Source: an uncultured Candidatus Rokubacteria bacterium
GTDB taxonomy: Bacteria > Methylomirabilota > Methylomirabilia > Rokubacteriales > CSP1-6
Length of the DNA stretch: 64,000 nucleotides
Assembly (NCBI GenBank): GCA_963771355.1
Contig: CAVYTA010000001.1
Span: forward strand, 32,001-96,000
Reading direction: 5' to 3'
Shown: piece by piece, positions 1-64,000 of the stretch
Layout of the letters: each line of letters opens with the position of its first letter
Position numbering within the stretch: the stretch's first letter is position 1
Position numbers and translations under genes: made by a program
The notes under the pieces: generated by a model
Told to the model about the DNA's origin: nothing
Seen by the model: the letters and a program-made list of their open reading frames with translations, nothing else
Database searches by the model: none

Positions 1-852
1 GGCGGGGTGGATTCCTTCTACACCGTGGTCAAGAACATCGCGCGCTACCCCGAGAGCGATTCCCGGTCGATCACCCACCTGGTGATGATGCATGGCTTCG
101 ACGTGCGGGCCGAGGACGCCGCGCTCTTCGCGCGCCTCTCCGGTCCCCTCCGGGAAGCCGCGACCGCCCTGGGGAAACGCTTCGTCACCCTCCGGACCAA
201 CCTCCGGGAGCTGTTCGGCGACGACGATTTCGACTTCACCCACGGGGTGGTGCTGGCCGGCGCCGGTCACGCGGTGGCGGGCCTCTTCCACACCCTCTAC
301 ATCGCCTCGTCGTACCCCTACTCGGAGCTCAGGCCGTGGGGCTCGCATCCGAACCTCGACCCGCTCTGGTCGAGCGAGCGGGTCGACTTCGTCCACGACG
401 GATCCGAGCGCTCCCGGCCCGAGAAGATCGGGGTGCTCGCGCGGAGCCCGGTGGCGCTCCGCGGGCTGCGCGTGTGCTGGATGCAGCGGAATGCGTACAA
501 CTGCGGGAAGTGCGAGAAGTGCGTGCGCACCATGCTGGGGCTCGTCGTGCATGGCGTGCTCGATCAGGCCACGGGCTTCCCGTCGCGGCTCGATCCGGAC
601 GAGGTCGCGCGGATCTTCGTGCCCGAGTTCATCCGCATCCGGTGGAAGGAGATCTCCGGTGAGCTCCAGGCCACGGAGCCCGACCTCGCCCGCGCGGCCG
701 CGCGGGCGGTGGCGCGGAGCGAGCGGCTGGATGCCGTGTGGCACGTCCTCTCGCGGCTGGGGCTCACGCGCGAGCGCGCGAAGGCCCTCGACCGCGCCCT
801 GTTCCGGGGGGCGGCGCTCACCGTGTGGCGCCGGCTGACACGGGCCCGGTAG
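1..852 (+). CDS. 5'-truncated PP-loop (adenine nucleotide alpha-hydrolase-like) protein with Cys cluster
   Basis: Frame is open from base 1 (GGVDSFYT, tail of an SGGxDS PP-loop). C-terminal NCGKCEKC motif. Confidence 0.6.
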   Translation, partial: GGVDSFYTVVKNIARYPESDSRSITHLVMMHGFDVRAEDAALFARLSGPLREAATALGKRFVTLRTNLRELFGDDDFDFTHGVVLAGAGHAVAGLFHTLYIASSYPYSELRPWGSHPNLDPLWSSERVDFVHDGSERSRPEKIGVLARSPVALRGLRVCWMQRNAYNCGKCEKCVRTMLGLVVHGVLDQATGFPSRLDPDEVARIFVPEFIRIRWKEISGELQATEPDLARAAARAVARSERLDAVWHVLSRLGLTRERAKALDRALFRGAALTVWRRLTRAR

Positions 853-865
853 CGCCCGCTCGCCG

Positions 866-3253
866 TCACGCCTCCCCCGCCTCGCCGCGCACCCACTCCC
901 ACACTCGCTCCGGCGTGATCGGCAGGGCGCGGATGGTCACGCCGTAAGGCGCCAGCGCATCCTCGACGGCATTGGCCACCGCCGCCGGGCCCGGGATGGC
1001 GCCGCCCTCGCCCACGCCCTTGGCGCCCAGCGGGGTGAACGGGGAGGGATGCTCGAGCCGCTCCACCTCGATCTCGGGCACGTCGGTGGCGGTGGGCTTG
1101 AGGTAGTCGAGGAAGGTGGAGGTGAGGAATTGCCCCTGCGCGTCGTAGCGGAACTCCTCGAGCAGGGCGGCGCCGATCCCGTGCACGGTGGAGCCGTGCA
1201 CCATGCCCTCCACGATGAGGGGATTGAGCTCGCGGCCGCAGTCGTTCACGACGAGGTACTTGAGCACGGTGACCTCGCCGGTGCGCGGGTGCACCTCGAC
1301 CAGGCAGCAGTGCGCGGCGTTGGCGAAGACGAGCTGGGAGCGCAGGCGGCGCTGCGCGTCCACCGGCGTCGCGAGCGGATTCGAGTGCGCGTGGCGGGCC
1401 TCGAGGCCCGGCTCTTCCCCCGGCGGCAGGCCGAGCACGTCGGCGTAGGCGGTGCGCGCGAGCTCGGCGAAGGCGATGCGCCGGTCGGGCGCGCCCGCCA
1501 CCACGGCGGCGCCGTCGCGCAGCACCAGATCGCCGGGGTCGATCTCCAGGCGATGCGCGGCCAGGCGGCGGAGCTTGTCCGCCACGCGGCGGGCGGCGCC
1601 CACGATGGCGCCGGTATCGGTGACGGAGAACTTGTTCGAGTAGTTGCCCGAGAGGTAGAGCCAGGGCGTGGTCGCCGAGTCGAAGCCGCGGGCGACGGCG
1701 ACGTCCGCCGGGGTGAGCCCGAGCTCGTCCGCCACGATCTGGGCGATGACGGTCTCGTAGCCCTGGCCGCTGGACGGGTCGCCGATGGACACGCGGACCT
1801 GGCCGTCCGGCTCCATGCGGACCATGCACGCCTCGGCCGAGCCTGAAACCGTGCGCCGCCCGGTGAGGAGCTCGTAGGAGGCGAGGTTGGTGCCCGCGGG
1901 CTCGATGGAGGTGGCGATGCCGATGCCGAGGAGGCGCCCGTCCTTGCGGGCCTGCGCCTGCCGGGTGCGCCAGCCCGCGTAGTCGAAGCACTCCAGCGCG
2001 CGGCGCAGCGTGGCCGGGTAGTCACCGCTGTCGTACTGCGCGCCGGGGGGCGTGGTGTAGGGCATCTCGTCGGCGGTGACGTAGTTGCGCAGGCGCAGCT
2101 CCGCCGGATCCTGGCCCAGCCGCCGGGCCAGGAGCGCCATGGCGCGCTCGACCGCGAAGCACATGAAGGGCTTGCCGATGCCGCGGTTGGCGCCGCTCGG
2201 GCACTTGGTGGTGAGCACCGACCAGGCCTCGTAGCGGATGGCGGGGATGCGGTAGCCGTTGGCGATATTGCCCAGCTTGATGAGGTTGTGCTGGGTGGGG
2301 GTGAAGAGGTTCTTGCCCTCGTCGGTGACGTCGCGGACGCTCAGCGCCAGGAGCGTGCCGTCGGCCGCGTACGCCAGCGCCACGTCCATCACGCCGTTGG
2401 CGGCATGCATCAGCGCGGTGAGGTTCTCCACGCGATCCTCGATCCACTTCACCGGGCGGCCCGCTCGCCGCGCCAGCAGCGCGCAGAGCACGAGATACGC
2501 CGGCCGGCGCTTGTTGCCGAAGCCGCCGCCGATGTCGGGGCAGGAGAGCCGGATGCGCGACTGCGGGACCCCCAGCGCGGCGGCCAGGATCGAGATCGTC
2601 AGCCCCGGCCGCTGATCGTTGGTCCAGAACTCGAAGCTGTCCGTGCCCCCATCGTAGGCGGCCATGGCGCCGAAGGTCTCGAGCGGCGTCGAGGCATAGC
2701 GCTGGATGGTGAAGCGCTCGCGGAGGACGCCGTGCGCGCGCGCCATCGCGCCGTCCACGTCGCCGTAGGTGAGCGTGTCGTGCCAGACGACATTGGTGCC
2801 GAGCTCCGGATAGAGGAGCGGCGCGCCGGGCTTGAGCGCCTCCTCCGGGTCCACCACCGGCGGCAAGGGCTCGTAGACGACCTCGATGCGCTCGAGCGCG
2901 TCCTCGGCGGTGGCGCGATCCCCCGCCGCCACCGCGGCCACGGGCTCGCCGACATAGCGCGCGCGGTCCACCGCGAGGCAGTAGTCGGACACGGCGGCGG
3001 TGGTGGGGATGAGCGGGCGGATGGGCCCGGAGAGGCGCACGACATCCGCGCCGGTGAGCACGGCGGCCACGCCGGGCAGCGCGGCGGCCCGGCTCGCGTC
3101 GATCGACACGATCCGGGCATGGGCATGCGGGCTCCGCAAGATCGCCGCGTGGAGGAGGCCGGCCGGGCCGAGGTCGTCGATGAAGCGGCCGCGCCCGGCG
3201 ACGAGGCGGACGTCTTCCTTCAGCGGCAGCGGGGCGCCCGACCCAGGGCCCGC

Positions 3254-3257
<4 letters not shown>
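866..3257 (-). CDS. Xanthine dehydrogenase/CoxL-family molybdopterin-binding large subunit (+1 frameshift at about 3231-3234)
   Basis: Repaired N-terminus MSGPWVGRPLPLKEDVRLVAGRGRFIDD joins RSPHAHARI. Motifs GGGFGNK, GQGYET and AKGVGE. ATGA overlap with the upstream 2Fe-2S gene. Confidence 0.88.
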
Positions 3258-3782
<525 letters not shown>

Positions 3783-3996
3783 GACTGAAGCTAATACCAC
3801 GGGAGGCCCTCGCCTGGTGGCCTCGTCTCCTTCCGGCGAGGCGAACCTCGTCGCGGCGGCAACGCGGGTCCGCCATCGAAGCCAGAGCGAAACGCAGGGC
3901 GGTAACCTATGATAGTCGCCTCGGCTTCGACGACCCGACCGGCGCCGCGGCCGTTGAACGAAGCTTGGCCGACTCGACACGCGAGGGGCTGACCCG

Positions 3997-6066
3997 GTGG
4001 GCTATCGGCTCGGGATCGACGTGGGTGGCACCTTCACGGACCTCGTGCTCTACGACGACGTGTCCTCCGCGCTCAGCATCGAGAAGGTGCCGTCGGTGCC
4101 CGCCGATCCGGCCGACGGCATCGTGCAGGGCATCGTTCGGCTCCTCCGCGCCGCGGGCGTGGCGCCCGCCGCGGTGGGCTACGTGGCGCACGGCACGACG
4201 GCGGCCACCAACGCGCTCCTCGAGCGAAAAGGGGCCCGCACCGCCCTCATCACGACCAAGGGGTTTCGCGATCTCCTGGAGATCGCGCGGCAGAAGCGGC
4301 CCGCCCTCTACGACCTCCACGCGCGGAAGCCGGTCCCGCTCGTCCCCCGCCATCGCCGCTACGAGGTGGCCGAACGAGTCATGACGGACGGACGCGTGCG
4401 GACCCCGCTCGACCTCGAGGAGGTCGAGCGGGTGCTGGCGCGGATCGCCGCCGAGCCGTCCGCCGGCGGCCCCGTCGAGGCCCTGGCCATCTGCTTTCTC
4501 TACTCCTTCCTCGCTCCCGACCACGAGCGGCAGGTGCTGGAGCGCGCCCGCGCGCGCTTCCCCTCGCTGGCCATCGTGGCGTCCTACGAGGTGCACCCTG
4601 AGTTCCGCGAGTACGAGCGGCTGAGCACCACCGTCGCCAACGCCTACCTCGCCCCGCGCATGAGCGCCTACGTGCGCGCGTTCCGCCGACGGGTCGAGGA
4701 GCTCGGCATCCCGGCCCTCCCGTACATCAACCAGTCCAACGGCGGGACCATGTCCGTCGAGGAAGCGGCGCGGGTGCCCGTGCGCACCGCGCTGTCCGGG
4801 CCCAGCGCTGGCGTGGCCGGGGCGGCGTGGATCGCGGCCCAGACGGGCTTCGACGCCATCGCCACCTTCGATATGGGCGGCACCAGCACCGACGTCGCCT
4901 TCGTCCACGGCGGGACGCCGGGCCTGGCCTTCGAGCGCGAGATCGGCGGTGTGATGCTGCGGGTGCCGACGCTGGACATCCACACCGTCGGCGCCGGTGG
5001 CGGCTCCATCGCCTGGCGCGACTCCGGCGGCGCCCTCAAGGTGGGCCCCCAGAGCGCGGGCGCCGATCCCGGACCGGCCTGCTACGGGCGCGGCGGCGAG
5101 GCGCCCACCGTCGCCGACGCAAATCTGATATTGGGCCGGCTAGGGCCGACGGGGCTGGCCGGCGGGACGGTCCCTCTCGAGCCGGCGCGGGCTGAGGCCG
5201 CGATCGGCCGGCTAGCGCGCGAGCTCGGCCTGTCACCGCTGGAGGCCGCGCGAGGAGTGGTGCGCGTCGTCAACGCCAACATGGCCAATGCCGTGCGCGT
5301 TGTCACCGTGCAGCGGGGCGTGGACCCGACGGGGCTGACCCTGGTGCCGTTCGGGGGCGCGGGGCCCTTGCACGCCGGCGAGCTCGCTCAGGAGCTCGGC
5401 ATTCCCACTCTCGCGGTCCCACCGGCTCCCGGGCTCCTCTGCGCCCTCGGGCTCCTCGTCGAAGATCTGCGTACGGACGCCGTGCGCACCCATCTGGCGC
5501 TCCTCGAGCCCGACGGCCTCGCGGCGCTGGCCGCCCGGTTCGCGGAAATGGAGCGGGACGCCATGCGCTGGCTCGATCGGGAGTCCGTGCCGGCGGCGCG
5601 GCGGCGCCTCGAGCGCTGGCTCGACCTCCGCTACGTAGGCCAGAACTTCGAGCTGCTGGTGCCCGTGCCCGAGGAGACGTGGCGGGACGGCGATTGCGCC
5701 GCGCTCCGCCGGCGCTTCCTCGAGACGCACGAGCAGGTGTACGGCTTCGCGGCCGAGGACGAACCGGTCCAGGTCGTCAACGTGCGCCTGGTCGCGAGGG
5801 GCCTGGCCGATCCTCCCCGGCTCGCGCGCCTGCCACGTGGCGGGGCCGAGGCGAGCGCCGCCGAGATCGGCCGCCGCGGCGTCTACGTCGACGACGCGCA
5901 GGGCGTGGTTCCTTGTCCGGTGTATGCTCGGGCGCGGCTTCTCGCCGGCCAGCGCCTCGCCGGTCCCGCGGTGGTGGAGCAGTTCGACGCCACCACCTGG
6001 CTCCTCCCGCGCCAGGAGGCGGTGGTGGACGACCTGGGCTTTCTCGTGATCCGGCGGGAGCGATGA
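3997..6066 (+). CDS. hyuA: Hydantoinase/oxoprolinase subunit A
   Basis: GIDVGGTFTD, HGTTAATNA, SGPSAG, DMGGTSTD, GAGGGSIA, GPQSAGADPGPACYG. Confidence 0.92.
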   Translation: MGYRLGIDVGGTFTDLVLYDDVSSALSIEKVPSVPADPADGIVQGIVRLLRAAGVAPAAVGYVAHGTTAATNALLERKGARTALITTKGFRDLLEIARQKRPALYDLHARKPVPLVPRHRRYEVAERVMTDGRVRTPLDLEEVERVLARIAAEPSAGGPVEALAICFLYSFLAPDHERQVLERARARFPSLAIVASYEVHPEFREYERLSTTVANAYLAPRMSAYVRAFRRRVEELGIPALPYINQSNGGTMSVEEAARVPVRTALSGPSAGVAGAAWIAAQTGFDAIATFDMGGTSTDVAFVHGGTPGLAFEREIGGVMLRVPTLDIHTVGAGGGSIAWRDSGGALKVGPQSAGADPGPACYGRGGEAPTVADANLILGRLGPTGLAGGTVPLEPARAEAAIGRLARELGLSPLEAARGVVRVVNANMANAVRVVTVQRGVDPTGLTLVPFGGAGPLHAGELAQELGIPTLAVPPAPGLLCALGLLVEDLRTDAVRTHLALLEPDGLAALAARFAEMERDAMRWLDRESVPAARRRLERWLDLRYVGQNFELLVPVPEETWRDGDCAALRRRFLETHEQVYGFAAEDEPVQVVNVRLVARGLADPPRLARLPRGGAEASAAEIGRRGVYVDDAQGVVPCPVYARARLLAGQRLAGPAVVEQFDATTWLLPRQEAVVDDLGFLVIRRER

Positions 6067-6073
6067 GAGCGCC

Positions 6074-7700
6074 ATGGATCGGGTGACGCTCGAGGTCATC
6101 GGCGCCGCCCTCCTCAGCATCGCCGAGGAGATGGGCACCGCGCTCATCAAGTCCTCCTACTCCACCAACATCAAGGAGCGGCAGGACTGCTCGACCGCTA
6201 TCTTCGACGCCCGCGGCGAGGTCATCGCCCAGGCGGAGCACATCCCGATGCATCTCGGCTCCTTGCTCGGGGTCGTCCAGGAGATCCTCGCGCGCTATCC
6301 GGCCTCGGCCCTGGCGCCAGGCGATGTCTTCATCTCCAACGATCCCTACACCGGGGGCGGCACGCACCTGCCCGGACATCAACCTGATCAGCCCGGTCTT
6401 CGCCGATGGCGTGCTGTTCGGCTTCGTGGCCAACATCGCCCACCACGCCGACCGCAGCGCCGACCGGATCCGGACGATCTGGGACGAGGGGCTCCGGATC
6501 ACGCCGATCCGCCTCGCCGAGGCCGGCCGGATCCGCGAGGACGTGATGGAGCTCCTGCTGGCCAACTTCGCGCTGCCCGACCAGCGGCGGGGCGATTTCC
6601 GGGCCCAGATCGCGGCCAACCGCCTCGGCGAGCGTCGGCTCGCCGAGCTGATCGGCCGCTACGGGGCCCTCACCGTGCGGGCGGCGTGCGAGGCGTCGCT
6701 GGCGTATGGCGAGCGCAAGATCCGCGCCGCCATCACCTCGCTGCCGGACGGGGTCTGGCGATACGCCGACGCCATGGACGACGATGGGGTCACCCCGAAC
6801 CCCATCCCCATCGTGGTCACGATCACCAAGCGGGGCGACGCGCTGGCGCTCGACTTCTCGGGCAGCGGACCGCAGTGCGCGGGCGACATCAACGTCGTGT
6901 ACTTCGCCCTGCTGGCCACCGTGTACTACGCGCTCAAGGCGGTGCTCGATCCCACGATTCCCGCCAACGGGGGCTTCTACCGGGCCATCACGGTGACCGC
7001 CCCCGAGGGAAGCATCGTCAATGCCCGGCCGCCGGCCCCGGTGGCCTGGCGCACCCAGACCTGCCAGCGCATCGCCGACGTGGTGCTGGGGGCCCTCGCC
7101 CAGGTGGTGCCCGAGCGCGTGCCGGCGGCGGGCAACGGGGCCAACTGCGCCATGGTCTTCTCCGGCACCGATCCGAGCACCGGGAAGCTCTACGTCTACC
7201 TCGAGACCCTGGCGGGGGGCGCCGGCGCCACCGAGACCGGCGACGGCCTGGACGCCGTGCAGGTGCACGTCACGAACACGTCGAACCTGCCGGTGGAGGC
7301 GCTGGAATCGGAGTACCCGCTCCTCGTGGCCGAGTACGCCCTCGTCGAGGGCAGCGGGGGCGCCGGCCGGCACCGGGGCGGGCTCGGGCTCCGGCGCACC
7401 ATCGAGGTCCTCGGCCACGAGGCGCGCTTTCTCGGCACAACGGAGCGGGCGCGCCTGGCCCCCTGGGGCCTCTGCGGCGGCCAGCCCGGCGGCCGGGCGC
7501 GCCTCGTGCTCGATCCGGGCGGACCCGACGAGCGCGACCTGCCGCCGAAGGTCTGGGGCTATCCCCTCAAGCCCGGCGATCGCGTGTCGATCGAGACGCC
7601 CGGCGCCGGCGGCTATGGCCCGCCCGAGGAGCGAGCCCTCGAGCAGCGGCAGGAGGACGAGCGCGACGGCATCAGCCGCGGCCGCGACGACACCCCTTGA
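6074..7700 (+). CDS. hyuB: Hydantoinase/oxoprolinase subunit B (+1 frameshift at about 6372)
   Basis: SYSTNIKERQDCS, then NDPYTGGGTHLP joined to DINL, AHHAD, NTSNLPVEALE and TPGAGGYG across two ORFs. Confidence 0.9.
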
Positions 7701-7767
7701 CGTCGGAGATCCGACCGTTACGGGGACGGAGCCTCCGCGGCCGTGGTACTCGTCCGCCTCAGCATGG

Positions 7768-9306
7768 TCAGCTTCCCGCCACGCGGCGGGTGTGGCCAGC
7801 CCAGTAGGGCTCGCGGAGGTCGCGACGCTTGATCTTGCCGACGGGCGTCTTGGGCAGTGGCTCGTCGCGGATCACGACGCGGCCCGGCTTCTTGTAGGAC
7901 CCGAGTTGGTCGATGCAGAGCTGGGCGACCTCCGCCTCGGCCACGCGCGTGCCCGGCTTCGGCACCACGACGGCGCAGGGCGTCTCACCCCAGCGCGGGT
8001 CGGGGATGCCGAAGACCGCCACCTCCATCACCCCGGGGTGGCCGGCGATGGCGTTCTCGAGCTCCATCGGCCAGATATTGAAGCCACCGGAGATGATCAT
8101 GTCGTCGGCGCGGTCCAGCAGGTAGAGGTAGCCGTTCCGGTCGATCATGCCGATGTCGCCGGTGAGCACCCACCCGTCGACCATGCGCTCCTTCGTGCCT
8201 TCCGGGTCGTTCCAGAAGCCGGTCATCTGCCCGTCGGACCGAGCGACGATCTGCCCGGGCTTGCCCAGGGGCACCGGCTGGTTGCGCTCGTCCCAGATCT
8301 CGACGTCGGCGAAGGGCATGACGAGGCCGCAGGACCGCAGGGGGGCGGAGCCCTCCACCTCGGCGAACCATTGCCGCGGCCCCATGAACGACAGCAGCAG
8401 CACCTCGGTCTGGCCGTATCCCTGGTAGATGCGGTCGCCGAAGATCTCGTGCGCGGTGAGCGCGGTCGTGTCCGAGATCGGCGCCGCCGCGATCAGCATG
8501 CACTTGAGCTTCGACCAGTCCCGCGTGCGCACCGTGGGCTCGTGGTTCAGCACGTTGACCACCGTCGGCACCGCAAACAGGTAGGCGATGCCCTCGCGCT
8601 CCATGATCTCGACCACCGCGGCCGGCTCGAACTTGTCCACCATCACGTTGCAGCCACCCCCGAGCCAGATCGGCACGAAGAGGTAGCCGGAGCCGTGGCT
8701 GATCGGGCCCAGGTGCAGGCATTTGTCGCCCGGCTCCACCGGCGGGTAGTGGTAGAACCAGTCGCGGTTGCAGGCCAGCCAGGCCTTGTGGGTGTAGGCG
8801 ACGCCCTTGCTGCGCCCGGTGGTGCCGCCGGTGTGGCGGATGATATAGGGGTCCTCCGGACGGATCCTCAGCATCGGGTCCGCCGGCGACTGCTGGGCGA
8901 GCCAGGCCTCATAGCTCTCGTCGCGCACCAGGACGTGCCGGAGCTCGGGGAGCTGCTGCGTGAAGTCCGCCACGTCCGGCGCGTGGCTGGCGCCGACCAC
9001 CAGCGCCTTGCAGCCGGTGTGCCCGACCATGTGCAGATGCGCTTCACGCGAGTTCCGGGGATAGAGCGGCACGCGCACCAGGTTGGCGATGCCTGCGCCC
9101 AGGAAGAAGTCCGCGGCCTCCTTGGAATTGTCCTCCAGCACCGCGACGCGGTCCCCGGGCTCGAGGCCGAGAGCAATCAGTCCGTTCGCCATGCGACAGC
9201 CGCGCTCCCAGGCCCGGGCGAAGGTCAGCCGGTCCCCGCCGTGCACGACCGCCTCGCGGCCGGCGAAAAACGTCGCGGCACGCCGCATCGCGCTCGTCAC
9301 GTCCAT
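7768..9306 (-). CDS. AMP-binding acyl/aryl-CoA ligase
   Basis: HTGGTTGRSKG, YGQTE, TGDIG, DMIISGGFNI, PKTPVGK. Confidence 0.92.
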   Translation of the reverse strand: MDVTSAMRRAATFFAGREAVVHGGDRLTFARAWERGCRMANGLIALGLEPGDRVAVLEDNSKEAADFFLGAGIANLVRVPLYPRNSREAHLHMVGHTGCKALVVGASHAPDVADFTQQLPELRHVLVRDESYEAWLAQQSPADPMLRIRPEDPYIIRHTGGTTGRSKGVAYTHKAWLACNRDWFYHYPPVEPGDKCLHLGPISHGSGYLFVPIWLGGGCNVMVDKFEPAAVVEIMEREGIAYLFAVPTVVNVLNHEPTVRTRDWSKLKCMLIAAAPISDTTALTAHEIFGDRIYQGYGQTEVLLLSFMGPRQWFAEVEGSAPLRSCGLVMPFADVEIWDERNQPVPLGKPGQIVARSDGQMTGFWNDPEGTKERMVDGWVLTGDIGMIDRNGYLYLLDRADDMIISGGFNIWPMELENAIAGHPGVMEVAVFGIPDPRWGETPCAVVVPKPGTRVAEAEVAQLCIDQLGSYKKPGRVVIRDEPLPKTPVGKIKRRDLREPYWAGHTRRVAGS

Positions 9307-9351
9307 GGCGTCCTCCCCCGGGCTGGCACAGCGACCTCGACGCCGACGGGG

Positions 9352-10671
9352 TCACTTCCCCATCACGAGATTCGGTAACCAGAGGGCGATCCCCGGGAAG
9401 TACAGCAGGAGCCCGATACAGATCGCCATCCCCACCATGAACGGGAGCACCCCGATCCAGAGGTCGAGCATCGTCCCGACCTTCAGCCCGGCTTCTTCGG
9501 ACACCGACTTGCGAATCCCCTGGATGATGTAGAGGTTGAGGCCTTCCGGCGGACTGACGAGGGCCGCCTCCAGCAGGATCACCATGATGATGCCGAACCA
9601 TACCAGGTCGACGTTCATCGACTTCAGGACCGGCACCAGGATCGGCATGGTCGTCACCATCATCGAGAGGGCCTCCATGAAGGTGCCGAGGATCAGGTAG
9701 AAGACCACCAGGACGAGCACGAAGGTGCCCGGCGTGAGATTCCATCCCGACACCAGCTGGGTGAGCTGCGCGGGGACCCCGAGAATCGCCAGCGCGAAGC
9801 TCATGATGAACGCCGAGGTCACGATGAGCATGATCATGGAGGACGCCTGCACCGTCGTCACCATGACCTTCTTCAGCATGGGAACGCTGACCTCGCGGGC
9901 CAGGCCCGCGAGGAACAGACTCGCGACGACCCCGAAGGCCGCGGCTTCCGTGGGCGTGGCGATCCCCAGATAGATCGTGCCCAGTACGATGAACATGAGG
10001 GCGAGGACGGGCAGGAGCGACAGGAGTCCCAGGAAGCGCACCCGCCACGACGGGGCCACCTCGCGCGGCGCCACCGACGGCCAGATCTTCGCGGCCACGG
10101 CGATGATGAGCATGAAGATCCCGGCGAGCATGAACCCGGGGACGAACCCCGCCAGGTACAGCCGGCCGATGGATTCCTCGGCCAGCACGCCGTAGATGAT
10201 CATCGAGATGCTGGGCGGGATGAGGATGTCCAGGGTGCCACCGGCCGCCAGGCTCCCGATCACCAGGCGCTCGTTGTAGTTCCGCGCTCTGAAGGCGGGC
10301 AGGGCGACGGCGCCGACGGTCGCCGCGCAGGCCGCGCTCGAGCCGGAGATGGCCCCGAAGACCGCGCAGAAGGCGATGTTGGAGTGCAGGATTCCGCCCG
10401 GAAGCGGCGCCAGCCAGTGGGAGAGGACCTGATAGAGCCGCTCGGAGAGACGGCTGTAGATCAGGATCTCCCCCATCATCACGAACAGCGGAATGGCCAC
10501 CAGCACGGAGCTGCTGTTCACGTTCCAGGCGATCTGCCCCAGCATGTCCCACAGCGGGCGGTCGGAGAACAGGTACATCAACGCCATGCCGATGAGGCCC
10601 AGGGCACTGGCCACGTGCAGCCCGGCCAGGAACAGCACGATCATGAGCACGGAAGCGATCGTGAGGATCAT
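9352..10671 (-). CDS. dctM: TRAP transporter large permease
   Basis: AIPLFVMMG, GAISGSS, LIPPSI and ATPTEAAA in a polytopic protein. Confidence 0.93.
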   Translation of the reverse strand: MILTIASVLMIVLFLAGLHVASALGLIGMALMYLFSDRPLWDMLGQIAWNVNSSSVLVAIPLFVMMGEILIYSRLSERLYQVLSHWLAPLPGGILHSNIAFCAVFGAISGSSAACAATVGAVALPAFRARNYNERLVIGSLAAGGTLDILIPPSISMIIYGVLAEESIGRLYLAGFVPGFMLAGIFMLIIAVAAKIWPSVAPREVAPSWRVRFLGLLSLLPVLALMFIVLGTIYLGIATPTEAAAFGVVASLFLAGLAREVSVPMLKKVMVTTVQASSMIMLIVTSAFIMSFALAILGVPAQLTQLVSGWNLTPGTFVLVLVVFYLILGTFMEALSMMVTTMPILVPVLKSMNVDLVWFGIIMVILLEAALVSPPEGLNLYIIQGIRKSVSEEAGLKVGTMLDLWIGVLPFMVGMAICIGLLLYFPGIALWLPNLVMGK

Positions 10672-10686
10672 GGGGGAGCGTGCCTC

Positions 10687-11244
10687 CTATCCCTGCGGTC
10701 CGGCGCGGGCCTCCGTGGAGTCCCAGCCCGCGAGGATCGCGATGGCGGTGAACACCGCCGCCAGGGCCAGGAGACTGAACCCCACCCCCAGGATCCCCTG
10801 AGGGATGTAGAGGGGGGTCAGCAGATAGGTGGAAGACCTCATGTCGTTTTCCAGGGAGTCCGCGACCAGGGACCAGATCTTCCACGAGATGAGCGAGGCA
10901 AAGGCGGCCATGAGGACCTGCGCGAGGACGTCCACCGCCCTCCTCACGCGATCGGCCAGGTACGGGAACACGACGTCGACGCGGACGTGCGCGCCGGTTC
11001 GGAGGGCGAAGGCGGATCCCCAGGTCGCGGCGAGGGCCAGCATGTAGCCGCTGATCTCATCGGTCACGCGCGTCGTCGGGAGACCGACATCGCTGCCCCA
11101 TTTCCGGGCCAAAACATCGTAGGTGACGAAGAAGGCGAGCAGGATGTACAGGGCCCCGGCAAGATACCCCGGCCAGGTGAAGACGAGATCCACCGCGCGC
11201 GCGAGGGCCGGCGTTCGTGTCAGTGACGGCCGCGCCTCGTTCAC
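10687..11244 (-). CDS. dctQ: TRAP transporter small permease
   Basis: Four TM segments, DEISGY and HVRVD. Lies between dctP and dctM. Confidence 0.88.
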   Translation of the reverse strand: MNEARPSLTRTPALARAVDLVFTWPGYLAGALYILLAFFVTYDVLARKWGSDVGLPTTRVTDEISGYMLALAATWGSAFALRTGAHVRVDVVFPYLADRVRRAVDVLAQVLMAAFASLISWKIWSLVADSLENDMRSSTYLLTPLYIPQGILGVGFSLLALAAVFTAIAILAGWDSTEARAGPQG

Positions 11245-11253
11245 CGGCGCGAC

Positions 11254-12309
11254 CTACGGGTTGACCGTGAAGCCGACGAGCGGCGCGACGACCTCGTTGA
11301 ACAGGCGCGCGGCCTCGGCGCCACCCGCTCGCTTCACCCAGTCCGGAACCACCTTCGACCGGAGCACGTCCTTGATCGCGGCCTGCGTCTCCGGAGAAAA
11401 CGGGATGTGCTCCATGCCCTTCTCGACGTTCCTGTCGATCCCCTCCTTGTTCCACACGTCGATCGCCTCGAACGCCTTGCCCTCGACGACCTTCTCTGCC
11501 TCTTCCTTCAAGATCTGCTGGATGTCCGGCGGCAGCCGCTTCCAGCTGTTCTTGTTGATGGCGAGGGAGACGTGCGGCCGCATCGAGATGGGACCGACCA
11601 GGTACTTCGAGACCTCGTACCAGCGCAGGCCGAACCCGGGCTTCGTGCCGGTGATCCCCGCGTCGAGCGTGCCGCGCTCGAGGGCCGTGTAGGCCTCCGC
11701 GAACGGGATGGTGAGAGGCTCGCCGCCCAGCCCGGCGACCAGCGAGGCGAGCGCGACGCTGTGCACGCGCGTCTTGAGCCCCTTGAAGTCGGCGGGCTTC
11801 CGCACGGCTCTCTTGCTGAAGAAGGCCTGGTCGGGATACACCGCCATCGCCAGCACCACCGCGTTGGCCTTCTGATCGAGGAGCTTCGTCTCGTGGGGCT
11901 TCCAGGCCATGATCGCCTTCTTGGCGGTCTGCGCGTCGGGGAAGATCCCGGGCAACTCGAGGATCTCGACCATGGGAAGCTCACCGGCCACGTAGCCGCC
12001 GTACACCTCGGCGACGTCCACCACTCCCGTCTTCACGACCCGAATCGTCTCGGCGCCGCCGAGGCCGAGCTCGGGGAGCGATGTCAGCTCGAACTGCACC
12101 CGGCCGTTGGTGCGCTTCTCCACCGCCTGCGCCCACTCCTGGAAGAGCTTCCAGGGATCGAGGGTCCGGTTGATGCCCATCAGCTTCAGCTTGAATTCTG
12201 CCTTGGGCGCCTGCGCCACGACCGGGGCGGGCGTCCACACGCCGGCCAGCAGGACGAGAAGCCCCATGACGCCGAGCAGGAACGCGATCCTCCGCATGGA
12301 CGTGCTCAT
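11254..12309 (-). CDS. dctP: TRAP transporter substrate-binding protein
   Basis: Signal peptide (..PVVAQA). DFKGLKTRV with the conserved Arg, EAYTALERGTLD. Start taken at MSTSMRR. Confidence 0.9.
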   Translation of the reverse strand: MSTSMRRIAFLLGVMGLLVLLAGVWTPAPVVAQAPKAEFKLKLMGINRTLDPWKLFQEWAQAVEKRTNGRVQFELTSLPELGLGGAETIRVVKTGVVDVAEVYGGYVAGELPMVEILELPGIFPDAQTAKKAIMAWKPHETKLLDQKANAVVLAMAVYPDQAFFSKRAVRKPADFKGLKTRVHSVALASLVAGLGGEPLTIPFAEAYTALERGTLDAGITGTKPGFGLRWYEVSKYLVGPISMRPHVSLAINKNSWKRLPPDIQQILKEEAEKVVEGKAFEAIDVWNKEGIDRNVEKGMEHIPFSPETQAAIKDVLRSKVVPDWVKRAGGAEAARLFNEVVAPLVGFTVNP

Positions 12310-12460
12310 AGGACGTGCCCTCCGTCTGGTTGGTCGGATCACTCCACCCGCCCGGCCATCGGCGGTCCGCATACTCTAGACGAGGGCGTTACCCGCCGGC
12401 AAGACCTATCGTGCACATCGCGGAACGAGTGATGACGCCAGTGTATAGAGCGCGCGACCG

Positions 12461-13012
12461 CTACTTCCCCCGCGCCGGGTAGACCACGATGAAGCTCGAC
12501 TGGTTCGGCATCTTCACCTTCGGCAACGTCTGCGCGTTCATCTCGTCGTTCTGGCCGATGATCCCGTTGAGATTGAGCAGGTACGCGGTGACCGCGTACA
12601 CCTCGTCGTCGCTGAGCGATTGCGGCTGGATGTAAGGCATCGAGCGGCGCACGTAGTCGAAGACGGTCGTCGCGTACGGCCAGTAACTGCCGATCGTGCG
12701 TACCGGCGCCTTGCTGGTGAGTGTCCCCTGGCCGCCGACAAGCCGGTCGTTCGGTTGCCCCACGCCCTTCGCGCCGTGGCAAGTCTGGCACTTCTGCTCG
12801 TAGACGACCGCCCCCGTCGTCGGCGTGCCCTTGCCCGGCGGCAACCCGATGCCGTCAGGTCCCACGCTGATGTCCCAGCCCGCGATCTGCGCCGGCGTCG
12901 CCTCGCGCCCCAGGTTCGGGCTCTCGATCGCATTCGAGGTCATGCGGGCGCCGGCGCAGCCTCCGACGACGAGCAGCGCAAGCGCCACACTGACGAGATC
13001 ACGCGTAGACAT
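12461..13012 (-). CDS. soxD: SoxD-like monoheme cytochrome c, probable lipoprotein
   Basis: WDISVGPDGIGLPPGKG, CQTCH, TIGSYWPYATTVFDYVRRSMP. Lipobox-like VGGC. Overlaps the soxC stop. Confidence 0.88.
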   Translation of the reverse strand: MSTRDLVSVALALLVVGGCAGARMTSNAIESPNLGREATPAQIAGWDISVGPDGIGLPPGKGTPTTGAVVYEQKCQTCHGAKGVGQPNDRLVGGQGTLTSKAPVRTIGSYWPYATTVFDYVRRSMPYIQPQSLSDDEVYAVTAYLLNLNGIIGQNDEMNAQTLPKVKMPNQSSFIVVYPARGK

Positions 13013-14240
13013 GCTTCACCTCGCCGTTCGCCGCCACGCTCCAGGCCTGGATGCCGTGGAAGTGGAAGATGGCGTTGTTGCCGTGCTCGGCGATGAACTT
13101 CTCGCGCTCCGGCTGCACGGCCCCGGTATCGTCGGTGGCGCGCGACTTGAGCACGGCCGCCGTGCCGTCCCACTTCCACGGGAGCCGGAACCGCGTGAGC
13201 GCACGTGGCAGCACGGGCGCCACCAGCGGCACCGCCGTCCACGTCCGGCCGCCGTCGGTCGACACCTCGACCTTCCTGATCGTCCCGTTGCCCGACCACG
13301 CGATGCCGGAGATCTGATGGAGCCCGGCGCCCCGCAGCGTCATCCCGTGCGAGGGACGCGTGATGACGGACTTCACCTCCATCGGGTACGTGAACATCAG
13401 CGACTTGCCGTCGCCCTGGAGGTCGGTGTAGCGCGACGTCTCGTCCTTGGTCATGATCGGCGCGGACACGATCTTGAGGCGCCGGAGCCACTTCACGCTC
13501 AGGTTACCTTCCCACCCGGGCAAGAACAGGCGCACGGGATAGCCGTTCTCCGGCCGCAGCCGCTCGCCGTTCTGGAACAGGGCGACGATCGCGTCGTCCA
13601 TCGCCTTGGCCATCGGGACGCTGCGGCTCATGGCGGCGGAGTCCGCGCCCTCGGCGAGAATCCACTGTGCGCTCCGGTCGACGCCGGCCTCCTCGAGCAG
13701 CAAGCGCAGCGGCACCCCGGTCCACTCGCTGCACGACACGAGTCCGTGCGTCTCACCGGCGGTGAGATTGGGCGGCGTCGGCTGGTAGAGCACCTGGCTG
13801 TTGCCGGAGCACTCGAGGAAGTGGATCCGGGAGATCATCGGATAGCGCAGGAGCGCCTCCACGGTGAAGATCAACGGGCGCTTCACCATGCCGTGGATGA
13901 GTAACCGATGCGTGTCCGGGTCGATGTCGGGCACGCCGCCATGGTGCCGCTCGAAGTGCAGCCCGGTGGGCGTGATCATGCCCTCGAGCGACTCCAGCGG
14001 CGTGCGCGAGGCGCCGCTGCCCGTCGTCCCGGGCTGCGAGCGGATGAGCGTGCGCGTCACCTTGCTTTCGTACTTGGCGGGGCGGCCGTACTCGGACATC
14101 CCGGCCCCGGGGACTTTCATCGACGACGGGACTTCCGGCGGCTCGGCCGCTTCGGCGTGTTTTGCTCCGCCTGCCACCAGACCGCTCGCCGCGAGCAAGC
14201 CGACGCTCTGTTTGATGAACCTACGCTTGGAATCGTCCAT
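12999..14240 (-). CDS. soxC: SoxC-type sulfite dehydrogenase molybdoprotein
   Basis: Twin-arginine-type leader (KRRFIK), ITPTGLHFERHHGG, Mo-ligand LECSGN, RPENGYPVRL, TKDETSRY. Confidence 0.92.
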   Translation of the reverse strand: MDDSKRRFIKQSVGLLAASGLVAGGAKHAEAAEPPEVPSSMKVPGAGMSEYGRPAKYESKVTRTLIRSQPGTTGSGASRTPLESLEGMITPTGLHFERHHGGVPDIDPDTHRLLIHGMVKRPLIFTVEALLRYPMISRIHFLECSGNSQVLYQPTPPNLTAGETHGLVSCSEWTGVPLRLLLEEAGVDRSAQWILAEGADSAAMSRSVPMAKAMDDAIVALFQNGERLRPENGYPVRLFLPGWEGNLSVKWLRRLKIVSAPIMTKDETSRYTDLQGDGKSLMFTYPMEVKSVITRPSHGMTLRGAGLHQISGIAWSGNGTIRKVEVSTDGGRTWTAVPLVAPVLPRALTRFRLPWKWDGTAAVLKSRATDDTGAVQPEREKFIAEHGNNAIFHFHGIQAWSVAANGEVKHVYA

Positions 14241-14297
14241 CGTGAGCCTCCTGGTGCGGCTGACCTAGGGGGGGCGGGCTGCGACGGCGCCTGCGCC

Positions 14298-16550
14298 TCA
14301 CGCCTTCCCCGCCCCCTTCCCCGCCGCCATCACCTTGGCCGGCGTGTAGGGCACGCTCCGAAGCCGCACGCCGATGGCGTCGAAGACGGCGTTGGAGATG
14401 GCGGGGGGCGGCAGGCACGCCGCCGGCTCGCCCACGCCCCAGGGCGGGTCCCCGGGCCGGTTGATCAGCTCCATGTGCACCTCGGGCACCTCGGGGAAGC
14501 GCAGGATGGGGTAGGTCGCCCAGTCCACGCTCGTCACGCGCGCGCGGTCCCACTTGAGCTCTTCCTTGATCGTGCGGGAGACGGTCTGGATGATCTGGCC
14601 TTCGATCTGGGCGCGCACGCCGTCGGGGTTGATGATCTGGCCGCAGTCATGCGCGACGAAGAAGCGGGTGCAGCGGATCGCCCCCGTCTGCTTGTTGACC
14701 TCGACCTCGGCCACGCCGGCGCAGTAGGTGCGGACGTTCTCGTACTTCACGTAGGCGATGCCGCGCCCGCGGGCGATGGCGCCGGACGGATCGCGCCCGG
14801 GTGACGGGCGCGTGTCCCACTTCGCCATGTGGGCGGCCGCGCGGAGTACCGCGATGCCGCGCGGATCACTGAGATAGCGCAGGCGGTACTCGACGGGGTC
14901 GGCGCCGGCCGCGGCTGCGCACTCGTCGATGAAGACCTCGTTGGCGAAGGTGTTCTGCATGCGCCCCGGCGTGCGGATCCACGAGGGGCGGAAGGGCGTG
15001 GTCTCGAGCCGGTGGGCCACCGCCTTCTGGTGGGCGAAGGGGTAGGAGGGATCCAGGTTGCGGTGGATATTGCCCGGGTTGATGGCTTCCTTCTGGGGAA
15101 GGCCGGCGTGGGTAGCCGCCAGCGTGCGCGGCCACTCGGTGATGTCGGCCTTGGGCGCCCAGAGCTCGGAGTCCCAGCCGACGATATTGCCCTGGGCATC
15201 GAGCCCGGCCGTGATCTCCACGAGCGTGGGCGGGCCCTTCGGGTCCCAGCCATGCTCGTCCTCGCGCATCCACTGCACGCGCACGGGCCGGCCGACCATC
15301 TTGGAGATGAGCGCGGCGTCCGCGGTGGCATCCTCGTGGCCGTTCCGGCCGTAGCAGCCGGAGCCGTCGAGGTACTGGATGTGGATGTCCTTGGGATCCA
15401 TTTGAAGCGTCTGGGCGACTTCCTTCCGGAGCCAGTGGGGCGCCTGCGAGGGCGACCAGATCTCGGCCTTGCCGCTCTTGACGTCCGCGACCGCGCAGGA
15501 CGGGCCGATCGACCCGTGGGTATGCACGGCGAAGTCGTAAGTGGCCTTGAGGGTCTTGGCCGCCCCCGCGATGGCAGCCTTCGGATTGCCGCGGTCCACG
15601 GCGACGTCGTCCTTGGCAAGCTTGGTCCCGCGCACGTGCTCCCAGAGCTTGGCCTGGTCGGGGAGCCCTTCCCATTTCGTCCAGGTGGCCTTGAGCTGCC
15701 TGGCGCCCTTGATCGCTGCCCACTCGCTCTCGGCGACGACGGCGAGGAAGCTGCCCTCGCGCACGACGCGGGCGCTCTTGATGCTCTTGATGGAGCCCTC
15801 GTCCACTCGCTCGAGGGTGGCGCCGATGGCGGGCGGGCGAATCACCCGCGCGTGGAGCATGCCGGGCACGCGGAAGTCCTGCATGTAGGTGTGGGTGCCC
15901 GTGACCTTGCCGGCCACGTCCGGCCGCGGCACCGGCTGGCCGACGACCGTGTGGTCCTTCGGGTTCTTGAGGGGCGCGGCCGCGTCCAGTTTCAGCTCGA
16001 AGGCCTTGTCGCCGATCAGCTCGGCATAAGTGAAGCGGCGCAGCGGCTCGGCACGCAGGAAGATGACGCCGTCCTTCACGGCGAAGTCGACGGAGGGCAT
16101 CCCGGTCTTCTGCACCGCCATCTGGATCAGCGCCTGGCGCGCGGTGGCCGCCGCCTGGCGGAGCTGCACGCCGGCCACCTGGATGGAGAGGCTGCCCCAG
16201 GTGGGGCCCTGATCAGGGGTGAGCGCGGTGTCGCCCTCGATCAGCTTGATCTTGTCGAGGCGGACGTCCAGCTCCTCGGCGACCATCTGGGGGATCGCGA
16301 TGCGGATGCCCGTGCCGATGTCCACTTTGCCGGTGTAGGCGGTGACGGTGCCGTCCTTGTGGACGGCGAGGAAGCTGTCGACCTGGTCCAGCGCCAGGGG
16401 CTTGGTCTGCCCGCCCGCCGGGGCGCCGGCCTGCGCGTGGGCCTCGGGGGCCTCCCAGGCCAGGCTGAAGGTGACGACGAGGGCCCCGGTACCGATCAGG
16501 AACTCGCGGCGGGTCGCCTGGGATGTCGTGTCCGGCGTTATCGGCGTCAT
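14298..16550 (-). CDS. Exported Mo-hydroxylase large subunit (isoquinoline oxidoreductase/NicB-like)
   Basis: Tat motif TRREFL, GKVDIGTG, TPDQGPTWGS, GSGCYG, DCGQIINPDG, GVGE. Confidence 0.85.
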   Translation of the reverse strand: MTPITPDTTSQATRREFLIGTGALVVTFSLAWEAPEAHAQAGAPAGGQTKPLALDQVDSFLAVHKDGTVTAYTGKVDIGTGIRIAIPQMVAEELDVRLDKIKLIEGDTALTPDQGPTWGSLSIQVAGVQLRQAAATARQALIQMAVQKTGMPSVDFAVKDGVIFLRAEPLRRFTYAELIGDKAFELKLDAAAPLKNPKDHTVVGQPVPRPDVAGKVTGTHTYMQDFRVPGMLHARVIRPPAIGATLERVDEGSIKSIKSARVVREGSFLAVVAESEWAAIKGARQLKATWTKWEGLPDQAKLWEHVRGTKLAKDDVAVDRGNPKAAIAGAAKTLKATYDFAVHTHGSIGPSCAVADVKSGKAEIWSPSQAPHWLRKEVAQTLQMDPKDIHIQYLDGSGCYGRNGHEDATADAALISKMVGRPVRVQWMREDEHGWDPKGPPTLVEITAGLDAQGNIVGWDSELWAPKADITEWPRTLAATHAGLPQKEAINPGNIHRNLDPSYPFAHQKAVAHRLETTPFRPSWIRTPGRMQNTFANEVFIDECAAAAGADPVEYRLRYLSDPRGIAVLRAAAHMAKWDTRPSPGRDPSGAIARGRGIAYVKYENVRTYCAGVAEVEVNKQTGAIRCTRFFVAHDCGQIINPDGVRAQIEGQIIQTVSRTIKEELKWDRARVTSVDWATYPILRFPEVPEVHMELINRPGDPPWGVGEPAACLPPPAISNAVFDAIGVRLRSVPYTPAKVMAAGKGAGKA

Positions 16551-16551
16551 G

Positions 16552-17025
16552 TCAGGCCCCCTTTCCCATCAGGGCCGCGGCGCGCTTGACGGCGGCGAGG
16601 ATGCGCTGGTGCGTCCCGCAGCGACAGAGATTGTTCCGGAGCTCCGCGCGGATCTCTCGCTCGGACGGGTTGCCCGGCCGGGCAGCGAGGAAGGCGGCGG
16701 TCTGCATCACCATGCCGTTGATGCAGTAGCCACACTGGGCCGCCTGCTCCTCGATGAAGGCCCGCTGCACGGGATGCGGCTTCTCGGGCGTGCCCAGGCC
16801 CTCGAGGGTGACGATCTTGGCCGCCGGGCCGACCTTGCTGACGGGGACGATGCAGGAGCGCACCGCCTTGCCGTCCATCAGCACGGTGCACGCCCCGCAC
16901 TGCGCCAGGCCGCAGCCGAACTTGGGGCCGTGCAGAGCCAGGTTGTCGCGCAGCACGTAGAGGAGCGGGGTGTCGGGCTCGACGTCGAGCGGTTGGGACT
17001 TGCCGTTGACCGTGAGCGTGATCAT
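16552..17025 (-). CDS. (2Fe-2S)-binding subunit (IorA/NicA-like)
   Basis: KFGCGLAQCGACTV, QCGYCING, NLCRCG. AGGAGG precedes MITLTVNG. Confidence 0.92.
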   Translation of the reverse strand: MITLTVNGKSQPLDVEPDTPLLYVLRDNLALHGPKFGCGLAQCGACTVLMDGKAVRSCIVPVSKVGPAAKIVTLEGLGTPEKPHPVQRAFIEEQAAQCGYCINGMVMQTAAFLAARPGNPSEREIRAELRNNLCRCGTHQRILAAVKRAAALMGKGA

Positions 17026-17065
17026 GGGCCCCTCCTGATGTGGGGGACGGGTCGCCAACGGCGCG

Positions 17066-17094
17066 AACGTAGGGCGGAAGTGCTCGGTTGTCAA
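17066..17094 (-). promoter_or_regulatory. sigma70 promoter of the 2Fe-2S/Mo-hydroxylase operon
   Basis: TTGACA-N17-TACGTT on the minus strand. Confidence 0.6.
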
Positions 17095-17165
17095 GCGCAG
17101 CGTGCCGCGTCAAGCCTTTGGCGCGCAGGTGACGGCGACCACGGCGGCGCGATAGGCTCCAGGTC

Positions 17166-17762
17166 ATGAACGAAGCGCTGCCGGTCGTCTATCTCGCCAG
17201 GCATGGTGAGACCGCCTGGAGTCTCTCCGGGCAGCACACGGGACTGACCGACATTCCGTTGACCGAGCGGGGCGAGCGCGACGCGCGGCGGCTCGGAGAA
17301 CGGCTGAGGGGACGGAGCTTCGCCAAGGTGCTGACGAGTCCGTTGCAGCGGGCGGCCCGGACGTGCGCGCTGGCCGGCTTCGGCAGCGCCGCCGAGGTCG
17401 ACAAGGACCTGGTTGAATGGGACTACGGCGCGTACGAGGGACGCCGCCGCGTCGAGATTCTCGCCGAGCGCCCGGACTGGCAATTGTTCCGCGATGGCTG
17501 TCCGGGAGGAGAGTCGCCGCAGCAGGTGGGCGCCCGCGCCGACCGCGTGCTGAGCCGCGTGAGAGCGGTCGAGGGCGACGTGCTGCTCTTCTCGAGCGGG
17601 CATGTGCTGCGAGTGCTCACCGCCCGCTGGCTCGGGCTCGAGCCGGGAGCCGGGCGATATTTCTCCCTCGACACCGCGAGCCTGAGTCAGCTCGGCTACG
17701 AGCACAGCCGAGCGAGGACGGTGATTCAACGATGGAACGATACCGGTCACGCGGGGACGTGA
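17166..17762 (+). CDS. Histidine phosphatase family protein
   Basis: RHGET, SPLQRA, LVEWDYG, SSGH. Confidence 0.9.
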   Translation: MNEALPVVYLARHGETAWSLSGQHTGLTDIPLTERGERDARRLGERLRGRSFAKVLTSPLQRAARTCALAGFGSAAEVDKDLVEWDYGAYEGRRRVEILAERPDWQLFRDGCPGGESPQQVGARADRVLSRVRAVEGDVLLFSSGHVLRVLTARWLGLEPGAGRYFSLDTASLSQLGYEHSRARTVIQRWNDTGHAGT

Positions 17763-17777
17763 AGGATCTTCGGCGCC

Positions 17778-17809
17778 GCCGGCTCGGTGCTATGCCGGCT
17801 CGATGCTAT
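17778..17809 (+). repeat. 16-bp tandem duplication overlapping an extended -10
   Basis: GCCGGCTCGGTGCTAT followed by GCCGGCTCGATGCTAT. The second copy runs into TGcTATGGT (17804-17812). Confidence 0.7.
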
Positions 17810-17870
17810 GGTGGTTGGCACACCGCGGGTCAGGCAAACGGTGCGGTTCACCCCAACGCCGGAGGAAACC

Positions 17871-18188
17871 ATGAGGAAAATCGCAAGCCATCTGGTCGTC
17901 ACCCTGTCTTGTGCGGCAATGCTGACCGGATGTGCCCTCAGTCACGGTCCTGTCGTTGCACCGATAACGCTCAACATGAAGGGTCCGGTCTCGGCCGGCC
18001 CGGCCGTGGGCAGCGCCAAGGTCGGCAAGGCGGAAGCGTGGGGAATTTTGGTCTTTTCCACGGGCGATGCAAGCATATCGGCCGCGATGGCGAACGGTGG
18101 CATCACGAAGATTCATCACGTTGATCAGGAGACAGAGAACATCCTGGGCATCTGGGCCAAGTACACGACAGTGGTCTACGGAGAGTAG
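17871..18188 (+). CDS. TRL-like small lipoprotein
   Basis: GGAGG RBS, lipobox LTGC, GDASISAAMANGGITKIHHVD...TVVYGE. Confidence 0.75.
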   Translation: MRKIASHLVVTLSCAAMLTGCALSHGPVVAPITLNMKGPVSAGPAVGSAKVGKAEAWGILVFSTGDASISAAMANGGITKIHHVDQETENILGIWAKYTTVVYGE

Positions 18189-18315
18189 GCACCATCGTTC
18201 CCGTGTTGCCTGACTCGCGGTGAACCTCGCCACGATGGCGAGGGCGATCGGGCAGCTTGCCTCGCGCGGGCGGCCGGCCTCTGGCAGTGGGGAGCGATCC
18301 AGGGGAGACTGAGGC

Positions 18316-19953
18316 ATGGCCACCTCGCCGCTCGCGGGCAAGCCGGCGCCGCCGGAGATGCTGGTGGATCTCGGCCGGCTCGAGCGCGACTACTACGCGC
18401 GCCGGCCCGAACTGGACGATCCCGACCAGCTCGTCGCCTTCGGCACCAGCGGCCACCGGGGCTCGTCCCTGCGCGGCTCGTTCAACGAGGCGCATATCCT
18501 CGCGATCACCCAGGCGATCTGCGACTACCGGCGGAGCCAGGAGATAGACGGCCCGCTCTACATGGGCAAGGACACGCATGCTCTCTCCGGGCCGGCCCAG
18601 CGCACCGCGCTCGAGGTGCTGGCGGCCAACGACGTGGAGACGGTCATCCAGCGCGACGACGGCGTGACGCCCACGCCCGTCATCTCGCGCGCCATCCTCG
18701 TCCATAACCGCGGCCGCGCGGCGCACCGCGCCGACGGCATCGTCGTCACGCCGTCGCACAATCCTCCGGAAGACGGCGGCTTCAAGTACAACCCGCCCAG
18801 CGGCGGCCCGGCGGACACCGACGTGACGCGCTGGGTGCAGGATCGTGCCAACGAGCTGCTGCGGAACGGGAACGCCGGCGTGAAGCGAGTGCCCTACGCC
18901 GCCGCCATCAAGGCGGGGAGCACGCATCAGGAAGACTTCGTTCTCCCGTACGTGGAGGATCTGCGGAACGTCGTGGACATGGACGCCATCCGCGGCGCCG
19001 GCCTCACGCTGGGTGTGGACCCGCTCGGCGGCTCGGCCGGACCGTACTGGGCGCCGATCAATGCCGTCTACGGGCTGGACATCGCCGTCGTCAACCCGGT
19101 GATCGATCCGCGGTTCGCGTTCATGACCCTCGACTACGACGGCAAGATCCGCATGGACTGCTCGAGTCCCCATGCCATGGCGCGGCTCGTCGGCCTCAAG
19201 GATCGGTACCGCGTGGCCTTCGCCAATGACCCCGACGCGGATCGCCACGGGATCGTGACCGCGGCGGGGCTGATGAACCCGAACCACTACCTGGCCGTCG
19301 CCATTCACTATCTGCTCACCAGCCGCTCCCACTGGCCGGCGGAAGCCGCCGTCGGCAAGACGGTGGTGAGCAGTGGCCTGATCGACCGCGTGGTGGAGAA
19401 GCTGGGCCGCCGGCTGTGCGAGGTGCCGGTGGGATTCAAGTGGTTCGTGCCGGGCCTCCTCGACGGCTCGCTGTGCTTCGGCGGCGAGGAGAGCGCGGGG
19501 GCGAGCTTCCTGCGGCAGGACGGGACCGTGTGGACGACCGACAAGGACGGCCTGATCATGGCGCTCCTGGCCGCCGAGATCACCGCGCGCACGGGCAGGG
19601 ACCCGGGCGAGCACTACCGCACGCTGACCGCGGAGCTCGGCACCCCGCACTACACGCGCATCGATGCGCCGGCGACGCCCGAGCAGAAGGCGCGGCTGGG
19701 GAAGCTCACGCCCGAGGCGGTCACGGAGGCGAAGCTGGCCGGCGAGCCCATCACCGCCAAGCTGACGCGGGCCCCCGGCAACGACGCCCCCATCGGGGGC
19801 CTGAAGGTGATCGCCGCCGGCGGCTGGTTCGCGGCGCGACCCTCCGGGACGGAGAATATCTACAAGATCTATGCGGAGAGCTTCAAGAGTCCGGCGCATC
19901 TCGATGCTATCGTGCGCGAGGCGCAGGCAATGGTGGATGGTGCCCTGAGGTGA
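18316..19953 (+). CDS. pgm: Phosphoglucomutase
   Basis: [32 protein letters not shown]. Confidence 0.96.
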
Positions 19954-19998
19954 AGGGCCTGGAGCCGCCGCGCGCGGCGTGAAAAGGGGAGACGTCCC

Positions 19999-20232
19999 AT
20001 GTCAACCAAGGTGCGAATCAACCTGGCCAACGCGCAGGAGCTGCTCGAGCTGCCGGGCCTGGGGCCGGCGCAGGTGGCCGCCATCGTCCGCTTTCGCTCG
20101 GAGCATGGCCCCATCAAGGACGCCCACCAGCTCGCCACGATCTTGAGCGGGTTTCCGCTGACGGAGGCGCTGCGCGCCCGCGCCGACTTCTCGCCGTCGG
20201 ACGCCACCGCGCCCGAGGCGCCGGGGGCGTAG
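19999..20232 (+). CDS. ComEA-like helix-hairpin-helix protein
   Basis: INLANAQELLELPGLGPAQVAAIVRFR..HGP. Purine-rich RBS. Confidence 0.8.
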   Translation: MSTKVRINLANAQELLELPGLGPAQVAAIVRFRSEHGPIKDAHQLATILSGFPLTEALRARADFSPSDATAPEAPGA

Positions 20233-20234
20233 TA

Positions 20235-21147
20235 GTGCGCGATGCCTGGTCGCTGCTGAGCACCACCTTCAGCGACTGGTACGAGGACCGGGCGCAGCGC
20301 ATGGGGGCGGCGCTCGCCTACTACACGATCTTCGCGCTCACGCCCGGCCTCGTCATCGTCATGGCGCTGGCCGGAGTTCTCCTCGGCCCGGGCGCGGAGA
20401 GCCAGATCATCGGCCAGATCCACGAGCTCATCGGGGGGCAAGGGGCGAAGGCGATCGAGGCGACGGTCCGGAGCGCGCGGGCCACTCCGCCGAGCGCCAC
20501 GGAGCTGGCTCTGGTGATCGTCACGCTGGTGTTCGGGCTCTGGGGGGTGTTCGGCGAGCTTCAGGACGGGCTCAACACGATCTGGGGGGTGACGCCGAAG
20601 CCCGGGCGGCGGATACGGGACATCGTGAAGGAGCGGTTCTTGTCCTTCGCCATGGTCGTCGGCACGGGCTTCCTCCTCCTGGTGTCACTCGTCGTGACGG
20701 CCTGGCTCGCCGCGGTCAGCACCTATGTCAGCTATCTCTTGCCGGCGCCGGCCCTGGCGCTCGAGGCGCTGAACACCGGCCTCTCGCTCGTCGTGATCAC
20801 CGGCGCCTTCGCGCGTGATCTTCAAGCTGCTGCCCGACGTGAGGATCGCCTGGCGGGATGTCTGGCTGGGGGCGGCGGTCACCTCGCTTCTGTTCACCGC
20901 CGGCAAGTTCCTCATCGGCCTCTATCTCGGCAAGAGTGCGGTGGCCTCGGCCTACGGCGCCGCCGGCTCTCTGGTCATCATCGTGGTCTGGGTGTACTAC
21001 TCCGCGCAGATCCTGCTCTTCGGCGCCGAGTTCACCAAGGTGTGGACCAAGCGTCGGGGCTCCGGATTCAAGGTGCAGAAGACGGCGAAGCCGGTGACGG
21101 CCGAGGCGCGCGCCGAGCAGGGCCTGGGGCCGAAGCCGAAGAAGTGA
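20235..21147 (+). CDS. YihY/BrkB family membrane protein (+1 frameshift at about 20815)
   Basis: GAALAYYTIF...LQDGLNTIWG, then IFKLLPD...YGAAGSL..WVYYSAQILLFGAEF in the next frame. Confidence 0.88.
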
Positions 21148-21965
21148 CGGCGCCATTCTCGGCGGACCCCGCTGGCTTCGAGCCCGTCGGATTCCCTCCG
21201 CCGTGGCCGACGCGGCCGTGGATCTACGCGAACGTGATCACGTCGCGGAACGGGATCGTGACGTGGATCCGGGCGGGGGCTCACGACGATCCCGTCCGCG
21301 CGATTGCCGGCGGTGACTTCAGCCGGCCGGGCCGGCGCGCCGACGTCCGGCTCATGCGCCGGCTCCGCGCGGGCGCCGACGCCGTCTCCTTCGGGGCGCA
21401 GACGCTCCGGGACCAGCCGGATCTCATCGGCGCCGCGGATGACGTCGGCGGCGAGCTCGGAGAGGCGCTGATCCGGTTCCGGGCGGAGCAGGGGCGAGGG
21501 CGCGTTCCCCTCCAGGTCATCTACTCCGAGTCGGGCTGGCTCGATCTGTCCGTCCCGCTCTTCAATACCCCCGGGCTCACGGCGATCGTCGTGACGACCA
21601 ATGCCGGCGAGCGTCGTCTTCGCGGGCAACGGAGTGAGGACCGGGGCGTGAACGTCCTGGTGGCCGGCGAGGAACGGGTCGAGTCGGGCGGACTCGTCCA
21701 CGCCCACGAGCGGCTCTTCACCGACTTCGGCGTGCGCTACCTGGACTGCGAGGGCGGGGCGGTGATCCTCGAGGCGCTGCACCGGGCGGGCATCCTGGAC
21801 GAGATCTTCGTCACGGTCACGGACGTGTCCATCGATCCCGCCGCCCACGCGGGAGTCAAGCGCATCACCCCTCTGGATGGCGGCGCGGCCCGCCTGATCG
21901 CGGAAGGCGGGACGCCGTCGGATCCCGGCTACCGCTTCCAGCGGTGGCGCTTCAATGATCGCTAG
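21144..21965 (+). CDS. RibD C-terminal/dihydrofolate reductase-like protein
   Basis: RPWIYANVITSRNG, LRAGADAV..GAQT, CEGG, LDEIFVT. GTGA overlap with yihY. Confidence 0.75.
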   Translation: MTAPFSADPAGFEPVGFPPPWPTRPWIYANVITSRNGIVTWIRAGAHDDPVRAIAGGDFSRPGRRADVRLMRRLRAGADAVSFGAQTLRDQPDLIGAADDVGGELGEALIRFRAEQGRGRVPLQVIYSESGWLDLSVPLFNTPGLTAIVVTTNAGERRLRGQRSEDRGVNVLVAGEERVESGGLVHAHERLFTDFGVRYLDCEGGAVILEALHRAGILDEIFVTVTDVSIDPAAHAGVKRITPLDGGAARLIAEGGTPSDPGYRFQRWRFNDR

Positions 21966-21989
21966 AGTATCGTCATCTCCCGAACCGCC

Positions 21990-23315
21990 ATGAGCCAGCT
22001 CAACTCCAAGAAGCGTGCGAAGCTGCCCAAGAGCGCCTTCGCCTACGTGGATTCGAAGGGACGGAGGCGACTCCCGATCCACGACGAGCCGCACGTGCGA
22101 AACGCGCTGTCGCGCTTCAACCAGGTGGCGTTCGAGGATGAGGCGGCCAGAGAGCGGGCGCGCAAGCGGCTCCTCGAGGCGGCCAAGAAGTACCGGATCG
22201 TGCCCATCGGCTTCATGACCGGCCAGCTGCGTTCTCAGATGAGCGAGGCGGCGGCCGGGCGGCTGGTGATCGAGCTGGGACAGGTCGGCACGCCCGCCGA
22301 GCTCGAGCGGCGGCTGCGCGCGGCCCTCCGTGACCCCTCGCTCTCGGTCTTGCACTGGTCCGAGTCGGCCGGCACCTATCTCGACGGCGCCGGTCGGCCC
22401 GCCGCGCTGCCGGCCGCGCCCGAGGGGCGGGCCGTGACGCTCCTCGAGCATCAGGGTCGCCCGATGACCGCCCTCGTGCACGACCGCGCCGTCCTGGACA
22501 ACCCGGACCTCGTGAAGACCGTGACGGCAGCGGCCAGGATGGCGGTCGAGAACGAGCGGCTGCGCGGCCAGGTCGAGGCCCAGGCCAGCGAAGCGCGGAC
22601 CCTGCCCACCGGCCATGTGACCTTCCTCTTGACCGATATCGAAGGGTCGACGGGCCTCCTCCAGCGACTGGGCGACCGGTACGCCGCCCTCCTCGCCGAG
22701 GTCCGCGCCATCATCCGGAGCAGCGTGCATCGGGCGGAGGGCCGCGAGGTGGACGCTCGCGCGGATGAGTTCTTCGCGGTGTTCGATCGCGCTCCCGCGG
22801 CGCTCGAGGCTGCCCTGGCGATCGAGCGGAGCTTGCAAGGACGGGCCTGGCCCGATGGAGTCGAGGTCAAGGTGCGAGCCGGCATTCATAGCGGGCGTCC
22901 CACGCTGACCGACTCCGGCTACGTCGGTCTGGCCGTGCACACCGTCGCGCGGATCGGCTCGGCGGCTCACGGGGGTCAGATCCTGCTCTCCGCCGCGGCC
23001 CGGGATGCCGTGGGCCGCGCGCGGCCAGCCGGCATACGCTTCCGGGGCCTGGGCTCGCATCGGTTCCGTGGCCTGCGCGAGCCGCAGACCGTCTTCCAGG
23101 TCGAGGCCGCGGACCTGCCGGCCCGCTTCCCGCCGCTGCGTACCCTCGGGGCATCGGTCGGCGAACCCCGCCGGTGGCTCAAAAAGGTCCAGATGCGAGG
23201 CGGCGCCCGAGAGCCGCACGCGAGACGTAGTCTCTCTACGTTGAGCGTGCGGCCGAGGGCGCCAACGACGCAGATGGGCCTTTTTCAGCCGCCGGCTAGC
23301 GTCCCCAGCGCGTAG
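21990..23315 (+). CDS. Class III adenylate/guanylate cyclase with N-terminal DUF6582-like domain and repeat-derived C-terminal tail
   Basis: N-terminal LPKSAFAY..RRLPIHDEPHVRNALSRFNQ. Cyclase motifs TFLLTDIEGST, VRAGIHSG, YVGLAVHTVARI and GGQILLS. Confidence 0.82.
   Translation: MSQLNSKKRAKLPKSAFAYVDSKGRRRLPIHDEPHVRNALSRFNQVAFEDEAARERARKRLLEAAKKYRIVPIGFMTGQLRSQMSEAAAGRLVIELGQVGTPAELERRLRAALRDPSLSVLHWSESAGTYLDGAGRPAALPAAPEGRAVTLLEHQGRPMTALVHDRAVLDNPDLVKTVTAAARMAVENERLRGQVEAQASEARTLPTGHVTFLLTDIEGSTGLLQRLGDRYAALLAEVRAIIRSSVHRAEGREVDARADEFFAVFDRAPAALEAALAIERSLQGRAWPDGVEVKVRAGIHSGRPTLTDSGYVGLAVHTVARIGSAAHGGQILLSAAARDAVGRARPAGIRFRGLGSHRFRGLREPQTVFQVEAADLPARFPPLRTLGASVGEPRRWLKKVQMRGGAREPHARRSLSTLSVRPRAPTTQMGLFQPPASVPSA
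23170..23296. mobile_element. 127-bp palindromic MITE-like element
   Basis: Terminal imperfect IR GCCGGTGGCTCAAAAAGGTCCAGATGCG / CGCAGATGGGCCTTTTTCAGCCGCCGGC. Nested inner stems GGCGCCC/GGGCGCC, GCCGCACGC/GCGTGCGGC and ACGTAG/CTACGT. Confidence 0.7.
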
Positions 23316-23581
23316 CCGGCCGCGCCCCCGATCAGGCAGAACAGGAGCGAGCGGGTCGGGCTGAGCAACAGCGCGCCCAGGGCGGCCCAGAGGATGGGGC
23401 CGTCGACCAGCGCGCGATCGCCGGTCACCAGGGTCGCGGTCGCGAGCCCCGCGAAGATCGGGGCCGGCATGCGCGCCAGGATCGCCTCGAAGCGCGCCCC
23501 GGCCCGCGGCAGCAGGGCCAGCGAGACCGCGCGGCTGCCGTAGGTGATCGCGGCGATGATCCCGAGCACCAGCGCGCTCAT
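23285..23581 (-). CDS. AzlD-like branched-chain amino acid exporter small subunit
   Basis: MSALVLGIIAAITYGSR...PAPIFAGL. ATGA overlap with the azlC-like gene. Its stop lies inside the palindrome. Confidence 0.72.
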   Translation of the reverse strand: MSALVLGIIAAITYGSRAVSLALLPRAGARFEAILARMPAPIFAGLATATLVTGDRALVDGPILWAALGALLLSPTRSLLFCLIGGAAGYALGTLAGG

Positions 23582-24261
23582 CGCTCGCCTCCGGGTAGGG
23601 CCACGAGCACCGCGGCGACGACGGGGGCGAGGACGCGCAGGTCGGGCCAGGCGAAGGCGACCGCCGCCGTGAGCAGGGCGGCGGCCAGGGCGCGCACGGC
23701 GTGGGAGCGGCGGGTCACCGCCAGCGAGGCCAGCCCGATGAAGAGGACGGGGAAGATCGCGCCCGCCACCTTCTCGACGCCCGCGAGCCCCACTCCCAGC
23801 ACACCGATCAGAGTGCCCACCTGCCAGGCGAGGTAGCAGGCGACGCCCGAGATCAGGAACGTGCGCTCGATCGCCGCCCCCGCGGGCACCCCGGCGCGCT
23901 CGGCGGCGTGGCCCGCGGCGACGGCGAATCCAAAGGTCTCGTCGACGAGAAAGAAGGCCAGGGCCGCCCGGCGCAGCCGCGAGCCTTCGATGCGCGGCCG
24001 GAGGACCGCGCCGAGCACCAGGTGACGGAGGTTCAGCACGATGGCGATCAGCACGAGCGGCAGGATCGTGGCGCCCGCGCTCAGCAAGGCCAGGAGCGCG
24101 AACTGCAGCGCGCCGGAGAAGATGAGCGCCGAGGACGCCAGCGTCAGCGGCACGCCCATGACGGCGCGGGCGGCGGCCCCGTAGAGGGTGCCGAAGACAA
24201 GGATGGCGGCCGCCGCGGGCAGGCACGTCACCAGGATGGCGCGAGTGCCCGGCGCCTTCAC
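23578..24261 (-). CDS. AzlC-like permease
   Basis: FGTLYG, SALIFSGALQF, LNLRHL, FFLVDETFG, W..GTLIG. GTG start inferred. Confidence 0.85.
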   Translation of the reverse strand: MKAPGTRAILVTCLPAAAAILVFGTLYGAAARAVMGVPLTLASSALIFSGALQFALLALLSAGATILPLVLIAIVLNLRHLVLGAVLRPRIEGSRLRRAALAFFLVDETFGFAVAAGHAAERAGVPAGAAIERTFLISGVACYLAWQVGTLIGVLGVGLAGVEKVAGAIFPVLFIGLASLAVTRRSHAVRALAAALLTAAVAFAWPDLRVLAPVVAAVLVALPGGER

Positions 24262-24472
24262 GCGCGGCGCCCGGCGCGGTACAAGGCCTCCTTGATAGCT
24301 GGCGGGCACCCATCGGCATCGACCCGGATCGGCAAGGCGGTTCCCATTGTAGAGCCAAGGCCAGGCACTTTTTCGCTCGAATCACTTCGGCGCCTGTCAT
24401 ACTCCGCGCGTACGATACGATCGCCACGCGAAAACGTTCGATGCTGTCGTTATCGGGCGAAGAGGAGCAGCC

Positions 24473-25546
24473 GTGGCACGCTACGCCGTCGCGCTAGGGG
24501 CCATCGCCCTCGTTGCGCTCACAACCGTCGATCCCTCGCCCGCCGGCGATCTGGGCGACGAGGCCTTCGGCCTGAGACTAGGCCTGGCCCTGGACCGCGC
24601 CTCCACCTTCACGGATGTCACCGCGTTGTCCGCCTCCACCGCGTATCCCTACCTTTCGTCGGTGAACCCGGCGGCGGGCGATTTTCTACGGGAGCCTCCC
24701 AACCAGTTCCGGGTGATCGGGACGCTCACCGGGGCCTATGTGGCGTTCAACAACGGCAGCTCGATCATCGCGGGGGCCGCGAGCGCCACCTACCGCCTGC
24801 CGTCTGCCGGCACCATCCTCGCGTCCTACACGCGGGTCGACTCCCAGGACGTGGAGAGCCATCAGGGGGACCACTTCACCCTGCGCTCGAACGAGCTGCG
24901 CCTCACCTACAGCCACTTGCTCGATACGTGGATCGCGGTCGGGGGCGCGGTTCGTTTGAGCCAATCGAGGCTGGGCTTCTCGAGTCTCTTCTCCGACTTT
25001 CCCCTCCATACGGAAACAGAATCCCTCGGCGTCGAAGGCAGCCTCGGGGTCCTGGTGGCCCCCCACCGGCATTGGCTGATCGGTCTTCAGGTGGCTCTGG
25101 GGTGGACTCGTGGAGAGACGACCGGATTCATAGACTTCCCTCCGGAGCCGTTCGGTCCCGGCCTCACGTCCATTGACTTCAGGGACAACACGCGCTCGCT
25201 GAACATTCGCGGAGGAGTCGGCTGGCGACCATCCGAGAAGTTCGGCGCCTACGCCGATTGGCAGTATTTCCGCCTCAGGAACGAACGGTTCGGATCGAGC
25301 GACGACAGCGCGGAGGTCGGTCGCATGTTCGCCGGGGTCGAATACCTGCCCCTCCAGGTCGTCGCGCTGCGGCTGGGGGGCACCGCCGACACCGACGGCC
25401 AGTTCACCGTGAGCACGGGAGTCGGGTTCTATCCCACCAAGTACTTCCAGGCCGAGCTGGCGTACGTCTACAACGCGTTCCCGGAGATCCGGAAAGAGTT
25501 CGGTCGCGCCCATCTGGTCAGCCTCTCGCTCGCGTTCGTCTTCTAG
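24473..25546 (+). CDS. Outer-membrane beta-barrel protein of unknown function
   Basis: Signal peptide, alternating beta-strand pattern, C-terminal beta-signal ..LVSLSLAFVF. Confidence 0.7.
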   Translation: MARYAVALGAIALVALTTVDPSPAGDLGDEAFGLRLGLALDRASTFTDVTALSASTAYPYLSSVNPAAGDFLREPPNQFRVIGTLTGAYVAFNNGSSIIAGAASATYRLPSAGTILASYTRVDSQDVESHQGDHFTLRSNELRLTYSHLLDTWIAVGGAVRLSQSRLGFSSLFSDFPLHTETESLGVEGSLGVLVAPHRHWLIGLQVALGWTRGETTGFIDFPPEPFGPGLTSIDFRDNTRSLNIRGGVGWRPSEKFGAYADWQYFRLRNERFGSSDDSAEVGRMFAGVEYLPLQVVALRLGGTADTDGQFTVSTGVGFYPTKYFQAELAYVYNAFPEIRKEFGRAHLVSLSLAFVF

Positions 25547-25570
25547 CGCGCTCCTTGGCCGAGGTGAACC

Positions 25571-26857
25571 ATGACGAATCGCGCCTTCCGAGAGACCCGA
25601 GAGCAGGTAGCGGAATCGATCCGAGGGACGCTCGCGCGTGAGTCTCGAGGATTCGAGCTGCGCCTGGCCTACGTCCGCGTGGCCGCTCTCGCCGCCGTGC
25701 TGTGCCTGAACACCGCGTCGATCCGCTGGCCGTGGCTGCAGGGTCTCGACCGTCTTCCGCCAATCAACGCGCTCACGGACGCCGCCATGCTGGCGGTGGC
25801 CATCACCATCCTGTTCCTCCTTCGGCGCGGATGGTACCCCCCGGGCATCACCGCGCTCTTGCCTGCCGTCGACGCCACCTTCATCTTTTGCGCGTACGGC
25901 ACCGTGCTGGCCACCGCCGAGCCGACTCTGTTTGGCATCGGGATGGAGGATGTCGCCGTGTACTGTGCCCTGGTGGCGTTGTCCGGGGGGCTCCGGCTCT
26001 GGCCGGTCTCCGCCGCCTTCAGCACCGCGGCGGCCCTACTCGCCCTCGTCGCCTTGGCCACGGCGAGCGGCAATTCGCTTGGTCTGCATGCCCAGACGCT
26101 GATCGCGATCGCCATCGCCGGTCTATTCGGATACCGACTCACGACCATCGTGCGGACCTCGCTCGACGGCGAAGTCAGTCGAACGATTTTCCGGCGCTTC
26201 TTGCCGGAACACCTCGTCGAGCAGGCCCGGCGGGATCCTCTCGGCGCCATCGGTGAAGCGAGCGTCCTTGACGCCACGGTGCTTTTCACCGACCTCCGCA
26301 ATTTCACCGGGCTCGTCGAGTTGATGCCGCCCAGCCAGGTACTGGACTATCTGAACGAGGTGCAAGGGCTCCTGGCCGATATCGTCACCAAGCACGGCGG
26401 CACCGTTGACAAGTTCATGGGCGACGGCATGCTCGCGGTCTTTGGCGCCCCGCGACGCGTGGCCGATCATGCGCAGCTCGGGATCGCCGCGGCCACCGAG
26501 ATCATATCGTCGGTCGCGGCGCTCAACCGTGAGCGCCGGGGGCGCGGGGAGGCGGCCGCCGAGATCGGCCTGGGCGTGCATACCGGCAGCGTGATCGCGG
26601 GATGCGTCGGGAGTGGAGCGCGGCTTGAATTCACCGTCCTCGGCGATGCGGTCAACGCGACCTCCCGGCTCGAGGGGCTGACCAGGGAGATGGGCGTCAC
26701 GGCGCTGGTGAGTGAGGAGACGGTCAGGCGCGCGTGGAGTGAGACGCGGGGGGTGCGCGCCTCCATTCTGGGGCGATTGACCCGCCGTGGAGAAGTATCG
26801 ATCCGGGGACGCATCGCTCCGCTGTCCGTGTATTCGCTCGAGGGGGTAGCGGCATGA
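25571..26857 (+). CDS. Membrane-bound class III adenylate cyclase
   Basis: About six TM segments, then TVLFTDLRNFT, DKFMGDG, GVHTG and FTVLGDAVNATSRLE. Confidence 0.9.
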   Translation: MTNRAFRETREQVAESIRGTLARESRGFELRLAYVRVAALAAVLCLNTASIRWPWLQGLDRLPPINALTDAAMLAVAITILFLLRRGWYPPGITALLPAVDATFIFCAYGTVLATAEPTLFGIGMEDVAVYCALVALSGGLRLWPVSAAFSTAAALLALVALATASGNSLGLHAQTLIAIAIAGLFGYRLTTIVRTSLDGEVSRTIFRRFLPEHLVEQARRDPLGAIGEASVLDATVLFTDLRNFTGLVELMPPSQVLDYLNEVQGLLADIVTKHGGTVDKFMGDGMLAVFGAPRRVADHAQLGIAAATEIISSVAALNRERRGRGEAAAEIGLGVHTGSVIAGCVGSGARLEFTVLGDAVNATSRLEGLTREMGVTALVSEETVRRAWSETRGVRASILGRLTRRGEVSIRGRIAPLSVYSLEGVAA

Positions 26858-28117
26858 TCGTGTTCACTGGCGCCACGCTGATCGATGGCACCGGCGCCGC
26901 GCCGGTGGCCGATGCCGCCCTCGTCATCGAGGGGGAGCGGATCGTGGCCGCGGGCCCACGTTCGAGCCTGTCCTGGCCCGGGGACGCCGAGGTCGTCGAC
27001 GTGCGCGGGAAGACGATCATCCCCGGCCTCATCGACGCCCACGACCACCTGGCCTCGCACGGCTATGCCCTGGCCACGCGCTTCGGGCTCGACGAGCCGG
27101 CCAGCACGGCGCACCTCCGCACGGCGCGGGTGCTGGCGGAGACGCTCGGCATGGGCTACACCACGGTCCGCGACGGCGGCGGCCTCGATACCGGCTTCAA
27201 GCTCGCCATCGAGCAGGGGCTCATCGCCGGCCCGCGCCTGGTGCTGGGACTCCAGATCGTCTCGCCCACGGGCGGCATCGGCGATCGCGTGAGTCCCTCG
27301 GGCCACGGCCCCTCCAGCCATGGCTGCTGCGGAGGCTATGACCCGCTGCTGCCGCGCAGCATCGCGAACGGGCCGGGGGAGGTGCGCGAGGTGATCCGCA
27401 CCATGGTCCGCGCGGGCGCCGACGTGATCAAGACCGCCACCACGGGCGGCGCGAGCTCGCGCGCCGGCCACGGGCCGCGGGACGCCGCCTTCACGGCAGA
27501 AGAGATGCAGGCGCTGGTGGCGGAGTCGCACGCGCAGGGGCGGCGGGTGATGTGCCACGCGCTCGGGGGCCCTGGGCTCCGCACCGCGCTCATGGCGGGC
27601 GTGGATTCGATCGAGCACGGCTGCTACCTCGACGAGGAGCCGGAGCTGATGGCGCGGATGGCGGCGCGAGGGCATCTTCTTCGTGCCCACGCTCACCGTC
27701 TATGTCTACCACCGGCAGAGCGCCACGCCCCACGTGCGCGCGCGGGCGGAGGACCTCCACGCGCATCACCTGGCCAGCATCAAGCGGGCGCTCGACCTGG
27801 GCGTGCCCATCGCCGCGGGCACCGACGCGGGCGGGCATGGCCATCCGAAGAACGCGCTCGAGCTGCGGTATCTCGTGGAGGCGGGGCTCACCCCGATGCA
27901 GGCGCTTCGCGCCGCCACCCAGTGGGCGGCGCGGTGCCTGGGCCTCGAGCGCGAGCTCGGGACGCTCGAGAAGGGACGGCTGGCCGACCTTGTAGTGGTG
28001 GATGGCAACCCGCTGGACGACGTGACGCGGCTCCTCGACGCGGCGCGGATCGAGCTGGTGATCAAGGGCGGCGCGGTGTGCGTCGATCGGCGGGCGCAGC
28101 GCGCCAGGGGAGATTGA
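26854..28117 (+). CDS. Metal-dependent amidohydrolase (+1 frameshift at about 27668)
   Basis: PGLIDAHDH, DVIK, MCHA and SIEHG, then AGTDAG and GRLADLVVVDGNPL. Confidence 0.88.
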
Positions 28118-28183
28118 CACCGTTCCGGCCCTCGCCCAGACTTGGGGTGGGCGAACACTCACAGCGTCGAGAGGAGGGCTTCC

Positions 28184-28360
28184 ATGGCGAAGGTACTCGC
28201 GTGCGGTGACTTGATGCCGGGCTGCAAGGCCGTACTGGAAGGAAAGGACGAGGCCGAGGTGATGGCCAAGGGCGTGGAGCACGCCAGGCTGGCGCACAAC
28301 CTGACGGCGATCCCGCCCGAGATGGCGGCCAAGGTCAAGGCGGCCATCAAGGAAAAGTAG
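28184..28360 (+). CDS. DUF1059-like small metal-binding protein
   Basis: CGDLMPGC...HARLAH pattern. AGGAGG RBS. Confidence 0.8.
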   Translation: MAKVLACGDLMPGCKAVLEGKDEAEVMAKGVEHARLAHNLTAIPPEMAAKVKAAIKEK

Positions 28361-28394
28361 TTCCTCCGATCTCAACCCGCGGGGGGTGTCACTC

Positions 28395-28426
28395 ACGGGC
28401 GCCGAGAAAACAATCTCGGCGCCCGT
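28395..28426. terminator. 13-bp perfect hairpin without U-tract
   Basis: ACGGGCGCCGAGA-aaacaa-TCTCGGCGCCCGT downstream of the DUF1059-like gene. Confidence 0.5.
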
Positions 28427-28492
28427 CGCGTTCACTATCGGTGACGCCACTGATCGTCGACTTGAGGCGCTCGCGTAGCTTACGCTCGAGGT

Positions 28493-29026
28493 ATGGGCCC
28501 GGGGGACTGGCTGCAGGAGCAGCTCTTCAAGCGCCGGATCGTACCGGTCACGGGCCGGCTGGATCATGACGTCGCCGCGAAGGCGGCCGCGTCGCTGACG
28601 GCGCTGGACGCCGATAGTGACCGGCAGATCGAGCTCCACCTGGACTGCCCCGACGGCGCGCTGGAGGCGGCGTTCGTCCTCATCGACGCGGTCACTGCCC
28701 TCCGGGCGCCGCTGCAGGTCCGGTGCCGCGCCCAGGTGGGCGGCCCGGTCGTCGGCGTGGTCGCGGCGGCGGACCACCGCGCCGCTGCCCCGCACGCGCG
28801 GTTTCATCTCTCGCAGCCGACGGCACGCTTCGCGGGCACCCCCAACGAGATCGCGACGCGGAGCCGGCAGCAACAGGACCTGCTCTGGCAGCTTTATGCG
28901 CTGCTCGCGCGGCGCACCAGCCGGCCCGCCGAGGAGATCGCGGAGGACATGCGGCGCGGGCGCTACCTCAACGCCCGGGAAGCGCTTGAATACGGACTGA
29001 TCGACGAGATCAGCGGCGCCACCTAG
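28493..29026 (+). CDS. ClpP-fold protein lacking the catalytic triad (ClpR-like)
   Basis: LFKRRIV..GRLD, IELHLDCPDG and YLNAREALEYGLIDEI match the ClpP layout. The Ser, His and Asp positions are substituted. Confidence 0.82.
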   Translation: MGPGDWLQEQLFKRRIVPVTGRLDHDVAAKAAASLTALDADSDRQIELHLDCPDGALEAAFVLIDAVTALRAPLQVRCRAQVGGPVVGVVAAADHRAAAPHARFHLSQPTARFAGTPNEIATRSRQQQDLLWQLYALLARRTSRPAEEIAEDMRRGRYLNAREALEYGLIDEISGAT

Positions 29027-29063
29027 GGCGCGCGCAGGAAGCGGTGGGCGCGCCCCTCCCAGT

Positions 29064-29093
29064 TTGACAAGGGCGCGGACGGCAGCCTAGCAT
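29064..29093 (+). promoter_or_regulatory. sigma70 promoter of the aromatic catabolism operon
   Basis: TTGACA-N18-TAGCAT, followed by GGAGG before ATG 29146. Confidence 0.6.
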
Positions 29094-29145
29094 CGGGCCA
29101 AGCGCTCGCACGCCGGCCGCTCCGGACCCAGGGAGGTGGCACCTG

Positions 29146-30198
29146 ATGACCGAGATCCTCGGCTTGGGCATGACGCATTACCCGCCCCTCATCGGCCATG
29201 ACCGCGACATGGCCGGCATCCTGCGCACCATCCTGAAGGATCCGGGCCTGCCCGAGCGCTACCGCGATCCCGCGGGCTGGCCGGAGCCGATGCGGCGCGA
29301 GTATGGCGCCGACGGCGGCACCGCGGCGGCGGCCGCGCATCGGGCCAGCCTGCTCCAGCACTTCCGCCACGCGCGGAAGCTTCTCGACGAGTTCCGGCCC
29401 GAGGTGGTCGTCATCTGGGGTGACGACCAGCACGAGAACTTCACCGAGGACATCATCCCGCCCTTCTGCGTGCTGGCCTACGACCAGATCGAGGCGCGGC
29501 ACCGGACGCGCGACGCCGGGAACAATGTCTGGGGTGAGACCGAGGACACGACGATCCGGCTGCCGGGGCATCGAGAGGCCGGCAAGTTCCTCGCGCGGCG
29601 GCTCCTCGAGCAGGACATCGACGTGTCCTACGCCTACACGCCGCTGCACCATCCCGGGCTCGCGCATGCCTTCCTCAACACCATCCTGTACCTCGATTAC
29701 GACCGCGTGGGCTTCAACTATCCGGTGGTCGCCTTCCAGGTGAACTGCTACGGCCGGCGCGTGATCGCCCAGCGCGGCTTTCGCGCGAGCCTCGTCAACC
29801 CGCTCGCCGACGCCGAGCTCGACCCGCCCTCGCCGTCGCCCAAGCGGTGCATGGAGGCGGGCGCGGCGGTGGCGCGCGCGATGCGGGAGAGCCCGTGGCG
29901 CACGGCGCTGATCGCGTCCTCGAGCTGGTCGCACGCATTTCTCACCGACAAGAACTACCAGCTCTACCCCGACATCGAGGCGGATCGGCGCCTCTACGAG
30001 GCGCTCCGCCGCGGCGACTACGACGCCTGGCGCGCCACGCCGCTCGCGGACATCGAGGCCTCCGGCCAGCAGGAGATGCTCAACTGGTACATGCTCGCGG
30101 GCGCCATGGAGGCGCTCGGTCGCAAGCCCGACGAGTGCGACTTCATCGAGACGTGGATCTTCAACTCCAACAAGTGTTTCGCGGTGTTCAAGCCATGA
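29146..30198 (+). CDS. LigB-superfamily (type II) extradiol ring-cleavage dioxygenase
   Basis: LGMTHYP, WGDDQHENF, GLAHAF, SSSWSH, SGQQEMLNW. Confidence 0.8.
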   Translation: MTEILGLGMTHYPPLIGHDRDMAGILRTILKDPGLPERYRDPAGWPEPMRREYGADGGTAAAAAHRASLLQHFRHARKLLDEFRPEVVVIWGDDQHENFTEDIIPPFCVLAYDQIEARHRTRDAGNNVWGETEDTTIRLPGHREAGKFLARRLLEQDIDVSYAYTPLHHPGLAHAFLNTILYLDYDRVGFNYPVVAFQVNCYGRRVIAQRGFRASLVNPLADAELDPPSPSPKRCMEAGAAVARAMRESPWRTALIASSSWSHAFLTDKNYQLYPDIEADRRLYEALRRGDYDAWRATPLADIEASGQQEMLNWYMLAGAMEALGRKPDECDFIETWIFNSNKCFAVFKP

Positions 30199-31475
30199 CG
30201 ACAGCGACGACCACGCCCGCGGCGGCCACCGGCATCCCCAGGCTCTCCGGCGACATCCGCCACCTCATCCCCAAGCTCGGGCTACGCGAGTACTGGTATC
30301 CCGCCATCGAGGATCGCTCGGTGGGCTCGCGCAAGCCCGTGAAGGTGTCGCTGCTGGGTGCGGAGATCTGCCTCTTCCGCGGCGCCAACGGCGCGGTCGC
30401 GGCCATCCAGGACGTCTGCCCGCATCGGGGCGCGCGGCTGAGCGAGGGCGACTGCCACTACCGCGGCACGGTGGCCTGCCCGTATCACGGCTGGGTCTAC
30501 GACGAGAGCGGCAAGAACGTGGCCGTGCTGTCGGAGGGACCCGACTCCGGCGTGTGCGGCAAGCCCGGCTCCGAGGCCAAGGTGTACCCCACGCACACGC
30601 TCAAGGGGCTGGTCTTCGTGTGGATGGGGGAGGGAGAGCCGGCGCCCATCCAGGAGGACGTGCCCGAGGAGTTCTTCGACGCCGACGCCCTGGTGCAGGT
30701 GGGGCAGGTGTACTGGAAGTGCAACTGGGAGGTCGCGCTGGAGAACTCGATGGACTCGCACGTGAACTACGTGCACCGGAACGCCGTGGTCGTCATGCGC
30801 GGCGGCTTCATCGCCCGCGGCGCGCAGGGCGAGCACCCCATCTTCGTGGGCAATGGCTTCGGCGGCGACGTGGCCGAGAGTAACTACATGCGCAAGAGCC
30901 CAGCCTTCGACCTCTACCCGAACGGCTGGCGGTGGCCCAAGACCAACTACCGCCGGTTCTGGACCTGGTTGACGCGTCCCCTCGCCGATCGCGCGCGCCG
31001 CAATATTCCCCCGCCGGCCTCGGCGCGGTGGTGCGGCGGGCATCACCTGCCCGGCATGTTCCGCGCGGAGTTCGGCTGGGATCTCTACACGCGCATGTGC
31101 GTGCCGGTGGAGGAGCACCTCACCCGCGTGTGGTACTACCACTGCACGCGGCCGAAGAACGCGTGGCGCCGCTTCTGGGACCGGGCGGCCTACGCGACGA
31201 TCCGGCGCTGGATCATCGAGTACAACTTCTCGCGCCAGGACGAGCGGGTGATGCTGCACCAGCGCTACGACACGCCGGAGAAGCTCTCGGGCACCGACGC
31301 CGAGGTCATCGCGTGGCGCCGCCTCGTGGTGACCAAGCAGCATGGCGGCCGCAGCGCCGCCTTCGAGTACCGCAACCCCGACGGCCTCGATCCGAACAAT
31401 GTGCCGCTGGAGCGGGTCTCGGTGCGCTACCTGCAGGAACGGGCGCGGCGGAACGGCGGGACGGCGCGCCCATGA
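30195..31475 (+). CDS. Rieske non-heme iron oxygenase alpha subunit
   Basis: CPHRGA...CPYHGW, ENSMDSHVNYVH, FSRQD. ATGA overlap with the dioxygenase. Confidence 0.9.
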   Translation: MTTATTTPAAATGIPRLSGDIRHLIPKLGLREYWYPAIEDRSVGSRKPVKVSLLGAEICLFRGANGAVAAIQDVCPHRGARLSEGDCHYRGTVACPYHGWVYDESGKNVAVLSEGPDSGVCGKPGSEAKVYPTHTLKGLVFVWMGEGEPAPIQEDVPEEFFDADALVQVGQVYWKCNWEVALENSMDSHVNYVHRNAVVVMRGGFIARGAQGEHPIFVGNGFGGDVAESNYMRKSPAFDLYPNGWRWPKTNYRRFWTWLTRPLADRARRNIPPPASARWCGGHHLPGMFRAEFGWDLYTRMCVPVEEHLTRVWYYHCTRPKNAWRRFWDRAAYATIRRWIIEYNFSRQDERVMLHQRYDTPEKLSGTDAEVIAWRRLVVTKQHGGRSAAFEYRNPDGLDPNNVPLERVSVRYLQERARRNGGTARP

Positions 31476-32573
31476 TCACGCGGCGCCGGTTCCTCGGGGG
31501 CGTGGCGCTGGGCGGCGCCGCGGCGGCGCTGGGGCCCGCGCGGCGGGCGGCCGCCCAGTCGGCCGACTGGACGCAGATGGTGGCGGCGGCGAAGAAGGAA
31601 GCCAAGGTCGTCGTCAACACCTTCCCCGGCGACGGCTACAAGCGGGCGCTCAAGGCGTTCACCCAGGCCTATCCCGAGATCAAGCTCGAGCACACGAGCC
31701 TGCACTCGCAGGACTTCGCCCCGCGCATCCTCCAGGAGCGGCAGGCGCAATCTCTTCACCTGGGACGTGGCGCTCATTCCCACCAGCACCGCGCTGCAGG
31801 TGCTGCGGCCGGCGGGGGTGTGGGATCCCGTCCGCCCGGCCATCGTGCTGCCGGAGGTGAAGGACGGCGCGGGCTGGGAGGGCGGCTTCGAGCGCGGCTT
31901 CGCGCTGGTGAAGGACCGCGCCCTCTGCTACGGCTTCGTCGCCGTGCGCGGCGGCGGGGTCACCATCAATACCGATCAGGTGAAGGAAGAGCGAGATCCG
32001 CGGGCTCAAGGATCTGCTCGACCCGCGCTGGAAGGGCAAGCTGCTCCTGCCGGACGTGCGCGTGATGGGCGACACCTTCTGGCCCATGACCGCGGCGCGG
32101 CTCAGCCTGGGCGACGACATCATCAAGCGGCTCTTCGTGGACCAGGAGCCGGTGCTGAGCCGCGACAACCGCCAGGTGGCGGAGTTCATGGTGCGCGGGC
32201 GCTACCCCATCGCGCATCGGCGTCAACCCGCAGATCCTCGCCACGTACCAGAAGCAGGGCCTCGGCCAAGAACCTCAAGCTCCTGCACTTCGCCGAGATG
32301 GCCACCATGAGCTCGAGCAGCAGCACGATCTGGCTGGTCAATCGCGCGCCGCATCCCAACGCGGCCAAGGTCTTCATCAACTGGCTCCTCACCCGGGACG
32401 CGCAGGTCGCGTGGGCCAAGGAGGTGGAGACGAACAGCCGGCGGGTGGGGATCGAGCCGGGCAACCCGCAGTACGCGGTGCCGCCCGAGGCCAAGTTCAT
32501 GCAGATCGACGCCGAGGAGAACCTGCCCGAGGTCGTGAAGACGCAGGACATCGCCCGGGCCGTCATCAAGTAG
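31472..32573 (+). CDS. Tat-exported ABC substrate-binding protein (four +1 frameshifts at about 31748, 31991, 32215, 32266)
   Basis: [10 protein letters not shown] leader, [10 protein letters not shown] and [16 protein letters not shown] spread over several frames. Confidence 0.8.
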
Positions 32574-32599
32574 GCCGATACCAGCGTAGGTCCAGGTCG

Positions 32600-33700
32600 A
32601 TCGAAACGGTCCTCACGCTCGCCGAGGTCAGCAAGGTCTTCCCGCCGCACGTGGCGGTGGACCGCGCGTCGCTGGACGTCCGGCGGGGCGAGGTGTTCAC
32701 CCTCCTCGGTCCCAGCGGCTGCGGCAAGACCACCACCCTGCGTCTCGTCGCCGGGCTCGAGCGGCCGGACGGGGGCGAGATCACGCTGCGCGGCCGCGTG
32801 GTGGCCTCGGTCGCCGCGGCGGATCTTCGTCCAGCCGAACCAGCGCAACCTCGGGCATGGTCTTCCAGTCCTACGCCATCTGGCCGCACATGACCGTGTT
32901 CGACAACGTGGCGTACCCGCTGACCCTTCGGGGCCTCGCGCGCGCGGCGATCCGGGAGCGGGTGGCGCGCGTGCTGGACCTCGTCGGCCTCGCCGGCATG
33001 GAGACGCGGACGGCCACGCTCGCTGAGCGGCGGGCAGATGCAGCGCCTGGCGCTCTGCCGGGCGCTCGTCTACGAGCCGGACCTCCTGCTGCTCGACGAG
33101 CCCTTCAGCAACCTCGACGCCAAGCTCCGCGAGCAGATGCGGCTGGAGCTGCGGCTCCTCCAGCGGCGGCTCGGGATCACCGTGCTCTTCGTCACCCATG
33201 ACCAGATCGAGGCGCTCAGCCTCTCCGACCGCATCGCGGTGATGCAGCGCGGGCGCGTGGAGCAGGTGGGCCCGCCGCGGAGCCTGTACGAGCGGCCGGC
33301 GTCCGCCTTCGTGCGCGACTTCGTGGGGTCGACGGTGATCCTGCGCGGGCGGGTCAGCGCGCTCGGGCCGGACGGAGTCAGCGTGGCGATGAACGGGGCG
33401 CTGGCCGGCCGGACGCTCGCGGGACGCTCGGTGTCCGCCACCGCGCTGGCGCCGGGGGCGGACGTGCACGTGGCGATCCGCCCCGAGGACATCGAGGTGG
33501 ACGGCGCGCGGCCCGACGGCGGGACCCTTCCCGGCGTGATCGACACGCTCCTCTTCGTGGGGGACCGCTACGAGGCCCGGGTGAGCCTGGGCGGGGAGCA
33601 GCGCATCGTGCTGCTCGTGCCCCGGACGCGCGAGTGGAAGGAGGGCCAGGCGGTGTCGCTCGCCTTCCCGCCGGACACGGTGAGCGTGTGGCCGGCGTAG
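32600..33700 (+). CDS. ABC ATP-binding protein (three +1 frameshifts; start codon uncertain)
   Basis: [44 protein letters not shown]. No in-frame ATG/GTG; the frame starts at ATC 32600. Confidence 0.85.
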
Positions 33701-35408
33701 CAACGCCCATCCCGCTGCGCCCGGCCTGGCGCGTCGAGACGCAATCCCTCGTCGGCACGGCGGTCCTTGCCGTGGTCTCGTTCGCCGTGGTCTACCCGGT
33801 GCTGCTCGTCGTGCTCCAGAGCTTCCAGACCGCGCTGCCCGGGCAGCCGGCGCGCTATGGCCTCGACGGCTGGCGCGCGGCGCTGGCCGAGCCCGCGCTG
33901 CGCAGCTCGCTCTGGAACACGCTGACGGTGACGTTCGTGCGCCAGCTCCTCTCCCTGCCGCTGGCCGTCCTCGTCGCGTGGCTGCTGGCACGCACCGACC
34001 TGCCCGGACGCCGGGGGATCGAGTTCGCCTTCTGGGCCGCGTTCTTCCTGCCGCCGCTCACGGTGACGCTGAGCTGGATCCTCTTGCTGGATCCGGAATA
34101 CGGGCTGATCAACACGAGCCTCGCCGCGCTGCCGTTCTTCGGCAAGGGCCCGTTCAACATCTACTCGTTCTGGGGCATCGTCTGGGTTCACGTGATCACG
34201 GGCTCGCTCACGGTGAAGGTCATCCTCCTCACGCCGGCCTTCCGCAACATGAACGCGTCCTTCGAGGAGGCCTCGCGCGTCGCCGGCGCGAGCACGCTGC
34301 GGACCGCGCTGCGCATCACCGTGCCCGTCATGGCGCCGGTGATCCTGTCGGTGCTGCTGCTGGGCACCATGGTGTCGCTCCAGACCTTCGAGGTGGAGCA
34401 GGTGCTGGGCACGCCGTTCCGCTTCTTCGTCTTCAGCACCACGATCTACGACCTCCTGGTCACGCGCGTGCCCCGCTACGACGCGGCCACGGCGCTGGCG
34501 GTGCTGGTCCTGGCCTCCATGCTCCCGCTCATCCTCGCCCAGCAGTGGCTGACGCGCGGCCGCCGCTACACCACGGTGACCGGGCAGTTCCAGAACAAGC
34601 GGCACGCGCTCGGGCGCCTGGCGGTGGCCGGCGCTGGCCCTCGCGCTCGGGCTGGTGGCGATCGTGCTGGGCGTGCCCGTCGTGTTCGCGCTGCTGGGCA
34701 CCTTCATGAAGCTCTTCGGCTTCTTCAACGTGCCGGAGCCCTGGACGCTCGACAACTGGAAGACCGTCCTCGCCGATGATCTCTTCGCGAGCTCGCTGCG
34801 CAACACGCTGGTGCTGGCCGTCGGCACCGCGGTGGCGGCGGTCTTCCTGCACTCGCTCATCGCCTACATCGCCGTGCGCACGCGCTACGCCGGCCGGCGG
34901 CTGCTCGACTTCGTCTCCTGGCTGCCCTTCACGGTGCCCGGCGTGATCCTGGGCCTCGCGCTTCTGTGGCTCTTCCTCGGCACGCCGCGTGCTGCGGCCG
35001 CTCTACGGGACCACCGCGGTGCTGATCGCGGCGGGGCTCATCTCCGGCATGCCGCTCGGCGTGCAGATCATCAAGAGCGGGCTCATGCAGCTGGGCGGCG
35101 AGCTGGAGGAGGCCTCCCGCATCGCCGGGGCCACTTGGTGGACCACCTACCGCCGTATTGTCTTGCGGCTGATGGCGCCGACCCTCATGGCGGTGGGGAT
35201 GATCACCTTCGTGGGCGCCGCGCGGAACATCGCGAACATCGCGCTGCTCAGCACCACCGCCAACCGGCCCCTGGCCATCCTGCAGCTCGACTACATCGCC
35301 CAGAAGAAGCTCGAGGAGGCGGTGGTCATCGCCAGCATCATCATGCTGATCTCGCTGGCCGGCGCGCTGGCCGCCTATGTCCTGGGCGTGCGCGGCAATG
35401 TCGGCTGA
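33688..35408 (+). CDS. ABC permease, FbpB-like double domain (+1 frameshifts at about 34618 and 34988)
   Basis: ARTDLPGR and two EAA loops ([20 protein letters not shown]). Confidence 0.85.
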
Positions 35409-35427
35409 GAGAGACAAGGAGTCGCGC

Positions 35428-36230
35428 GTGAGGCTAGACGGCAAGGTCGCGATGGTCACGGGGACCAGCCCCAATATCGGGGCCGGCATCGCCGGCGGGC
35501 TGGCGGAGGAGGGGGCCAAGGTGGTCTGCGTGGACGTGAGCGCGGACAATGCGCGGGAGTGCGCGGCCTGGATCACGGGACGCGGCGGCCAGGCCCTTGG
35601 CCTGACCTGCGACGTGACCGACGAGGCGCCAGGTGGAGGCGATGGTCGCCCGGGCGCGCGAGGCCTACGGCGGGATCGACGTCCTGGTCAACAACGCGGG
35701 CGATTCTCGGCGGCCAGAGCGTGCTCGAGATGCCGCTCGAGCGCTGGAACCGGCAGCTCGCGGTGAACCTCACCGGGACCTTTCTCTGCACCAAGCACGT
35801 GGGCCGGCTCATGGTCGAGCGCGGCACCCGGGGCAGCATCATCGTGATCGTCTCCACGGCCGGGCATCAGGGCCAGCCGGGCAATATCGGCTACTGCACG
35901 AGCAAGAGCGGCCTGCTCAACTTCACCCGCGCCGCCGCCATGGACCTCGCGCGGCACGGGATCCGCGTGAACAGCCTCACGCCGACGGCAACGGACGTCG
36001 AGGAGGGCCACCAGCGCGCGGAGGCCTGGGGCCGGCCGCGGCCCGCGCGGAGCGCCCGCATGCTCGACTTCGCGCGGATGATCCCGACCGGCGCGCTGCC
36101 CAGCCCGCGGCACTATGCGCGGGCCGCCGTGTTCCTGGCCTCCGACGACGCCGAGATGGTCACCGGCATGGACCTGCGTGTGGACGCGGGCGCGATCGCC
36201 AAGTACTGGCCCTGGGTGCCCAGTACCTGA
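35428..36230 (+). CDS. SDR family oxidoreductase (+1 frameshifts at about 35629 and 35699)
   Basis: TGTSPNIG, DVLVNNA, YCTSK, GIRVNS. AAGGAG RBS. Confidence 0.87.
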
Positions 36231-36288
36231 CCTCGCCGGGAGGGTGGCCGGCGGCGGCCGAGCGCCCTCCTCGAGCCGATCGGAGGTC

Positions 36289-36317
36289 TTGACAGGAGGC
36301 GGCCGGGCCTGTATGGT
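36289..36317 (+). promoter_or_regulatory. sigma70 promoter of the cold-shock gene
   Basis: TTGACA-N17-TATGGT, implying a 5' UTR of about 165 nt. Confidence 0.75.
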
Positions 36318-36368
36318 GAGTTCAGGTTTCAGGTTCATCCGGTTACATGCTTCTCGAGATTCGAGATC

Positions 36369-36410
36369 AAACGCCGCGAGGACCCCTGGTCCCGCGGTGT
36401 TTTTGTTTGT
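36369..36410 (+). terminator. Terminator-like hairpin within the csp 5' UTR
   Basis: AAACGCCGCG(A)GGACC-cct-GGTCCCGCGGTGTTT followed by TTGTTTGT. Confidence 0.6.
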
Positions 36411-36488
36411 CCTCCATTTCAGGAGGGCTCCCCGCCATGGTGGCGGGTTTCACCGAGGCGCAAGCCTCAGAAGAAAGAGGTCGGTTCA

Positions 36489-36689
36489 ATGGCACAGGGA
36501 ACGGTTAAGTGGTTCAACGACGCAAAGGGCTACGGCTTCATCACCCAGGAGGCGGGCGACGACGTGTTCGTCCACTTCAACGCCATCCAGGCGCAGGGTT
36601 TCAAGAGCCTGGCCGAGGGCGATAAGGTCGAGTTCGAGGTGACCAAGGGCCCCAAGGGGCTCCAGGCCGCCAACGTCCGCAAGGTCTAA
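36489..36689 (+). CDS. cspA: Cold-shock protein
   Basis: [31 protein letters not shown]. Confidence 0.97.
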
Positions 36690-36714
36690 CGCGAACCCTG
36701 CGTTGAACCCGGAG

Positions 36715-36750
36715 GCCGGGTCCCCTATCGGGGGCCCGGCTTTTTGTTTT
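36715..36750 (+). terminator. Rho-independent terminator of csp
   Basis: GCCGGGTCCCC-loop-GGGGCCCGGC followed by TTTTTGTTTT. Confidence 0.88.
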
Positions 36751-36818
36751 CCCACCTGCCATAGAGTAGCCGCATGGCCCGCCCGCTCGAGCGCGTCGCG
36801 TGGGAGTCGTGCGTCCTC

Positions 36819-36896
36819 ACCGATCTCGTCATCCGGGCCCCACTTGCCCCAGTTGCGGACCTGCAGGCAGAGCTTGCGCAGGGTCTCCTCGCTCAT
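36819..36896 (-). pseudogene. N-terminal fragment of a cyclase (kynurenine formamidase-like) family gene
   Basis: AGGAG RBS, then MSEETLRKLCLQVRNWGKWGPDDEIG. Similarity stops abruptly after DDEIG. Confidence 0.65.
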
Positions 36897-36940
36897 CGGG
36901 TCGGTGCTCCTCTTTCTTGTGTGGATGTCGGGCGGGGCAG

Positions 36941-37777
36941 TCAGGCGGGAGTCTGGAGCGGGGGCAGCGCGTCCCCGATCAACCGGCCGCACACCACCAT
37001 CTCGGGGCTGGTCTTGCGATAGGTGTCGAGCGCGCTGCGGACCGCGGCGAACTCTCCCTCCGGCGGCATCGGCGGCGCGGGGGGCAGGGACGGCAGCGCG
37101 GCGAACAGGGCCGGGATCTCGGCGTCCACCGCGGCCAGGAGCTTCTGGCCCGCGGCCAGCGTGGTCGCATCGGTCAGGCGCGGACGCAGGATGGTGGCGA
37201 TATGCGCGAGGAAGGCCGGCCACGACGCGAGCATCCGGTAGAGGCCGGGGACGAAGGGTTCGCCGTCCACGGTGGTGCCGAGCGAGGCCAGCACCGCCTG
37301 CTGCGCGGGCGGCAAGGCGGTCGGCTCGACGAGCGGTGGCAAGGGGCCAACGGCCGGCGGCGGCGCCCACTCGCGCGTGACGCGGGGGTGGCCCGGCGGT
37401 CGGTCTCCGTTCAGCAAACGCCGGAGCAGCCCCGAGAGCACGAGATTGACGGGGCTCACCCTCACGAAGCTGGCGCAAGCTGACCTGATCGTGCGCTCGC
37501 CCGTTTCGTCCACGCCCCACACCCGGAGGGCATCCCGGGAGATGGGCGCGAGCGGCGGGACCGCGAGTCCCTCCGCGGCGCGCCACGCGGCGGCCTGCGC
37601 GGTGCCGCTCGCGAAGGCGGGCCCCAGCGCGGCCCAGGTCCAGGGGAGCCAGCCGGGGCGCGTGGCCAGGTGCCGCTGCAGCGAGGAGACGTACGGAACG
37701 GCCCAGAGCCGCCGGACCTCGGCGTAGATCGCGGCCATCTCGCCGGTGGCATCGCGCTCCCGCAGCTCGGCCAGCAT
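36941..37777 (-). CDS. Hypothetical protein with DehI/CMD-like alpha-helical repeat
   Basis: ATGEMAAIYAEVRRLWAVPYVSSLQRHLATRPGWL, with a second half-repeat FVPGLYRMLASWPAFL. Confidence 0.55.
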   Translation of the reverse strand: MLAELRERDATGEMAAIYAEVRRLWAVPYVSSLQRHLATRPGWLPWTWAALGPAFASGTAQAAAWRAAEGLAVPPLAPISRDALRVWGVDETGERTIRSACASFVRVSPVNLVLSGLLRRLLNGDRPPGHPRVTREWAPPPAVGPLPPLVEPTALPPAQQAVLASLGTTVDGEPFVPGLYRMLASWPAFLAHIATILRPRLTDATTLAAGQKLLAAVDAEIPALFAALPSLPPAPPMPPEGEFAAVRSALDTYRKTSPEMVVCGRLIGDALPPLQTPA

Positions 37778-37781
37778 CGCC

Positions 37782-38015
37782 TTACAGACCCAGCTCCCGG
37801 CGGACCCGCTCCCGGTCGAAGCCGGCGGCGGTGAGGGCGCGGAGGATGAGGGCCACGTGCTTCTTCGTGAGGTCCTGGGGGCCATGGCCCGGGAGCGTGA
37901 TCTTGACGCCGGGACCCTCGTACTGCACGTGCCCGGTCATCCCGCCCTTGAGCTTCCGGAAGCCGTTGCTCAGCAGCCAGGTCTCCATCTCACGGCGGGT
38001 AACCTGGTTGCTCAC
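37782..38015 (-). CDS. HicA-like toxin (dsRBD-fold mRNA interferase)
   Basis: 77 aa, basic. GF....G..GHVQY...KITLPGH...DL...VALIL pattern. Confidence 0.68.
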   Translation of the reverse strand: MSNQVTRREMETWLLSNGFRKLKGGMTGHVQYEGPGVKITLPGHGPQDLTKKHVALILRALTAAGFDRERVRRELGL

Positions 38016-38046
38016 GGTGGGCCGCGGGCCGGCTGTGCGCTGCGTC

Positions 38047-38487
38047 CTACCGCGATCCCTCGGGCGGCTCGCACGCCACCGTGCCCATGTCGGCGGGCAC
38101 GCTCACTTCCAGGATCTCGAGCGTATCGGAGGTGGCGATCTCGTTGTGCCGGAGGCCGCCCGGGATGTAGAGGGACTCGCCGGCCTGGAGCCGGATCGTC
38201 TGCCCGTCCTCGAACTCGAGATCCACCCAGCCCTTGAGCGCGTAGACGAACTGGCCATCGCAGACGTGATAGTGCCAGCCGGTGGGCTTGGTCATGCCCG
38301 CGGTGGCCGACATCACCTGCGCCCGCATCCGCCCGCTGCTCGCGGCCGAGACGCCCAGGTCCTGATACTTCAGGAAGCTGCGCCGCCCTTCGACCATGGG
38401 CGCATTGGCGGGCGTCGCATAGGCGAGCTTGCCCGCGGGATGAACAGATGGGGATGTGGCGGTCGCTGTCGCGGTGTCGTTTCTCAT
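38047..38487 (-). CDS. Cupin domain protein
   Basis: GWHYH...Q..Y.LKG and AGESLYIPGGLRHNE. GGAGG RBS. Confidence 0.88.
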   Translation of the reverse strand: MRNDTATATATSPSVHPAGKLAYATPANAPMVEGRRSFLKYQDLGVSAASSGRMRAQVMSATAGMTKPTGWHYHVCDGQFVYALKGWVDLEFEDGQTIRLQAGESLYIPGGLRHNEIATSDTLEILEVSVPADMGTVACEPPEGSR

Positions 38488-38809
38488 GGTGGCCCTCCGG
38501 CCCCGACTCTACCACGGTCGGAGCGGGCGGAAGTGGGCCGGTCGGGCAGGCTCAACGAGACATTGGAAGCCAGGATGGAGACCATCTTCAGGTGCTGCCA
38601 AGTGGGCACGATGCGAGGGGAGGCTGCCCGAGCCTCAGGCGCGCCACCCGCTCCTGTCCGATTTCCGTGTTTAAGTAAATCTGGTAAGTCCGCGTTCCTA
38701 CACCGGCTCGCGCCTGCTCTGTTTGTTGGATCGACCGATGCATTTCGCCTGGGCAGCCGGGAACGACAGGTGCGGCGTCGCACGAGGCGGCGCCCAGGAG
38801 GGGGACGCC

Positions 38810-40426
38810 ATGACTGACCAGCTGGAGCTCCTCACGCGGCTCGAGACCTATGTGGGTGCGGCGTTCGTGGCCTTCTACGGCTTCGAGCGCTTCCGGAAGC
38901 CGCCGTCGGAGCCGGGGGCGCGCCAGGCGGCCTATCCGAGCCGGGCCACCACCACCGCGGCCTCCTACTACACTGCGGTGTTCCTCTACTGTGGGATCGG
39001 GGTGCTCCTCTACGGCACCCTGCTCTTCTCGCCCTCCGTGCTCGAGAAGATCTGGGCGCTGGTCCCCCAGCTGGGCGACGAGGTGCCGAGCGCGCTCCGG
39101 CAATCGCCCTCCGTGGTGGTGGCGCTCCTGCTCACCGTGCTGCTGTCCAAGGTGCCGGCGCTGGCCGCGCTGGACACTTTCGTTCGCACCCGGCTCCAGC
39201 ACATGGCGGCCATCCCGCATGAAGTCCGGCGCATGGCCGTCGAGCTGAAGCGGGCCGCGTTCCGGCCGGCCAGCGACGCCGAGCACGCGGAGATTGCCCC
39301 CGCGCTCCTGGCGCAGGGGTTCGACGAGGCCGACGTGAGGAACGCGACCGGCGACACGCTCATGGCGCGCTGGTTGCGTCTGGCCACGCTGATGCGGCGG
39401 ATGGAGGCCTGGGAGGCGGAAGGCGGCTTGAATGAGTACTTCATCGACTGTCCCGGCGAGCTGGACGGCCTGCGGGAGCGCTACCGGGAAATCGGCGCCA
39501 AGGTGCGCCGGGCCTATGGTTTCGCGCGAGGGCCCGCGGCCGAGGCGCTGGGCGCTCCCGACGCGCGGGCACTGGAGATGATGGCGGCGTACCGCGAAGA
39601 TGTGGCGGCGGCGCTGGACGCCCTGGTCCGAGATCTCCACGACGCGATCAGCCGCGCGGTGCTCCTCAGCGAGTTCACGGAGCACCGCCGGGCGCGCCGG
39701 CTCGGCGGGCTGGGCTTCGAGCTGGGGATCCAGCCCGTGGGGCATATCTCGCTCAACAGCCTCATGATGCTATTCACGGCGGGCAGCGTGCTCTTCATGT
39801 TCGGATTTACCGTGCTGCCCAGCCGACGACCGGACGAGTCGCCGGTGGATCTCGTGCTCCGCTCGGTGATGATCGCGGCCATCTATTGCGTCTCTATCTG
39901 GTGCGCGCTGGGCCCGAAGACCTACTGGGCTTCCGCCCGCCGCGCGGCCGGGTCCACCCGGCCGTGGTGCGCCTATCTGCTCTCGGCCCTCGCCGCGGCC
40001 GTCGGCGGCGCCGCGGTGAGCCTCGGAACAAAGGTGCTCTACCACGCGAACTTCACCGAGGCCTGGGCCCGATTCGGCCAGGGCCTCCCGTGGATCTTCC
40101 TGACTTTTGTCGTCGCCTATGCCGTGGCGGCGCTGGCCGACGACGAACCGGCCGATCTGGTTGCGGTCGGCCTCGGCGGGCGGCCTCTGTGGCTGGTCGA
40201 GGCAGCGGTCATGGTCGCCGTGATGGTCCCGGTGTCGCTGCTGGTGTACCGCTTGCTCCTCGACACGACGCCGCTGGACAGAATGCCGGCGCTGACTCAG
40301 GTGGTGGTGACCGTGGGCATCGTCAGCTTCGCGATCGGCGCCCTCGTGCCCCGCTGGTACCGGCACGCTCCGTCGGACAAGGGCGCCTCGGGACTCGTCG
40401 CCGCGGCCGCGACGGCGGGCATCTGA
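38810..40426 (+). CDS. Hypothetical polytopic membrane protein
   Basis: AGGAGG RBS. About three N-terminal TM, a helical soluble middle and about six C-terminal TM. Confidence 0.75.
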   Translation: MTDQLELLTRLETYVGAAFVAFYGFERFRKPPSEPGARQAAYPSRATTTAASYYTAVFLYCGIGVLLYGTLLFSPSVLEKIWALVPQLGDEVPSALRQSPSVVVALLLTVLLSKVPALAALDTFVRTRLQHMAAIPHEVRRMAVELKRAAFRPASDAEHAEIAPALLAQGFDEADVRNATGDTLMARWLRLATLMRRMEAWEAEGGLNEYFIDCPGELDGLRERYREIGAKVRRAYGFARGPAAEALGAPDARALEMMAAYREDVAAALDALVRDLHDAISRAVLLSEFTEHRRARRLGGLGFELGIQPVGHISLNSLMMLFTAGSVLFMFGFTVLPSRRPDESPVDLVLRSVMIAAIYCVSIWCALGPKTYWASARRAAGSTRPWCAYLLSALAAAVGGAAVSLGTKVLYHANFTEAWARFGQGLPWIFLTFVVAYAVAALADDEPADLVAVGLGGRPLWLVEAAVMVAVMVPVSLLVYRLLLDTTPLDRMPALTQVVVTVGIVSFAIGALVPRWYRHAPSDKGASGLVAAAATAGI

Positions 40427-40461
40427 CTTTGACGCGGGACGAATTCCGCTGCGCGGGCCGG

Positions 40462-41361
40462 TCAGCTGAGCTGGGGCCGCACGCGCTCCGCGAAGCCGGC
40501 CATCTGCTCCTCCAGCTCGCGGCCGTCGGTGGCGAGGAACTCGCAGACGAGGTGCTCGACGCCGACGGCCGCCAGCTCGCCGATCTGCTCGACCAGCGCG
40601 GCGGGCGCTCCGGCCAGGACGCGTCCGGCATGGGCGGACTTCGGCGCGGTCTCGCCCGGTCGCAAGATCCGGACGTCGTTCCGTAAGGTCAGCGCCGGCA
40701 CGGTGGCCCGTCCGCGGGCGTGGCAGAGCCGCGCGATTTCCGCCTGACCGGCGCGCAGCTCCTCCACCGGCCGGTTGATCGGGTGCCAGGCGGCGCCGAA
40801 CTCGGCGGTGCGGCGTAGCGCGGCCTTGCTGTGGCCACCCACCCAGATGGGCGGATGCGGCTTCTGGAGGGGCTTGGGCTCGAAGACGAGGCCGCTGAAC
40901 TGGGTGTAGGTGCCGTTGAAGGCGGGGTCAGGGCGAGTCCAGAGCTCCTGCATGGCGCGGAGATACTCGTCGGTCATCGCGCCGCGCTCCTTGAAGGGCA
41001 CCCCCAGCATGGCGCTCTCGGCGGCCACCCAGCCCGCGCCGATCCCGAACAGCACACGGCCGCCACTGAGCGCGTCGAGCGAGGCGATCATCTTGGCGGT
41101 GACGACCGCGTTGCGGTAGGGGACGATCAGCACCGTGGTGCCGAGCTGGACGCGGCTGGTGGCGCCGGCGGCCACGCCGAGCGTGATCAAGGGATCGAAG
41201 ATGGTCTCGCCGAAGTTCACCACGTTGGCATGCGGCACCACCACGTGGTCGCTGACCCAGACCGAGTCATAGCCGAGCCGCTCGGCCTGGACGGCGGTGG
41301 CCTTGATGATCTCGGGGGTGGCGAGGTGCCGGCAGTTGGGGATCCAGACGCCGATTTTCAT
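40462..41361 (-). CDS. LLM-class (F420-dependent-like) oxidoreductase
   Basis: GYDSVWVSDH, LDALSGGRV.FGIGAGW, PKPLQKPHPPIWVGG. Confidence 0.9.
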   Translation of the reverse strand: MKIGVWIPNCRHLATPEIIKATAVQAERLGYDSVWVSDHVVVPHANVVNFGETIFDPLITLGVAAGATSRVQLGTTVLIVPYRNAVVTAKMIASLDALSGGRVLFGIGAGWVAAESAMLGVPFKERGAMTDEYLRAMQELWTRPDPAFNGTYTQFSGLVFEPKPLQKPHPPIWVGGHSKAALRRTAEFGAAWHPINRPVEELRAGQAEIARLCHARGRATVPALTLRNDVRILRPGETAPKSAHAGRVLAGAPAALVEQIGELAAVGVEHLVCEFLATDGRELEEQMAGFAERVRPQLS

Positions 41362-41433
41362 GGAGCGAATCTACATCATTTGCGCTCCGGCGTGGGCTTC
41401 CGAACCTACCCCTCTTCGGCTAGCATTCTCTCC

Positions 41434-43017
41434 ATGGACGGCAAGGAGGCGGGGCGGCCCGGAGAGGGCCTCTACACGCCGGCGGACCTGGCGGGCCTCG
41501 GCTTCGATCCCGTGCGGGATCTCGGCCAGCCGGGCGAGTATCCGTTCACCCGCGGGATCTATCCCACGATGTACCGGGGCCGCCTCTGGACGATGCGGCA
41601 GTATGCGGGCTTCAGCACCGCGGAGGAGACGAATCGTCGGTTTCGCTACATGCTCGAGCGCGGCATGTCCGGCATCAACATCGCCTTCGACCTGCCCACC
41701 CAGCACGGGCTCGACTCCGACCACGTGCGTGCCCGCGGAGAGGTCGGCAAGGTGGGGGTGCCGATCAGCTCGCTCCGGGACATGGAGGTGCTCTTCGACG
41801 GCATCCCGCTCGAGCAGGCCAGCCCGGCGAACGCCATCAATGCCCCGGCGGCGGTGATCCTCGCCATGTACGTGGCCCTGGCGGAGAAGCAGGGTCTGCC
41901 CCTCGATCGCCTCGCCGGGAGCACGCAGAACGACATCCTCAAGGAGTTCATCGCGCGCGGCACCTACATTTTCCCCCCGGTCCCGTCGCTGCGGTTGGTC
42001 ACCGACATCATCGAGTTCTGCGCCGACCGGCTTCCGCGCTGGAACTTCATCAATGTCTGCGGGTACCACATGCGGGAGGCCGGCTCGACCCTGGTCCAGG
42101 AGGTGGGCTTCGGGCTGGCGGACGCCATCACCTATGTGCAGGCGGCCATCGAGCGCGGCGTACCGGTGGACCGGTTCGCGCCACGCTTCGCCTTCAACTT
42201 CACCGCGGGGACGGACCTCTTGCGCGAGGCGGCGAAGTTCCGGGCCATGCGGCGGCTGTGGGCCCGCCTGATGCGCGAGCGCTTCGGTGCCACGAAGCCG
42301 GCGAGCTGGGCGTTCCGGACCGGCGCCGGCTCGGGCGCGAGCCAGCTGACGGCGCAGCAGCCGACCAACAACATCATCCGCGTCACTCTCAACGCCCTGG
42401 CCTCCATCCTCGGGGGCGCCCAGTCGCTGCACACCGCCGCCTACGACGAGGCGCTGGCTCTGCCCACGGAAGCCTCCGTGCAGCTCGCGCTCCGGACCCA
42501 GCAAGTGCTGGCGCACGAGTCGGGGCTGGCCGAGGTGGTCGATCCGCTGGCGGGGTCTTACTACGTGGAGACGCTCACCGCCGAGATCGAGTCGGGCGCG
42601 CGCGCCCTCATCGCCGAGATCGAGGGACGGGGCGGGATGGTGAAGGTGATCGAGTCCGGCTGGGCGCAGCAGCAGATCGCCGACGCTTCCTGGGAGCACC
42701 AGCGCGAGATCGAGACGGGCGAGCGGGTCGTGGTCGGCGTCAACCGGTACGTGGAGGACGAGCCGGCGCGGGTAGCCATCCACCAGCACGTGGAGGCGGT
42801 GGCCGCGGACCGCCGGACGGCGCTGGTCTCCCTGCGGGCCGAGCGCGACGCGCCGGCGGTGGCGCGGGCGCTCGAGACGCTGCGCGCCGCCGCGCACGGC
42901 GGGGTCAATCTGGTCCCCGTGCTCGTGGAGGCGGTCAAGGCGTACGCGACCGTGGGCGAGATCTGCGACGTCCTCCGCGAGGCGTTCGGCGAGTACCGGG
43001 CCGTCCAGGCCTACTAG
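41434..43017 (+). CDS. B12-dependent acyl-CoA mutase large (substrate-binding) subunit
   Basis: PFTRGIYPTMY..WTMRQYAGF, AFDLPT, QNDILKE, GYHMREAG, DPLAGSYYVE. No DxHxxG B12 domain. Confidence 0.9.
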   Translation: MDGKEAGRPGEGLYTPADLAGLGFDPVRDLGQPGEYPFTRGIYPTMYRGRLWTMRQYAGFSTAEETNRRFRYMLERGMSGINIAFDLPTQHGLDSDHVRARGEVGKVGVPISSLRDMEVLFDGIPLEQASPANAINAPAAVILAMYVALAEKQGLPLDRLAGSTQNDILKEFIARGTYIFPPVPSLRLVTDIIEFCADRLPRWNFINVCGYHMREAGSTLVQEVGFGLADAITYVQAAIERGVPVDRFAPRFAFNFTAGTDLLREAAKFRAMRRLWARLMRERFGATKPASWAFRTGAGSGASQLTAQQPTNNIIRVTLNALASILGGAQSLHTAAYDEALALPTEASVQLALRTQQVLAHESGLAEVVDPLAGSYYVETLTAEIESGARALIAEIEGRGGMVKVIESGWAQQQIADASWEHQREIETGERVVVGVNRYVEDEPARVAIHQHVEAVAADRRTALVSLRAERDAPAVARALETLRAAAHGGVNLVPVLVEAVKAYATVGEICDVLREAFGEYRAVQAY

Positions 43018-43158
43018 CCCGCGTCTGTCTCGGACCAGGGGTTGTCGTCGGGCCCGTCTCCCGCTAAACTCAGGCGTGAACGCGTATTTCTTTAGTCGTA
43101 CAGATAGGTATCGGAATATTCGAGAGCCCCTCCCAGAGCCCCGAGGACCCGTCCGGCC

Positions 43159-45387
43159 ATGAGAATCACTTACCGGCTTGTCACTGCCATCTGTCTCGCC
43201 GTGCTCGTGGTCGTCGGGGGCTTCGCCTTCCTCCAGATCCGCGAGGAACGGACCCGCCTCGTGCGGGACCTCGAGCGACGGGCGGCCCTCCTGGCCGAGG
43301 GGCTGAAGGAGGCGGTGGGTCCGGTCATGGGCACCGGCTCCACGGCCCCCATCGAGCGGATCCTCAAGCGGTTCGGGCGCCCGAATCAGGTGGTGGTGGT
43401 CTACGACCGCTTCGCGAGCCCGATCGCGGTCATCCCGGACTCGGCGCGGGCTCAGATCCCCTCCATGCCGGAGATCACCGAGGCCCTCTCCACCGACTCG
43501 GCCCGACAGGGCTTCCGGCAGATCGACGAGCGCCGTGTCTACGTGTATGCGACGCCGCTGTCCCGGAACGATCGGCCGGTCGGGGCGCTGGCGGTGTTCC
43601 TGGACGCCTCGCATCTCGCCGCCGCGGAGCGGTCGCTATGGCAGCACAACGCCATCCGCTTCCTCGTCCTCGCCCTGGTGCTGTCCGGGATCACGGTCCT
43701 CCTCGTGCAGATCTCGGTCGCGCGGCCGATGGCCCGGATGGCGGAATGGACCAAATCGCTCAAGAGCGGCCGTCCCGGGCCCCCGCCGGACGCCGCCGAC
43801 GCGAGCCTGTTCGGCCCCCTGGCGTTCGAGGTGACTGGCCTCGCCCGGCGTCTCTATCGGGCGGAGCAGGCCGCCGAGCAGGAAGCCGCCCTCCGCCTCC
43901 GCGGGGAGTCGGTGTGGACGGAGGAGCGCCTGAAGCAGTTCGTGAACCTCCAGGTGGGTGGGCCGTTCTTCGTGGTCTCGAACCGGGAGCCCGTGTCCCA
44001 CGTGTTGAAGGACGGCAAGATCGTCACCCAGACTCCGGCGAGCGGGCTGGTGACGGCCATGGAGCCCGTGCTCCGAGCGTGCGGCGGGGTCTGGGTGGCC
44101 CACGGCAACGGGGACGCCGACCGCGAGATGTCCGACGAACGCGGCCGCCTCGGTGTCCCCGTGGACGATCCGCGCTACACCCTGCGGCGCGTGTGGCTCA
44201 CGTCGGCGGAGGAGTTTGGCTACTACTACAGCTTCTCGAACGAGGGCCTCTGGCCGCTGTGCCACATCGTCCACACCCGCCCGCAGTTCCGCCCCGAGGA
44301 CTGGGAGCAGTACAAGGCGGTGAACCGGAAGTTCGCCCTGGCCCTCATCGACGAGATGGACGGCGTGGAGGCTCCGCTGGTCCTGATCCAGGACTACCAC
44401 TTCGCCTTGCTGCCTCTCTACGTGAAGGAGGCCCGACCGGATGCCCGGGTGGCGATCTTCTGGCACATCCCGTGGCCCAACTTCGAGGCCTTCGGCATCT
44501 GCCCGTGGCAGACCGAGATCCTGCAGGGCATGCTCGGCGCCGACCTGATCGGCTTCCACACCCAGTATCACTGCAACAACTTCCTGGAGACGGTGGAGCG
44601 CGCCATCGAGGCCCGGGTGGACTGGGAGCACTTCTCGGTGACCCGCGGCCAGCGGGTCACCCGGGTGAAGCCGTTTCCGATCAGCGTCGCGCCCGAGCCC
44701 CTCGACGCGGTGACCAGCACCCGGGCCGAGGTCCTGGCCGGTCTCGGGCTGTCGTCGATCGAGTTCATGGGAGTGGGCGTGGAGCGCGTGGACTACACCA
44801 AGGGACTGGTCGAGCGCTATCGCGCCCTCGAGCGCTTTTTCGTGCTCTACCCGGAGTACAAGGAGCGGGTGACCTTCGTCCAGGTGGCCTCGCCCAGCCG
44901 GAGCCTCATCAAGCGCTACCAGGACTTCCAGCGCGAGGTCGAGCAGACGGTCTCGGAGGTCAATAGCCGGCTCGCGACCAAGGGCTGGCGCCCTATCATC
45001 TATCTGGACCGGCACCACGATCACCGGGAGATCGTTCCCCTCTACCGGCACGCCGACTTCTGCATGGTGACCTCGCTCCACGACGGCATGAATCTCGTCG
45101 CCAAGGAATTCGTGGCCGCCCGCGAGGACGAGCACGGCGTCCTCGTGCTGAGCCGGTTCACCGGAGCGGCCCGCGAGCTCACCGATGCGATCGTGGTCAA
45201 CCCCTACGACCTCGACGAGCTCGCCGAGGCTATCCGGACCGCGGTGACCATGCCGGCCGAGGAGCAGCGGACCCGGATGCTTCGCATGCGACAGTCGGTC
45301 CGCGAGCACAACATCTACCGGTGGGCCGGGCTCCTGCTCCGAGACCTGTCGCGGATTCCCGAGGAGGCGCTCGGGAAGCTTCCTTGA
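43159..45387 (+). CDS. otsA: Trehalose-6-phosphate synthase (GT20) with N-terminal TM-periplasmic-TM-HAMP-like region
   Basis: [48 protein letters not shown]. First ~250 aa carry two TM segments. Confidence 0.9.
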
Positions 45388-45400
45388 GCGCGCCGCGCCC

Positions 45401-46252
45401 TCACGCCGCCGCGATCGTCTCGATGAGACGCACGTCTTCGGGGGAGAGCTCGAAGTCATAGGCTCCGAGATCCTCCCGCATGTGGGCGGGGTCCGTGGTG
45501 CCGGTCAGCGGCTGCATGCCGACCTGGAGCGCGAAGCGGAAGACCACCTGCGCCGGCGTCCGCCCCACGCGTCTGACAATCTCGGCGAACGCGGGCGTGC
45601 GCAGATGTCCGATGTTCGCGGTCAGCAGCGAGAAGCCCTGGTAGACGATGCCGCGCTCGCGGCAGAAGGCGCGGATCTCGCCGTCCCAGCCGTTCTGGGC
45701 AAAGCAGCGGTTCTGGACGAAGGCCGGCGGCGTCGCCGCGCGCGCGCAGAGGAGCTCGAGCTGGTCGAGGCCCACATTGCTCACGCCGATGAAGCGCGTC
45801 TTGCCCGCCGCGTGCAGCTCCTCCATGGCGGTCCAGACCGCGAGGTCGGAGGCGGCGAGCCCGACCCGGCGTGAGGGCCCGTGCAGCACGTAGGAGTCGA
45901 GGCGCTCCACGTGCAGGTGCTCCAGCGAGCTGGCGAAGGACTGGCGCACCTGGGTCGCCTCGTCCGCGTCGGGGTCATAGGGCAGGCGGTGGTCCTGACC
46001 TCCCACCGAGGTGAACTTGGTCTGGAGGAAGAGCTCGTCGCGCTTCACGAGGCCCTCGGCAATGGCGGCCCGGACGGCGGCGCCCACGCCCGCCTCGTGA
46101 TAGTGCCGGCGCTGATTGGCGGTGTCGATGCCGCGGAATCCCGCCTCGATCGCCAGGCGCGTCAGCCGCTCCGTCTCCAGCTCCTTCCAGGCGGTGCCGT
46201 AGAGGAAGCTGGGTACCGGCGTGCCCGCGACCGTGAGCTGGCGAGTCGTCAC
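45401..46252 (-). CDS. Aldo/keto reductase
   Basis: GFRGIDTA..Y, LFLQTK, LDSYVLH, IGVSN. GTG start. Confidence 0.9.
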   Translation of the reverse strand: MTTRQLTVAGTPVPSFLYGTAWKELETERLTRLAIEAGFRGIDTANQRRHYHEAGVGAAVRAAIAEGLVKRDELFLQTKFTSVGGQDHRLPYDPDADEATQVRQSFASSLEHLHVERLDSYVLHGPSRRVGLAASDLAVWTAMEELHAAGKTRFIGVSNVGLDQLELLCARAATPPAFVQNRCFAQNGWDGEIRAFCRERGIVYQGFSLLTANIGHLRTPAFAEIVRRVGRTPAQVVFRFALQVGMQPLTGTTDPAHMREDLGAYDFELSPEDVRLIETIAAA

Positions 46253-46258
46253 CGACGG

Positions 46259-46288
46259 ATCATAGGGGACGCGTCGCGGGCTGTGCAA
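46259..46288 (-). promoter_or_regulatory. sigma70 promoter, probably leaderless
   Basis: TTGCAC-N18-TATGAT-N6-GTG. Confidence 0.6.
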
Positions 46289-46320
46289 GCGCCGCCCGGA
46301 GTGTGGTCAAATCGGAGCCC

Positions 46321-47847
46321 ATGCATCTCGGCGCCCTCCTTTCCCGCCACGCGCGGTATCGGCCGCAGCACCTCGCCCTCGTCTTCGAGCGCCACCGGCT
46401 CACCTTCGAGGCCCTGAACCGCCGGGTGAACCGGCTGGCCAATGCGCTGCTGGCGGCCGGTCTCTTCAAGGGGGACAAGGTCGCCACGGTGCTGCCGAAT
46501 TGCCTGGAGCAGATCGAGGTCTACTGCGCCGTCGCCAAGTGCGGCCTCGTCGCGGTGCCGTTGAGCCCGCTGCTCCAGGAGGCCGGGCTCGTGACCCTGC
46601 TCGGCAACTCGGACGCGAAGCTGGTCATCTCCACGGCGGTGTTCACGGCCACGCTCGATCGCGCGCGGGCCCAGGTGCCGGGCGTCCGGGCCGACCGCTG
46701 GCTGCTCATCGAAGGCGCCCGGCCGGGCTATCGTGGCCTCGACGAGCTGGTCGGCGCCGCGTCGGAGGCGGAGCCCCCGGACGCCGGCCTCACCGGCGCC
46801 GATCCGTACAACATCATCTATTCCAGCGGCACCACCGGCGAGCCCAAGGGCATCGTGCACACGCACGAGATTCGCGCCGGCTACTGCACGCTGTTCGCCT
46901 CGGTGTTCCGGATGTCGCCGGAGAGCGTCTTCCTCCACGCGGGGTCCATGGTCTTCAACGGCGCCTTCCTGGATCTCATGCCCTGGATGTTCCTCGGCGG
47001 GACCTATCTCCTGCATCCGGCCTTCGACGCCGGCCGCATGCTCGCCGAGATCGAGCGCTCCCGGGTCACCCACCTGGTCCTGGTGCCGTCGCAGATCATC
47101 GCGCTCCTGAATCATCCGCAGTTCGATCCGGCGCGGCTTGGCTCCATCGAGATGATCCAGTCGGTCGGCGCGCCGTTGCACCTCGAGTACAAGCATCGGC
47201 TCAACGCCGCCCTCCCCGGCCGCTTCTACGAGCTCTACGGGCTCACCGAGGGGTTCATGACGGTCCTGGACCGGACGGACGCGGTGCGCAAGGCGGGTTC
47301 CGTGGGCGTGCCCATCGGCTTCTACGAGATGCGCATCATGGACGAGGCCGGGCGCGAGGTGCCCACCGGCGAGATCGGTGAGATCTGCGGCCGCGGCCCG
47401 CTCATGATGGAGGGGTACTACAAGCGCCCCGATCTGACCGCCAAGGCCATCGTGGACGGGTGGCTCCACTCGGGCGATCTCGGCTATGTGGACGAGGAAG
47501 GCTATCTCTATCTCGTGGACCGGAAGAAGGACATGATCATCTCGGGCGGGGTGAACGTCTATCCCCGCGACATCGAGGAAGTGGCCATCCAGCACGAGGC
47601 GGTGGTCGAGGTGGCGGTGTTCGGCGTCGCGGATCCGCGCTGGGGGGAGACGCCGGTGGCGGCGGTGGTGCTGCACGCCGGCCGCCCCATCGAATCCGCC
47701 GAGCTGGCGGAGTGGATCAACGCGCGCGTGAGCGCCAAGTTCCAGCGGGTGTCCGACGTGATGATCGTCGCGGAGTTCCCGCGCAATGTCGCGGGCAAGA
47801 CACTCAAGCGCGTGCTGCAGGAACAGTACCGGAGAGCGTGCCCTTGA
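46321..47847 (+). CDS. AMP-binding acyl-CoA ligase
   Basis: YSSGTTGEPKG, YGLTE, SGDLG, DMIISGGVNVYP, PRNVAGK. Confidence 0.93.
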   Translation: MHLGALLSRHARYRPQHLALVFERHRLTFEALNRRVNRLANALLAAGLFKGDKVATVLPNCLEQIEVYCAVAKCGLVAVPLSPLLQEAGLVTLLGNSDAKLVISTAVFTATLDRARAQVPGVRADRWLLIEGARPGYRGLDELVGAASEAEPPDAGLTGADPYNIIYSSGTTGEPKGIVHTHEIRAGYCTLFASVFRMSPESVFLHAGSMVFNGAFLDLMPWMFLGGTYLLHPAFDAGRMLAEIERSRVTHLVLVPSQIIALLNHPQFDPARLGSIEMIQSVGAPLHLEYKHRLNAALPGRFYELYGLTEGFMTVLDRTDAVRKAGSVGVPIGFYEMRIMDEAGREVPTGEIGEICGRGPLMMEGYYKRPDLTAKAIVDGWLHSGDLGYVDEEGYLYLVDRKKDMIISGGVNVYPRDIEEVAIQHEAVVEVAVFGVADPRWGETPVAAVVLHAGRPIESAELAEWINARVSAKFQRVSDVMIVAEFPRNVAGKTLKRVLQEQYRRACP

Positions 47848-47902
47848 CATGCGGCGGAGGGGGCGCTATTGCTACCGCTACTCAACGCCAAGGAGGCAAT
47901 CC

Positions 47903-48097
47903 ATGTACTCGTACGTGAAGCAGGTCGGAATCCCTACCGTGCTGGCGCAGGAAGCACCCGCCTTCGCCGCTTCCTTCGTGATCGCGGAGGTGTTCTACAA
48001 GTTCCACAGCTTCACGCTGGAATGCGCCGCCTTCCTGGTCACCTGGTACGGACTCAGCTGGGTGCAGTCCTTGATCGTCGGATCGCGTGCCAAGTAG
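47903..48097 (+). CDS. Small 64-aa membrane protein
   Basis: AAGGAGG RBS. IAEVFYKFHSFTLECAAFLVTW with two hydrophobic segments. Confidence 0.72.
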   Translation: MYSYVKQVGIPTVLAQEAPAFAASFVIAEVFYKFHSFTLECAAFLVTWYGLSWVQSLIVGSRAK

Positions 48098-48115
48098 CGC
48101 CCGGCCCACGCCCCC

Positions 48116-51100
48116 GTGACCCTCGATCCTCGCGCGCTCAACTCGCTCCGCTGGCGCTCTGTCGGCCCGCACCGCGGCGGCCGCGTGGTGGCGGTGGCCG
48201 GCCATCCCACCGAGCCCTCGACCTTCTACTTCGGGGCCTGCGCCGGCGGGGTGTGGAAGACCACCGACGGCGGCACCTACTGGGAGAACGTCTCCGACGG
48301 CTTCTTCGAGACGGCCGCGGTGGGGGCCATCGCGGTGGCGCCGTCGGCGCCCAGTGTGGTCTACGCGGGCACCGGGGAGGCATGCATCCGCGGCAACGTC
48401 TCCCACGGCGACGGCGTCTACCGCTCCGACGACGGCGGCCGCACGTGGAGAAACGTGGGATTGAAGGACAGCCGGCACATCGGCCGCGTGCGCGTGCACC
48501 CGCGCGATCCCGACACCGTGTACGTGGCAGCGCTGGGGCGTGCCTGGGGGCCGAACCGCGAGCGCGGCGTGTTCCGCTCGCGCGACGGGGGCGCCACCTG
48601 GCAGCACGTCCTCGCCAAGAGCGAGCGGGCGGGGGCGGTGGATCTCTCGCTGGATCCGGCGAATCCGCGCAGCCTCTTCGCGGCGGTGTGGCAGGCCCAG
48701 CGGTTTCCTTCGCGCATGTCGAGCGGCGGCCCCGAGTCCGGCCTCTGGCAGTCCACCGACGGCGGCGACACGTGGACCGATATCAGCCGGAACCCGGGGC
48801 TGCCGCGCGGCGTGCTCGGGCGCATCGGCGTGGCTGTCTCGCCCGCCGACGGCCGGCGCGTCTACGCGGTGGTGGAAGCCGAGGACGGCGCGCTGTTCCG
48901 ATCGGACGACGCCGGGGCCACCTGGCAGCGCGGCAGCGAGGAGGCGGGACTGCGCGGCCGGCCCTGGTACTACATGCACGTGGTGGCCGATCCCACCGAC
49001 GTGGACACCGTCTGGATCATGGACTACTCGCTGTGGAAGTCCATCGACGGCGGCAAGACCTTCGTCGAGTGGGCGACGCCGCACGGCGACAACCACGACC
49101 TCTGGATCGATCCCACCGACGCGCGCCGGATGATCGAGGGCAATGACGGCGGCGCCTGCGTCTCCTTCAACGGCGGACTGTCCTGGTCGACCATCTACAA
49201 TCAGCCCACCGCGCAGTTCTACCACGTGTGCGCGGACGATCAGCAGCCGTACCGGATCTACGGCTCCCAGCAGGACAACTGGGCGATCAGCCTGCCCAGC
49301 CAGTCCCATCGCGGCGCCATCACCCCCATCGACTGGGTGCAGCCGGGCGGCGGGGAGAGCGGCTACATCGCGGTGAAGCCCGGGGATCCCAGCATCGTGG
49401 TGGGGGGCGCGGTGGGCAGCGGGCCCGGCATGGGCCGGCTCATCCACTACGACCATCGCACCGGGCAGGAGCGCATCATCAGCGTGTGGCCCGAGGGCTA
49501 TGGCATGGGCACGCCGCCCTCCGAGCACCGCTACCGGTTCCAGTGGACGTTCCCGGTGTTCTACTCGCGCTGGGAGCCGCGCGAGCTGTGGATCGCGGGC
49601 AACCGCATCTTCCGCTCCGTGGACGACGGACAGCACTGGGAGATCGCCAGTGACGATCTCACCCGCAACGACGTGACGAAGATGGGGCCGTCGGGCGGGC
49701 CCATCACCAACGACAATACCGGCGCCGAGGTCTACGGCACCATCTTCGCGCTGGTGGAGTCGCCGCACGAGCGCGACGTGCTGTGGGCGGGCACCGACGA
49801 CGGGCTGGTCCACCTCTCCCGCGATCGCGGGCGGAGCTGGCAGCCGGTGACGCCGCCGGAGCTGCCCGAGTGGGCGCTGATCAGCGTGCTGGAGCCCTCG
49901 CCGCACGACGCGGCTACCTGCTACCTGGCGGCCACGCGCTACAAGCACGACGACACGCGCCCCTATCTCTTCCGGACCACGAACTACGGGGGCACCTGGA
50001 CCCGGATCAGCGACGGCCTGCCGGCGGGCGAGTTCACGCGGGTGATCCGCGAGGATCCGGCCCGGCGTGGGCTCTTGTACTGCGGCACCGAGACCGGGGT
50101 GTGGGTGTCGCTCGACGACGGCGGGTCCTGGACGCGGCTGCGCGGCAATCTGCCGGTGGCGCCCATCCACGACCTCGTCGTCAAGAACGGCGACCTCGTC
50201 GCGGCCACCCACGGACGCTCCTTCTGGATCCTCGACGACCTCTCCCCCCTGCATCAGATGGCGGATGCGATCACCACCGCCGACGCCCAGCTCCTGGTGC
50301 CACGCCGGACGGTCCGGTGGCGGGCGTACAAGGGACACGGGATGAAGCCGGGACCCAACCGCGAGGTCGCTTACAACATGGCCGGGTCCCTCGGGTATGC
50401 CTATCGGCAGGTGGAATCACCATCGGGCGAGAAGGAAGCACGGCTCCTCGACGCGGGCGAGAATCCGCCCGGCGGCGTGATCGTGCATTACTGGCTGCGC
50501 GAGGCGCCGGCCGGTGAGGTGGTGATCACCTTCCTCGACGGCGACGGGCGCGAGATCCGCTCGTTCACGAGCCGGAAGGACAAGGTGACGCCGGAGAGCC
50601 CGGGGGCGGCGGCCGGCGGCGGGGAAGAGCCGCAGCCCGCGCTGGACCCGCCGGCGCCGGAAAAGGGCGACGAGCCGCATCCGACCCGGAGCGCGGGCGC
50701 CAATCGCTTCGTCTGGAACCTGCGGGGACCCGACGCGACCAAGCTCCCCGATAACAAGGGCCGGGGCGGCACCATGGACATGCTGGCGGGACCACGCGTC
50801 CCGCCGGGGACCTATCAGGTGCGGCTGTCCGTCAGCGGCCGCACGATCATGCAGCGCTTCGAGCTCGTGAAGGATCCGCGGGTGCCCGCCTCGGACGCGG
50901 ATCTCCGCGAGCAGTACACGTTGGCGAAGAAGGCCCATGACCTCCTCTCGCGCGTGCACGACGAGGTGCTGCGGATTCGCGACGTCCGCGCCCAGGCGGA
51001 AGGTTGGGCGGGGCGCGTGGACAACCCCGCCATCAAGGGGGCCGCCGCGACGCTCGCGCGCACGCTGACCACCATCGAGGAGGCGCTGATCCAGGTGCGC

Positions 51101-51349
51101 TCCGAGGACCCGCGCATGCATCCCGCCAAGCTCAATACCCGGATCGGCACCATGGTCACGCTCATCGAGTACTCCGACGCCGCCCCTACCCAGGCCCTCC
51201 GCGAGCTGACCGACGATCTTGCCCGCCGGGCCGAGGCGGAGCTGGCCCGGCTGGACCGGACTCTCGCGGACGACGTCGCCCGGTTCAACGCGCTCTGCCG
51301 GGACCATGGCGTCGCCGCCATCGTCCCGAAGCCGCGCGAGGGGGGCTGA
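48116..51349 (+). CDS. VPS10/BNR (Asp-box) beta-propeller, glycosyl hydrolase-like
   Basis: WRSVGP.RGGRV and many SxDGGxTW Asp-boxes. No signal peptide. Confidence 0.9.
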   Translation: MTLDPRALNSLRWRSVGPHRGGRVVAVAGHPTEPSTFYFGACAGGVWKTTDGGTYWENVSDGFFETAAVGAIAVAPSAPSVVYAGTGEACIRGNVSHGDGVYRSDDGGRTWRNVGLKDSRHIGRVRVHPRDPDTVYVAALGRAWGPNRERGVFRSRDGGATWQHVLAKSERAGAVDLSLDPANPRSLFAAVWQAQRFPSRMSSGGPESGLWQSTDGGDTWTDISRNPGLPRGVLGRIGVAVSPADGRRVYAVVEAEDGALFRSDDAGATWQRGSEEAGLRGRPWYYMHVVADPTDVDTVWIMDYSLWKSIDGGKTFVEWATPHGDNHDLWIDPTDARRMIEGNDGGACVSFNGGLSWSTIYNQPTAQFYHVCADDQQPYRIYGSQQDNWAISLPSQSHRGAITPIDWVQPGGGESGYIAVKPGDPSIVVGGAVGSGPGMGRLIHYDHRTGQERIISVWPEGYGMGTPPSEHRYRFQWTFPVFYSRWEPRELWIAGNRIFRSVDDGQHWEIASDDLTRNDVTKMGPSGGPITNDNTGAEVYGTIFALVESPHERDVLWAGTDDGLVHLSRDRGRSWQPVTPPELPEWALISVLEPSPHDAATCYLAATRYKHDDTRPYLFRTTNYGGTWTRISDGLPAGEFTRVIREDPARRGLLYCGTETGVWVSLDDGGSWTRLRGNLPVAPIHDLVVKNGDLVAATHGRSFWILDDLSPLHQMADAITTADAQLLVPRRTVRWRAYKGHGMKPGPNREVAYNMAGSLGYAYRQVESPSGEKEARLLDAGENPPGGVIVHYWLREAPAGEVVITFLDGDGREIRSFTSRKDKVTPESPGAAAGGGEEPQPALDPPAPEKGDEPHPTRSAGANRFVWNLRGPDATKLPDNKGRGGTMDMLAGPRVPPGTYQVRLSVSGRTIMQRFELVKDPRVPASDADLREQYTLAKKAHDLLSRVHDEVLRIRDVRAQAEGWAGRVDNPAIKGAAATLARTLTTIEEALIQVRSEDPRMHPAKLNTRIGTMVTLIEYSDAAPTQALRELTDDLARRAEAELARLDRTLADDVARFNALCRDHGVAAIVPKPREGG

Positions 51350-51354
51350 AGCCG

Positions 51355-52353
51355 ATGGCGAAGCGCAACGCTCCCGTCGCCGGCCCGGAGGACGAGATCC
51401 GCATCGAGAACCGCGCTACCTACTGGCCGGTGGCGCCGGTGGACCTCCTGGTGGCGGCGCCGCTGGTGGCCAAGCTGCTCTTCCGTGCGTCGCCAATCGG
51501 GCGGATCGTGCAGGCGGTGACCCTCGGCGCCTACCTGGGGAGCGTCGCTCGTGACTGGCGCGACCGGCGCAAGGTTCTCCGTATCGCCTTCCTCCGGGAG
51601 TTCGGCGCCGACCTGCGCCACCTCGTGCCCATGCCGCGAGAGGTTCGTGAGCGCGAAGTGGCGGTGCTGGCGGCCCGCCTCAACGAGGAGCTGGTCCTCG
51701 AGCGCATCCCGAGGCGCGAGGCGGCGGTCGCCATCGAGCGGCATCTGACGGACTACATCGCCGGCATCACCGGGCAGCGTGTGCGGACCAGCGCGGAAGT
51801 CCGCGGCTTCGCCCTGGTGGGCCTCGCGCTGCCGTTCGCGCTGGGCGCCTGCGATGTCCTGTCCGGCGACGTGGCCATCTTCCGGGACACCGGCCTCTTC
51901 GAGCCGCACATCATCGCGCACGAGTTCAGCCACCGGAGGGGCTACTGGAACGAGCTGGACGCGCAGGTGCTCGCCTATCAAGCGCTGGTCGCGTCCGGCG
52001 AGCCCGCCTTCGCCCAGTCCGCGCTCTTCGAGCGGTTCTATCGCAACCTGCGCGTGCTCGCGGGCGGGGACGAGGCGGAATTCCAGCGCCTCGTGGCCGG
52101 GACCGTGCTCCGGCCCGAGCTCCGCGACGCGATCGGCTCGTTACGGCCGCCGTCCGGCCGGATCGCGGGACGGGTCGATGCCGGGATGCGGCGGGTCTAC
52201 GACGCGCGCATGCGGGTGATGGGCCAGAACGGCATCTCCGACTACGACGCGGGCTTCACGAACTTCCTCTACACGTTCGAGACGAGCGCCACCGCCCGGC
52301 AAGTGCCGCCGCCGGCGGGCGCGCTCCATCGCCGCCCGCCCGCGGCGCCCTGA
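51355..52353 (+). CDS. DUF3810-like HExxH zinc metalloprotease
   Basis: IIAHEFSHRRGYWNELDAQVLAY (HExxH followed by a downstream Glu). Confidence 0.68.
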   Translation: MAKRNAPVAGPEDEIRIENRATYWPVAPVDLLVAAPLVAKLLFRASPIGRIVQAVTLGAYLGSVARDWRDRRKVLRIAFLREFGADLRHLVPMPREVREREVAVLAARLNEELVLERIPRREAAVAIERHLTDYIAGITGQRVRTSAEVRGFALVGLALPFALGACDVLSGDVAIFRDTGLFEPHIIAHEFSHRRGYWNELDAQVLAYQALVASGEPAFAQSALFERFYRNLRVLAGGDEAEFQRLVAGTVLRPELRDAIGSLRPPSGRIAGRVDAGMRRVYDARMRVMGQNGISDYDAGFTNFLYTFETSATARQVPPPAGALHRRPPAAP

Positions 52354-52358
52354 CCGGC

Positions 52359-53180
52359 ATGCGCCTCGGCATCGTGCTGCCCCGAACGGAGACGGGCGGC
52401 CAGCCGCTGACGACCGGGAGCCTGACCGATGCGGCCCGTCGCATCGAGGAGGCCGGCTTCGACAGCGCCTGGGTGTTCGACTCCCTCGGCCGCGGCCGTC
52501 TCCTGCCCGACCCGTTGACCGCGCTCGCCGTGGCCGGCACGGTCACGCGCCGCCTCGAGCTGGGCACGGGGGTGCTACAGGTCCCACTGCGACGGCCGAT
52601 GGAGCTGGCCCACCGCGTGCTCACCACGCACCTCGTCTGCGGCGGGCGACTCCGACTCGGCGTGGGGGCGGGGTCGACCGCGGCGGACTTCGCGGCGGTG
52701 GGCGTGGACTTCACCTCCCGCTTCCGCCAGCTCGACGAGTCCCTCGGCATCATGCGGCAGCTCTGGGCGGGCGGCCGCGTCGGCGCCGCCGAGCTGGGAG
52801 CGCCGTGGCCGGTGGCCGCGGGCGGTCCGCCGATCCTGATCGGGTCCTGGGCGGGGTCCCGCTGGATCGAGCGCGCGGCCAAGGAGTTCGACGGCTGGGT
52901 GGCGTCAGGCGCTCGGAGCTCGTGGCGGCTCATCGCCGAGGGAATCGCGCGCTTCCGCGCGCTCGGAGGCAAGCGGGCCGTCCTCACCAACGTGAACGTG
53001 CGCCTCGCCGAGCAGCCGAGCCCGGACGGGCCGGACGATCCCTTCGATCTCATCGGGCCGCGATCGGTGGCCGTCGATCGGCTGCGCCACGTCCGGGAGC
53101 TGGGCTTCGACGACGTGGTGCTGGTCGCCTCGCGGCACGACGCCGCCCATCTCCGGGAGCTCCGCGAGCTCGGCGCCTAG
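52359..53180 (+). CDS. LLM-class flavin-dependent oxidoreductase
   Basis: AGFDSAWVFD, LELGTGVL, GRLRLGVGAG. Confidence 0.87.
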   Translation: MRLGIVLPRTETGGQPLTTGSLTDAARRIEEAGFDSAWVFDSLGRGRLLPDPLTALAVAGTVTRRLELGTGVLQVPLRRPMELAHRVLTTHLVCGGRLRLGVGAGSTAADFAAVGVDFTSRFRQLDESLGIMRQLWAGGRVGAAELGAPWPVAAGGPPILIGSWAGSRWIERAAKEFDGWVASGARSSWRLIAEGIARFRALGGKRAVLTNVNVRLAEQPSPDGPDDPFDLIGPRSVAVDRLRHVRELGFDDVVLVASRHDAAHLRELRELGA

Positions 53181-53785
53181 AGCTTGGGGATCTTCAGGGT
53201 CTTGCTGATCATCAGGCTACCGGAGAGAAAGAACAGCAGGACGGGGAGGTGCAGCTCCGCGCCGAGCACGCGGACCGGGTAAAGCGCGCCCAGGTAGAAG
53301 GCGAGCATCACGAGCCCGAGGGGCACGATGCTCGTGGGGATGGGTGTCCCCTCGAAGTGGTGGACCTTTCCCGTCTCGGTGGCGAGCTCGTCGGCGGTGA
53401 TGTTGAAGCGGGCCAGGCGGCTCAGCCCGCAACCCACGAAGTACATGAGGATGAGCTGATCGAGCCGGCTGTTGAGGCCCGCGGCGAAGGCGATGCCGGC
53501 CGGGGCCACGCCGAAGGAGATCACGTCGGCGAGCGAGTCCATCTCCCGCCCCATCGGGGACGCCGCGTGCCGCCAGCGCGCGATGCGTCCGTCCAGGACA
53601 TCGAAGACGAAGGCCAGGGGAATCAGGAGGGCCGCCACGTAGAGCTGGCGCCGGTCCCCGGTGGCGAGGAATCCCATGGCCTCGAACAGGGCGGCGACGC
53701 CGCAGAAGCCGTTGGCGATGGTGAAAAGATCCGCCAGGTGAAAATTGCGGATCATGGAGAAGTGCGTGCGCGGCGGGGACGCCAT
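53177..53785 (-). CDS. pssA: CDP-diacylglycerol--serine O-phosphatidyltransferase
   Basis: DVLDGRIAR...GREMDSLADVISFGVAPA, RLARFN, FEGTPIP. Confidence 0.88.
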   Translation of the reverse strand: MASPPRTHFSMIRNFHLADLFTIANGFCGVAALFEAMGFLATGDRRQLYVAALLIPLAFVFDVLDGRIARWRHAASPMGREMDSLADVISFGVAPAGIAFAAGLNSRLDQLILMYFVGCGLSRLARFNITADELATETGKVHHFEGTPIPTSIVPLGLVMLAFYLGALYPVRVLGAELHLPVLLFFLSGSLMISKTLKIPKL

Positions 53786-53896
53786 GCCGACCATCCTGCC
53801 CGGAGGCCGTGTCATGGTCAAGCTTGCCCGGAAGCGCGAGGGCGTCCCGCCCAGAACCGGGACGCCCTCGTTATCGATAGAGCTCGAGACGCTCGC

Positions 53897-55693
53897 TCAG
53901 ACGGGTCCGTACTGCCGTCGCAACGATTCGAGCAGCGCCTGAACGGGCCACGCCTGGCCCACGCCCACGAGCGAGGTCTGTACGTACAGCGGATCGACCA
54001 TGGTGCTGCCGATGCCGGCGCCGAGCGGGACGCTCGAAACCGCCGGTGCGAACTCCCGCCGCTCCGGACCCGGCTGCAGAACCCGTTCGAGCCCGTGGAG
54101 TCGAGGCAAGCCCGCGCCGCTGCGGCCGGGGCCGAAGGGGTAGGGGACGCACATCGATCGGATCGTGTTGAAGAGCGCGGCGACGCGCTCCTGGGTCCGG
54201 GCGCGCAGCGGCCCGAGGAAGGCGGGATGATGGGCGAGCAAGAGGGCGGCGAGACCGGTCACGTGGGGCGCCGCCATCGAGGTGCCCGACTGCGACTCGA
54301 AGCCGCCGGGGACGGTGGACACGATAGCCACGCCCGGAGCGCACACCGCCACCTCCGGGCCGATACAGCTGAAGCTCGGCGAGAAAATGCCATCCGGGGC
54401 GATCAGGCTGGGCCGCACCGTGGTGGCCTCCCACGTCTCGTCCGGATACTCGTTGAGGCGCCCGACCGCGCCGACCCCGAGCGTATAGGGCGATGACGCC
54501 GGATAGAGCACCGGGCCGCCGGAATTGCCTCCCGCCACGACGCAGGCGATCCCATGGAGCGCGGCCTCCTCGAGCTTCTGCTCGATCGCGAGCGAGCGCT
54601 GCACGCTACCTAGGCTCAGGTTGACGACGTCGATCTCGAGATCGAGGCAATAGTTCAGGGCCTCGAGGAGGCTGCTGAACCGGCCGCCCGGGAATACCTT
54701 CACCACATGGATCTCCGCCTCCGGCACGAAGCCGCGAAGCGCCTTGCCCGATTCGTCATGGGCGGCGATGATACCGGCGCAGTGCGAGCCGTGACCGACG
54801 ACGTCGTGCGTCCAGGTTTGAGCGTCGGCGCCGTTCATCAGGTCCACGCCGTGCCGGATGTGGCGAAGCAGCGAGTGGGTGGTGTCCACCCCGGAATCCA
54901 CGATAGCGATCCGCACCCCCTTACCCGTGAGTGTCTCCGGGAGTCGGTCGAGGCCCATCTGGCGCTGTCCCCACCCATACCGGAAGTTCCCCGGGAACCC
55001 GACCAGGGTCTCCTCGATGGCGCGGAGCCGGACCACGTTGACCTCGCCGTCCAGCAGCTCCGGCTCGGTGAGGTAGACATCCCAGTAGTTGCTCGGCGCG
55101 CTCGCAAACAGGGAGCGCGGGCGCTGCCCCGGCAGCGTGAGCAGGGGCAGGGTGATCTCGCCCCGCTTGTCCGTTCGTCCCTCCTGGGGGAAGCCCTCAC
55201 CGGCGAGGCTCACGCCGACATGGGCGAGCGGCTTCTCGGCGTCGCCGATCACCCGGAAGCGGATCTGGCGGGTCTCGACGCTGCCGGCATGGTTCCAGGA
55301 GGCGAGCCGCGTCGGCGCGGGGCGTGAGAGTCCGGCCGGCGTCCCGTATTCGAGCGCAGCGTCCTCCTCGAGGAGGAGCGGCGGGGGAAGCATCTGGCTG
55401 ACCAGCTCCGCACGGTCGTGATCGATTCGCACCACGTACACCTCGGTCGCCTCGTCGGGGACCAGCGAGTAGGCGGAGACCGCCCGTCGCGGGCGTAGCA
55501 CGCGCACGATGTCCAGACCCGGAAGCTGTCCGATCACGGCGCGCACGGCGCCGGCCGGCATGGGCCGTAGGCCTGCGTTGAGTGCCTGGCTTCCACGCCG
55601 CGGGGCGAGGATGAACTGCCGCTTGCCTTGCTGCAGGATTCGCGTCGCCGGCGGCGGCGTCACGCTCGGGGGCCTGATGCCTTCATCGGCCAT
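53897..55693 (-). CDS. S8 (subtilisin-like) serine peptidase without signal peptide
   Basis: Triad IVDSG, GHGSHCAG, SGTSMAAPH. Oxyanion GN. GGAGG precedes ATG 55693. Confidence 0.93.
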   Translation of the reverse strand: MADEGIRPPSVTPPPATRILQQGKRQFILAPRRGSQALNAGLRPMPAGAVRAVIGQLPGLDIVRVLRPRRAVSAYSLVPDEATEVYVVRIDHDRAELVSQMLPPPLLLEEDAALEYGTPAGLSRPAPTRLASWNHAGSVETRQIRFRVIGDAEKPLAHVGVSLAGEGFPQEGRTDKRGEITLPLLTLPGQRPRSLFASAPSNYWDVYLTEPELLDGEVNVVRLRAIEETLVGFPGNFRYGWGQRQMGLDRLPETLTGKGVRIAIVDSGVDTTHSLLRHIRHGVDLMNGADAQTWTHDVVGHGSHCAGIIAAHDESGKALRGFVPEAEIHVVKVFPGGRFSSLLEALNYCLDLEIDVVNLSLGSVQRSLAIEQKLEEAALHGIACVVAGGNSGGPVLYPASSPYTLGVGAVGRLNEYPDETWEATTVRPSLIAPDGIFSPSFSCIGPEVAVCAPGVAIVSTVPGGFESQSGTSMAAPHVTGLAALLLAHHPAFLGPLRARTQERVAALFNTIRSMCVPYPFGPGRSGAGLPRLHGLERVLQPGPERREFAPAVSSVPLGAGIGSTMVDPLYVQTSLVGVGQAWPVQALLESLRRQYGPV

Positions 55694-55730
55694 TGGGGGA
55701 TCCTCCATGGTAGACGGTGTTTCCGTTCCC

Positions 55731-55764
55731 GATGGGGCGGACGGTCCCGGCCGTCCGCCCCATC
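55731..55764. promoter_or_regulatory. 14-bp perfect intercistronic stem-loop
   Basis: GATGGGGCGGACGG-tcccgg-CCGTCCGCCCCATC, with no U-tract. Confidence 0.75.
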
Positions 55765-55792
55765 CCGCTGTCGAGCCGGTCTACGTCACGAA

Positions 55793-55821
55793 ACGCTGCA
55801 TCAGCAGGACGCTGCATCAGC
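55793..55821. repeat. 13-bp direct repeat at the stop codon of the Q/G/P-rich gene
   Basis: ACGCTGCATCAGC at 55793-55805 and 55809-55821. Confidence 0.75.
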
Positions 55822-56267
55822 CGGCGTAGGTCAGGATGCCGCGACCCGCCGCGCCGGAATACTGGGGCTGTCCCGCCCAGCCCCCGGTGGCCTGCCAGGG
55901 CGACGGCCAGAGCTGCGACTGGCCATACTGCGGCTGGCCGAACGGCGACTGCCCGAACGGCGCACTGCCCGAACGGCTGCATCTGCCCGAACTGTGGCGG
56001 CCCGAACTGGCCCGGCACATGGCCAAAGAGACTCTGCGGGGTCAAGCCGGCCAGGGGCGACCCGGCAATCTGCTGTGTGAGGCCGGCGAGCTGCGCTTGC
56101 TGAAGGCTCTGTGCCACCAGGTTCACGATCGAGCTCTGCGGGACGAGGCCGATGATCGGCACGAAGCCCGCCATCGGCGGCTGGCCGAACTGCTGGTACG
56201 GCCCGGGCTGGTGTCCGAGCGCTCCTAGGGGTGCGAACGCGTGCTGGGTGGAGGTGTCGAACATCAT
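55817..56267 (-). CDS. 149-aa Gln/Gly/Pro/Phe-rich low-complexity FG-repeat protein (+1 frameshift at 55963)
   Basis: AAAGGAG RBS. One 15-nt repeat unit (GCCCGAACGGCGACT) carries an extra C. Removing it joins MMFDTSTQH... to ...SPFGQSPFGQPQYGQ...GILTYAG*. Confidence 0.75.
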
Positions 56268-56321
56268 TCGGACTCCTTTCTGGTGTCTGGGATGAGGTAC
56301 CGGCCGACGTGGAGAGGCATC

Positions 56322-56336
56322 GCAATCCGCTTGCCA
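56322..56336 (-). promoter_or_regulatory. sigma54 (-24/-12) promoter
   Basis: TGGCAAGCGGATTGC, exact GG-N10-GC spacing, about 55 bp upstream of ATG 56267 and directly downstream of a bEBP gene. Confidence 0.85.
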
Positions 56337-56419
56337 GCTTCGGCAGACGACGGCAAGACGCTACCGACAAATGCATTTCTCGATCTGGTCGATGGGGGCG
56401 CGGATTGCCGTGCGCGGAA

Positions 56420-56512
56420 GCGGGCGCCAGAGCGCCACACGTGCGGCATCCCGAGCTCGAGAGGAGGAGCGGAAGTTCGGGAGCTTAGCGGCGGTGTGGC
56501 GGTTCCGCCCGC
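56420..56512. promoter_or_regulatory. Candidate enhancer (UAS) pair
   Basis: GTGTGGCG-N6-CGCCCGC on minus (56420-56440) and GTGTGGCG-N4-CGCCCGC on plus (56494-56512). Confidence 0.4.
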
Positions 56513-56528
56513 GGTGAGCGCCCGCGTC

Positions 56529-57530
56529 TCACTGGCGCTCGCCCGGAGAGATCCCGTGCCGCTTGGTCAGCCGATAGAGCGTGCGGCGGTGGATACCGAG
56601 GAGCTGGGCGGCGAGCTTCTTGTTCCACCCCGCTTCTTTCAGCGCCCGCCGCAAATGGCCTTTGACCACCTCTTGAAGGCTCAAGGGCGGTGCGGCGGCG
56701 GCTCCCGCCCCTTCGACGGCATCGACGAGCTTGCGCGGCAGGTCCTCAGGGGAGAGGAGGGAACTCGCGCTCAGGGCGGCGGCCTGCTCGACGGCGTGCT
56801 GGAGCTCACGGACGTTTCCAGGCCAGTCGTAGGCGACGAGCCGGGCCATGGCCTCGGGGGTGATGCGGCACGCCGGCCGGGCGTTCACGTCGGCGTAGGC
56901 TTCCAGGAAATGACGCGCGAGGAGGGGGATGTCCTCACGGCGCTCCCGCAGCGGAGGCAGGGAGATCGTCACGACGCTCAGCCGGTAAAAGAGATCCTCC
57001 CGGAACTTGCCGTCCGCGACGAGCGCGCCCAGATCCTTGTTCGTGGCGGCGATGACCCGGACGTCGACCTTGAAGCGATCGGTTCCGCCTACCCGCCGCA
57101 CCTCGCGCTCCTGGAGCACGCGCAGGAGGCGCGCCTGCACGCCGGGGCTGACCTCGCCGATCTCATCGAGGAAGCACGTCCCTCCCCCCGCCACCTCGAA
57201 GAGTCCCCGCTTGTCCGCGACGGCGCCGGTGAAGGCCCCCTTTGTATGGCCGAAGAGCTCGGTCTCCAGCAGGCTTTCCGCGAGCGCGCTGCAGTCGACG
57301 GGGACGAACGGCTGGTCGCTCCGGCGGCTCGCGGTATGGACGGCCCGCGCGATCAGCTCCTTGCCGGTGCCGGTCTCTCCCTGGATGAGGACGGTGCTCG
57401 TCGTCGGGGCCACGCGCGCGACCATCCGGTACACCTCGAGCATCGGCTCCGCGATGCCCACGATACCGTGGATCTCGCCGCTCGGATCGGTCGCCGCCGG
57501 GGCGGTCTCCGTGAACCGGGACTGGGCCAT
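56529..57530 (-). CDS. sigma54-dependent enhancer-binding protein (AAA+ plus Fis HTH), no N-terminal sensor
   Basis: GETGTGKE, ELFGHTKGAFTGA, FLDEIGE, REDLFYRL, WPGNVREL, AAQLLGIHRRTLY. AAGGAGG RBS. Only about 20 aa precede the AAA+ domain. Confidence 0.93.
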   Translation of the reverse strand: MAQSRFTETAPAATDPSGEIHGIVGIAEPMLEVYRMVARVAPTTSTVLIQGETGTGKELIARAVHTASRRSDQPFVPVDCSALAESLLETELFGHTKGAFTGAVADKRGLFEVAGGGTCFLDEIGEVSPGVQARLLRVLQEREVRRVGGTDRFKVDVRVIAATNKDLGALVADGKFREDLFYRLSVVTISLPPLRERREDIPLLARHFLEAYADVNARPACRITPEAMARLVAYDWPGNVRELQHAVEQAAALSASSLLSPEDLPRKLVDAVEGAGAAAAPPLSLQEVVKGHLRRALKEAGWNKKLAAQLLGIHRRTLYRLTKRHGISPGERQ

Positions 57531-57674
57531 CACTTCCTCCTTCGACGCGGTCGAGGGTCGGTCATTCGGGGATGTCGGTGGACGCGTGCGTTCGGAGGTG
57601 ACGACGGATCAGTGCGGACTATCGTGGCGCGGAGTTAGAGTCATTTCGGTGACGTTCGGACTCTCGACGAATTC

Positions 57675-57704
57675 ACGCTAGCCCCGGCATCGGGGGGCTG
57701 TCAA
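57675..57704 (-). promoter_or_regulatory. sigma70 promoter of the bEBP gene
   Basis: TTGACA-N18-TAGCGT on the minus strand. Confidence 0.55.
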
Positions 57705-57787
57705 GCAAATCCGGGAAATGTGACTCTTCGGTTGCGATCAGAGCCGGCGAGAGGCGACCGCGGCGAGATCCATCGGCGTCCCGGATC

Positions 57788-58705
57788 CTAGACGGGCCCG
57801 GATGCCGTCCGCCCGGCCACTTGCGGGGTGGTGGGCCCGTCGCCCATCAGCGTCGTGCGCCGCATGTCCCGCGGCTCGTGGGCCGGGAATGGACGCGCGC
57901 GGTGCATGGTCTGGCGGTTGTCCCAGATGACGAGGTCGTGCACCCGCCATGCGTGCGCGTAGACGAACTGGCGCTGGGTGGCGTGCTCGACCAGATCGCG
58001 CAGGAAGGCACGCGCCTCCGGCACCGGCCAGTCGAGGATGCCGCCGGCGTGCGAGGAGAGATACAGCGACTTCCGGCCCGTGACCGGGTGCGTACGCACC
58101 AGCACCTGGCGGACGGGAGCGAAGCGCTCGCGCTCCTCGTCGGTGAAGTCGGTGAAGCCAAGGATCGAGCGCGAGAAGATCTGGGAGTGCTCGCAGATCA
58201 GGCCCTCGACCTCTGCCTTGGTCTCGGCGTCCAGCGCGTCGTAGGCCGCCCGCATATCGGCGAACTCCGTGTTGCCGCCACGGGACGGAACGCTGCGAGC
58301 GTGGAGCAGGGAGTACTTCGCCGGGGTGGGCTTGAACGAGCTGTCGGAGTGCCAGAGGCGATTGCCCAGGCCGAACAGCCGCGGCCGGTCGTCCCGCTTG
58401 AACACCTGGTTGTCCTTGTTCAGGTTCGACACGTCCGCAAAGGTGGTGGGCAGGCGCGCGTCATTGTCCGCGCGGAGGCCGGTGCCGATGGCGTGCTCGA
58501 TGTCGCCCAGGCCGCGCGTGAAGGCGAGCTGCTGGTCGTTGTCGAGCTTCTGGTCGTGGAAGACCAGCACCGCGTACTGATCCATGCCGGCGTGGACGGC
58601 GGCGTTCTCCTCGGGCGAGAGGGGACGCCGGAGGTCGAGGCCCTCGACCTCGCCGGCGAAGCAGGGCCCGACCTGACGGATGCGGATCGACGTGGCCACG
58701 GTCAT
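57788..58705 (-). CDS. TauD/TfdA family Fe(II)/2-oxoglutarate dioxygenase (TfdA-like)
   Basis: WHSDSSF, TEFADMRAAYD, HPVTGRKSLY, WDNRQTMHR. Confidence 0.92.
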   Translation of the reverse strand: MTVATSIRIRQVGPCFAGEVEGLDLRRPLSPEENAAVHAGMDQYAVLVFHDQKLDNDQQLAFTRGLGDIEHAIGTGLRADNDARLPTTFADVSNLNKDNQVFKRDDRPRLFGLGNRLWHSDSSFKPTPAKYSLLHARSVPSRGGNTEFADMRAAYDALDAETKAEVEGLICEHSQIFSRSILGFTDFTDEERERFAPVRQVLVRTHPVTGRKSLYLSSHAGGILDWPVPEARAFLRDLVEHATQRQFVYAHAWRVHDLVIWDNRQTMHRARPFPAHEPRDMRRTTLMGDGPTTPQVAGRTASGPV

Positions 58706-58928
58706 GGCATGCCTCCGTAGAGCGGTTTCGTGGCCGGGGCCGCGCCCTCGGCCAGCGTTGCCAGCCTCGCCCAGGCGATGTCCGGATGTACGCGCCCGTC
58801 CAGGAGCTTCCCGTCCAGGCCTGCCGAGTGCTGGCGCCGGGTCATCCGTTCGATCCTGCCCTGAGGCCCTCGCCGGGTCAAGTTGCCCCGGCGGTCGGCC
58901 CCGGATGTGAAACACTCGAGACATACGG

Positions 58929-59351
58929 ATGGAGCCCCGGGACATCGAACGAGGGGACGCCCGGCTGCGGAAGGCGGCGATCCTGGCCTTGCTGCTCACG
59001 CTCGGGGTGGGCGCGGGCGCGATTGTCGGGCTGCAGCACTGGCTCGACTCGCTGCGAGTGCGGCCCGCTCCGGAGGCGAGGCAGGCGCTCGCCACGGCAC
59101 TGGTGTGGAGCACCGGCACGATCTGCGTCGTGATCCTGGCCGCGGCCGTCCACGCGTGGCGACTGGGCGCGCGCGTCCGCGACGCGTCTCGATTTCCGCC
59201 GCCGGGGATGCGGGTCATCCGCGACACGGTCGTTCTTCATGGGTCGGCGGCCCGGCGTCGAGGCCAGCTCTTGCAGGGACTCGCGGTGGCACTGGTGCTG
59301 GGCGGGGTGGGCCTGTTCGTGGCCGCGTTGCGTCTGTATTCAGCGCCGTGA
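58929..59351 (+). CDS. Hypothetical 3-TM membrane protein
   Basis: Three hydrophobic segments and RFPPPGMRVIRDT. Fills the gap between neighbours. Confidence 0.65.
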   Translation: MEPRDIERGDARLRKAAILALLLTLGVGAGAIVGLQHWLDSLRVRPAPEARQALATALVWSTGTICVVILAAAVHAWRLGARVRDASRFPPPGMRVIRDTVVLHGSAARRRGQLLQGLAVALVLGGVGLFVAALRLYSAP

Positions 59352-59527
59352 GGCGACGGGGCTGGCGCGAGCGGACAAGGTGATTGAATGAGGTGCCGCG
59401 GTCATGGGGTCCACGCCACGCGACTCACGACCGAGTAGCCGGCTTCCCGAAAGCCCCCCAACTTTGCTACTCTTTGCGGGAGCCGGGGCCGAGGTCAGGG
59501 CCTCGCCACAGGGGGACGTCGAGCGCG

Positions 59528-60460
59528 ATGCCGAGCAATACGAAAGAGCTCAGGATCTGGATGAATGGGAAGCTGGTCTCACAGGCGGAGGCGGTGCTGC
59601 CGGTGAACAGCGCGGCGGTGTTCTACGCCACCAACGTCTTCGAGGGCCTTCGGGCCTACTGGAACGAGAAGGACGGAGAGCTCTATGCCTTCCGCCTGGC
59701 CGAGCACTTCGCCCGGCTGCGGGAGTCCATGAAGATGATGCGGTTCACCGTGCCCTACGCCGACCTCGATCTCTACGAGGCGGTGCGCGACACGCTCAAG
59801 GGCAACGAGCTGCGCGAGGACGTGCACATGCACCTGGTGGCCTATGTGAGCGGCGCCGGGCTCGACGCCACGTCGCCCACCGGGCTCTACATCAATCCGC
59901 GCCGTCGCGCGCGCATCGCCGAGGGCGCGGGGCTGAATTGCTGCATCACCTCGTGGCAGCGCACCTCGGACAATGCCATCCCCATCCGGCTCAAGTCCGG
60001 CTCCAACTACCAGAACGGCCGCCTCGCCACGCTCCAGGCCAAGGCCGACGGCTATGACGCGCCCATCTTCCTGAATCAAGGCGGGACGGTGGCGGAGGGG
60101 TCCGGGGCCACCTTCTTCATGATCCGGCGCGGGCAGCTCATCACGCCGCCGCTGACCAGCGACATCCTCGAGTCCATCACGCGGACCACCCTCATCGAGT
60201 CCATCGCGCCGGCGCTGGGCATGGAGGTGGTGGAGCGGCACATCGCGCGCACGGAGCTCTACGTCGCCGACGAGGCCTTCTTCTGCGGCAGCGGCTACGA
60301 GATCACGCCGATCCTGTCCGTGGACCGCTTCAAGCTGGGTCAAGGCGGGGTGGGGCCGCTCACGCAGCGGCTGATGGACACCTACATGAACGTCGTGCGC
60401 GGCGTGGACTCGCGCTTCCCGGAGTGGCGGACGCCCGTCTACCGCGCGGTCACCGTCTAG
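59528..60460 (+). CDS. ilvE: Branched-chain amino acid aminotransferase (class IV)
   Basis: IWMNGKLV, FEGLRAY, KSGSNY, EGSGA, ILESITR, DEAFFCGS..EITPI. Confidence 0.88.
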   Translation: MPSNTKELRIWMNGKLVSQAEAVLPVNSAAVFYATNVFEGLRAYWNEKDGELYAFRLAEHFARLRESMKMMRFTVPYADLDLYEAVRDTLKGNELREDVHMHLVAYVSGAGLDATSPTGLYINPRRRARIAEGAGLNCCITSWQRTSDNAIPIRLKSGSNYQNGRLATLQAKADGYDAPIFLNQGGTVAEGSGATFFMIRRGQLITPPLTSDILESITRTTLIESIAPALGMEVVERHIARTELYVADEAFFCGSGYEITPILSVDRFKLGQGGVGPLTQRLMDTYMNVVRGVDSRFPEWRTPVYRAVTV

Positions 60461-60526
60461 CCCGCCCGCATCATGCCGGTGCGCGCTCGATCCGGGCGCG
60501 CGCCGGCCGAGCTTCTACTCCTGCTT

Positions 60527-61348
60527 CTACTCCAAGAATCCGTTCAGCTCCGGCGTGGGCACCGACGTGTCCACGTACACGAAGGTCCCCCTGTCCTTCA
60601 CCTCGCGCGCGGCGGCGAGGAGTCCCGTCATCGCCGCGCGGTAGAGTGAGGTGGCGAGGCTGATCCGCTTCACGCCCGCCGCCGTCAGCTCGGCCACCGT
60701 GAACGACTTGCCCTTGATGCCCACCATGAAGTTGAACGGCTTCTTCAGCGCCGCGCACACTGCCTTCACCGAGGCCAGATCGGGCAGCCCCGGCGCGAAG
60801 AGCACGTCGGCCCCCGCCTGCTCGAAGGCCTGGAGCCGCGCGATGGTGTCGGCCAGGTCCGGATTGCCGCGCAGGAAATTCTCCGACCGCGCGGTGAGGG
60901 TGAACGGGAAGGGCAGCGCGCGTGCCGCCTTCACCGAAGCCGCCACGCGCTCGGCGGCGGTGGCGAGATCGTAGAGCGGCCTATCCTTGTCGCCGGTGGC
61001 GTCCTCGATGGAGCCGCCGATGAGGCCCACCTCCGCGGCGCGGCGGATGGTCTCGGCCGCGTCCGACGGCTTGTCGCCGAAGCCTTTTTCCAGATCCGCC
61101 GCCACCGGGAGGTCGGTGGCCAGCACGATGGCGCGGGCATGGGCCAGCGCCTCGTCGCGCGACACCTTGCCGTCGCGGCGACCGAGCGTGCCGGCCTGCG
61201 CCCCGCTCGAGGTGGCCAGGGCCTGGAAGCCGAGGCCGGCGAGGATGCGCGCGGAGGCGCCGTCCCAGGGATTGGGAATCACGAAGGAGCCGGGCGCCTC
61301 GTGCAGCGCGCGGAAACGAATGGCCTTGTCCTGCTGGCTGGTGGGCAT
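60527..61348 (-). CDS. Isocitrate lyase/PEP mutase family protein
   Basis: PNPWDGASARIL, ATSS, ADLEKGFG, SIED, AGADVLFAPG. Confidence 0.9.
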   Translation of the reverse strand: MPTSQQDKAIRFRALHEAPGSFVIPNPWDGASARILAGLGFQALATSSGAQAGTLGRRDGKVSRDEALAHARAIVLATDLPVAADLEKGFGDKPSDAAETIRRAAEVGLIGGSIEDATGDKDRPLYDLATAAERVAASVKAARALPFPFTLTARSENFLRGNPDLADTIARLQAFEQAGADVLFAPGLPDLASVKAVCAALKKPFNFMVGIKGKSFTVAELTAAGVKRISLATSLYRAAMTGLLAAAREVKDRGTFVYVDTSVPTPELNGFLE

Positions 61349-62410
61349 CAGGCGTTCCTGTAGGCGGCCAGCACCGCCTGCGCCATCGCGCGGGTGGTGG
61401 CGGTGCCGCCCTGGTCGGGAGTGAGGGTCTTGCCGTCGCGGTAGACGCGGCCCACCGCGGCCTCGAGGCGCTGGGCATCGGCGCCCAGGCCCATGTGCTC
61501 GAGCATGAGCGCGGCGGAGAGAATGGTCGCGGTGGGATTGGCGATGCCGCGTCCCGCGATGTCGGGAGCGGAGCCATGGACCGACTCGAAATACGCCCAG
61601 CCGTCGTCGCCGAAGTTGCCCGAGGGCGCCAGCCCGAGCCCGCCGGCGGTCTCCGCGCCCAGGTCCGAGAGGATGTCGCCGTAGAGGTTCATGCAGAGGA
61701 CCACGTCCATGGACTTCGGGAAAGCGCACCAGGCGCCGCGCGGCGTCGTCCACGTGGAAGTGCTCGAACTCGATCCCGCTCGCCGCGCGCACCACGCGCT
61801 CGGCGATCTCCTGGAAGAGCCCGTCGGTCTGGCGCATCACGTTCGACTTGGTGACGCAGGTCACCTTGCCGGGCTTGCCCCGCGCCTTGCGCTTCTTGGC
61901 GAGATCGGCGGCGAAGCGGGCGATGCGCTCGGCGCCGCGCGGCGTGACCACCTTCACCGCGAAGCGGCCCTCGGTGCCGTACTCCTTCAGGGTCCGCCCG
62001 GTGCGGTCGCTGAGGTCGGGCATGAGCCGGACGAGATCGGCCAGCTGGCCCTCGCGCCCCGGATAGATCCCTTCGCTGTTCTCGCGGAGGAGCACATAGT
62101 CGATGCCCTCGGGATCGGCCAGCGGCGAGCGCATCCCCGGGTAGAACCGGATCGGCCGGATGCCGGCCCACGCGCTCATCTCCCAGCGAAGCCAGGACAC
62201 CACCTGCGAGGTGGCCGGACCGGCGGCGCCGAAGAGTACGCCATCCGCCTCGCGCGCGGCCCGCTTGGTTTCCTCCGGCAGCGGCGCGCCCTGTGGCGGC
62301 GTGAGAATCTTGAGCGGCAGGCCCGTGCCCATCAGGAGCTCGCAGGTGGCGTCCACCACCTCGATCCCGATGCCCTCGCCGGGCAGCGCGACGATCGTCT
62401 TCATGGCCAT
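61348..62410 (-). CDS. Isocitrate/isopropylmalate dehydrogenase family protein (+1 frameshift at about 61717)
   Basis: [17 protein letters not shown] and KSNVM, then NLYGDILSD and [12 protein letters not shown]. Confidence 0.88.
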
Positions 62411-62444
62411 CAGGGATTCCTCCTTTGGAGGGCCTACGATAGCA

Positions 62445-63923
62445 CTAGAGTGGTTGCTGCGACTGGGCCAGGCAGAAGGCGTTGAGATAGGGCTCGAGCG
62501 CGCGGGACAGCTCGCGCCGCCCGTGGGTCGCGGTGGCGAGCCGCTCCACCGCCTCGGCGACGCGGTCGCGGAGCCGTGCTTCATCCACCGAAACCATCCG
62601 ACCGCCCTGAAGGACCCAGCGTCCCGCGATCATCACCCCATCGATGGCCAGCCCGCTCTCGCCATTCACGACCTGGAGCGTCACGTCGCGCAACGGCACG
62701 TAGCTCACGTGCCGGAGATCGAGAAAGACCAGATCGGCCTGGTACCCCTCGGCGACGCGGCCGAGCTGGGGAAAGCCGAGCAGAGCGGCGCCGCCGGCGG
62801 TGGCCATCAGGAGGACGTCATCGACCGAGAGCCACTCACGCGGATCACCGGTACGGACGCGGGAGAGATAGGCGGCGAGACGGAGGGCCTCGAACACGCT
62901 TTGAGAATCCGAGGTGTTGGCGCCGTCGGTGCCGATCGCCATCCGGACGCCGGCGGCGTGGAGCGCGTGAGCGGGCGCGATGCCCGAGCCGAGGCGAAGA
63001 TTGCTCAGGGGATTGTGGGCCACCGCCGCTCCGCGGTCGGCCAGGCGACGGATGTCGTCGGCGTCGATCCAGATCGCATGCGCCGCGCTGAACGCCGGCC
63101 CGAGCAAGCCGAGTGACTCGAGGTGGGCGGTGAGGCTCCGGCCGTAGCGCGCTCGGCCCGCGAGCGCCTGCACCTTCGACTCCGCGAGGTGGGTCTGGAG
63201 CGGCGCATGCCACTCCCGCGCCAGATCCCGGCAGCCGGTGAGCAGCTCGTCCGTGCAGTGGAGCGGGATGGTAGGTCCGAGGCCGGGAAGGAGCCGGGAG
63301 CGATCGAAGGGCCAGCGCTGGAGAATCTCGCGGCAGGCGGCGAGGCTGGTCTCGGTGGGCGCGGCCTGGATGCGGCGGAGCCGCTCGCGCTCCGCTTCCG
63401 GAAACGCGTCCAGCAGGCCGGGGATGGCCGCATAGAGCGTGCGATCGCTGATCATCGGGGCCACCACCGCGCGGAGCCCGACTTCGCGATAGCCCTCCGC
63501 CACCGCGAACACCCCCTCGACGCTCGGGACGGGAAACTCGACGAAGAGGTCATAGCAGGCGGTGGAGCCCTTGCGCACCATCTCCACCGCCGAGAGCATC
63601 GCGCAGAGCCGCTTGTCCTCGAGCGTCCGCTCGGCGGTGATGGTGGGGTTCGCGTTGAGCAAGAGCTCCAGCGACCAGCGATCGCCCGCGAGGCCCTTGC
63701 CGAGGGCGCCGTGGGCATGCGTGTGGGCGTTGACGAGCCCGGGCAGGAGCAGGCGATCCCGCGCGTCGATGACCTCGGCCTCGGGCGGCGCGGCGAGCCC
63801 GGGCGGGCCGACCGCGCGAATGGTGTCGCCCTCGAGCAGGACGTCAGCGGGCTCCCCGCGATGAGCGGGCAGGCTCAGGATGCGGCCGCCACGGATGACC
63901 TGGAACCGGCGCGGGGCGGACAT
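62445..63923 (-). CDS. Amidohydrolase (deaminase/chlorohydrolase-like)
   Basis: PGLVNAHTH, QTHLAES, AAHAIW, HNPLSNLRLGSG, GTDG. Confidence 0.88.
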   Translation of the reverse strand: MSAPRRFQVIRGGRILSLPAHRGEPADVLLEGDTIRAVGPPGLAAPPEAEVIDARDRLLLPGLVNAHTHAHGALGKGLAGDRWSLELLLNANPTITAERTLEDKRLCAMLSAVEMVRKGSTACYDLFVEFPVPSVEGVFAVAEGYREVGLRAVVAPMISDRTLYAAIPGLLDAFPEAERERLRRIQAAPTETSLAACREILQRWPFDRSRLLPGLGPTIPLHCTDELLTGCRDLAREWHAPLQTHLAESKVQALAGRARYGRSLTAHLESLGLLGPAFSAAHAIWIDADDIRRLADRGAAVAHNPLSNLRLGSGIAPAHALHAAGVRMAIGTDGANTSDSQSVFEALRLAAYLSRVRTGDPREWLSVDDVLLMATAGGAALLGFPQLGRVAEGYQADLVFLDLRHVSYVPLRDVTLQVVNGESGLAIDGVMIAGRWVLQGGRMVSVDEARLRDRVAEAVERLATATHGRRELSRALEPYLNAFCLAQSQQPL

Positions 63924-64000
63924 GACGGCTACGGCGTCGGGGTGAAGGCGCGACAATCCTCGGCCGGCCAGGCGACGGGGATGGTGTCGGCACGCTTGAA

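Follow-up and report, generated by a model that had tools for sequence, protein, structure and literature searches.

The window, a 64,000-nucleotide stretch of the genome of an uncultured Candidatus Rokubacteria bacterium, carries on its minus strand a gene for an uncharged protein rich in Gln, Gly and Pro, which is almost certainly real and paired with a subtilase of the S8 family. The gene (55817..56267) encodes 149 residues after read-through of a one-base error. It lies in a cassette whose order in Rokubacteria is a sensor-less σ54 activator, a −24/−12 box, the precursor ORF, a GC hairpin and the S8 subtilase, all on the minus strand. In the reading that we favour, and hold to be moderately probable, the ORF encodes a precursor that is cut by the paired protease after hydrophobic-x-Pro-Gln, freeing amphipathic helical peptides. 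The precursor–protease system is apparently undescribed.

The ORF begins with an ATG at 56267, is broken at 55963 and stops at 55819–55817, on a strand that the first-pass annotation had left unstated. The first-pass annotation had proposed a hidden 149-residue protein on the assumption that the C at 55963 is superfluous and should be verified, and comparison with contigs of public runs bears this out. The base is missing in 8/8 covering contigs from three runs of three studies (two contigs in X1, three in X5 and three in X6; a fourth run, X13, has no cover there), the version of the window is seen in none of the covering contigs of these runs, and the homologues are intact. The third-position GC fraction is 0.91 in the shifted frame versus 0.66 in the continuation as assembled. 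An isocitrate/isopropylmalate dehydrogenase-family gene in the same window (61351–62410, minus strand) is frameshifted near 61710, with Pfam Iso_dh matching residues 2–231 and 234–348 in different frames. This is probably another assembly indel, and the splitting of a housekeeping gene suggests that the assembly contains such errors. Given the eight contigs, the difference in GC and the split dehydrogenase, base 55963 is very likely an assembly error; a mutation private to this strain is still conceivable because the covering contigs may derive from related strains. The 194-residue ORF as assembled (55683–56267) was discarded as an artefact of the extra base. Between the genes, at 55720–55789, the public contigs of three runs omit three bases at 55721 and one at 55789. 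A 16-nt direct repeat is found at 55793–55824. The precursor copies L030, L031, L050 and L067 likewise appear frameshifted in or near repeat tracts, through assembly error or slippage.

With X at the break, the protein contains 26 Gln, seven FG dipeptides, one Asp and one Arg, and no Glu, Lys or Cys. Our recount thus reproduced the composition first reported, and all four motifs named with it (GLVPQS, NLVAQS, GLTQQ and GLTPQS) are present in the read-through protein. This composition is not due to chance, since only one of 30,007 six-frame stretches of at least 90 aa in the genome, namely this ORF, holds an 80-aa segment that has 10 or more Gln and no more than three charged residues. The genome has no paralogue of the precursor, and no signal peptide was seen on inspection. 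The closest intact homologues (L024, with 152 aa and a protease 97% identical to that of the window, L025, L026, L023 and L021) are 152–171 aa long. A 15-nt repeat tract coding for (P/Q)(F/Y)GQ units (55900..56016, minus strand) is variable and spacer-like; its period is 15 nt, lengthened to 16 where the break falls. In X6 and X13 there are contigs with a 36-nt in-frame insertion after codon 24. Together with the lengths of the homologues, this shows that the repeat number varies, as had been suggested earlier.

Upstream of the precursor is a σ54-dependent activator of 334 aa (56529..57533, minus strand), identified by Pfam as Sigma54_activat (1.9e-68, from residue 25) and HTH_8. It has the AAA+ and Fis-type HTH domains only and is without an N-terminal sensor domain. 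A relative with 62–94% identity adjoins the cassette in 31 of the loci L021–L103, all of them Rokubacteria-type (30 upstream and one downstream), and rpoN is present in the genome. The promoter box (56322..56336, minus strand), 69 nt before the ATG, reads TGGC-N7-TTGC, which we take to be the σ54 −24/−12 consensus. Of the distinct upstream regions, 27/28 of the Rokubacteria type and 0/18 of the distant type have the strict pattern, with an expectation of 0.25 over all 46 regions from dinucleotide shuffles. A putative upstream activator site (56423..56440, minus strand) contains GTGTGGC, the commonest 7-mer, found in 12 of 22 aligned upstream regions. A near-palindromic element (56366..56381, minus strand) is a possible second regulatory site and overlaps the motif TTTGTCG, present in 9/22 of these regions. 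The sequence also contains a ribosome-binding site at 56273..56281 (minus strand).

Between the precursor and protease genes there is a perfect GC hairpin of 14 bp (55731..55764, minus strand; z −2.8, with 4/200 shuffles as good), predicted to serve as an attenuator or RNA-stabilising element. Stems of at least 11 bp within 120 nt past the precursor stop were found in 46 of 59 distinct regions, against 1.03 expected from mononucleotide shuffles. The S8 subtilase that follows (53897..55708, minus strand; 603 aa, likely start 55693; Pfam S8 6.9e-38) has propeptide-like, β-rich and catalytic domains (AlphaFold mean pLDDT 79.7). The best fold match of its model is pro-subtilisin E (3whi), and the closest structures are Bacillus subtilisins. 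In the alignment to subtilisin NAT, the catalytic residues D271, H306, N395 and S477 are all present. An insertion of approximately 23 residues (421–443) follows the oxyanion region, and no signal peptide is evident by inspection. Around residues 45–54 (55547–55576, minus strand) there is a precursor-like motif, hydrophobic-x-P-M/L/F-small, in which Pro49 is nearly invariant; this is a possible secondary self-cleavage site. A complex prediction with protease residues 140–548 and precursor residues 30–101 gave a score of 0.02 and was counted neither for nor against the pairing.

The first-pass annotation had made its case depend on homologous ORFs upstream of related proteases, and these were found. 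Of the 83 loci collected, 63 extend 700 nt or more upstream of the protease gene, and an uncharged Q/G-rich ORF stands in this position in 61 of them. The two exceptions are L074, where the protease is truncated, and L088, where the contig is short. With this ORF detector we obtained 0/53 downstream of the proteases, 0/16 at unrelated S8 loci and 0/500 in random genome pieces. The 63 loci do not amount to 63 independent cases because many are near-copies. Two of 174 protease tails (P0334 and P0345) carry full repeat units of the precursor at the C-terminus, with 47.8 and 58.4 bits, and such fusions of complete units indicate that the two genes are functionally tied.

The N-terminal part of the protease was found in 4/251 genomes of the phylum, and the relatives are titled Methylomirabilota or Rokubacteria; a search of phages with this part gave no match, nor did a search of plasmids with the ordered precursor described below. 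The bacteria known by name to carry the ordered precursor are, among others, Noviherbaspirillum, Massilia, Duganella, Rugamonas, Bradyrhizobium and Steroidobacter; those of the protease include Polyangia, Cupriavidus, Paenibacillus and Streptomyces plasmids, and the partner ORFs were inspected for Streptomyces. These Streptomyces partners (L108:4709-5296 and L109:4922-5635) are Q-rich (29–38% Gln), look helical in the middle and have tails of the QFG type. Neither has the PQG/LPF ordered cores, and the proteases beside them are apparently dead. Named precursor matches are annotated as 'hypothetical'; the exceptions are a single 'glycine zipper family protein' and a small number of automatic labels that are unrelated.

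Genes for export, tailoring or immunity do not recur among the clustered neighbour ORFs, for which 89 of 130 representatives were searched with Pfam; the flanks reached up to 4–5 kb and many contigs are short, so an unlinked exporter is possible. In many ordered-type loci a small ORF of 90–130 aa lies between precursor and protease (L070:3706-3978, L103:1228-1623, L096:3512-3853 and L088:342-692). By eye it resembles a stand-alone propeptide or I9-like inhibitor; it has no Pfam or PADLOC match and is absent from the cassette of the window. PADLOC gave only generic subtilase and weak IetS matches for the protease, with no partner of a catalogued anti-phage system, and 0 matches for three precursors and two of the small intervening ORFs.

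Distant loci, both proteobacterial and other, whose proteases are 40–56% identical to that of the window, have an ordered multi-repeat polyprotein as the partner. Each unit consists of L/F-A-P-Q|G, a hydrophobic core rich in Gly whose last residues are L-P-F, and a Gln-rich spacer. Of 463 distinct cores, 290 are 44 residues long and 99 are 46. The cores contain 32% Gly with invariant Gly spacing, and the spacers contain 36% Gln and measure 9–256 aa. Of the 106 non-redundant units, 94 have Leu or Phe at P4, where PQ and PF belonged to the pattern with which the units were cut out. FG density is 3.5 per 100 aa in the cores versus 0.5 in the spacers. The AlphaFold model of one ordered precursor (P0209) shows separate helix-turn-helix cores, with pLDDT 79–88 in three of four; the junctions are of low confidence, there is no inter-repeat packing (pTM 0.32), and Foldseek with an ordered precursor model found no match at E≤0.001. 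Pfam identified Gly-zipper_OmpA in L101 (8e-9) and a weak glycine zipper in L077 (0.019), and otherwise returned nothing informative for 16 precursors. L077:2076-3563 and L078:3-704 have a second type of core, cationic, strongly amphipathic and antimicrobial-peptide-like, that alternates with the glycine-zipper cores. The extreme C-termini are also conserved, both in the ordered precursors (P0149–P0268), where 106 of 141 sequences carry T-[LVIM]-H, and in the Rokubacterial ones, which have a YAG/CAA-type ending; they may be recognition or targeting signals.

In a quick, midpoint-rooted tree the Rokubacterial proteases nest among those of the ordered-repeat type with SH-aLRT 94 (L022 is labelled Rokubacteria-type there although its precursor is off the contig), and the form in the window is therefore likely derived. 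An HMM built from the 106 non-redundant units aligns with the window protein at residues 74–112, at predicted site 2, with 19.0 bits, above 200/200 shuffles. It beats 200/200 shuffles in 20 of 26 Rokubacteria-type precursors, and nearly a full unit is retained in L028, L033, L037 and L040. For the Streptomyces precursor of L108, the score was equalled by 37/200 shuffles. The pattern hydrophobic-x-P-Q-[GSAT] occurs 53 times in 25/26 Rokubacteria-type sequences, versus a shuffle mean of 10 and a maximum of 21. All these shuffles preserve composition and not periodicity. The PFGQ tract of the window protein resembles the spacers of the ordered precursor P0181. From these comparisons, the window protein is likely a derived, degenerate form of the ordered precursor.

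Two cleavage sites are predicted in the window protein. Site 1, LVPQ|S (residues 41–45; 56133..56147, minus strand), is kept in the form LVPQ[S/G] by the window protein and by 5/5 of the closest homologues. Site 2, LTPQ|S (residues 75–79; 56031..56045, minus strand), has its pattern retained in L024, L026 and L021 and lost in L025 and L023. Between them lies the predicted released peptide, an uncharged amphipathic segment of 34 residues (45–78; 56034..56135, minus strand). Its best 11-residue helical moment is 2.04, compared with averages of 1.92 for ordered cores and 1.35 for shuffled cores, and its Gly content is 9%. Since both sites are kept around this segment, two of the four motifs named earlier appear to be P-Q sites of the family. 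Two P-Q sites in this protein alone are marginally above chance (P about 0.05), and the C-terminal LPF boundary is missing. The earlier proposal of a multi-site protease substrate is the best-supported reading. Cleavage at P-Q in the window protein is fairly probable, and more so in the ordered relatives.

In the mechanism we propose, the sensor-less activator would turn on the σ54 promoter and induce the operon, while the hairpin would hold precursor RNA in excess over protease RNA. The protease would activate itself in the cytoplasm by removing its own propeptide, and would then cut the window protein at LVPQ|S and LTPQ|S. In the ordered relatives, it would cut L/F-A-P-Q|G and L-P-F|x to give glycine-zipper hairpins of 44–46 residues. 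Flexible spacing would be the role of the Q/FG tracts. The freed peptides may enter membranes or form oligomers, as class II microcins or Cdz peptides do; their membrane action is a tentative part of the proposal. Because no exporter is linked, they would act in the producer or after lysis. Of all the steps, the product of the degenerate form in the window is the one of which we are least sure. At both boundaries the motif is hydrophobic-x-Pro-(Gln/Phe) followed by a small residue, and both fit known S8 specificities: the cytoplasmic S8 protease ElxP recognises (D/E)-(L/V)-X2-Gln (PMC10885120), and Rothia subtilisins cleave XPQ| and LPY| (PMC8053163).

An intact self-assembling structural protein (gel, condensate or amyloid), which the S8 protease trims, dissolves or merely binds, is a real rival and the strongest one, unlikely as it seems to us, and it is compatible with cleavage as the trigger. 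It takes up the prion-like idea of the first-pass annotation. All lineages, the coreless Streptomyces partners among them, share a single trait, near-zero charge with high Gln. FG is enriched in the Rokubacterial set (176 versus a shuffle mean of 67, and 111 versus 25 for [PQL]FG, with shuffles that preserve composition and not periodicity). Proteases without a working active site are also retained. The catalytic His or Ser is lost in 18 of 206 protease rows of a redundant set, and 16 more have a changed oxyanion Asn; these proteases belong mostly to the Rokubacterial clade, together with both Streptomyces copies, and are still full length. Full-length examples with a replaced His or Ser are L022, P0052, P0067, P0072, P0077, P0085, P0088, P0091, L055, L108 and L109, which points to pseudoproteases having formed repeatedly in Rokubacteria and Streptomyces. 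The alignment of Rokubacterial precursors has a mean column identity of only 30%, which is poor for a product of precise function. The degenerate sites, this low identity, the dead proteases and the coreless partners all favour selection for composition-driven assembly. Analogies are found in the gel-forming repeats of GerG with the Csp subtilases (PMC5241399), in amyloid-forming microcins (PMC13188072) and in the aggregates of CdzC (PMC5380434). Against self-assembly, the ordered relatives are predicted to be helical hairpins rather than β structures. Proline disfavours cross-β and amyloid structure, and the window protein contains 13% Pro. The P-Q motifs with hydrophobic P4 are selectively kept, whereas the number of FG dipeptides is unconserved (3 to 14 in 26 Rokubacteria-type precursors and 0 to 17 in distant ones). 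The description of an FG-repeat, FG-nucleoporin-like protein in the first-pass annotation therefore does not hold as the defining feature.

A prolamin-like reserve of nitrogen and carbon, that is, an abundant inert Gln-rich protein made under σ54 and later mobilised by a dedicated protease, would suit the Q/P/G/F make-up, the σ54 promoter and a hairpin fit for high precursor output, and the motifs resemble those cleaved by gluten-degrading subtilisins. We consider it improbable, since the invariant Gly spacing and fixed core length of the ordered relatives exceed the needs of storage, the cassette is patchy (4/251 genomes of the phylum), and the 18 distant upstream regions are all without the σ54 box. 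Slightly less probable still is a fresh pseudogene in this strain, with a real frameshift, or a Rokubacterial cassette that is the decaying relic of the ordered system. In its favour are the degenerate cores and the dead members among the proteases; against it, all 8 covering contigs omit base 55963, a second frameshift is found in a nearby housekeeping gene, and the promoter, RBS and hairpin are conserved. The dN/dS of the precursor is 0.21–0.22 against the three closest relatives and 0.21–0.55 in 11/11 pairs tried, which argues against decay. A selective sieve or barrier protein resembling FG nucleoporins is very improbable despite seven FG in 149 aa, as the count varies from 0 to 17 across the family, the precursor has no Pfam match and no pore scaffold gene is nearby.

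Beyond cleavage of the precursor, which we continue to favour, we would offer more speculatively an undescribed class of exporter-less peptide system spread over Proteobacteria, myxobacteria-like bacteria, Rokubacteria and Streptomyces. One cytoplasmic subtilase would cut, and perhaps cyclise head-to-tail through its insert of approximately 23 residues, a polyprotein of glycine-zipper hairpins into membrane-active or self-assembling peptides in the producer or on lysis. In Rokubacteria, it would have been rewired under a dedicated σ54 switch to yield a protein of low complexity that assembles under proteolytic control.

Database searches gave few leads. Pfam and NCBIfam matched 0 families in the ORF as assembled, Rfam gave a single unrelated weak match (E 0.48), and ESM Atlas gave unnamed clusters only at 0.85–0.91 and DUF3947 at 0.75, which are leads only. 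Six RNA runs that share 7–36% of the words of 54500–57500 were rejected as evidence for transcription of the precursor ORF. We found no published description of the precursor–subtilase pairing in a search by titles and abstracts, chiefly of the open literature, in which a mention in a genome-mining table could be missed. Standard mining for RiPPs or bacteriocins looks for tailoring enzymes or exporters, and a precursor that has only a subtilase beside it would escape it. The ordered form occurs in culturable bacteria (Duganella, Massilia and Noviherbaspirillum), which makes its product directly accessible to experiment. If the peptides are membrane-active, they would be a large untapped family; if they assemble, bacteria would provide an example of low-complexity assembly that a protease switches. 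The enzyme itself may prove useful for Pro-Gln cutting or for ligation.

Among known systems, the cyanobactins are similar in having repeated cores between recognition motifs and clustered cytoplasmic S8 proteases (PatE as the multicore precursor with PatA and PatG; PMC10885120). They differ from the system described here, which has one protease rather than two, other motifs, cores of approximately 44 aa and no heterocyclase or tailoring gene. The window protease scores 29.2 bits against TIGR03895, where the cut-off is 421, and so falls outside the PatA/PatG family. PatG carries a capping insert; the Asp–His spacing of the window protease is subtilisin-like, so this insert is absent, and the insert of approximately 23 residues after the oxyanion region is a different one. 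The cyanobactin recognition sequences G(L/V)E(A/P)S and AYDG, as given in PMC10885120, do not occur in the window protein, which has no Glu and one Asp. With the cytoplasmic S8 leader peptidases of the epilancin/ElxP type, the system shares hydrophobic P4 and Gln at P1, and some ordered precursors (P0169 and P0189) have D/E at P5; unlike those, it has no lanthionine machinery, Cys is nearly absent and each precursor has several sites. No tailoring enzyme or macrocyclase, as expected of a RiPP in the strict sense, recurred among the neighbour ORFs scanned.

Class II microcins and the Caulobacter bacteriocins CdzC/CdzD have in common with the ordered relatives their hydrophobic glycine-zipper helices, and both membrane killing and aggregation or amyloid are reported for such bacteriocins (PMC5380434, PMC13188072). 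They use type I secretion and an immunity protein, whereas here neither a linked type I exporter (C39-ABC) nor an immunity gene recurs within flanks up to 4–5 kb, maturation would be by an S8 protease from a polyprotein, and the window protein itself has no regular zipper. GerG of C. difficile with the Csp subtilases and pseudoproteases is likewise a low-complexity, gel-forming protein tied to S8 proteases; it is Asn-rich and species-specific, the available part of PMC5241399 does not describe it as a multi-site substrate, and the likeness is an analogy. With prion-like domains and FG nucleoporins, the window protein shares an uncharged Q/G/P/aromatic composition, and its low complexity with uncharged Q, G and aromatic residues is that of prion-like or amyloid proteins. 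The likeness is compositional only, since there is no family match, nor a conserved FG domain (no Pfam match) with a pore scaffold among the neighbours, and the homologues point to helical hairpins and protease motifs. The precursor clusters with a catalytically intact protease, as multicore precursors do (61/63 loci, D271/H306/N395/S477 and the fusions), and repeated cores between recognition motifs are present in the ordered relatives, whereas in the window protein they are degenerate, with two sites. The system falls outside the cyanobactins, the class II microcins and Cdz bacteriocins, and the FG nucleoporins; as we read it, it would operate as a multicore precursor served by an S8 protease of its own.
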